From assembly GCA_030167865.1 (NCBI GenBank), contig JALAGF010005819.1:1-44368 (forward strand): DNA of 44,368 bases, written 5' to 3'. The notes below the pieces were generated by a model. It did no database searches, was not told the DNA's origin, and saw only the letters and a program-made list of their open reading frames with translations. This stretch comes from Craspedostauros australis. Taxonomy: Eukaryota. A program made the position numbers and the translations under genes. This document shows positions 1 through 44,368 of the stretch, one piece after another (within the stretch, counting starts at the first letter, position 1; every line of letters starts with the position of its first letter).

Positions 1-329
1 GGTAAGTACTCATGGAGTAGGAACCAGTACTGAACGAACGGAGTGTCGAATGCGGAGTACGCATCGAACACGGAGTATCGTGTAACACGAGTACACGATG
101 TTGAGAGAGAGAGCGAGAATACAGAGAGGAGCGAGAGAGGATCTCGCGTACCGACTCATAGTCGGAGACTGAATCTACGAAACAGATTGAAGCGCCGAGA
201 GCATCGGGCAAGACAACTGGTGTACACCGAGAGGATCGGAGTAACCAAGTAATGAAATAGCAAACAGACGACTATCAACCAATACCATCTTCCACGATTG
301 TAGGTTACCATGAGCGGAACTTGCCAACA
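1..329 (+). mobile_element. LTR-like repeat, 3' part (family A, copy 1; truncated by window edge)
   Basis: Direct repeat of 5266-5597 (roughly 85-90% identical by eye). Similarity stops exactly after ...TGCCAACA in both copies, a typical LTR 3' terminus (…CA). Confidence 0.6.
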
Positions 330-1121
330 ATGATTCATGACGTCAGCACAACACACATGTCTGACAGAAAGGAAGATGCAATTCACATCGTCGCATTCGA
401 AGAGCGCCACGCACAGGCGGTAGGCTTGATCCACAGCATTGGGATCAGATGCTCCTCGGAGATCAACGAGTCCACCAACAAGTGGTTTTCTGACAACATT
501 GTCACCATGAGCAGCAACATGATACAGGATGCAAACGGGGAATACGTGGACGTCGAGACAGAAGAAGAGATGGACTTTCTCTTGGACGAAGGATTCGGCA
601 ACGTAGTCATCGAAGGTATCAACATCATGGAGAGAGACAACAAGGCGCCAAAATGCAAGAAGGCAAGGCTGGAGGACGAAAGCTTCAAGATCTTTGGAAC
701 GGAATACGGGAAGTCAGCGGCATCATCAAGATACACAATCCCTGAGTCACAGACAGCAGTAGATGAAAGAGAAGCGATCGAAGCAGAATTGGAAGAAGCA
801 ATGCGAATGGCAAGAGAAACTCAAGAACTGGAGGCAAGCCGTGCTTGAGTGCAAGAGCAGAAAAGCACGACCACCAACTAAGAAGCAATCATAGCGGCTC
901 TGCGTGCCCAACTGGCGGCGTCCGAAGCCCAGCCACCTGCCTCAAGCAAGGGCGGGGGCGAGGGCTAAGAATAATGATAGGCTGGGGGCAGGCAAAGCAT
1001 TGTCAACCACCCCTGCAAGCCCAACAGATGCAAACCCAGAGGAAAGGCGCTGGGAAGGGCCAGACCTCCTCGACAAGCAGTGGGGAGATTCTATGCGCAC
1101 CAAGGGTGGCACTATGATATG
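330..1121 (+). pseudogene. Decayed fragment, probably non-LTR retrotransposon (end of ORF1, start of ORF2)
   Basis: The 321-848 frame continues past TGA and TAA stops (compatible with CGA/CAA) as a coiled coil ending ...AQLAASEAQPPASSKGGGEG*. A second frame reads KQWGDSMRTKGGTMI, resembling the N-terminus of an APE-type LINE ORF2. It is bounded on both sides by LTR-like termini. Family call is inference. Confidence 0.35.
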
Positions 1122-1200
1122 TGTTGGAAATCCAGGGTGGCGATGATAGTAGAAAGTGAATCATTTGCTAGAATCTACTTCTCTGAACTGTGAGCTCTTC
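1122..1200 (-). mobile_element. LTR terminus in reverse orientation, related to the 5720-6451 LTR (inner boundary unknown)
   Basis: TGTTGGAAATCCAGGGT at 1122 matches the reverse complement of 6435-6451 at 16/17 positions. GAACTGTGAGC recurs at a similar offset in both. Confidence 0.5.
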
Positions 1201-1844
1201 ATTGCTCTCAATCTCAAAGTCCAATCTCCTCCTGAGATCTCCATGGGTCCCTCTGTTGATCTAGCATGCATCCATCTTGCATTCATTGCAAATTCATCAT
1301 GGACATGCATGCACCACTGAGTACCCCATATCCGTGAACACAAGCACGTTTGTCGAGATGTACATGTGAGTACATGTCGGGATGTACGTGTATATGTGCA
1401 TCGTTCACCCGTTATTCTCTCATACGCACTTGGACGGTATAACTATACTCGTGTCTATAGTATGCTGTGATTCGTCAGAATTACAGTGGAAATGGAACAC
1501 ACGAAAATGAGCAGAATTTCTGGAGGAAATTTGCAATCGACGATTTCTGAGAGAATTGGAAATATCCGTAAGGAAAGTTTCGGTCCTCAGGAGGACATTT
1601 AGTGCTATCTGTCCTCCTGAGGACATTTATTTTTGACATGCATCGTAACTGTNNNNNNNNNNNNNNNNNNNNNNNNNNNNNNNNNNNNNNNNNNNNNNNN
1701 NNNNGTTTGACTGGTTGGAACACGTATCCACGACACAAATTATGAGTGTCGCGACAATTCATCGCGTTGTGGCTGGTGCCATCTGCTCCGTTCTTTTTGC
1801 CATCTGCACATCCACACGCCAATCTGTTCAATAGTATTCCAGAA

Positions 1845-1879
1845 TATTATTCTATATTATTATATTATATTATATTATA
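1845..1879. repeat. (TATAT)n AT-rich microsatellite
   Basis: tattattctatattattatattatattatattata. Confidence 0.7.
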
Positions 1880-2808
1880 CAACATCTGCTTTCAGTTGCA
1901 TCACTTACGGGTGTTGGGGGGATCTCTAATTGTGTTCTGGAACTTGTGTGTCCTGGTTATGTTTCCTCTTTCATCAACGGAGCCATGTAACTNNNNNNNN
2001 NNNNNNNNNNNNNNNNNNNNNNNNNNNNNNNNNNNNNNNNNNGGATCTCTAATTGTGTTCTGGAACTTGTGTGTCCTGGTTATGTTTCCTCTTTCATCAA
2101 CGGAGCCATGTAACTGTGTGTCCATTCTTAAAAAGCTTGGTTGATTTCTCGTTGTTGCGATAGAGGACTCTCGCACTCCGCTCAGCCCTTCACAAGCAAG
2201 CCTGCAAGGGAGCCACAGCCCGATAGCCACACCTTTCGAGGGGTGGCATCAGAGCTTCTCCCTTGGCGCAAGCCGAATAGATTTAAGTTCGTGCGCTCCA
2301 AGCTGATATGTTCTAAGCTTGCACAGTTCCGGCAAACTAGCAGCTCCATGCGTTAACCGAACATTAGCCAATCATGGTACTTTATTCTGCGTTGTTTTAT
2401 TGTTCTTGTCGTCTTCATTGCTCCATGCTTGTCACTGGGCTATCTCATTTGCATTCCATTTCAAACCACGACGTCAAGGAGAACCACTGCAACACATCCA
2501 TGCCATGGGATTACATTGCCTCACATGCTTCCTCTGCATCATCCGCATCATCCACACCACTCTATGCTTATGCTTTCCTCTGATCCACACCCACCTACAA
2601 CAGCCAATTCATCCATACCCCACCCCACTGTACATCTTCTTGCCAAATCAACAACAAGCCACATTCTTCCATCATTGATCCATCCCATCCTTTCGATTAT
2701 CTCTCCACCCCTCGCCTCAACAACAACAGTGACNATCCTGATGGGACTGCAGCGCAGTCTCCCGCGCCATCCACTTGCACGATACAACCACCTTCCTACG
2801 CCGACGAC

Positions 2809-4382
2809 GTGAAGCAGCCACCAACCATCACATGGTGTCCCAATGCATTCATGTTGGTGCAGTCTCCTCAGGATGCAGGTGTTGCCTACACGGAATGCAA
2901 CAACAATGAATCCCGCACTATGTCTGTCACTGATGGCTTACCCTGTACAACGCTGCCATCTACGGACCAGACGAACAACAAGAGGGCATGCCATTGCAAG
3001 AAGCCGCCAGCTCCTCCTACCTCAGTCTTCAAAATTGTGACGGTTGGTAGCAACAGTAGTCAGCCCACTTCATGGCCTGATCCCACCACCACTGTTGGCA
3101 AGGCCGCATAGCGTTTCCCTCCAATGTACTACAAACTGAAGGGAAAGGTGGACTGCTTGCCTTGGCTGCACATACTGCAACCATGCAACAGAATCCCCAT
3201 GAATGTGATGACCAGGCTTCCAAACAAGCCATGGATACCACTCATTGGCACAGCATGGACAATCATCTGCAACGAACTACACCAGCAGAACTCCACGGTG
3301 TTGCTGAATATGCCACAAGAGTCCGCATTGGCCAACCAATTCCATAACTTCCTGGAGCTCACCAAAACACTCCTGAAGCGCACCCCTTGCTGCAGCGGCA
3401 TGACGGAGAATATGAAGCAGTGGCTCGATGAGCTCACCACCCTGATACAGGAGCGCAAGGACTACGCCAAGGATTGTGTCACCTTGGAGCAAAGAGTTCA
3501 AGGACGCAATAGCATCACCAGCAAGCAAAGGTCCCACATGCTCGCCCTGCGCCCTGCAATATCAAAGGAATAGGCTGGCAAAGCCGCGCGCAAACAGAAG
3601 GCAGCAGGAAGTGAGGAGAATGCCTCATCTTTCTGCATGTCATCCACCACAATGAAGCCTGAGAAGAAGCCACACGTGAGTATGGAACAGAAGATACAGA
3701 ACACTGCAAGCCTCCTCAACAGGCTGAACAAAATCGAAACAAGCTTGCAGATTGGCTGCATGTGGCAATGCCTCCTGCTCCCACCCAAGCCGGACTTCAT
3801 CCAATCATGGTGGTCTGGTCTGCTTCCCCCCTTTCAGTACCAGCTGTGGAGGCAAGCGCACACATCCACAATAGCGGCAATGGCAATGGCAACAGAAATG
3901 GCAGCAAGGACAGGGACAGTAGCAATGACAATAACAACAACAGCAACGACAGCCAATTCATCCAGCACATGTTGAATCAGCAACAGAAAATGCACGATAC
4001 ATGCCACCGCTGGGAGGAGGATCGTGACAGCGTGGAGCGAGAGACTTCTCAGTTGCGCTACACCCAAGATAGGCTCTCTGCTGATATGAGGTCTCTTGCG
4101 GACCTCATGTTCCAAAACTACCACACCAGCAATGGCACTGTCAGCGGCAATAGCAATGNNNNNNNNNNNNNNNNNNNNNNNNNNNNNNNNNNNNNNNNNN
4201 NNNNNNNNNNTGGCAGTGGCAGTTGCAACCGAAACAGAAACGGAAGTGACAGCGATTCCGCAATCACTGTCTCCCAACAAGATTCAGATTGCGGTGACAG
4301 GGAATACCACAGCGGCCATGATGGACATCCTCCCCAAGTCACGAGGACGGAGTCCACCGAATTTTTTACGAACATAGAGTGA
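2809..4382 (+). pseudogene. Decayed internal ORF of the TIR element, possibly a Myb/SANT-like accessory protein with a low-complexity tail
   Basis: ORFs 2809-3111, 3124-3573 and 3637-3975 share one frame, with TAG stops after the first two. An N/S/D/Q-rich frame (3762-4382) follows. W..I.NEL...S.LANQF..FL...SG..E....LDEL..LI.E resembles TE-associated Myb/SANT-like proteins (inference). No DDE motif was recognised. Confidence 0.4.
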
Positions 4383-5265
4383 GACAAGCATGATAACAGC
4401 AATGACGAAGACAAAGATGAAAGAACGGATGCAGCAGCTGCAACAATCAACAAGAAAAGGTCTGAACAAAACAGCCACCTCGAAAGAGAGAGAGAGATAC
4501 ANTAGAAATCTGCATTGGCANTNTAATGAAGAGATGCGGCGGAAACTNGAATGAANGAAAGAATTGCAAATGGGGTAGAACGTAGTTGCAGTGGAAGACA
4601 AGTTAAACACAAAACGCAAACGCATCCGCTAAGAAAAGACTGTAAAATAGACGTAGCCAAGCTTGTCGGACAGCAGACACACATTAGTATGATTTTGTTG
4701 ACGCAGAAGGAGACAAAACTAGACCAAGCAAGTACCGCGATGCAAGTGGAGGTGCGCTAACACCCAGAACAAGCGCACAGAAAAGAACGAAGCAGATGGC
4801 GCCAGCCAACAACGCGATGAATTGTCGCGACACTCATAATTTGTGTCGTGGATACGTGTTCCAGCCAGTCAAACGCCAAAATTAAATGTCCTGAGGAGGA
4901 CAGATAGTTTATCTGTCCTCCTCAGGACAGTTGTGGGAAAAACATTGACAGGAAGCGATAAATGTCCTCCTCAGGACATTTACGAAAACGCCCACACAAA
5001 TTTTTCCTTACGGATATCGTCCGTCCATCCATCAATGGTACCGAGAGAATCTCGAGGCACTTCCCAACTAAACCTCAGATGACGATATCATCTGACAAAC
5101 TGCTGCATCACCAATGGAACGTGACATCTGGAGAGCAGAAGGACGCCTACTGACGTCAACAGGATGTCATCGTGTCACCACGTCGACATCTGTCTCCAAG
5201 TCAGAGCAGGAGGCAAAGATCCGATGACCCATGAAGATCATGGATACAGGAGGTGAAGTTCAAAT

Positions 5266-5597
5266 GGTAAGTACTCATGGAGTAGGAACCAGTACTGAAT
5301 GAACGAAGTGTCGAATGCGGAGCACGCTTCGAACGTGTAGTATCGCGTAGCACGAAGCACGCGATGCTGAGACAGAGAGAGAGAGAATACAGAGAGGAGC
5401 GAGAGAGCATCTCGCGTACCGACTCATAGTTGGAGACCGAATCTACAAGACAGATTGAAGCGCTGAGAGCATCGGGCAAGAGAACGGGCGTACACCGAGA
5501 GGATCAGAGTAGCCAAGTAATGAAATAGCAAACGAACGACTATCAACCAACACCACCCTCCACGATCGTAGGCTACCAATCACGGAACCTGCCAACA
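5266..5597 (+). mobile_element. LTR-like repeat (family A, copy 2; may extend upstream to ~5018)
   Basis: Direct repeat of 1-329, ending ...CTGCCAACA. Confidence 0.6.
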
Positions 5598-5624
5598 GAC
5601 AACCACAAGAACCACTTCATCCAA

Positions 5625-6451
5625 CTGCGGTCTGCAATGGATTAATGGGAGTAAGGCGAATGGTGAAAGAGACGGATGGTGATAATGGATGTTATGTTGT
5701 CGATGCGACAATGGAAGGGTGTTAGGAATCGAGGGTACGACTTTGTCAGAATATCCATGATTGCCGCACCTCCCAACATTATTCATCACAGCTTTGAATA
5801 TTATTCGTCACATGTTCGGAGACTATTTGTCACACCTTTATATGCCATGTCGTTATGACTATGACTAAGGGTACGGACGTGATTGACACCTGTACTACCA
5901 CGAGGAGGATAGCCTGTCCTCCAGTAACGCAAGGACGACACCTATGGCGGATCAGGGGGTCCCGATACCGCGCCAACCATGGCAACCATCCAGATGACGA
6001 CGTCAATCAGAACAGCAAGTCCATGGGCAAGTGACGCACCCTCCTCAGAAGACAGCACGCGCCCCTCCTGCGGACAAGAACATCCGCAGGTTTGGAACAT
6101 CACCAAAGGTGACATCGACCATGAGACGATGGTGTCATGAGATCAACGACGGAAACATGAGATAGGCAAGTGCCCAAGACTGCAGATCCCTACCATGCAA
6201 GCGTAGACAGCTACGACGATGCAGAGACAAGCAACATCAATGCCAAGACAAGGAAGCCAGAAAAGAGCATGATGAATGAAGGGAGAAGCACCTAAGAGAC
6301 AACAGGACGCCCCGTGTCGCCACCGCGACAGATGCCTGCCATGAAGATGAAATCGAAAGAGAAAGTGAGATTGTGCTCACAGTTCTAAAACGGTACAGTT
6401 TCTAACAGCGGATTAGATTACAGTACTAACTATAACCCCGGATTTCCAACA
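5625..6451 (+). mobile_element. Ty1/Copia-like 3' end: pol tail, short purine tract and 732-bp 3' LTR (5720-6451)
   Basis: LTR runs TGTTAGGAATCGAGGGT ... ACCCCGGATTTCCAACA (TG…CA, 13/17 inverted terminal match). It is preceded by purine-rich ATGGAAGGG. The upstream frame ...CNGLMGV...MEGC* stops at TGT-TAG inside the LTR start, as Copia pol often does. No TSD flanks the LTR, consistent with a 3' LTR rather than a solo LTR. Confidence 0.55.
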
Positions 6452-8370
6452 GACGACGTACGGACGTGATTTCGGATTTTTTCGTTGGTAACCATTGGTA
6501 ACCACGTAGAGTCTACGACATTCTGGTACATACAATTGTTGCTTCTTGGTCCAATCTCGACCGACTGTCTTCCAAAGACCCGCATCCAATTCTGTTTCGT
6601 CTATTACTCAAGTGGACGGCATGGCTGGATCCGCCACTTCATTCTGCTTCGGGTGGTGTGCTGGTCAGCGGTCCAGGATGCCTTTGGGTGTTGCTTTGGG
6701 TGTTTGAAGTCAGTCACTAATGCTCGTGACAGCCATGATCATCGATTCGTGAACGCACAAAAGTTCGCGCCAAAAATTATCGTGCGTTTTTACGTGTTGT
6801 TGATTCCGACTGCACTCCTCACCTGAGTCTGGCTACTTTATGCAAGGTTGTGCATCGCCCTGATGTCGGATCATCGCGCCGTTTCTTTCAATCGACGCAG
6901 TATCCTCTCCTGTACCTGCCCGTGTAGTATTGGTCATAGTCCTTCACTTCCTCCAAAGATATACCAACTGCAAGTTGTGTTCTTCGCTTTGTCACGTGGT
7001 ATCCTTGCAAGGAAACATCGCTTCCTGATCAGGCCCCACAACTGCATTCGTCGGCGCTGGTTGCTACACCCTGGCGAAGACTAGCCATTTATCTCACGCT
7101 CACGCGATGGGTGAAGTTGTTGACGCAGTCGCTGTTCGTGCTCCATCAAACCACGTTCGAACCGTCCTGTAGAGGCAGCCTGATGATCATTAATGATCTT
7201 CAGCGCCGCTAAGGCCAATCAAACACTGGCATCTACATTTCGCACGCAATACATGCCAAGTGCGCGCACATTGCATGGAAATTATGCGCGGCGCAGTTGC
7301 ACATGCTCAGTGATGCGGAAGATCCAAAGAAGAGCGGTCAGAGCATGGCGAGATTGCACTCCTTGGTGTGAAACAGTCGGCTCTGCTCTATTCTTGACTG
7401 CTATTGTGTGCTGCTGATATCCAAGGGATCATTGCTTCCCCAAGCAGGATGGATGCAATGATACACATGCATCCAAGTTGCTGTTGCCAAGAAGGTTGCT
7501 GGTGTACGGTATTCTGGAGTAGAACTGAAACGTGATTGCAGAAGTAATCAACCATAATCAACTACAATGCTATACGATGAAGGAAGTCGTAATGGATGGT
7601 ACCAGGATACAAGGAACTGATCATAGCATGTGAGGAACGCACCGGTTGGCACCACATTGTTTTTGTGATCATTTCAACCGCGTGTTAACACGTGTTGGGA
7701 CACACAGGAATTCGCCACGATACATCGCGGTGATTGGCATTCGTGAATGGCAAGAACGAGTGGCGGCTCCAGAGAAACGAACAGATATCGACAACTACCC
7801 AACCAATCACCACCAAAGTTAGAGAGGGTGATAACAGGCTACACATGAGAGTGCTCACGAAAGGAGAGCTCAAACAAATGGAGCGGCATGGACTTGCCGA
7901 GGAGGTTTGTGTCAAAAACGGTGGTTTTTGGGCCGCTTCGCGTGGGACTGACGTACAAAATGTACCAGCGTCTACAGAGAAACTGACTCATACGACTAGT
8001 TACCAATCGTTGCCAATGGCTACCAAAACATTTGGCCTCCACTCAAGCCAAAAGACACTAGACTGGGCAACGCATCACGACAATTCCCACATTGGAGGGC
8101 AACAACCAGCGTAACCGTGGTGAAAAGTATTGCTGAGTGCAGTAGTAAGCACTAATTTGGATGATGTTGGGTGCGCTCTGGATTAGTCTATTTCAACGCG
8201 TCTCATCACAAAAATCCACGACTGACGTTATCGTGACACCGTTTTACCTGGGGGCAGGACGTACTCCTCCACCAAGGATGTGGAGAAAAGCTTCTCCGAC
8301 GGAGATCCAGTTCATAGTTGAGCATGTAATCACTGAGCTAACACTTGTTTATCGTTGTGTTTGGAATCTA

Positions 8371-8930
8371 CTAGATTTTGAGTACAGCATTCGGTAGGCC
8401 TGTGCACTCACCGTCAGACATGCAAGCCCCTTCGCCGATGAAGATAATTGGATTGGCAGCATCCGATGTGCAAGAACCAACTCCTGCGCAACATCTACCA
8501 TTGCATGCTGCTCTCACAGCTTCTGGATTGCCTGAGAACAGTATTTTGTTGTTGTTCACAACTGATAGTGCGTCGTTTGTGAATCGCGCACCGTTAGCAC
8601 GATTGCCGAAGATAAGCCGGGCAAAACCAATGCTGTTCAGCTTCGGAGGATTTGTTGTGCTGCACCCGAACATGCTCCTCAACAAGAGAGCTTTATCTGA
8701 ATCCAAAGCCTCAACTGCAGCAACAAAGTTTGCGCATGCGCCTACACCATATTAGCACAACACTTTATTCACCTGATTCGTTTTCTGATTAGTCTGTCCT
8801 GGTATGTGCTGAAACGATGCTTTCCTCAGACACATGATTTTCGGCATAAGAGGGACACACTAGGGAGAACATCAGAGATTCGGTCTGGCCATCGCCCGGC
8901 AAACATGTGATGCCCAATTCGACCTGATAT
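8371..8930 (-). pseudogene. Disrupted partial paralog of the adjacent Cys-rich secreted protein
   Basis: NKVLC*YGVGACANFVAAVE…ARLIFGN…NKILFSGNPEAVRAAC…CCAGVGSCTS…IGEGACMSDGEC aligns by eye with TKTIICNAGKSSCHEAVAAVK…ARKLFNK…NAILVTERPDAMKAAC…CCQGPSGCTS…VAITACTGDSAC. There is an in-frame TAA at 8754-8752 and a premature TAG at 8373-8371. Confidence 0.65.
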
Positions 8931-9197
8931 ACTTCCCAACTAAACCTGAAATGACAACACACTCGACGACCTCAAGCATCATCAAGGGAATGTGGAATCG
9001 ACAGAGCCATGGAACGGTGATGAGTGACGTCGACACAGAAGACATCATCGCCACATCATGGGTCATCTCCACATCAGAACAAGATCGGATTCGAGGTGCA
9101 ATGACTGAGAGCTGACCTTGAAGACAACAACATGAGATACAACTCAATGAAGATAACATAAGAACTAGAAGTCACTCAACCCAAACAGTGTCTTCAC

Positions 9198-11510
9198 TTA
9201 CCAGCTTGTCACCCTCGTCCTGAAAGACTTGATCTCTCTTGAAGGACTCGTGTGATTTCGCTGTGTACGATAACGAGATAACACACCAGTTGCACATGTC
9301 ACCATTTCAGTGTGCTCAAAGATTGTTGAAGTGACATCTCCTGGAACTGAAAGGCAGGCAGCCTTCAGTGTGGGTAAACCTGTTGGCATGGCTGACGGTG
9401 CGTCAGACGGTTGGTGAGATGGTAGATTGGACGGCATATCTGACGGCGATGAGCTTGGGATGCTTGAAGGCATGTCTGACGGCATGTGAGATGGAAGATC
9501 AGACGGTTGATGAGATGGTAGATTGGACGGCATGTCTGACGGCGATGAGCTTGGGATGCTTGAAGGCATCTCTGATGGCATGTGAGATGGAAGATCAGAC
9601 GGTTGATGAGATGGTAGATTGGACGGCATGTCTGACGGCGATGAGCTTGGGATGCTTGAAGGCATCTCTGACGGCAACTCTGACGGCATGTGAGATGGAA
9701 AATCAGACGGAAGATCAGACGGTTGATGGGATGGTAGACTGGACGGCATCTGAGACGGAAGATCAGACGGCATGTCTGAAGGCGATGAGGTAGGAGCCGA
9801 TGTTGGAGCGCTGGTCGGTGCTGATGTGGGAGCTGATGTCGGGGCGCTGGTCGGTACCGAAGTTGGCGATGCAGATGGCAACTTGGTTGGATTGCTGGTT
9901 GGTCGTCTTGTGATGGTGGGAAGAGGAGTGGGGAAGAACGTCGGGCAATCTGTGGGCAAGGCGTCCTTACCCACACAGTACTCATCCACCTTGTCTCCTG
10001 TTGGATTGTTGTTGCTGTCGTTGCCTCCCTTTGGACAGGCCCCATCGACATCGCTGATGATGTAGAATTCGTCGGAGTTGCACTCCGTCTTTGTCATACA
10101 TCCCCTGCAGCTATCAACACTGCCACATCCACCAGGAGGGATGACGAGGTCGGTTCTCATCATGTCACTGAAGCCCATCTTCTCGCATGACCCATCGGCG
10201 GCACACCCACCATCACCAATGGTCAGGCTGCCTGCATACTTGCCAGCAGTGCCATGATCCACAGTTGAGTGGGCATCCTTGCAGGCGCTGCTGCCAACGC
10301 ATGCATTCGGGCCAATGTTGATATGGCTGCGGAAGCGATATGACGGTGCTGATTGCTCCACACGACGGCCAGCGGAGTTGCATGCGTCTGATCCAACGCA
10401 TGCGCCGGTCTGGATGGTGACATCACCATGAGAACGACGTCCCACTCCCTCGCAAGATTGAGGGGTGGTGCATGCCATCTCACCGACGAAGGTGACTCCT
10501 GTGATGGACGGGTTGATCTCATTCTCATTCATTAACTCACATGCACTTGTGCCAATGCAGGAGGAATCGAGGATGAGGGGATTGGGGCCCATATCCTTGC
10601 ATGCGCTGTCACCAGTGCACGCCGTGATAGCGACGGTCATGAATGGAGGAGAGTTGGAGGCGGAACCGGTGACTGAGGTGCATCCTGAGGGTCCTTGGCA
10701 GCATGGGGTGGGGACGGGAGGCGATTGCATCGCAGCGATGGCTGCGCATGCTGCCTTCATTGCGTCTGGTCGTTCGGTGACGAGGATCGCGTTAGTGGCA
10801 GCGATCAGGGACAATTGGCCCGAGAGCACGCCATTCGACGCGTACTTATTGAATAGCTTGCGTGCCGCTCCTTCGCCAAGGTCTCCTGCACATGCGAAGA
10901 AGTTCTGCAGTTGCTTGGATTCCTTGACGGCAGCTACAGCCTCATGGCATGACGACTTGCCAGCATTGCAGATGATGGTCTTAGTGCGGGCTTCTTGCGG
11001 TGTGAGGATGGCGGTACCATCTGGCTGGCAAATGACTTCGATGGAGGAATCAACGGAAGCTGGATTGGCTGTCGGCTGCGAAGTTGGCGATGGTGTTGGT
11101 TCTCCTGCTACTGTGTCTATGGGCGAGAGGGTCGGGGAGTGTGTGGGGCTGGCGGTTGGTTGGGTCGTCGCCGTCTCGCTGGGGGTCGAGCTGGATGCGA
11201 TGGATGGCGCCGCCGTTGGAAGGTCTGTGACCAATGAGGCAGGCGGTTCAGTGGGCAACGGGGTCGGTACAGAGCTCTCCAGATCAGTCAGATCAGTCGG
11301 ATAAGCTGTTGGTGGCACGCGGTTGTTTTTGTTCTGTTTCACTCCCTTTGGGTTGCCGACGATGGTCTTGAGGGTGTGAGTTCTCCTCATCATTGTATGC
11401 CATTCTTCCTTCTGGTTTACGAGATTGTTGGTGCCCCGCAGCTTGGCGTAGGTCGTTGCCATGTTGGCGACGATGAGCATAACCGTGATAGTTGCCTTTG
11501 TGATGATCAT
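9198..11510 (-). CDS. Secreted Cys-rich repeat protein with PT/PS-rich (mucin/extensin-like) stalks, 770 aa
   Basis: Signal peptide MIITKATITVMLIVANMATTYA|KLRG, a PTxxP tract, ~7 repeats of (I/V)xxxACxGxxAC, then PTSA and PSxxPS tetrapeptide repeats. The C-terminal ~50 aa are uncertain. Confidence 0.8.
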   Translation of the reverse strand: MIITKATITVMLIVANMATTYAKLRGTNNLVNQKEEWHTMMRRTHTLKTIVGNPKGVKQNKNNRVPPTAYPTDLTDLESSVPTPLPTEPPASLVTDLPTAAPSIASSSTPSETATTQPTASPTHSPTLSPIDTVAGEPTPSPTSQPTANPASVDSSIEVICQPDGTAILTPQEARTKTIICNAGKSSCHEAVAAVKESKQLQNFFACAGDLGEGAARKLFNKYASNGVLSGQLSLIAATNAILVTERPDAMKAACAAIAAMQSPPVPTPCCQGPSGCTSVTGSASNSPPFMTVAITACTGDSACKDMGPNPLILDSSCIGTSACELMNENEINPSITGVTFVGEMACTTPQSCEGVGRRSHGDVTIQTGACVGSDACNSAGRRVEQSAPSYRFRSHINIGPNACVGSSACKDAHSTVDHGTAGKYAGSLTIGDGGCAADGSCEKMGFSDMMRTDLVIPPGGCGSVDSCRGCMTKTECNSDEFYIISDVDGACPKGGNDSNNNPTGDKVDEYCVGKDALPTDCPTFFPTPLPTITRRPTSNPTKLPSASPTSVPTSAPTSAPTSAPTSAPTSAPTSSPSDMPSDLPSQMPSSLPSHQPSDLPSDFPSHMPSELPSEMPSSIPSSSPSDMPSNLPSHQPSDLPSHMPSEMPSSIPSSSPSDMPSNLPSHQPSDLPSHMPSDMPSSIPSSSPSDMPSNLPSHQPSDAPSAMPTGLPTLKAACLSVPGDVTSTIFEHTEMVTCATGVLSRYRTQRNHTSPSREIKSFRTRVTSW
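9395..9875 (-). repeat. Coding tandem repeat: 12-bp units (PSxx/PTSA) with a 96-bp higher-order unit in ~3 copies
   Basis: PSEMPSSIPSSSPSDMPSNLPSHQPSDLPSHM repeats with near-identical DNA at 96-bp spacing (e.g. gatgagcttgggatgcttgaaggcat at ~9448, 9544, 9640). Confidence 0.85.
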
Positions 11511-12819
11511 CTTTGGTAATGATGCTTCTGCTGTTATGGTCAGGATAGCTTGAATTTCAGATGGGCAGTCTGCTTTCGCGGTGGTTGCGAATGATGGTCA
11601 GCTTGTAAGACTGTAGTATTTGTAATGATTGTTGGCTGCTGGCTGTTGGTTGGCGATAATTCTGAAATCTGTTGGTCGGCTGTTGTTATGACAGACAGCG
11701 TTGCTATTCAAAGCAACAGATGAAGAGATGTCGAATCGAATCGATGAAGTTTCATGGGATGTCTGTGAAGAGTCCTGTGGTATTGCCGTTGTTGTTGCGA
11801 GACGGCAAATGGCTGAACACTTCTGATCACTCAAGTGAAGTACGAGTATGGCAAGGAGACACGTGATGGTCTGTCAGAGAGTGGAGAGTGTCGCGCAGTG
11901 GTTGGTTGGTGTTTGCCGCGAGGAGTTATCTGTGCGCTTTTCGCCTTGATTTGGCAAAGGAAAGTCGCTCGAGGTTATCGTTGTGATGCTTGGCTGCAAG
12001 GCTTGGCTGCGATGCTCCACAACAACACGCGCAAAGAGAGAAAACTCAGCACAACCGACACACTCCGTCCACAACGAAGGAAAGACCATTCACAGTGTGT
12101 TTGCCCATCGTCGAAAGTGGATGCGAAACGTTGAATCAGCGGAAATAGACACAACTCAGACATCCTGTTTGCTATGACTGGCTGGTGTACATAGAAAGAC
12201 GACTTCCCGTTGACAACTGTTCGGGCCTCCCCAATTAACAAGTCGAAGCGCACCCAAGACAGAATTGTATCAACCAAGACATGATTTGTCCGTCGGAGAA
12301 ATTGAGGCTCTGGGCACCATTTCATCACGGAAACAGCCAAGCCCACACGAGAGTTCCTCTGTGGCCAGCATCCAAGACTTTGGCCAGTCGGTGCCAGTTG
12401 CAACCTCTTTTCGTTGCATTCGCGCATCGCAAAAAGGACACTCTGCAGTCATGCTGAGTTGATGCGATTGTGTTCGTCCAAGTCCTCTGATCTCTGCAGA
12501 AAGTACGTTCGTCTTGTTGAGGTGACACTGACAATCAGGACAAGATCGCCACCACGCCATTCCTGACACCATCAGCAACAACGGAACAAAGATGGATCCA
12601 TTTGCGATCCTTTTGCCATCCAACTACCATCTCTCATTGTGCAGAAGTGAAACCACAGCACACACTACCTATTACACCACCCAACAAGACAACATCGATC
12701 ACCTGCCCACCGCACTCGTGTCCCGTGCATATCATACAATCCCAATACTGCCACGCTTGCACTGCACTCCAATAGAAGTCCTCTGTCGACGCAACAATTC
12801 CACCATCGCAGAACACTCA

Positions 12820-13560
12820 ATGAAGCTTATCAGCATCTTCGTGGCCATCGCGCCTTTCCTTTCCTCCGCCGGTGCGTTCTCGGCACGTGCCCCACGACGC
12901 CAGATCGGAACTGCCCTGCAGGCCTGCAACGGGAGAGCAGATGACGCGGTCGCAGCCACCAGCAAGCATGCCAAGATGCCATCGTTCCTTTCCTTCTTGG
13001 CCAAGACGGCCGCGACGACCGCATTAATCGGATCCCTCACCTTGGCCGGCGACGCTGCATTCGCGGACACCGGCGCCAGCACCAGCGCCAACGCCAAGAT
13101 CACCACGGGCGGCGCATCCACGCTGCAATCCGGCAGGACCATCGCCATCACGCGCGGCGTCAACCTCGACGGCAGCGACTTCTCGGGACAGAACCTGCGC
13201 GGCGTCGCCTTCCAGCAGAGCATCGTGCGCGACACCAACTTCAAGGGATCCAACCTGTACGGCGCCAGCTTCTTCGACGCCACGCTGGACGGATCCAACT
13301 TTGCGGATGCCGACATGTCGCTGTGCAACATCGAGATGGCGCAATTCAACCGCGCCAACCTGCACAACACCGTCTTGCGCGAGATGTACGTGTCGGGCGC
13401 CACCCTCTTCGAAGGCATCAAGGACATCGAGGGCAGCGACTGGACCGACACGTATTTGCGCAAGGATCAGCAGAAGTACCTGTGCAACCACCCAACCGCC
13501 AAGGGCACCAACCCAGTCACCGGCGTGGATACCCGAGAGAGTTTGATGTGCAAGGACTAA
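12820..13560 (+). CDS. Thylakoid-lumen pentapeptide-repeat protein, 246 aa
   Basis: ATG at 12820. Signal peptide ends SAGA|F, followed by a transit peptide and a second hydrophobic lumen signal ending AAFA|D. It has A(D/N)LxX-type pentapeptides (NLDGSDFSGQNLRG, NFKGSNLYGASF, NFADADMS) and the C-terminal LC…GTNPVTGVDTRESLMC motif of lumenal pentapeptide proteins. Confidence 0.9.
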   Translation: MKLISIFVAIAPFLSSAGAFSARAPRRQIGTALQACNGRADDAVAATSKHAKMPSFLSFLAKTAATTALIGSLTLAGDAAFADTGASTSANAKITTGGASTLQSGRTIAITRGVNLDGSDFSGQNLRGVAFQQSIVRDTNFKGSNLYGASFFDATLDGSNFADADMSLCNIEMAQFNRANLHNTVLREMYVSGATLFEGIKDIEGSDWTDTYLRKDQQKYLCNHPTAKGTNPVTGVDTRESLMCKD

Positions 13561-14000
13561 AGAGGTTTGAAGGGCGGAACTCTGCTACAGCGGTTGAAGG
13601 TTTGGCGGTGTCTTGAGTCGGGTAGGGTGATGTCTTGATCGTCTCCGTACGAGGACACGTGTGGTATCAGTACTGCTACACTGATGAATTGAGGCCCGTG
13701 GTAGTCCGAGCATGGCGATGTATGAACAAGCTGTCCATCACGAACACATGCAGTAACAATCATGCCGCACGAGTACGGCCACGTACGCACAAGCATCAGG
13801 CTGGTGATAACCTCAGTAAGCCAACGAAGTCACACTGCTGCTATCACACACATGTTTATAGTATGCAGAAGCCGTCTGCTCCGCTCTGTCGCGTGCGATC
13901 TCAGCAATCTAAAAGGGCACACTGCTGTAAATCGTTCACGAAGCGCTCTACGAGCACTCTGAATGAATTCATAACGACACCAAACATTGATTGATTCATT

Positions 14001-17000
14001 TTATTTGTGCATGGGGCAGCCTGTCTGTCCATCATTCTTGCCCGAAGGATTCGTCGCGCTGCCTTGTGTGGAGATCTCCTCGGCGGATGCAAAGGACTGG
14101 CCGTTGGCATTCAGTCCGCGCTTCAGGTGCTGCTGTTCCCACCAACCGCCGGATTCTGGGATTGCGTCGTCGTCTTCTACACGCTTCACCTTCATGTTCA
14201 GTCCGTTCATGGTGTGGATAGTGGCGCCAGTCTGCATGCCGACATCTTCTGGGCTGCCGTCGAATGCAAAATCGAACTTCTTCAACACCATGGACTGAAG
14301 TTCCAACAAAGGAACAAATGATGTCAACACAGAAATGTATCACATGCATGGTGCAGAGTGTGAGGCTTTGTCATCTTGTAATCGCCACAGCGATACCATA
14401 CACTTCCCTCACACAATGCGCGCACACGAAACCAAACCAAGCCAAGTTGAATCGAATCCAACCCAACGCAACAAGCAAAACTTACCATCGTGACAGTCGC
14501 CTCAAGCATGGCAAATTGGTCCCCAACGCATTTGCGCGAGCCGCCGCCGAACGGGAGGAAAGCAAAGTCGGTTGCCTGCTCGTTGGGGTACAGGCCGGAT
14601 ACGCGGTCGGGATCAAATCCCTGCCAACCTTTCACCATGCCGTTGGTGAATTTGCGCTCGAACCGGGTGGGGTCGAAGGTTTCTGGATTCTCCCACAATT
14701 CTGGACTGCGATGCAGATTCCAGGTCGACACGAAGATGTCGGTTCCTCTCAGTATCTTGATGCCATCCTTCATCTCAGAGCTGCCTTGTGGCAAATTGTC
14801 TTCGCTGCGCGCTCGTCGGATGAGGACTGGCGGCTCTGGGTACAGTCGCAACGACTCCACGAGGGCATGACGGAGCTTCTTCATCGCAACAACATCGTCA
14901 TAATCTGGACGTTCCTTGCCGGCAAGAACGGTGCGCACTTCGTTCTGAATCTCCTTCAGCATCCCAGGATCGCCCTGGTACAGCTCGAACAGCGTCCACG
15001 TGAGCATCGCCGCGGTCGTTTCTGTGCGACATGTTGTGTGGGAGCATGGTATTGTCGCGTAGAGTACGAGTATGGCAACATTAATTGAATCGAGCGTCAT
15101 GTTGTTTCGGTCGCGCCCAAAGTATTCATGTGATGGAAACGACGACGACAGTTCACTCGTGAGATGGGCATGGTATGCACAACTGAAATGATCGGCCCAA
15201 CCGTACACACAGCAAATGCTCACTCTCGATCTCATTCTCATGCGCATATACGCATATTGTCATCTTCAATGGACACGAAATCGAAACCAACACCGCATTG
15301 CCATCATGTTGCATTACACTGCCCCATGCATGCCTTCGACTTACCGTGCCCCGCGATCAGCATGGTCATCAAATCATCTCTCAGCACCATCGACGACAAA
15401 TCCTCTCCGCGCATGTCGACGAGGAAACGCAGCAAGGATGGATCTTCCGAATTGTCACGTTCCTCCAGCTCTTCCACGGTCGCTTCCTTGCGCGTGGACA
15501 CGGCTTCGTTGATGAGATCGGCAAGGATGTCATCGAGCATGGTCATGTCTCGGCGGAACTCCACCTGACCTCCCATCCATTGGTCGGCGTAAGGGAGATT
15601 CCAGTAGGGGATGAAGGAGGAGGACCTGTGCTCGGCCTCACGCAGGACGCGGTAGACGGCCTTGACGATGGGCGATTCGTTGGTGACGGAACCGAAATCG
15701 TAGTTGAAGACCGCCTTGCCGATGATGTCGAGCGTGACGGAGCAGAACCGTTCCTCCATGTCCAAGACTTTCCCATTCTTTTTGTCCAAATCGTCGCAAA
15801 GAATCTCCGCTCGTTCATTGAACAACGTGACCATGCGGTTCAACCATCGTTTGTGAAATCCTGGCACGACGGCTCGTCGTCGTACCTGTTGGGGCACGGA
15901 ATATGGAAAGATGGAATGTCATATGGAGTGTAACAGTATTGATGAATCACCCGTGCGGTATGGTATTGAGCAGCATGGTACGATATGTGACACAGCAAAT
16001 TGATGTGATTGTTGACCCCATCCAATGCAAATGCAAATACAATAAGATTGGGTGAGTGAATGATGGTGCAAGTGGCGGTTGGGTCATTGTCTGCGTGATT
16101 CCCGTCGCCATCAATCAATGTTGCAATGTGACCGAGACCCAACTACCATCCTCCAAAGCAAACGGCATGCACATGCACACGTGTGGATAGCACTTACACG
16201 CCACGTGACTGGATCAGCAGGAATCAATCCTTTCCCCATGATGGGTTCCAAGATTTCTGCCAGCATTCCCTTGCAGTACTGATCGGGCGATGCCGTGCGC
16301 AGAATGTGCTTGGCCATGACGGGATCGGAAATGACGAGGAAGGCCTTGGGACCGAAACTGAGATTGAAGATGGGACCGTAATCCTTGAAGTACTTGGCCA
16401 GCAGGAGGAAGAGGGGACCGCCAGCAAGGGTCTGGAGATCACCGCCCAGAGCGCCTTTGATGAAGGAGAAAAAGGAACCTTCGTACTTTTGGATGACCGC
16501 CGTTGGCACGGACGCCATTCCCAGCGCGGATCCCAATCCCAAGGCCGATGCGATGTTGGCCATCGTGAGGACCACGACGTCGAGAAGGCCGACGGGGCTG
16601 GGCGCATCGTTCTTGGACATGAGTCGTTGCTTCGTGACGAGGAAGTCGAGGACGGACGGCTGTCGCACCCAGCTTCCATCCTCGCGCAGACGCAATCCGG
16701 CAAAGTAGCGTCGCATCTTTTCGATCTCCCAATCGAATCCCTTCTGACGGGCGGGATCTTCATCCCAGGCATTGATGAGATTGGATTCGTAGGTGGACGT
16801 GTCGAGGAGCTGGATCTTGTCACGCCGGTTTGGAATGCCGCGTCCTTTGACCTTCATCCTTTCAGGGTACGCCGATTTGGACTTGTCACGTGTGTCCACG
16901 TCGATATCTCGTTCCAGGTCGGAGGAGACGAAGCGTTGCGTGCTTGTGACGGCGGCCGTGAACTCCGGCATTGTGACCAACGAGGGTCCCATCCGATTGG

Positions 17001-17076
17001 CCGGTACGAAGGCATCGATCTCAACGGTGGCCGATGCCAGTACCAGCAGCAGGCTGCAAGCGACACTGAGCTTCAT
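14001..17076 (-). CDS. CYP97B: Cytochrome P450 CYP97 family (carotenoid hydroxylase-like, CYP97B clade), 4 exons, 749 aa
   Basis: Exons 17076-16198, 15885-15345, 15021-14486 and 14294-14001 are joined by GT-AG introns in continuous frame. Motifs: KGMLAEILEPIMGKGLIPAD, DDLMTMLIAGHETTAA, ESLRLYPEPP and heme-binding FGGGSRKCVGDQFA. Plastid presequence IDA|FVP. Confidence 0.93.
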
Positions 17077-17263
17077 ACTGATGGGGCGATGAACGAGCGT
17101 TCACAAAGAAGAGAGTGTTGGTTGATGAGAATTGATTGAGCAGAAATCAGGAGCTGCCGTCTATTCGTGCGTCGCTTGGTCGGCGTGATGTGTGCTTGGA
17201 TGCGAGAGCACAGTCACAAGTGAGGGCGCTTGTGTGGTGCGATGGAGGAGTTTGTTCCAAATC

Positions 17264-17285
17264 CTCTCTCTCTCTCTCTCTCTCT
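17264..17285. repeat. (CT)n microsatellite upstream of CYP97
   Basis: ctctctctctctctctctctct. Confidence 0.8.
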
Positions 17286-18971
17286 TGTTTGAAATGCGCA
17301 CTTGTTCAGTCTGACGTCTTTTGATGGCTCTCGAGATTCCGATTGATGGGTGTGTACGATCGTCAGAACAGGAAGAAGAAGAATCGTTGCAGGTGACTCG
17401 TTGAGAGTGCTTGCAAAAGCAGAGTAAGAGGATTGGCAGGATTCCGATTGGTTCTTCTACCAGCAGACCGAGGGACTCTCGTTCATCCAATCTCAGCACC
17501 AACGATGGTGATGATAGCAACGGTGATGATGTCGGTGGTGGTGGTGATCAGTGATGTTGCGGGTATCGACTGAGATTGTGGCGCTGATGGTGGCTATGAT
17601 GTGGAGAGTCGCGATTGGCTGCAGGGTGCAAAAACCGAACAACCAGCCGCAAAGGAGGAAACAACGGGTGAGAAAGCCATGCGCGTGTGCGTTCGTTGGA
17701 CGAGTTCTTGATGGGTTGTGTCGTTGCGCGTAGTTTTCTCGCGTTGTTTGGAAGATCGCCAATGACCCGGACGTTCAACAACCAATCAAAAACTCATGGG
17801 CGCTCAACGCGTGACACGCGTCGACGACAAACCAACGAGATAACAACACCTCTCCACTCTCGGTGGACGTGTGACACTTCAACTACGAAATGTTGAACAT
17901 CGGGATCACTTTCACCCACGCAACACGCGAATGAGAACCACCCACCAACAGGAGGCGCAATTCCTGCCGACCCGCAAAACAGATGTTGCTTCACCAATGG
18001 TTCCCAAACATGCCGCAGAACATGGAGGTCGCTACGACTATTGTTCTGTCTTGCTATCTACCCTCGTTTGCATTCACAACTGTGGCGACGATCAGCATCT
18101 TCGCCTTTCAGCTGCGGGAGCACAGTAGAGTACGATCTGGAGTGCTAGTTGGAGCAATCCCATTGGAGTATAGGCGTCACAAATCCGATCCTTCGTCACC
18201 ACCTCGCCCCATTCCCACCGATCTCGGAGTTCGGAAAGCGTTCCATCCTTGGGATACAGGTTGCGGATGGTGCCTCTGCACACGTCGCTCGCCCGATTGC
18301 CCACCGTATCCAGCGCACGCGTCCGGCGCACGATATCTTCAACCCTTCTCTTCCGTTTCAGTACGATTGCTCCGCCGATACAAGTGCACCATCATGCAAC
18401 GAGAACCGCAAAATGCGCTCTTCAACCAACTATCAACAACCATGTCGAGCCTCCGATGCCTACAACGCTCCTGATGCCGCCTTCAAGTGACCAATCGACG
18501 AGCTCGGCACTCTCTCTTGATTCGTTTCTTTGGGAATCGCAAATCGTGACTCATCTGACTATCACCCGTGACTTTCAATCATGAATCAGACGTGAATGGA
18601 AACACTGACAAAGTACCTTAGCTACAAGTGTCCTTCAACTTGGCTCAACTCAACATGCATCGCATTTGGCTCAATTATCAGCATTGGAAGACGGTGCCAG
18701 AGGCGATGACGTTCCTAGCAGGAGCGGTTGATGTCGAAGGACCCTGCTTCACCTCACATGGGATACTAGAGAGACGCGTAGTACGAGTATGTATTCATGA
18801 AAGCAGTATCAGCACGGTTCCTAAAACCTGTTACTCTCTCGAGCAGCGCAGAGCCACGGATCTACTCTGCGAGCTAGTCCGCTCTATTCGCTATGCAGTT
18901 GATGCTGCGCTGTGACCTCTTGTATTGTGCGCCGTGCAAGTTGCTGCACTATGCTCTCATTGGCACACATT

Positions 18972-21035
18972 CTAAGTCTGGTCGGACTCGAAGTCCTTTG
19001 GCAGCCAGTCCATCATCTTGTTGATGGCCTTGTTCAGTCCGTTCTTCTCGACCATACGACGTTCGTCTCCGCGCCATTCCTCATTGTCATCCCAAGTGAA
19101 CCACGACACGGCGTGGTATCGGTCGCCCTGGAAGACGTCGCGTCCGTGCAGGGCGCGGTAGTTGTCCACCAGCAGAACATCACCGGGTTCCATGGCGAGC
19201 GCCGTGATGTGCTTCTCGCTGGCGCGCTTGATCTCGTTGCAATCCTCCAGGCTCAGTGGCTCCATGGTATCGGCGTAGAAAACCTCGGTCATGCCGACCT
19301 CTGGCACGCCGCATGGACGGCGGTCCCGCAGCTTGCGCGCGTGGTTGTGAGCATTGTTGAACCACACGGGCACGCCTGTGACTGGGTGTCGGTTGATGGG
19401 AGACTCGGCGATCTCGACGGCCTGCAGACGACCCGGCTTGCCATCCTGCTCGTACATCATCTCGAGGTCCATGTCGAACTTGGGTGCGACGGCGGCATCG
19501 ACGAGGTTCTTGACCCCGTCCTTGAGCATGCCCGGAAGGGCGGGTGGGAGATCGAGGTTGCTGACGGAGATGCGGATCTCGCGCTGGTACAGCTTCTTGA
19601 GGAGCTCGGTGTCGAGCTCGGCGAGGATGGCGGCACCGTCTGCGACGAGGAAACGTCCGCCGCCCTCGGTGGCCTTCTGGAAGCACACGAAGGCGGCGTA
19701 AGCGGCGGTGCGCTTGGTGGTGGACTCGCTGTGGAGGCCGATGTAGTGTCCGCGCAGAGATGGCTTGTTGACCTCCTCGTAGAGGGCGTCGCGCTCCGAA
19801 GAGAACTTGCGCAGACCGGAGGAATGCAGAGGATCGAGGCATGGGTCGAGGCCGAGGGACTCGTACATCTCACGGTGTCCCTTGACGGACTTCATGAGAT
19901 CGAAACCGCGGAACCAGATGGCACCATACTTCAAGAGCTCGGAGCGGATCTTGTCCTTGTTCTCGACGAAGTAGGCGGCGCCCTTCTCGTTGTCACCCTT
20001 CTTGGCACGGATCTCCAACGGGCAGTGCGGCATCTTGGCTGCCTCGCGCTGGGCTTTGACGACGTCAATTCTGCAGGTGATGAACGATATAGAATACGTA
20101 GATTATACGAGAGAGCATGTCACAGTGTTAGAATGATGGAATTGTAGGACGCGCGTGTGTGCATGGATGTGTTTGAAAGAACATGTGAGAAAAGCGTGTG
20201 TTGTCGTATGGTACGCAGAGATTTGGCGCAGACGTGCAGGCGTGAGCACCGTACGATGATACCCCGGCGAATGGATTCCCAGCGCACGTAGATGATCCCC
20301 TCATGTCTTGTCACCAACAAAGGCATTTGCGCCAGACAAGTGCTCGTTCCTCAAAACATTCGTGAAGGTCCGCACGCACAGTGCTGACGAAACCATACGA
20401 TGTGCCACCATTTGGCACGGTATGATACCTCATCATGTGATGTGATGCGCAGCTGTTCCTCCAATTTGATAAATTTGACCAAATGCGTGCTTTCCCGAAC
20501 GTAATGTAGTGCGCCATCACCGCAATCAATCCATCAATCAATCCATGTATCACATCAAATCGTATCATTGCAACGGTGATTTTCACACCTCATTTTTTGC
20601 GTTGAGGGAAGTTGGCATTGCTTCTCTCTTGTCAAGAGCAGTGAGTCGAATGACCAAGCGAAATCGCTGATGGTCCCACTGTCGCTCCTGGTACGCAGCT
20701 CAGTGTGCGCAATGCGAGCTGCCTGATTGCTGCGTCTGCGTCAATGTTTTCGCTTACCCCTCGGAGTTCCATCGTGTCAAAGGGCATTCCCACATTCCGC
20801 TGCGATCTGGCTTGTCCATGTCGGACTCCATGTACTTGTCCGGTGTCAGACCCTCTCTGTCCTCCCATTCTGGGACCCATCCCGCACCTGGTGCCTCGCG
20901 GACCGGTGTGGAGGTCTCTGGCTCCATGGTGGATGATGCCAACGCTGTGCGTGCGCCGTGCATGGTGGTTGGCACGAAGGCGTGCGCCGTTGCCACAATA
21001 GATGCGGCAGCGAGGGCTGTGGCGGAGATCTTCAT
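18972..21035 (-). CDS. Plastid-targeted TauD/clavaminate-synthase-like Fe(II)/2-oxoglutarate dioxygenase, 2 exons, 458 aa
   Basis: Exons 21035-20758 and 20070-18972 (GG|A junction, in frame). Presequence MKISATALAAASIVATAHA|FVP. Motifs: GAIWFRGF, HxE (GLHSES), GGRFLVADG, HPVTGVPVWFN, GDVLLVDNYRALHGR. Confidence 0.88.
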
Positions 21036-21661
21036 GGTTGCGGTTGCTTTGTGTGTGCGTACGTGTGTGGATGTGTACGTGTGTCAAGCAAAGGATTCTT
21101 CCTTCTTGTCTTTGTTCTTCGTAATTGTAATTGTGGTTGTGTTGTTGCTTTCCTGTTGTCTCTGGGATGGGGATGGATTGTTGTGTTCAGTGTCGTCACG
21201 AATACACGTACCTACAACTGCTCCACAAGAACCGACAACAACGATCATCCACGCACAACAACGACAGCGACGATACGCCACGAAATTGCCCTGTGATGAA
21301 GAAGGTTGCGTGACGCAGCAGAGAAAGATACGATAGGACCCGGAAGTTGAAGTCAACAAAAACCGACTCGTGACCCATTCCATTTCTCAGACACGAGCAA
21401 TGTCAACACGCACTTTGGGGAGAAAACGCCGATCCATCGACAACAACGACCAACACATCTTCACGCAAAAGCAACGAGAACAACGACGACAACAACTACG
21501 ACAACAACGAAAGAATCCTTGGCTGGTTTGCACTCATTCATTGCAAACCGGTTCATTGTGGACACTGATCTCAAATATCTGAAGATCTGACGAGCTGAAG
21601 AAGAGGACAATTCAGACCCCGCTACTCTACTCATACTGATACTCATACTCGTACCAATATC

Positions 21662-23535
21662 ATGATGTCCCGATCATCCGTCGCTTTTGCGGCCGTGGCC
21701 ATCATGGCGCTGGCAACACAGTCATCGGCCTTCGTGCCATCGTCGTTGTCCTCGTCGACGGGAGCCGTGCACCAACAAATGAGAACGGCAACGGCAACGG
21801 CATCGTCTGCCACCGCAACATCTCTCTCCATGATGGATCCGGCCATGTTTGAGACCGCCGCTACAGCAGCATCCACATTCATGGAACAGGCGTCGTCGAC
21901 GACGTTGGCATTCACCGATCAAGGACAGAACCTCGCCGGCATCTTCTTCCAGGCATCTCTGCTGCCGTACCTGCTCTTTCTTCTCTTCCTTGGATACAAG
22001 AAGAACAACATCGATCCCATCGCCAACTTCGGCTTCCAATTCGTTCTCATCTTCGTTCTAGCAACCATTCCATCCGGAATCATCTCCAAGGCGACTTACG
22101 GAACCTCCTTGGCCAACGTGGATTGGCTGCATGGTGGTGCGGAGTGGTTGCTGACGGCTGCCAACGTGCTCATTGTAAGTCTCATGATGGAATGGTGTGT
22201 TGAGTAATTGGCTGCACTCTGGCATTCATTCATTTCTTCATTGGCGTTGGCGCTGGCGCTGGCTTGTCGTGCGCTCGGCAAGATCCGCACCGAAATGCCA
22301 CTGAGTGCTTGGACTGACAACCCCAACATGTTGCATGCGCTCACGACCATACTTGATATCTTTGCCCAACCCATTTCAAACACCATCGGCAGGTCCTCGG
22401 TCTCAAGGAATCGTCGACCAATCCAACTCCACCAGGCCCCAATCCGGGCCGCCTGTTCGCATTCGGCAGCGCCGCCGTGTTTGCTGCAGCATGCGTCATG
22501 GGACCGCAGATGGGATTTGATGCACACACACCCTTCCTGGCCGGAATCGGCGATCTGCCGGCCAACACCATGCAGAGCGTCGCACCATTCTTCCATGCCG
22601 AACCTGAAAATGCCCTGTCCGTGCCCACATGGGGCATCCACTTTTCATCCGTCATCGAATACCTCGTCGCTATGAATCTGGTGTGGCGATTCTCCGAGGT
22701 CACCGGCAACGAGAAGTGGAAGGGTCTCACGTGGGGCATGCTGCCGCTGCATGCCAGCGGTATCTGCGCCTGCACGTACCATTTCTTCTACAACCCCGCC
22801 GCGCTGCAATTCCTGGTCTCCATGCAGGCCGGACTCACCCTGTTGGGCAACGTGACGTGCGCCATTGCTGCTTTCCGTATCGCGCAGAGTAACGGATGGA
22901 CGTTGGGAGAAATGAACCCATTGTCGAAGAATGATGAAGATGCTGCTGGCGTCGCGACTGGCGGCGGCATGTCTGCCGACGGCGCCGCCGCCATGTCCTT
23001 GACGTTGAGAGAACCTGAGGAGAGCAACGCTGTCCTTGCAGCCAAGATTCTGGGATTGACCGTCTTCCTTTCGTACGCCGTCAAGTACGGTGAGCTGGGA
23101 TTGGACTTGCCATTCACACCCAACGCACCGGTGGCATTGGCAATGGTGCTGGGTATTCCAGGATTGACCGCATTCAACTTTTACCAGAAATCGCAGGCGG
23201 ATGGTGCAGGATTTCCAAACCTCATGGGCGACAACGCCCTGTCGATGGACGACGTGAAGAAGTACGGCGTGTCCGGCACTTTGGCGTACGTTCTGACGGA
23301 GCTTGCATTCTGGGCAGTTGCCTTTCCAGTCGCATCCACGGCGCTGTACCAGACGACGGGTCACTGGCCGGATGTCGTGAACGACACCGTGGACAGAGCC
23401 GCTGTCATCGGCTTCATCTTCGCCGGTGCCAACATCGCGCGCGCGTTGGTGCCGCTTCGTCTCGGAGCCGCCCTCGCGCTTGCGCCCTGGGTCGATGAGA
23501 ACATCATCAACCGCGAGGAGACTTCGCAGAATTGA
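21662..23535 (+). CDS. ycf49: Plastid membrane protein: DUF3593 + Ycf49 (DUF2499) + C-terminal DUF1279-like fusion, 2 exons, 551 aa
   Basis: Exons 21662-22174 and 22393-23535. Presequence QSSA|FVP. SLLPYLLFL…FVLATIP…SLANVDWLHGGAE is DUF3593-like, and ALSVPTWGIHFSSVIEY…GMLPLHASGICACTYHFFYN is Ycf49. KKYG…AY…PLRLGAALALAP looks DUF1279-like (less certain). Confidence 0.8.
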
Positions 23536-24165
23536 CTGGAGTAGAGCACCCTACCTGTGTAAGCGACTCTCGCATCCCCGTATGCACGCTATGTAGTTAT
23601 TGTTACACTACATTATAACACATAGATACGGGCATATAGTAGATGTGCTTTTGCTCCATGGATGAACTCGTTTGTGGCACATGGCTGAAGTGAAATAGAA
23701 GACGAGGACAGAGTAGAAAAGTCCTGCTTTGTGATACGAGCAATCGGACATACTCTTCGATGGGACGTATCGGAACTCGGGCCAATCAACCAGCCCATCA
23801 AAGAACAAAAACACCTCATGAATAAGTGGGCCGCAGAACGAGATTGGCAGTGGATGATGCAAAGAATTCTGATTATCATTGTATTATTGTGCGAGCTATG
23901 ATTCCTCGTTGTTGCTTGCATCGGCACAAGTATTGTAAAGTAAACAAACAGAGAAGATTCGAGCGGAGTAGAGCCGTACGATGGGGAGGACTCTCGGTGG
24001 TGGCGTTGCCGTGATATTCGTATGAAATGCTGGACGAGATGGCGGGTTTTGCTTTGATCGACCAGTTCCAAATCTTGCTGGCTCCGTCACAGTTTGGGTG
24101 TTGGGTGGAGTATCAACGTATTAGAATACATGGTACTCCAGAGAGTAGAGAGAGAGAGAATCGAC

Positions 24166-26140
24166 TCACAACTCCCCTGTGCCATCGGTGGATTCCGGAG
24201 CCAGAGTGATCACCTTCTCGAACCAAAAGCCGACGGCAATCATGCAGTACGTTGTGATCAGCAACGATCCTTCCAACCAGTTGCTTCGGGGAGTTGCGAG
24301 GCACACGGAGACAGTGAAGACGGAGAGGATGTAGAGGATGATCTCGAAGTGCGGGAAGTTGAGGTTCATTGGCCTGTCGACCATCCATCCCACCAGCACG
24401 GTCAACGGGACGACGAAGAGCGAAATTTGAGTGCAAGATCCCACGGCGACTGTTGTTTGGGATTGGAGATGGCAGAATCGATATGTATGGCGTGAATACA
24501 TTGGCGTGGATACATTGGCGTGGATACATTGGCGTGGATACATTGGTATGGATGTCCGCAGGGTTTGGATGCATGAGCGGATGGATGAACGTGAAGAATG
24601 TGTGTGAGAGTGTGAGTATAAGTGGGCAGACACTTGGCCGTGGATCAAGACAATGCAGTGTCCAATGACGCCGTGAAAGATGGTTGCGCAAGGTTGCACA
24701 CTTCGAACCACTTGACTGCACGCTGATGTTCAACTTACCTCCCATGGCGAGATCCATCTTGTCCTTCATGGCAACGGAGATGGCCGTGATGTGCTCGACG
24801 GCATTCCCCACTATGGGGAGGATGATCAAACCAACGAATGTTCGACTGACGCCGGACTGGTCGCAGTACCCATCGATGCTGTCCACCAGGAACTCGGAGA
24901 AGAATGTGACCAGCAGGGTGGAGATCAAAAGGCCGAGCATGGCCACGTTCAGGGAAATGGAGGCCGCCTCATCATCTTCGTCAGGAACGGCACCGGATTC
25001 AGCCGCGGCGGGGGTGGCGCCGTTGGCTTCTCCGTCATCGTGCGAGACTTCCTTCGTGTGTTCGGATCCTTCCCCTTCCTCCTCGAAGACGTGGGCGTGA
25101 GTCTTGAGCTGGAAGACGAGCAGCTGGATGTACATGAGCATGAGGAAGATGGCGGCAGCACGCGAGATGGTGAGGACGGACTCATCGTCGACCTTGTAGT
25201 ACTGCGCGAAGGGCGTTGGCAGGACGAATGCGATGCTGCTGAGCGCCAGCAAAGCCATGTTGGCGGTGGCGACGGTTGAATTGAAGGACTGCTCTGTGTA
25301 GCGGAGACCCCCGAAGAAGAAGCAGCAGCCCAGGACGAGAAGGAGGTTGGAGAAGATGGAGCCGATCATGGAGGCCTGCACGACGCGTATCTCGTTGGCC
25401 AGGAGGGCCTGGATGGCCACGACGACCTCCACGGCGTTTCCGAAGGTGGCGTTGACCAAACCGCCGATGGTCTCGTTGGTGTGAAGGGCGAGCTCCTCCG
25501 TGAAGTCTCCCAGGATGGCCGCGAGCGGGACCATGACGAAGAAGTTGAGCCAGAAGATCCAGGTGGGGCTCCATTGGTGCGTGGATGCCCACCAGGCCAA
25601 GGGCATGAGGGCCAGGAAGACGGAGATGGGCTTGCCAAGGATGATGATCTTGAGGGCCTCAGCCGTGGTCGGCGCCTCGTAGGGCAGGTACTCGTCCTCG
25701 AAGATGGTGCCCGAGCCGCTGGCCCCGGACGCCACGAGAGGGTCGTTGGCCGCCTTCATCAAGCTGGTGCGCTCGCTGGCCTGCTCCGCAAGCGACTCGA
25801 CGCGGAACTCCCTGCCGCTGGTGTTGTTGCGCTCGTGCGATGCCGCCCGCATGAGACGAGCTCGACGGGCTTGGACGAGCCACTTCCTCGCGGCCAGCTT
25901 GGCGTCGATGGCGCCCATGCTGCCCTCGCGTTTCGTCTGGGAGCTGATGGGCTGAGGAGCAAAGTCCCGCGGTGATTGCGCTGTGTGCATGGTCTGGCTC
26001 ATCATGTCATTGGCGAAGCGAGAGTTGCGCTCGCTTTCCACGTGGTAGCTGAGCGAGAGACCTCTGTCTCCGGTGGACGCCTGTCGAGGTGAACGGTTGT
26101 TGATGGCGAGGATGCTGCTGTCGACACTTCTGGTACTCAT
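24166..26140 (-). CDS. CAX: Ca2+/H+ exchanger (CaCA superfamily, CAX/VCX1 type), 2 exons, 561 aa
   Basis: Exons 26140-24739 and 24449-24166 (G|TC). Alpha-1 repeat GGLVNATFGNAVE, alpha-2 repeat LPIVGNAVEH, KDKMDLAMGVAVGSCTQI and SNWLEG. It has an acidic central loop and a long hydrophilic N-terminus. Confidence 0.93.
24488..24553. repeat. 14-bp minisatellite (TACATTGGCGTGGA, ~4.5 copies) in the CAX intron
   Basis: Three exact copies plus degenerate flanks are visible directly. Confidence 0.85.
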
Positions 26141-26209
26141 CAAGGGCGATCCGAATGCTCTTGTGGAGGCTGGGAGAAGGTGTCCTCTGCTGTGGATACG
26201 GATATGAGA

Positions 26210-26246
26210 ACGGGAACGGATACGGATACGGATACGGATACGGATA
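26210..26246. repeat. (ACGGAT)n microsatellite upstream of CAX
   Basis: acgggaacggatacggatacggatacggatacggata. Confidence 0.8.
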
Positions 26247-27507
26247 AGAGTAGTGCTAAGAGATCCTAGCTTGCTGAGTGCTCTACTGCTATGTATAATA
26301 GTTGTATCTTCTTGTGCTTCTGTGACGGTGGCTGTGGCTGTGGAGTGCTGCGGCTCGTGCTTAGTCTTGATCAGTGGCGGGGATGCGGCTGCGTTGGGTT
26401 TGGCCCTTGGTGATCAACGAGGTGTGTGGACGATTGGGGGAAGAGGACTGGCCTGTCGGGGGGGGGCAGATGGCGGTCGTGGAGAGGTGCGCTGTGCGAG
26501 TTGCGAACGAGGATGCGCTGTTTGTGGTGTTTTTGTACCAAACGGACACGAGAAGTGCATCTTGGCGTAATTGCGCCCGTCGCTATTGTCGGTGCGAGAG
26601 AATCGCTCCGAACCGAACAACTAATCTTGCGGGCAGTTCACAGCCCAATTCTGTGATGTGTCGCGCCGGCCGTGCCCAAAACGGTTCGAAGACATGATCA
26701 TCGGAGGATTCATCCCTGTTCCATCGAGTTGAGTCCCGAACACTGAAGCGACATGTGAATGTCTCTATGACACTAAACGGACACGAAAACGCCTACACAA
26801 GACTCATCCGTGACAGGTGCTTCTTGGATTTCTTCGACTCTTTTTGCGTTCGTGCCACGACAACTCGTGAGGTATCTCAAGCAATGTAGAGTGGAGTGGA
26901 AGCAACCGCTTCTGTTTCATTTCGAATCCACGTGAAGTGGCTCCCTGATCGTTGGAACCTGTGGAATGTTTGGCTGTTACGGATGGTTCGTGACAGGATG
27001 ACATATGTGCGAATCCATAATTCGACCAATCGTTTGTTGAATCATGAGTTAGTAGTTTGAATCGTTCGACGAGTGAAGCAGGGCTGTTTGTGATCTATTT
27101 TCGTTCAATTGTGTATGGCCGCCGTCCAGACCAAATATTTTCTCATTAATTTGCGTGCTTCGAATAACCAGACCAAACAACAGAATCCAGAACCAAAACA
27201 CAGAAAACAAGACGAGACAACACACGGAATTGAGCGCGCTGTATGCACACAGGAAGCACAGGAAGGTGGAACGACACACCCACAGATCCATCCCACAAGA
27301 AGCACATCACTGCCCATTGCTCACTTTCCACAACAACATTCAAACACCAAGCCAACGAGTCGAGCAAACACCCCCATCGTGGACAACAGCAGCAGCGCGG
27401 TCGGAAACACCAGTCTTATTCTGAAGCAGAAGTACACACAGAAAGATAGGAAGAACAAAATCCGCCGATTCCCAACAGGCAAGCAAAGCGGAGTGCAGAC
27501 AATCAAG

Positions 27508-28161
27508 ATGGCAGTAAGTTGGATGCGATACTAATACGCATGCGCGATTTCATCTGATCACAGCAGCTTGGACCTTGGACTTTGATGGGACACGCTGTCT
27601 CCGTGCACATATTGCACACGGAACGCTCCGTCATCGAATGTAATACCAACACACAGATCATGATCGCAGGGAAGACGCCGCTGTCAGTCGGCTCAATGGC
27701 AGCCACAAAGGCGACATGAAATCGCCACAAACTCTCCAATCTCACTCCATCGACATACTCCCTGCCCCTCCCCTCTGTGGCATTCGTATTCGGATTCCTC
27801 TGTGTTCCACTCGTACCATGCCACACAATCGACATGCGACCACACGCAATGACAGGAGACGAATTCAGTCGCAGAATTGGAGGCCCGCGTCAAGGCGCTG
27901 GAGGATGGTGCCAAGTACGATGCAACCCAAGTCGTGCTGAAGCAACGTGAAGAAGAGCATCTGTTGCAACTTCGTGCGATCAAGGAAGCAATGCTTGCAG
28001 AAAAGAACGCGGGCGGCGGAGCCAGCAGCGAAGAAGCGGAGCAACTCAAGGCGGAGAACGCAAAATTGAAAGCACTGGTGACGAAGCAGGAATATCGCAT
28101 CAAGCACCTGATCAATGGCTTTCAGCGGGCCTTGGATGAGAAGGCCGCAATGAAGGCGTAG
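27508..28161 (+). CDS. Small coiled-coil protein, 103 aa, with only 6 coding nt in exon 1
   Basis: AAG-ATG-GCA|GTAAGT at 27508-27513 and acceptor GACAG|GAG at 27856, in frame with ORF 27877-28161. Product: MAETNSVAELEARVKALE…AEQLKAENAKLKALVTKQEYRIKHLI…. Confidence 0.75.
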
Positions 28162-29417
28162 ATTAGACTAGAGAAGAAGGAGGATACTCGATTGGAGTGG
28201 GAGACGTGATGTGGCAAGGATGGGCTTGATGGCTTCGTTGAATGATGATGATGATTGTGATGATGATGAAATGGTCAACGCGGCATGGGAAGCACGGATG
28301 TTGAACCGTCACATGCATACAACGCCATAGCGAGCCATGCTGTAATAGAAACAGGTCGTGGAACCACGGAGAAGAAGGAACAGAAGACAGTCGCACCCCA
28401 ACCAAACGCATTGTGCCATACGAGATCAATTTGTAGAGTACGGCATTGTATGGCGTCATAAATGCGGAACATGAACTTGGTCTCGAATTACCGCCCTGTG
28501 TCCTTTCCGCCATACTCTGTATCAGTGCCGTGCGACCTATGGAGGTATCCATGTTGCTTGTCGTCGATGAGTGCCGTGAAGAAGCTCGTTGGGTGGCAGA
28601 GTCTTGTGGACCTCCTACTCTCTTCCTTGTGGATGCATAGTAGTAGATCGTACGGCCAATCGTGCCTTGCCCGCAGGAAAGAGAATGTCATAGTACTCGT
28701 GATTGGAGTTTCGCCACGAACCGAAATGTGCCAAGGCATTTTTTGTCGTGTCCACAAGAGAGTCTGTTCATCTCTTTGGAGCATCCCAACACGACCAAAG
28801 TGCCACCAACAACCAGCGTCTTTTGTGCGAGGGCCTCTGCCTCTCTTGCGGGAAGGACTGCCATTTGCTGTTCCTGTCGTTGTCGTTGCTGCCATTCTCT
28901 CCGCTGACAAACAGCTTCAACGAAGTTGACAGCAGACCACTGATCTATTATATTATTCTACATTATATTCTGCAACACCTCGCTATCTCTCTTGGCGTCG
29001 TTGTCTCCATTGCCATCGACAAATACGTTATTGTGAAACAGACAAAGCATCCTGTTGCTGCCTTCGCCACTGGTTCTCCCCAACGTCTCCGATACTCTGT
29101 CGGACTCACGCTACGAATAGTCGTACGACTCCACTCGCACTCCAATCCATCTGGAGCGCTGTCCAACGGACTTGAGCACGTCGCAGGGCAGACTCTATTT
29201 CCACAAGCAACGGTGGTAGCAGCCCATTATCATCTGCGTGCATAACGAGGATCAGGTCATCGACGCTGAGACTGTACTATACTACGCGAGGACAGGCAAG
29301 CGGCGAACCACAAGGGCGTGTTCACTCATCAAGGCATTCAACGGCCGCAGCCACAGCCACAGCGGGAAGACAAGCGCAATCACAAACGCATATAATACAT
29401 ACGCACGCAGATACAAG

Positions 29418-30034
29418 ATGGGATTCGAGGCAGAGTACGCATGGTGGGAATACTTCATGATCCCATGGATCGCCGGGTTCGTGGGCTACGTCACCAACGT
29501 CCTGGCCTTGCAATTGACGTTCTATCCTCTCGAATTCGTTGGCATCGAGCTGTTCCGGCTGGAGAATGAGCCCTGGGGCATCATCGGCTGGCAGGGCATC
29601 ATCCCCACCAAGGCACGCAAGATGGCCTCCATCAGCTTCGATCTCATGACGCAGAAGCTGCTGTCCATCCACGATATCTTCGGTCAGCTCGATCCCGTCA
29701 AATTCTCCCAAGTCATGGAGGACCCCCTGCTGCTCATGATGGATTCCGTCATCAATGAAGTGGCCAACGAGTACATGCCGCAGGCCTGGAATCAGTTGCC
29801 CAAGGAAGTGCGTGACGACATCATCGTCACGGCCGATCGTGAAAGCCCGGCCTTCATGGCCGCCTTCATGAAGGACATGCAGGAACACGTGGAAGATGTG
29901 GTCGACATTAAGGAGCTCTGCGTCAATGCCTGCGTGGAGAACAAACATTTGCTGGTCAAAATGTGAGTGGACACCGTGTGGTTGTGATTGAATGCGTGGT
30001 CGCGGACTACTCTGCTCTGTTGTCCAAAACGGCG

Positions 30035-30068
<34 letters not shown>

Positions 30069-30934
30069 CGTTGGCAATGGAAATTCACCCATTCATTTGC
30101 TGTCTTTCTCACTGCTCTTCATCTCTCTAATTGTACACGTGTTGATTCATCACGTCCATGTTCGGACTTCCTTTTTGGGCGTGCTTCCACGCACTCGTGC
30201 GCTTACGCTCACGCTCACGCTCACAACAATCCAACAGCTTCCAAGAATGCGGAGACAAAGAATTCATCTTCATTCGACGATCCGGTTTCTACTTCGGCTT
30301 CCTCTTCGGTGTGCTACAGATGACTGTCTGGTTGTTCTACGATGCCGGTTGGATATTACCCGTTGCGGGCTTCCTGGTGGGATGGGTCACCAATTACATT
30401 GCGCTCAAGGTCATCTTTCAACCGCTGGAACCCAAGCAGATCCTGTGCTGGACGTTGCATGGCATCTTCCTAAAGCGACAAGTCGAGGTCTCCGAAACCT
30501 TCGCGCGCGTCATCTGCACGGAGATCCTCCACGTCAAGGCGATGTGGGACGCCATCTTCACGGGACGGCTGTCCAAGAACTTCTTCGCCATGCTGCGTGC
30601 GCACACGCTCGTCTTCACCGACAAGATGATTGCCGAAATCAAGCCCTTGGCCATCGCTGCGATGGGCGCGGACAAATTCAATCAGATGAAGGAGTCGATC
30701 GCGCAGAAGGTGCTCGAGAAGATCCCCGACGTCATCGACGCATCGTACGAATACACGCAGGAGGCGCTGGACATGGAGGCCACGATCCGCGTCAAGATGG
30801 CGCAGCTATCGTCATCCGATTTTGAGGGAGTCCTGCATCCGGCATTCCAGGAGGATGAAATTCAATTGATTGCGTTGGGCGGAGTGCTGGGTGCTGCTGT
30901 GGGCGTCATTCAGTTATTCACGTTATTCGGCTGA
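29418..30934 (+). CDS. DUF445/UPF0754 (YheB-like) membrane protein, 2 exons, 413 aa
   Basis: Exons 29418-29962 and 30238-30934 (AT|C). It has two copies of the G(Y/W)VTNxxAL..FxP…QGI/HGI motif and the C-terminal EDEIQLIALGGVLGAAVGVIQ. Confidence 0.8.
30034..30066. repeat. (GTT)11 intronic microsatellite
   Basis: Perfect GTT run inside intron 29963-30237. Confidence 0.9.
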
Positions 30935-31336
30935 GAGAGAGGATTGATCGATCTGTGCTTCAGCGGTTGTTATCTCTATCTCGAGACTATGACTTTCTTG
31001 TACAATTAGGCATGCATAAAGCGTAGAACAATTGGATTCTTCGACGAATTCACACAAAATAAAGTGTCGTAGTGTGGATAGAGTGCACTCACAACAGCAT
31101 ACTTTGCTGGCCTTGTCCGACGTCGAGTAGAAGTCTTCAGGTCGCTGCAGTAGAGCTTGTGTAAGCATATTCTTCTTCTTCTTCTCGAGAGAGATGCAGA
31201 ATAAGGGGAATCGCTAAATCATGATATTGTTGCGGTGGTGCTTCCGCTGATATGAATAAACATCACTGTTCACACTTGCATCCTGTCTCCGAGTACTCTC
31301 CCTCTCTCTCTTTCTAGAGCAGAGAATGGAGAACAT

Positions 31337-32731
31337 CTAGTACAGCTTTCTGGCACCGTTGGTGTCGTACTGTTCACCTGGAGTCTTGATGACGTTGCCA
31401 TCATCGTCGATGAACTCCGACTTTTGCTGCAGGACGAAGCGCTGGAAGAATTTGGAAAGGATGCGGTCGGTGGTCAAGAATTCCACGCTGCCGCCGTTCT
31501 CCTTGGTTGCGAGGATCTTTGGAACCAAATCGGCAGCAACCTCCTCTGGCTGGGCGGCCAGAACACCGAAGGGGAATTTGCGCAGCTCTGGTGTGGAATC
31601 ATCGAGAAGGAGCTTGGTGAAGACCATGCCTGGGGAGAGGTTGTGGACCTGGATCTTTCCCTGGGTCTCGCGCTTGTCGTATCCCTGAACACCTTCGTCC
31701 AACTCCTTGACGAGGGTCTCGGTGAGCTGTGGGAGACCGCGCTTGGTGGCACCGTAGCATGCATATCCTGGTGTGCCACCACCCTTGACGCCGGATCCGA
31801 CGGTGTTGAAGATGTGTCCGGTGACACCCTCCTGTGGATGTCGGAAATGACAGGAAGAGACGAAGATACGAGTCGAGTGGAAGAAGAGAAGAATAAAATG
31901 AGCACGGTGGAATCCATCGCAGAAATTACACGTGCACAAATTCATCGCATCTGGCGACGATGCAGAGCAATTCGTTTCATGCTCCAAAACAAGCCGGGAA
32001 GATCGGTACATTTCCAGCAGAGCTCAGCCAAGGCCACATCGACACAAGATGGAGCAGACTCGTAATACGCATGATGGAAACGATCATTCGTCAAGTTAGC
32101 CAGCCTGTCAGCCAACCACCCAGTGCACCAATTAAGTTTCTGAATACATGATGAATCCATTCGAACACACATGCCTTCGACCAGAACGCACCTGATTCTC
32201 CATGATGGACATGGCGACCTTGGTGCAGGCAAGGATTCCCAAAAGATTGACCTTGACGACGGCCTCGACCTGGGCCAGGCTGACCTCGCGCAAATCACGG
32301 CGTCCGCCGTTGATGCCGGCGTTGTTGATCCAGTAGTTGACAATGCCCATGTTCTTCTTGGCGAATTCACCGAGCTGCTCGACGGAGGCGGAGTCCGAGA
32401 CGTCGCATTTGGTGTGGTAGATGCGTCCTTGTGGGTGACGTTCGCGAAGGACATCGGCAGCGGTCGTGCAGTCCTGGATGTCGCAGATGACGACGTCGAA
32501 TCCGCGCTCCATGAATTCGCCAGCGTAGGCAAAGCCAACGCCGTTGGCTCCACCGGTGATCACGACACCACCAGCGGCATCGGGACGTGGGACGGGATCC
32601 TTGGTCTGCACCTGCGGAGTGGCTGGAGAGTTGTTGGACTTTTGGAAGTTGGCGAAGAATCCCTGTGGTGCGAAGGCACCGACTGCGTTCAGCAGGCCAG
32701 AAATCAGGAGGATGGCCAATGTTGACTTCAT
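31337..32731 (-). CDS. NOL: Plastid-targeted short-chain dehydrogenase/reductase, NYC1/NOL (chlorophyll b reductase)-like, 2 exons, 344 aa
   Basis: Exons 32731-32192 and 31831-31337. Presequence AVGA|FAP. Motifs: TGGANGVG, CDVSD, WINNAG, GHIFN, YGATKR (YxxxK) and VHNLSPGMVFTKLL, the pattern of plant NOL/NYC1. Confidence 0.85.
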
Positions 32732-33239
32732 AGTTGCGTCTTTGTACAGGGTACTATCCTCGTATTTGTGGATTTGGGGTGGAGCACAAGGTTGTTGTGG
32801 GGAGACATCTGTTGTTGGGCATCGTGGGGCATCGTGGGGCGTTGGTGTGTGTTGAAGATCGGTGGACAAAATGTGGTATGGATCAAACGGATCTGTCGAT
32901 GGTCATGGTCCATGCGTTTCTGTTGCGTTTTCGTCATCGGGAAGGCTTCTTCAACCAATCCGACGATCTTATTGGCTGACACGTGGAATGAAGATTCAAC
33001 ACGACTCGATTGCACATAATTTCTCGGGACTTGACATTTCTTTCTCACTCAAATATGATATCTACCTCATGTACCAAACGACAGTCTACCCCCAACTAAC
33101 AACTACGTGAACCTTTGTGTTGAGTAGAGTGCTCATAGCTTCCCTTGTCCCTTAATACAATACATTAAAATTGTGCTTGAGTGATTATTTGTTCATTTAT
33201 AATACAATGCATGGTCTATGCCTGACAGCGAATGTCACA

Positions 33240-35735
33240 TCACATTGCGGATGGCGATGCCACGGGATGCAATGGTGCCAAAATGGCTGCCACCAACGGT
33301 GTGGATGGTGCTTCCACATCGAGTGGCATCGGCGTTGCGGTCGCGGCCGTTTCCAGCGTCTCCATGGGTTGATCATCGAGCGATTTCGGACTTTGGTGCT
33401 GCAGCTGCTGCTGTGTTATCGTCGCGGTCGATTCGTCGGTGTCAGTCTGTTCCATGTCGGTCGAGTGGGCATCTTGTGACTCGGACTTTGCGTCGCGCGT
33501 ATCTTGTGGCGTCTCGCCATCGTTGCCACGGTTGGCTCCATCGTCGCCGTCATCGTGCTCGTACTGCATCTGGGTTGGCGGCATCATCTTGCCATCACTA
33601 CTGAGCTCTCTGTCCACGATGCTATCGATGGGAACATGGGGTGACAGTATTTGTGGCGCGGCTGCTGCATCGCCCTGTGCCGTGTGAACGAGATGACTTC
33701 CGCCTCTTAGCACGGAGTTTTCGTCTGAATACCCAATGCGTGACTTGTCGTACACGCGCAAGAATAGCTGCTGCTGCTGCTCGTGATCTGCATGATCCTG
33801 GCTGCGACCGCTGTGAGATGTTGTGTGGTTCGTTGCAGAACTGCTGTTTTGCTGAGTCGTCGATGCCTGCCGCTGCTGTGTTCCGCCCTGCTGTTGGTAA
33901 TCCCATCCAACTTGCAGTAACTCCTGAATGCCATCCTCGGTCAAGTATTGCGATTGCTTCCACGTCTGGTGCTGTTTCTGATTGTGCCTCATGGAATGCG
34001 CCGAAAGCACAAGCAGCGAAGTGGTCGAGATTGTGAAGATCATCAAGCCCAATCCGAACCACTCTCGCAATTCCCAATCGAATGCATCGATGCGATGCGC
34101 AAACGTGGCAAGTTGCAGATCATCTTCATTGGGAGGGTGTTCAGTGTGGCCACCACCGCTATCCGATGACACGTAGTCGCCTGAGTCCTTCGACGACACA
34201 AGTCGGCCCGGTCCGATGTCGCTTTCATCTTCAAGACCGAGGATAGAGACTGCGAGGACTGGGAAGTTACCGTCGCCCGCCGGGTCCAAGATGTACGCAT
34301 GACGGAGCTTGGAGTGCACGTACTCCTGTTCGATGGCGTCGTTGAGGACCCACGTACAGACATGGCTGATGTTGCCCAGCACATGCGCGTTGAGGATTCG
34401 CGCACCATTCAACCAGTAGGCTTCATAATCGATCTGGATGTGGTACCAGAAGTGTGAAGGTGCAGTCTCATTGCCAGCGGCGATGGCATTGTCGCCATGC
34501 GGGTTTTCAATAGCGACACCAGCATCGATGGTGACGCTATTGTTGCCATCGTCATAACTCGTTTGCTGGGTGTCAGGAAGAGACACGTTATCCGGATCTG
34601 GGACGAAGGGCGCAATGTCCATTTCTGTCTCTGTGTTGTTTGGGGGAAGAACGTAAAGGAAACGTCCACTTGTCTGGAGCGCATTCGATGTGGAGGATCG
34701 ATCATCTCCACCAATCTCAGGAGAATGCAACATGTTCGAGGAGAACGAAGCCGCCGACCGCGCTGTATTGGCGTCGCCGGCGCTGCGCAAACTCCTCCAC
34801 GCGTATGAACCTGCATCACGAGCAATGGTGGCAAAATTTCCCTCCGGTGCGAGTGCGGGATTGAGATAGGACGTCTCATGGACCAAGTTGGCAAGAGGAT
34901 CATGATGTCGTCCATCGTCCGAGGTGGATGGGATTGGTGGTCCGTTGTCATCGTCTTGCGGCCGGGTCCCTTTCAGTTGGACATGAAACGGCGATCGAGT
35001 TTCCAGCAACTTCGTGATGACTTGAGTCGACAACCGCAGCAGCTGTCTTTTGTCGTCAGTGGTAAGTTCGTTCGGTGATCCCTCCAGTGCCACACTGAAT
35101 ACGACAGCCGCATATGGTGGGAACAATGACTCTGTGTCGCCCTCATGATCAGGCTGGAGCATGGTGCTGTTGTCGTCGGTGCTGTTGTGCGTGCTGTCAT
35201 ATTCGATGAAGTCTTCGCATCCCGGCACCCGATGGATTCCTTTGTCACGGTACCACAAGCAGTCCTTGGGCCCAAGAGGTCCTCCGCCGCCTGGATACGG
35301 ACTTTGCTCATCCACACTGTTGCCGTTGGTTCTGCCATCTGTGCGGCCATCTGTGCGGCCATTGTGGTCTGACGATGATTTGGGCTCCTCATCTCTCGAT
35401 CGTTGCCGTGTTGATTCGAGCTGCCGTGTCTGCGTCCGCATTGCTTGCTCCAGCACCTGCAACTGTGACTTTGGCAGGTCTCCAGATAACTGATGCCGCC
35501 GCCACTGCTGCTGCTGTTGCTGCTGATCCTGCTGTTCACTGTTATTGTCATAACCATCTCCTTCATCACCATCGATAGCAGCTGCATCGTCCATGTCCAC
35601 CAGCAACGCCTGTCCATCATCCATCGGAATCTTCACAGCACGCACATCGCTGTTGGTCTGCCGTATTCGAACGGACGCTGCATCGGCACTAACGAACCCT
35701 GCCAACAGCAGGACTAACGAACGTATTCTGGGCAT
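33240..35735 (-). CDS. Uncharacterised type-I membrane protein, 831 aa
   Basis: Long ORF with likely start ATG at 35735 giving signal peptide MPRIRSLVLLLAGFVSADA. One TM segment (WFGLGLMIFTISTTSLLVLSA) and Q/D-rich low-complexity regions. Confidence 0.7.
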   Translation of the reverse strand: MPRIRSLVLLLAGFVSADAASVRIRQTNSDVRAVKIPMDDGQALLVDMDDAAAIDGDEGDGYDNNSEQQDQQQQQQQWRRHQLSGDLPKSQLQVLEQAMRTQTRQLESTRQRSRDEEPKSSSDHNGRTDGRTDGRTNGNSVDEQSPYPGGGGPLGPKDCLWYRDKGIHRVPGCEDFIEYDSTHNSTDDNSTMLQPDHEGDTESLFPPYAAVVFSVALEGSPNELTTDDKRQLLRLSTQVITKLLETRSPFHVQLKGTRPQDDDNGPPIPSTSDDGRHHDPLANLVHETSYLNPALAPEGNFATIARDAGSYAWRSLRSAGDANTARSAASFSSNMLHSPEIGGDDRSSTSNALQTSGRFLYVLPPNNTETEMDIAPFVPDPDNVSLPDTQQTSYDDGNNSVTIDAGVAIENPHGDNAIAAGNETAPSHFWYHIQIDYEAYWLNGARILNAHVLGNISHVCTWVLNDAIEQEYVHSKLRHAYILDPAGDGNFPVLAVSILGLEDESDIGPGRLVSSKDSGDYVSSDSGGGHTEHPPNEDDLQLATFAHRIDAFDWELREWFGLGLMIFTISTTSLLVLSAHSMRHNQKQHQTWKQSQYLTEDGIQELLQVGWDYQQQGGTQQRQASTTQQNSSSATNHTTSHSGRSQDHADHEQQQQLFLRVYDKSRIGYSDENSVLRGGSHLVHTAQGDAAAAPQILSPHVPIDSIVDRELSSDGKMMPPTQMQYEHDDGDDGANRGNDGETPQDTRDAKSESQDAHSTDMEQTDTDESTATITQQQLQHQSPKSLDDQPMETLETAATATPMPLDVEAPSTPLVAAILAPLHPVASPSAM

Positions 35736-37308
35736 GATGTGATGATGATACGCGATGTTGTGTGACGGTGTGCTGTGCGCCAGCGTGATGCGATGTGGAA
35801 CCGCTGGGTCCGATGATGCGTTTGGGCACAGTGCAAGCAGAACGCACGACTCCCACACGCCTCCGTCTTCCGCAAGGATGAATCGGCCCAACCTGGTGTG
35901 GAGGACGGAGACGAAGGAGCGCCCAGCGAAGGAGGAAGGCAGGGTCAATTGGGCGATGCCTTTCTTCTTGCTGTGTCCTTGTGCGAGTACGAGCTATGGT
36001 GTGCGAGTGTGTGTGAGTGTTTGCGTCTGTGAGTGTGTATTGGTACACCCCCCCCAGCAGGCAGAAGAGGCTCTTTTCTTCGAACTTGTTCGAGATAGAG
36101 TAGCTTCTTCTTGGTGGCCCTGCTTGATGCCTTCGCTTGTCTCTGCGTCTGCGTCTGTGTCTCTGTCTCTTTGTCTCTGGAGAGACTTGTGATCGCGCCT
36201 CTGTCGATACCAAGTCTTTCAGCGTCTCGTAACCCAATCCAACGCTGTTGCCATTCAAGCTATTGCAGAGTATAGCAGAGAGTACCGCAGGCAACAACTT
36301 TGCTCCCAATTCAACGGCAATGCGACTGGAACCGTGATGTGATGTGCTTTTTGGCGTCTTCCTGCTTGGCCTTCCGTTTTCTGTTCGTGGTTGGTGTTGT
36401 TGTGGAAGCATCACAAGCAAGAACACAGAAGAAGAGCAACAACGCACCAAAATTTGAAAGACGACGCGCCAAAACACACAGAGATCACGCCAAAGAGGCG
36501 ACTGCGCCAATCCGTGGTAAATGTCGCATACGACATTACTGACACTCTTCAATCGTGCGACTTGCGCTTCCAACAATCGGTTAGTCGATGTAGTCGGCCT
36601 TTGTATGTGGACAGTCATTGTTTCACCGAGCGAATGGTGCTTGGAAGTTAAGTGTTCGGTTCGATGAATGACCGTGCTAATCATGACACGTTGTTCGCCG
36701 TAATTGCATCAATCCCAACGGAGATGAAAACACCACGACGACATGGTTGGACAAAAACAACGCGAAGGCGGCGTTCGCGCCACAACCATGAGAGAAATCG
36801 GGGAAAAGACCGAGGATGAAATGGACCGCCTCACCATTTCCACGAACAAGAAAGACACACAGAGACCAAGAAACGCAAGTGGGGACGAATGGAGCAGCGG
36901 TGGTGGTGCGTTGTGTGGTACTCGTAAATGCAATCGAAACCGTGCACTCTGGCTGAGCAGCAGTAATCGTGCAGCACCACCTCCTCCATCAAACCGCCCT
37001 TCTGTGATCCATCGCGACTTCTAACCTTGTGCGGAAGGCCGCGCCTGTTCATTCCATTGTTTTGGCTGCATCCGCAACACCGAGACAACCTCCACAGAAG
37101 AGGTTCCATCGCAACGCCACATCCAAAGGCGAAGGTTGCCATCATCACCACAAACTGTGCATATTATACATCACGGCTATCAGCAGGCAGCATCCATAGA
37201 CAGCATCCATAGACAGCATCAATATAGTAGACACATCGGCATCTCACCTGCATCCAACACAATACCGACACGATACCGACACGATACCAATACGACCGAC
37301 TCGCACCA

Positions 37309-39453
37309 ATGAGGACGATTAGCATGAGCATGAGCAGAGCCCTATTCGGCGCCGTTGTCGTGCTTGCATCGCTACCATCCACGCTGGTCGGCGTCCAGGG
37401 CAGCGTCCAGGGCAGCACAACCAACAATGAACGCGATCTGGCCATTCTGGACATCTACAAGCCAAGGATCGTGCCTCCATGGCTGTGCGGTCTGCAATCG
37501 GAGACGTCCATCTGCAGGAACATGGATGCGATTGTCATGGACCAGCGCCACGTGGCCTCGAAGGCCTCCGAATGGGGCGTGCTGGTGCTCATGCTGCAGT
37601 TCCAGGACCACGGCGACCGTCCCCTGGTGCACCCGCAGGACATTGAGGATCTGTTCAATGCCAGGTTCGAGGAGGACCTGGGCTCCCGCACGCCCACAGG
37701 CTTGGATTTGGACGGAAACAACGGAAACAACGACACTGTGACAGTGGAACAGCAGCAAGACGGGGACGGCAGCAGCAGCAATGTGTGGAAGACGCCGGTG
37801 GCGTCCGTCAACACGTACTTCCAGGCCAACTCCTTCGGCAAGTTCGACACCAAGGCCACCATCATCCCATGGACGATCGTCAATCGCACGGCCGCCAGCT
37901 GCCTCGGTTCCAACGCCTTGGTGCTCGAATGCCTGCACCCCATCCTCGAAGACTTGGACGCTCGCCACGCCGACACGAACCAGCTCTTCGATTGGCGTCA
38001 CGTCGACCAGAATCGCGATGGCGTCATCGACTCCCTCGTTCTGTTGCACAGCGAGTACCACTCGCCCTCCGTGGCGGACGTCACGAGCCAAGTCGGCGAC
38101 GCCCATGCCGCACCGTACACGGCCTCCGTGCCGGAACTGGGCCAGTGGAAATCAAACGTCTTCGACATGCAGGTGGCGACCTACAGCTCCATGTCGGCCT
38201 TCGCGGCCATCCACGATCCCGCCGTCATGGCGCAGGCGCAGCAACTGGATGGCAACGTCTATCGCGCGCCGACGATTCACCTGCGCACCATCCTCATAGA
38301 GCTCATGCATTCCATCGGATTCCCGTCCCTCATCCCGTCCAATCCGCGCGAAGAGGGCCATGGAACGGGGATGTACTCCCTGCTGTCGTTGCCACCGCCC
38401 ATCACAGAAGTGCCCAACACGCAGACGACCAGCATGCTAGATCCCTGGTCGCGCTATCAGCTGGGATGGATCCAGCCCATCCAAATCAAGGGCAACGGCA
38501 AGTTCGACAGCGAACCGTCCAGCGTCAGCGCCAACACGTCCGTCTACATCCTCTCCAAGTCCTATCCGGAGAACGAATACCTCCTCATCGAGAACAGGGA
38601 CACGCTCCTGTTCGACGCGCACCTGCCCACGCCTGGTATCCTCATCTGGCACATCGACGATCGCATTCGTGGCAACTACCGCGCCGGCGGCCCGTACCAG
38701 GACGGATGGCCGCAGAACAACAGGCATTATCAAGTGCGCGTCCTGCAGGCCGATGCGCAGTACAACTTGGAACAAGGCAACAATTTCGGGGACATCGGCG
38801 ACTACTACCGAACGGGCAGCGCGACGTTGGGACCCTCCACGGGCGGACGACGGCTTTCGTCGCATCATCTTCGCAATAATATCTTCAATCAAACAGGACC
38901 CATCTACCCAAACACGGACTCGCATCAAGGCGGCGTCGTCGTTGCCACGGGCATCGCCATTGGCAACTTCACGACGGACGATACCACGAAATCATTCCAA
39001 GTCACAGGTTTCAGCACGGACCACGACAGCGTAGGCGTCGATCTGAGGGGCGAGGTGCTCAAACAGTACTCCAACAAATGCTTGGTCCAAGTCAATGTCA
39101 AGTACTGCGACGATCTCATGGATATCTTTGTCGATTCGCGGCGGCATCTTGAACAGTCGGACGATGGTTGCGAATGCTATCAGTGGTGCGCCGAAACGGG
39201 CGAGGCCACATGCTGTCCCTACGGCACGGCCTGCAACATCAACTGTCCGCGGGGACGATTCGTTGCGGGATGCGTCATTCCGACCAAGAAACAAGACGAC
39301 GACGACAAGCACACGGAGGTGGAGCCGCCCAAGTACGAACCCGTCTCGGATGATGTGACGGATCCAACGCAACCACCAACGTCCGGTGCTGCGGGCATGC
39401 TGTATCGCTGCGGTGTGGCAATCGTGTGCGTCATTCCTTTCCTTTGGATATGA
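37309..39453 (+). CDS. Secreted, probably GPI-anchored M6 (immune inhibitor A-like) metalloprotease homolog with degenerate zinc motif, 714 aa
   Basis: Signal peptide, VLVLMLQFQDH, SVNTYFQANSFGK, DQNRDGVIDSLVLLHS, G.G.YSLLS, LDPWSRYQLGW, NEYLLIENR, GILIWHIDD and QADAQYNLE. It has a Cys-rich C-terminal domain and an SG followed by a hydrophobic tail. Confidence 0.8.
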   Translation: MRTISMSMSRALFGAVVVLASLPSTLVGVQGSVQGSTTNNERDLAILDIYKPRIVPPWLCGLQSETSICRNMDAIVMDQRHVASKASEWGVLVLMLQFQDHGDRPLVHPQDIEDLFNARFEEDLGSRTPTGLDLDGNNGNNDTVTVEQQQDGDGSSSNVWKTPVASVNTYFQANSFGKFDTKATIIPWTIVNRTAASCLGSNALVLECLHPILEDLDARHADTNQLFDWRHVDQNRDGVIDSLVLLHSEYHSPSVADVTSQVGDAHAAPYTASVPELGQWKSNVFDMQVATYSSMSAFAAIHDPAVMAQAQQLDGNVYRAPTIHLRTILIELMHSIGFPSLIPSNPREEGHGTGMYSLLSLPPPITEVPNTQTTSMLDPWSRYQLGWIQPIQIKGNGKFDSEPSSVSANTSVYILSKSYPENEYLLIENRDTLLFDAHLPTPGILIWHIDDRIRGNYRAGGPYQDGWPQNNRHYQVRVLQADAQYNLEQGNNFGDIGDYYRTGSATLGPSTGGRRLSSHHLRNNIFNQTGPIYPNTDSHQGGVVVATGIAIGNFTTDDTTKSFQVTGFSTDHDSVGVDLRGEVLKQYSNKCLVQVNVKYCDDLMDIFVDSRRHLEQSDDGCECYQWCAETGEATCCPYGTACNINCPRGRFVAGCVIPTKKQDDDDKHTEVEPPKYEPVSDDVTDPTQPPTSGAAGMLYRCGVAIVCVIPFLWI

Positions 39454-39627
39454 TGATGCAATCGGGTCAAAACGGGGGATTTGTTGCACAGACAGTAGTG
39501 ATATACACACCATACATAGCGCAGCGTAGCGAATGGCACAAGGGACTATAATGATCAAAGTTGCATCTGCGATTCAGCACATACAAGCCATCCAGTCGTC
39601 TTGCAGTTGACTTGGTATAATCCAACT

Positions 39628-42600
39628 CTATTCACACTCCTGCAAATACCGTTGCTTGTCTTGTGCCGCCATTTCCTCGAACTTTTGCTTGTCTTCATCA
39701 GAAATGGACTTCCATTGTCGCCCGAGCTCCTTGGAGATGTCGCCGAGCTTCGTCAAGGTCTTGGCAACCTCAGGCCTTCTTTCACCACAAAAGAAGATGT
39801 ACGCAGATCTGGGTCGTTTGGGTTGGTTGGAAGATGCGCTGCTCCGTGCCTTCGATTTGGACTTGGACGCCGTCTTCTTCTTCTTCTTCTTCTTCGTCGT
39901 CGTCGTCTTCTTGGGTTTAGCACCGGTCTCCTGATTGCATTCCTCCTCCCATTGCTTCTTCTTCACCTCGTACTCTTCCTTCGACTGCTGCGCCAGTCCA
40001 TCAAACGCTGCTCGGTCCGCTTCAGAGATCTTTGACCACTGCCGGGCAAGCTCCTTCGAGGCCTCTCCAAGCGAGCTTGTGGATTTGGCAACTTCCGATC
40101 GTCTGGCCGCACAAAAGTGTAGATAGGCCGACAGTGGACGTTTTGGTGCCTTTGGCAAGTCCGCGCCCGCCGACGATGACACGCCCCTCGTCTTCCTGCC
40201 CTCCTTGGCAGATCTGGTTTTGGGGTTTGCCGCCTTCTTCTCGATGAGAGCCCACGCGGTGTCCAGAGGTAGGTCGGATGGGTCCTCCATGTACTCGGCA
40301 GGCAGTTTGGCATTCACCTCCCTCCAGTTGATGTAGGAGCCAAAACGACCTCGTTTGACGGTCACCATGGAACCATCCTTCTCGCCCACCTCTACCAGTA
40401 CGCCTCGTGCAGTTTCTAATGTACGAGTAGAGCGGAGAAGCAAGCATCGAAGCGAAGGTGAGTTCTCGAACATTGTATTGTACAGCCATCCCTGGCATCG
40501 ACAACAGTCGCCTGCATACCACACTCGCACAGTAGAGTCATTCGACACAGACAGTCACACATGTTAGTATAACCCAAGCTCACAACACATGAAGCAAGTC
40601 ATTGAATCGATCCCGACACAAACTAATTCAGCGAAACTCACTCGGACTGTTGATGATGCGTTCCGTGACGATGGCTTCAGCTTCTTCGGCATCAATCCAA
40701 ATGACATCAGGGTCGTTCTTCTTCAGGTTCGCGTAGGTACCGTCGTACCTCAAGTACGGACCGTAGGGACCGATCGAACCGACGATGGGCTTTCCATGCA
40801 ACGTGCTGATCGTCTTGGGAAGCTCCAGGTACTTGATTGCCTCCTCGAACGTGAGGCCGATCAGATCCGACAAGGATTGATCCGATTCAGAAACCATACT
40901 CGCATCGATGTTTCGCATTGAACCAATGCTGCGGGGAAGGCTGTGAGTGGTTGTCTTCTCCTCTCCGTCTTCACCCCACTGGAGGTACGAACCGTAGCGT
41001 CCCACCTTGATGAACACTGGACGGCCATCCTCGGGGTGTTCACCGACGATCTCACCGCTCGATTCCTTCGACTTGAGGATCCTTTCCAGCATGGGTTGAG
41101 TGATGGAAGAGATGTCGGCAGCCAGTCCGGGAGGCAAGCTTGCGGATACTGCTTGCTGCGAAGTACTCGCAGTCTCCGCGCCATCGTTATCATCATTCTG
41201 TGAAGTGTCGTCCACCTTTTTCACGTACGGTCCCCACGGACCGATGAATAAGCCCACATTGTTGGCCGCGTCACCGGTCAACGAAGGGAGCTGGGCTCTG
41301 CGCGCGACATCAGGCTCGACCTCCTTGTCGATCCTGTCGATCTGAGCTGCCAGGCCGCTGTCGCCTTTGTAGAAGTTATCGAGATACTTGATCCGTTCTG
41401 CTTCGGCCACATCCGTGTTTGCGATGTGATCCAGCTGCTCCTCCATGCGTGCCGTGAAGTCAGAATCGACGAACATGGGACAGTGATCCTCCAGCAAAGA
41501 GCACACGACGAAGGCAGAGAGTGAGGGGACCATGGGACCTCGTGCACCGGCAGATCCGGTGAAGTCGTCACCACCGGCTGCACGCTGGGCGACAATGTCC
41601 ATGCCCGAAACCTGCTTCTTGGTACCGCGGATGGAATCTTGATTGGCGGCGATGGGACTTCCGACGTAGGCTCTGTCACGCAGCGTCTTCACGATGTTCG
41701 CGTACGTGCTGGGCCTTCCTACGCCGAGGAGCTCCAATTCACGGACGAAGCTGGCTTCAGTGTACCGCGCGGGAGGTTGCGTCACATGATCTGTGCAGGA
41801 AATAGACTTGCATTGCAGCGGTTGGCCTTCAGTGACGGATGGCAGTTCCATTCTCTCTTTGTCAGCATTCGACGCGTACACCGTCGTGTATCCGGGATCT
41901 AGCACAACGCTTCCTGTGGTTCTGAACTGCACATCTGTGTTGCCGTCGGTGCCTTCGATTGTCACGGTGGTCTGATTGGAGATCTGCGGCGGCATGCACG
42001 ATGCCACAGTTCGTCGGAAGATCATCTCGTAGACCTTCACCTCCATAGGACCGACTTTGGATGGAAGATCAAGCGGAAGTAAGAACTTGCCATCGGGCTG
42101 GATGGCAGGGCGGATTGCCTCGTGGGCCGCTTGCGGGTCTACTTCTTTCGGTTTCTCGCTGCCGTCATCTTTTGTCGATGACCTCTTCATCTTCTTGGTT
42201 GATTTCTTTGCCTTCGACGGGTCCTTGGGCTGGAAGTTTGCCTTGCCTCCGTAGTTGGTCACGATGCAATCTAGCACGGCAGCCACCGTGTCGTTGGAGA
42301 GATGGTCGGAGTCGGTTCTCATGTAGCTGATGTATCCATTCTCGTAAAGTTTCTGCGCGCACTGCATGGTCTGGCTCACTGACAGAGCCAATCGCCTGTT
42401 CGCCTCCTGTTGTATGGTCGACGTAATGAATGCAGTGGGCGACTGTGTTTTGCGTTTCGTGGACTTAATCTCGCCGATCTGCCAGCTCCAATCATCAGGC
42501 GAAGCTTCGATTCGTTTCGTCAACTCCGTTGCCTCGGATTCCATGAGGTGATGCTTCTTGCGTCCAGCCCGCGTCAGCTTGTTTGATTCGTTGGGTTCGA

Positions 42601-43867
42601 AGTCGGCAGTGCCAGAGACGAGCTTGATTCCATCGATGGCAACAAGATCAGCGTCAAAGCCTTTGTCATGATGGACGAGCTCCAGACTAGCGAATGTCCC
42701 ATTCAAGCTCCAGTACTCCGATGGCTGGAACCGCAGTCGCTGTCGCTCGCGTTCCACGATCAATGCCATTCCTACAGATTGGACCCGACCAGCCGACAAT
42801 CCCGGGGCGATCTTCTTCCACAGAACAGGGGATACCGTGAATCCAGCAAGCCGATCCAGCACGCGCCTCGTTTCCTGAGCCTGTACAAGGCCGTCCCTCA
42901 ACGAGTCGGACGGATTCTGGATGGCCTCGACGATCGCTTTTGCAGTGATCTCGGTGAATCGAATACGAATGGCTGGCAGTTGGTCCCCTCCGACGCCATT
43001 CTTCTTTTTCTTTTTGGTGTTCGTTGACTTTCCATTCTGCAGACACTCGAGCAGATGCCATGCCATGGCCTCGCCTTCGCGATCATCATCCGTCGCAAGG
43101 ACCAGCTGCTGAGCTTTATCTGCCCAATCCTTGAGTTCCTCGAGCAGTCGGATCTTGCCTGGCATGGTGATGTACTCGGCCTCGTACCTGTCGCCTTCCA
43201 GATCGATCCCAGGTATGAGTTGGTCCTTGGATGTCTTCTGTTTTGGCAGATCGCGAATGTGGCCCATGCAGGATGTGACGACGAAATCATAGTCGAGGTC
43301 ATTTTCCTTGACATGCTTCTGCAGAATCTTGGAGATCGTGGAGCACTTGCTGGGCGATTCAACGATGACGAGCTTGAACGGTCGTTTGGATGTATCAGTC
43401 GGGCCGAACACGGACAGCGACTGTTGCTTGGCGAATTTCGGCGCTGACGATGTTGACGGTGCTGGCGCTGGTGGTGCTGTTGTTGCGGAGTACAGCCGGA
43501 ATGTGCTCAGACGCAGCGGCCTTGGCTGTGGCACGCCAAGAAAACAGCGACCGTGATGACATCGACGAAGATGATGGCTGTGGAGCAGGTGATCGTGTTG
43601 GATCATTCCAACGGGATTGCATGCAGGTTGGAACACTTGCGGCGTGGCGGAAACAGCACGCCGGCGAGTAATGGTAGAACGAGCGATGTCTGAGTTGAGA
43701 GACATTGATGCTCTTGCAGATCGTTGAACACGGCCATTTGTGGCAAAACCCGAGATGAATGAGTGGGTCACGCGAAGCTGCAGCAAAGACACCATCATGC
43801 CGAGCATCAAGATCCTCGCAGACATTCCTGCTGCCATTGTCACTGTGGATGCTGCAGTCGTTGCCAT
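39628..43867 (-). CDS. topA: Organelle-targeted bacterial-type DNA topoisomerase IA with C-terminal repeats and two HMG boxes, 2 exons, 1337 aa
   Basis: Exons 43867-40642 and 40415-39628 (A|AA, in frame). TOPRIM motifs LVIVESPSK and LATDDDREGE, plus SAGRVQS, catalytic GYISYMRTDS, AHEAIRP and GVGRPSTYA. Four G(R/P)(Y/F/W)G(P/S)Y C-terminal repeats precede HMG boxes PKRPLSAYLHFC… and PKRPRSAYIFFC…. Signal peptide ends THS|F. Confidence 0.92.
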
Positions 43868-44368
43868 CCCCTCACTGCCACTTCCAGTATTGAGAGTATA
43901 CTACTCTAGTTGGTATCCTGGATGATGATGGGGCAGGGTACCGCTGATGGTTGGTTTGTAACTCGAGTACTTGTGTAGTATGGTAGTGTGGAATAGTAGG
44001 TAGGATACACCGAAGTGATAGCGACACGGAGAGTGATTACACGAGCGCAGCTCTTCACGGAACAAAATGATTTTTTGTCAACTGTCTGAACATTTGTGGT
44101 GGGAGATGTGTTTGACGTTTGCGATCCACTCGTGTCTCAACTAAGGAGGTATGACTGGAAGAGAATGAGACAGGTCACGGACGAACAAGTACTGATCTAG
44201 CCTCCTCTTGACATGCCCTGAAACCAGATTGAATNACACATCTGGATTCTGACACCAAGACGGATCCTGACGTGTTGCAGTGGCGAGGATTGCAAGCAGA
44301 GAGAAAGGATGCAAACAACAGAAACATCGCATCACTCTCACAACAGCAGCATCCATCACATCGAGCAT

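What the first reader, a model, noticed from the sequence alone, without database searches (positions are those of the whole stretch)
39628..40415. Organellar type IA topoisomerase fused to a tandem pair of HMG boxes
Seen: after the TopA core and C-terminal repeats, a GT-AG splice (40641-40416) continues in frame into a fourth repeat (VKRGRFGSY). Two complete HMG boxes follow, separated by a Lys-rich linker. The N-terminus looks like a bipartite plastid presequence. Known: tandem HMG boxes are the architecture of organellar nucleoid packagers (TFAM, Abf2, Chlamydomonas HBD1), while bacterial TopA normally ends in Zn-ribbon or Topo C-terminal repeats. Inference: one polypeptide coupling DNA bending/compaction to relaxation in the plastid nucleoid. 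I know of no characterisation of such a fusion but cannot check its prevalence.
Basis: partly seen in the sequence, partly recalled or inferred. Interest (0 to 1): 0.75.

Follow-up and report, generated by a model that had tools for sequence, protein, structure and literature searches.

The report
Plastid-type topoisomerase I with HMG-box tail
This is a real two-exon algal nuclear gene for a bacterial-type DNA-relaxing enzyme, apparently sent to the plastid, that carries two eukaryotic HMG DNA-bending domains on its tail; the same fusion is conserved in diatoms and a cryptophyte, and I found no paper describing it.

Summary
A minus-strand gene (exon 1 43867-40642, GT-AG intron 40641-40416, exon 2 40415-39628) encodes a 1337-residue protein. 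Its parts are an N-terminal presequence, Toprim, Topoisom_bac, four Toprim_C_rpt repeats (the fourth in exon 2) and two HMG boxes.

- **Splice:** supported by homologues. 17 of 22 metagenome loci read through the junction in one frame. 3 of 22 have a phase-1 GT-AG intron at the same codon. Transcriptome-derived proteins are continuous there. No RNA evidence from the source organism covers the junction.
- **Prevalence:** The named ones are seven pennate diatoms and the cryptophyte Guillardia theta.
- **Bacterial relatives:** they stop just after repeat 4.
- **Targeting:** the window and 39 of the 77 homologue N-termini examined show a hydrophobic stretch followed by Phe, the diatom plastid-import signature, against 6.7 expected by chance.

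Function is inferred: a plastid relaxing enzyme tethered to nucleoid DNA by HMGB-type boxes. Eight literature searches found no description. I rate it a new variant of a known kind.

The parts
40642..43867 (-). Exon 1 coding part (1075 codons plus the first base of the junction Lys codon): presequence, TopA core, Toprim_C_rpt 1-3
   Evidence: Open frame read; Pfam; spliced CDS of 4014 nt with one terminal stop
43760..43825 (-). Predicted signal-peptide part of a bipartite presequence (residues 15-36, from the third Met), followed by Phe37 (43759-43757) and a Ser/Thr/Arg-rich, acid-free stretch
   Evidence: Own rule (10-residue hydrophobic window followed by [ASGC]-Phe); sequence. Not run through SignalP or ASAFind
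43034..43375 (-). Toprim domain (residues 165-278); E170, D260, D262 and E264 lie in invariant columns
   Evidence: Pfam PF01751 7.9e-17; invariant columns
41660..42898 (-). Topoisom_bac domain (residues 324-736) with Tyr515 (42325-42323) in the invariant Y-M-R-T-D columns
   Evidence: Pfam PF01131 6.9e-97. Naming Tyr515 the catalytic tyrosine rests on recalled knowledge of E. coli TopA
40643..41275 (-). Toprim_C_rpt repeats 1-3 (motifs start at residues 876, 956, 1033)
   Evidence: Pfam PF13368 3.4e-21 with 2 stretches; motif positions
40416..40641 (-). Intron, 226 nt, GTGAGT...AG, phase 1
   Evidence: Sequence. Same position and phase in loci L085, L090, L093. 36 ORF-type gene calls end at window residues 1067-1082
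39628..40415 (-).
40219..40401 (-). Toprim_C_rpt repeat 4 (four strands and a helix, pLDDT above 90)
   Evidence: Pfam 4.5e-13; AlphaFold2 model
39925..40149 (-). HMG box 1 (three helices, pLDDT about 97)
39829..39924 (-). Lys/Ser/Thr-rich linker; residues 173-193 of the exon-2 peptide have pLDDT under 50
39631..39828 (-). HMG box 2; the protein ends two residues after it; stop codon 39630-39628

Best explanation
This is a nuclear gene of a diatom or a close relative. It encodes the precursor of an organellar, most likely plastid, type IA DNA topoisomerase.

Shown:
- The gene has two exons.
- The protein is a full bacterial-type TopA, with a Toprim and Topoisom_bac core, conserved catalytic columns and four Toprim_C_rpt repeats.
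- The TopA is extended by two HMGB-type boxes on flexible basic tethers.
- This extension sits where bacterial relatives simply end.
- The architecture is conserved, with 1-4 boxes, in diatoms and a cryptophyte.

Inferred:
- The presequence is a signal peptide followed by Phe and a transit-peptide-like stretch. It takes the protein across the four plastid membranes into the stroma.
- There the core relaxes negative supercoils by the usual strand-passage cycle, with the four repeats holding single-stranded DNA.
- The HMG boxes bind duplex DNA without sequence preference, favouring bent or underwound DNA. They keep the enzyme on the nucleoid and raise its residence time or processivity, as lysine-repeat tails do in actinobacterial TopA.
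- With two or more boxes, the tail may also bridge or bend plastid DNA.
For: **Gene structure**
- Searches give the frame, splice signals and domains.
- Transcriptome-derived homologues (P0058 and P0038 from MMETSP, P0019 from EukProt) are continuous across the junction.
- Of 22 metagenome loci examined, 17 are continuous in one frame across the junction, 3 have a GT-AG phase-1 intron at the same codon, and 2 are uninformative.

**Enzyme integrity**
- Invariant columns include E170, D260, D262, E264 and Y515-M-R-T-D.

**An added module**
- 26 bacterial TopAs of about 848 residues align to window residues 166-1137, through repeat 4, and then end within 0-3 residues.

**Conservation**
- 118 database proteins carry both repeat and boxes.
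- In none of the 119 (window included) does a box precede the last repeat.
- In the 29 newest fused proteins listed, the spacer is 17-61 residues. 22 of them end within 10 residues of the last box and 7 run 16-97 further.
- In the earlier set, all 70 TopA-linked proteins end within 19 residues of the last box.

**HMG type**
- The best PDB sequence matches are HMGB1 (3.1e-18) and TFAM over both boxes (4.5e-12).
- The AlphaFold2 model has mean pLDDT 85, with two three-helix boxes and disordered tethers.
- The Foldseek top hits are tandem HMGB1, Abf2p and TFAM.

**Targeting**
- 40 of 78 N-termini, the window included, show the hydrophobic stretch plus [ASGC]-Phe, against 6.7 expected from shuffles.
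- Phe at +1 is the described hallmark of plastid import in diatoms and cryptophytes (PMC4329603, passages).
- The red alga C. merolae sends its type IA TOP1 to the plastid only (PMC3914683, passages).

**Analogy for the tail**
- Streptomyces TopA lysine repeats confer processivity (PMC5714199, title and abstract start in the search listing).
- Chlamydia TopA carries a eukaryote-type SWIB tail (PMC12445093, abstract).
Against: - No transcript of the source organism covers the junction. The only run found holds a contig over 39607-40137, and it is not on record as RNA.
- Targeting rests on a crude rule of my own. SignalP, ASAFind and HECTAR were not run.
- 38 of 78 N-termini lack the motif. Several of these look cut at the start, but that is a judgement.
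- Arabidopsis sends its TopA homologue to both organelles (PMC3914683, passages), so a mitochondrial share is open.
- HMG boxes and a run of seven Lys are also typical of nuclear proteins.
- The Chlamydia enzyme with its SWIB tail is less processive than E. coli TopA (PMC12445093, abstract). An added chromatin-type domain therefore need not raise processivity.
- No binding, relaxation or localisation data exist for any member that I could find.
Confidence: 0.62

Rival explanations
1. Same protein, but mitochondrial or dual-targeted. The HMG tail would then work in the mitochondrial nucleoid, the usual home of tandem HMG-box packaging proteins such as TFAM and Abf2.
For: - The tandem boxes match TFAM and Abf2p by sequence and by fold.
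- Arabidopsis AtTOP1 is dual-localised (PMC3914683, passages).
- Each named diatom appears once among the 120 hits listed, so one gene may have to serve both organelles.
- There are three Met codons in the first 15 residues, which could give alternative starts.
Against: - The hydrophobic stretch followed by Phe fits ER-routed plastid import, not a mitochondrial presequence. It recurs in 40 of 78 N-termini against 6.7 expected.
- In the red alga C. merolae the type IA enzyme is plastid-only, and mitochondria use a TOP2 (PMC3914683, PMC4166229, passages).
Confidence: 0.17
2. The HMG tail is mainly architectural. On this reading the protein is a major nucleoid-packaging or DNA-bridging factor, a plastid counterpart of HBD1 or TFAM, and the topoisomerase is a passenger. 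Alternatively the boxes recruit partner proteins rather than DNA.
For: - The box number varies from 1 to 4, and most proteins have three, as expected for a bridging module.
- HBD1, with two boxes, organises Chlamydomonas chloroplast nucleoids (PMC8157925, abstract and passages).
- The flexible tethers would allow two DNA segments to be held.
Against: - In none of the 119 proteins does a box precede the last repeat, which suggests that the boxes serve the enzyme.
- A catalytic enzyme is unlikely to be abundant enough to coat DNA. That is inference, with no data.
- Ten proteins show a single box, though some of these are fragments.
Confidence: 0.15
3. Two separate genes, or a nuclear protein. 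Either TopA ends before 40416 and an independent HMG protein lies downstream, or the whole protein acts in the nucleus with the Lys run as a nuclear import signal.
For: - Automatic ORF callers split relatives into a TopA of about 980 residues and an HMG protein of about 340 residues.
- An in-frame stop lies four codons into the intron.
- The linker holds seven consecutive Lys.
Against: - Exon 2 begins with the fourth Toprim_C_rpt and has no start codon of its own before it.
- 17 of 22 loci and three transcriptome-derived proteins read through the junction.
- The split calls end and begin exactly at the intron.
- The N-terminus looks like a secretory or plastid presequence.
Confidence: 0.04

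Closest known systems
Bacterial TopA with Toprim_C_rpt C-terminal domain (mycobacterial and actinobacterial type; Streptomyces TopA with lysine repeats)
   Same: The Toprim and Topoisom_bac core and the four C-terminal repeats are the same. A basic extension follows the repeats. In Streptomyces that extension stabilises the enzyme-DNA complex and gives processivity (PMC5714199, title and abstract start). The repeats bind single-stranded DNA in M. smegmatis TopA (PMC7192597, title and abstract start).
   Different: The extension here consists of folded eukaryotic HMG boxes on tethers, not a low-complexity lysine tail. The gene is nuclear, has an intron and encodes an organelle presequence. The bacterial relatives found here end 0-3 residues after repeat 4.
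Chlamydia trachomatis TopA with C-terminal SWIB domain
   Same: A type IA topoisomerase carries a eukaryotic chromatin-type domain at its C-terminus, restricted to one lineage (PMC12445093, abstract; PMC4758235, passage).
   Different: The added domain is SWIB, not HMG. The host is a bacterium, not an organelle-targeted eukaryotic protein. The Chlamydia enzyme is reported to be less processive than E. coli TopA.
Tandem HMG-box organelle nucleoid proteins: TFAM, Abf2p, Chlamydomonas HBD1
   Same: Two HMGB-type boxes in tandem. The sequence matches TFAM over both boxes (4.5e-12). The fold matches Abf2p and TFAM. HBD1 shows that HMG boxes can act in a chloroplast nucleoid (PMC8157925).
   Different: Those are small stand-alone proteins. 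Here the boxes form the tail of an enzyme. The inter-box linker is predicted disordered, whereas TFAM has a helical linker (recalled). Relatives carry 1-4 boxes. No sequence of HBD1 was compared here.
Organellar type IA TOP1 of plants and red algae (AtTOP1 At4g31210; C. merolae CMI252C)
   Same: A nuclear-encoded bacterial-type TopA sent to plastids: plastid only in C. merolae, both organelles in Arabidopsis (PMC3914683 and PMC4166229, passages).
   Different: Those papers mention no HMG boxes for these enzymes, and I could not fetch their sequences. The best bacterial matches of the window's core are 30-36% identical and come from mixed phyla. No record title among the 80 loci kept names a cyanobacterium, so common origin with the red-algal enzyme is untested.

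Membership tests
Type IA DNA topoisomerase, bacterial TopA type | Toprim domain with conserved acidic residues | tested here: met
   PF01751 7.9e-17 against a cut-off of 23.1 bits. E170, D260, D262 and E264 are invariant in an 11-sequence alignment with bacterial TopAs.
Type IA DNA topoisomerase, bacterial TopA type | Topoisom_bac domain with the active-site tyrosine | tested here: met
   PF01131 6.9e-97. Y515-M-R-T-D lies in invariant columns. Its role as nucleophile is recalled from E. coli TopA.
Type IA DNA topoisomerase, bacterial TopA type | C-terminal DNA-binding domain of Toprim_C_rpt repeats | tested here: met
   PF13368 in exon 1 (3.4e-21, 2 stretches) and exon 2 (4.5e-13). Four repeat motifs. 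Bacterial relatives align through repeat 4.
Type IA DNA topoisomerase, bacterial TopA type | Relaxation of negatively supercoiled DNA | not testable with these tools
   Needs a recombinant enzyme assay.
HMGB-type (non-sequence-specific) HMG-box domains | HMG_box profile match above the curated cut-off, twice | tested here: met
   PF00505 1.2e-27, 96.5 bits against 25.4, 2 stretches. Own profile gives 3e-28 and 1.1e-29.
HMGB-type (non-sequence-specific) HMG-box domains | Three-helix L-shaped fold | tested here: met
   AlphaFold2 helices at 96-111, 115-128, 131-163 and at 204-217, 223-236, 239-260, pLDDT about 97. Single-box Foldseek matches have rmsd 1.0-3 A.
HMGB-type (non-sequence-specific) HMG-box domains | Closer to HMGB/TFAM than to SOX/LEF boxes | tested here: met
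   HMGB1 3.1e-18 and TFAM 4.5e-12, against SOX2 about 6e-4 and SRY about 1e-3.
Stand-alone organelle nucleoid packagers (TFAM/Abf2/HBD1 class) | Small protein made essentially of two HMG boxes | tested here: not met
   The boxes are the last 170 residues of a 1337-residue enzyme. It may work like this class but is not a member.
Stand-alone organelle nucleoid packagers (TFAM/Abf2/HBD1 class) | Nucleoid localisation and DNA compaction | not testable with these tools
   Needs microscopy and DNA-binding or compaction assays.
Stroma-targeted proteins of complex red-lineage plastids (bipartite presequence, ASAFAP motif) | N-terminal signal peptide | tested here: inconclusive
   A hydrophobic stretch at residues 19-31 follows a short basic start. 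This is only a hydropathy rule of mine; SignalP was not available.
Stroma-targeted proteins of complex red-lineage plastids (bipartite presequence, ASAFAP motif) | Phe (or Trp, Tyr, Leu) at +1 of the transit peptide | tested here: met
   Ser36 is followed by Phe37 directly after the hydrophobic stretch. The same pattern occurs in 40 of 78 N-termini against 6.7 expected. The criterion is taken from PMC4329603 (passages).
Stroma-targeted proteins of complex red-lineage plastids (bipartite presequence, ASAFAP motif) | Transit peptide rich in hydroxylated residues, few acidic residues, net positive | tested here: met
   The 20 residues from Phe37 hold no Asp or Glu, 3 Arg and 5 Ser/Thr (read). No ASAFind score was computed.

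The most novel reading that the evidence does not exclude
The HMG-tailed TopA is an old, shared invention of algae with red-derived complex plastids, seen here in diatoms and a cryptophyte. It would be their main eukaryote-derived plastid nucleoid organiser: a TFAM-like DNA bender and bridger welded to the enzyme that resets supercoiling. Nucleoid compaction and torsional relaxation would then be done by one molecule, with the box number (1-4) tuning compaction between lineages.
Probability: 0.15. Interest if true: 0.75.

Novelty: new variant of a known kind. Interest (0 to 1): 0.55.

Why it matters
Little is known about which proteins organise plastid DNA in diatoms, which are major marine primary producers. 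The HBD1 paper states that HMG-box proteins had not been reported in chloroplast nucleoids before HBD1 (PMC8157925, passage).

A conserved enzyme that joins a bacterial relaxing activity to eukaryotic DNA-bending domains gives three things:
- A ready candidate for a nucleoid-resident topoisomerase in red-lineage complex plastids.
- A natural test of how non-catalytic DNA-binding tails set the processivity of type IA topoisomerases.
- A clean example of host domains being grafted onto an endosymbiont-type enzyme.

There is also a practical point. ORF-based gene callers split this gene at its intron, so metagenome catalogues list many relatives as two unrelated proteins.

Tried and rejected
- **RNA evidence.** No RNA holder is listed. 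The one run found (X1, kind guessed) holds two contigs, over 39400-39572 and 39607-40137, both identical to the window. Neither reaches the intron, so the junction is untested in this organism.
- **Own genome.** None is held, so paralogues could not be sought.
- **ESM Atlas.** There was no usable hit for exon 2. For P0025 it returned only general TopA clusters, and at most three families are shown per cluster, so the absence of HMG there says nothing.
- **Origin of the core.**
  - The first genome-contig scan found nothing.
  - The second gave 80 loci from mixed phyla at 30-36% identity, none with a title naming a cyanobacterium.
  - The control genomes of the genome search give tallies only, so I could not obtain a cyanobacterial or red-algal sequence.
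  - No origin tree was made, and the origin is left open.
- **Third HMG box.** I looked for one downstream of the stop, because most relatives have three. None appears in any frame of the window.
- **ASAFind supplements.** 12 of the 13 files of PMC4329603 were searched for 'topoisomerase', with no hit. They hold sequences without names.
- **Neighbouring gene.** The 709-residue product of 37324-39450(+) has no Pfam family.
- **Tree.** The tree of the repeat 4 to box 1 segment is short, midpoint-rooted and printed without support values. I use it only to say that the Guillardia-like sequences stand apart from the diatom-like ones.
Full report
**1. What is in the sequence**

The finding lies on the minus strand.
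- An open frame starts at the ATG at 43867 and runs to 40642. Read on without splicing, it stops four codons later.
- At 40641 the sequence reads GTGAGT. A pyrimidine-rich stretch ends in AG at 40417-40416.
- Removing these 226 bases joins one base of exon 1 to two bases of exon 2 as a Lys codon. The frame then stays open to the stop at 39630-39628.
- The joined coding sequence is 4014 nt with one terminal stop, giving 1337 residues.

Pfam places these domains:

| Part | Domain | E-value |
|---|---|---|
| Exon 1 | Toprim | 7.9e-17 |
| Exon 1 | Topoisom_bac | 6.9e-97 |
| Exon 1 | Toprim_C_rpt (2 stretches) | 3.4e-21 |
| Exon 2 | Toprim_C_rpt | 4.5e-13 |
| Exon 2 | HMG_box (2 stretches) | 1.2e-27 |

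The repeat motif occurs four times, the last in exon 2. A six-frame scan of the whole window with an HMG profile built from the family finds these two boxes and no others.

**2. Is the splice real?**

No transcript of this organism could be laid across the junction.
- The one public run that holds the stretch is not on record as RNA.
- Its contigs cover only 39400-39572 and 39607-40137.

The support is therefore comparative, and it is strong.

- In an alignment with transcriptome-derived homologues (two MMETSP proteins, one EukProt protein), the window's predicted junction lines up with continuous sequence, with only a 1-2 residue length difference.
- I fetched 80 metagenome loci with the exon-2 alignment. 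I examined the 22 whose match reached the start of exon 2 or nearly so (L085-L104, L106, L120).

| Result across the junction | Loci (of 22) |
|---|---|
| One continuous frame | 17 |
| Break exactly at the junction | 3 (L085, L090, L093) |
| Uninformative | 2 |

- In the three loci with a break, the DNA shows a GT...AG intron of about 90-110 bases. It has the same phase as in the window, after the first base of the codon.
- 36 ORF-type gene calls of about 795-1103 residues have a TopA core and no HMG box. They align to the window's protein up to residues 1067-1082 and then carry 5-151 unrelated residues.
- About a dozen calls of about 340-370 residues start, after a few unrelated residues, where exon 2 starts.

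So the apparent 'TopA without HMG' relatives are the same gene cut at this intron by gene callers that do not splice.

One alternative in-frame acceptor lies 12 bases downstream (AG at 40405-40404).

**3. What the protein is**

The enzyme part looks intact.
- In an alignment with diatom-like and bacterial TopAs, the Toprim acidic residues (E170, D260, D262, E264) are invariant.
- So are the Tyr515-Met-Arg-Thr-Asp columns.
- Naming Tyr515 the nucleophile rests on what I recall of E. coli TopA.

Bacterial relatives define where the added module starts.
- The closest listed ones are about 848 residues long and 35-37% identical by BLASTP (34-36.5% in my own BLAST).
- They include Fodinibius species and unnamed Bacteroidota.
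- They align from residue 166 to residue 1137, which covers all four repeats. They end 0-3 residues later in a short Lys-rich stretch.
- The last 200 residues of the window's protein are therefore an added module.

An AlphaFold2 model of exon 2 was built on 21 aligned sequences, with mean pLDDT 85 and pTM 0.41. Residue numbers below count along the exon-2 peptide.

| Residues | Element | pLDDT |
|---|---|---|
| 5-61 | Repeat 4 | above 90 |
| 71-83 | Disordered spacer | under 50 |
| 96-163 | Three-helix HMG box 1 | about 97 |
| 173-193 | Disordered Lys-rich linker | under 50 |
| 204-260 | Three-helix HMG box 2 | about 97 |

The low pTM fits modules with no fixed mutual position.

- By sequence, the boxes are nearest to HMGB1 (3.1e-18) and to TFAM across both boxes (4.5e-12). 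They are far from SOX and SRY boxes (about 1e-3).
- By fold, the top matches are tandem HMGB1, Abf2p and TFAM.
- They are thus of the non-sequence-specific, DNA-bending type.

**4. How common the fusion is**

- With exon 2 as query and longer proteins allowed, 42 of the 49 hits combine Toprim_C_rpt with HMG_box. 36 of those also carry Topoisom_bac.
- A search with the core added more.
- A profile of repeat 4 plus box 1 added still more.
- In the exhaustive search of 1.84 billion cluster representatives, 43 of the best 150 carry both a repeat and boxes by my profiles.

Of the 386 database proteins held at the end, 118 have both.

| Boxes | Proteins (119, window included) |
|---|---|
| 1 | 10 |
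| 2 | 39 |
| 3 | 65 |
| 4 | 5 |

- Fragments are included, so these box numbers are lower bounds.
- In none of the 119 does a box lie before the last repeat.
- In the 29 newest fused proteins listed, the spacer is 17-61 residues. 22 of them end within 10 residues of the last box and 7 run 16-97 residues further.
- In the earlier set, all 70 TopA-linked proteins end within 19 residues of the last box.
- The window has boxes 1 and 2 of the common three-box form and lacks the third.

The sources' names cover seven pennate diatoms:
- Pseudo-nitzschia multistriata
- Nitzschia inconspicua
- Seminavis robusta
- Epithemia clementina
- Mayamaea pseudoterrestris
- Cylindrotheca fusiformis
- Amphora coffeaeformis

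They also cover one cryptophyte, Guillardia theta, as a partial protein with four repeats and two boxes.

In a rough tree of the repeat 4 to box 1 segment, the Guillardia-like sequences stand apart. The window falls among the diatom-like ones (short segment, midpoint-rooted, no support values shown).

Most proteins are unnamed, and the tool that would name them was off. Centric diatoms, other ochrophytes, haptophytes and red algae are therefore neither shown nor excluded.

**5. Where it acts**

The first 165 residues precede the Toprim domain.
- From the third Met, the sequence has a short basic start and a hydrophobic stretch, then Ser36-Phe37.
- The next 20 residues hold no acidic residue, three Arg and five Ser/Thr.
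[quoted passage not shown] The transit peptide is hydroxyl-rich and positively charged (PMC4329603, passages read).

I tested a simple rule: a 10-residue window of mean hydropathy at least 1.6, followed within ten residues by [ASGC]-Phe.
- The rule is met by 40 of the 78 N-termini that start with Met and have at least 50 residues before the Toprim motif.
- Shuffles give 6.7.
- Several of the 38 failures show the Ala-Phe motif close to a probably mis-set start.

This is my own crude stand-in for SignalP and ASAFind, which I could not run.

The background fits. The red alga C. merolae sends its type IA TOP1 to the plastid only, while Arabidopsis sends its homologue to both organelles (PMC3914683 and PMC4166229, passages). 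I put plastid targeting at about 0.7 and keep a mitochondrial share open.

**6. How it most likely works**

- **Shown:** the architecture, its conservation, the intact catalytic columns, and the HMGB-type fold on flexible basic tethers.
- **From established knowledge of the families:** TopA relaxes negative supercoils, and HMGB-type boxes bind duplex DNA in the minor groove without sequence preference and bend it.
- **Inferred:** the boxes act as a duplex-DNA tether. This would keep the enzyme on the plastid nucleoid and prolong each encounter, and with two or more boxes may bridge or bend DNA.

The nearest precedents are these.
- The lysine repeats after the same kind of C-terminal repeats in Streptomyces TopA stabilise the enzyme-DNA complex and confer processivity (PMC5714199, title and abstract start).
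- Chlamydia TopA has a eukaryote-type SWIB tail (PMC12445093, abstract). That enzyme is less processive than E. coli TopA, so a processivity gain cannot be assumed.
- HBD1 of Chlamydomonas shows that two HMG boxes can organise a chloroplast nucleoid (PMC8157925, abstract and passages).

**7. Novelty**

Eight full-text searches combined topoisomerase, HMG box, diatom, plastid, nucleoid, Phaeodactylum, Guillardia, fusion and related terms.
- None returned a paper that describes a type IA topoisomerase with HMG boxes.
- The two reviews of organellar replication enzymes that I read in passages do not mention it.
- The library lacks most subscription journals, so this is not proof of absence.
- The proteins themselves are in public databases under plain names ('DNA topoisomerase I', 'HMG box domain-containing protein').

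I rate it a new variant of a known kind: TopA enzymes with lineage-specific C-terminal DNA-binding tails. It is well supported as a real and conserved gene. It is of moderate interest until localisation and biochemistry are done.

Noticed in passing
window 39628-39830, against relatives such as P0025, P0058, P0019: Most relatives carry a third, more divergent HMG box after box 2. The window's protein ends two residues after box 2, and no third box exists in any frame of the window. Some relatives (P0036, P0037, P0038) instead keep boxes 1 and 3.
   Followed up: yes
relatives P0113-P0120, P0003-P0005, P0169; locus L120: A second recurrent break sits inside repeat 2. Seven TopA-only calls end exactly at window residue 957, and HMG-bearing calls of about 490 residues begin there. 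L120 changes frame at residues 951-954. This is probably another conserved intron in a different clade. Its DNA boundaries were not inspected.
   Followed up: partly
window 40404-40415: A second AG 12 bases downstream of the acceptor would also be in frame and would remove four residues. Retaining the intron would give a TopA with three repeats and no HMG tail, since a stop follows after four codons. Alternative products are therefore conceivable, but no RNA data bear on it.
   Followed up: no
window 37324-39450 (+): The convergent neighbour is a 709-residue open frame with a hydrophobic N-terminus and a Cys-rich C-terminal part, and it has no Pfam family. A contig of run X1 covers its 3' end (39400-39572) and stops 34 bases from the contig that covers the topoisomerase gene's 3' end.
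   Followed up: partly
loci L001-L080; proteins P0128-P0153: The best bacterial matches of the TopA core are only 30-37% identical and come from several phyla (Fodinibius/Balneolales, Bacteroidota, Actinomycetota, Planctomycetota, Pseudomonadota). No record title among the 80 kept of 637 matched stretches names a cyanobacterium, although red-algal type IA TOP1 is reported to be cyanobacterial. The origin of the diatom enzyme is unresolved, and no tree was made.
   Followed up: partly
Guillardia theta protein P0170 and relatives P0044, P0042, P0171: The cryptophyte form has the same four repeats plus two boxes, but its N-terminus is missing. In cryptophytes the residue at +1 decides between the stroma and the periplastid space, which holds the nucleomorph genome. 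Its destination is therefore an open and interesting point.
   Followed up: no
window, whole: The window holds 161 N, one of them near 44235 upstream of the gene, and has 52.7% G+C.
   Followed up: no
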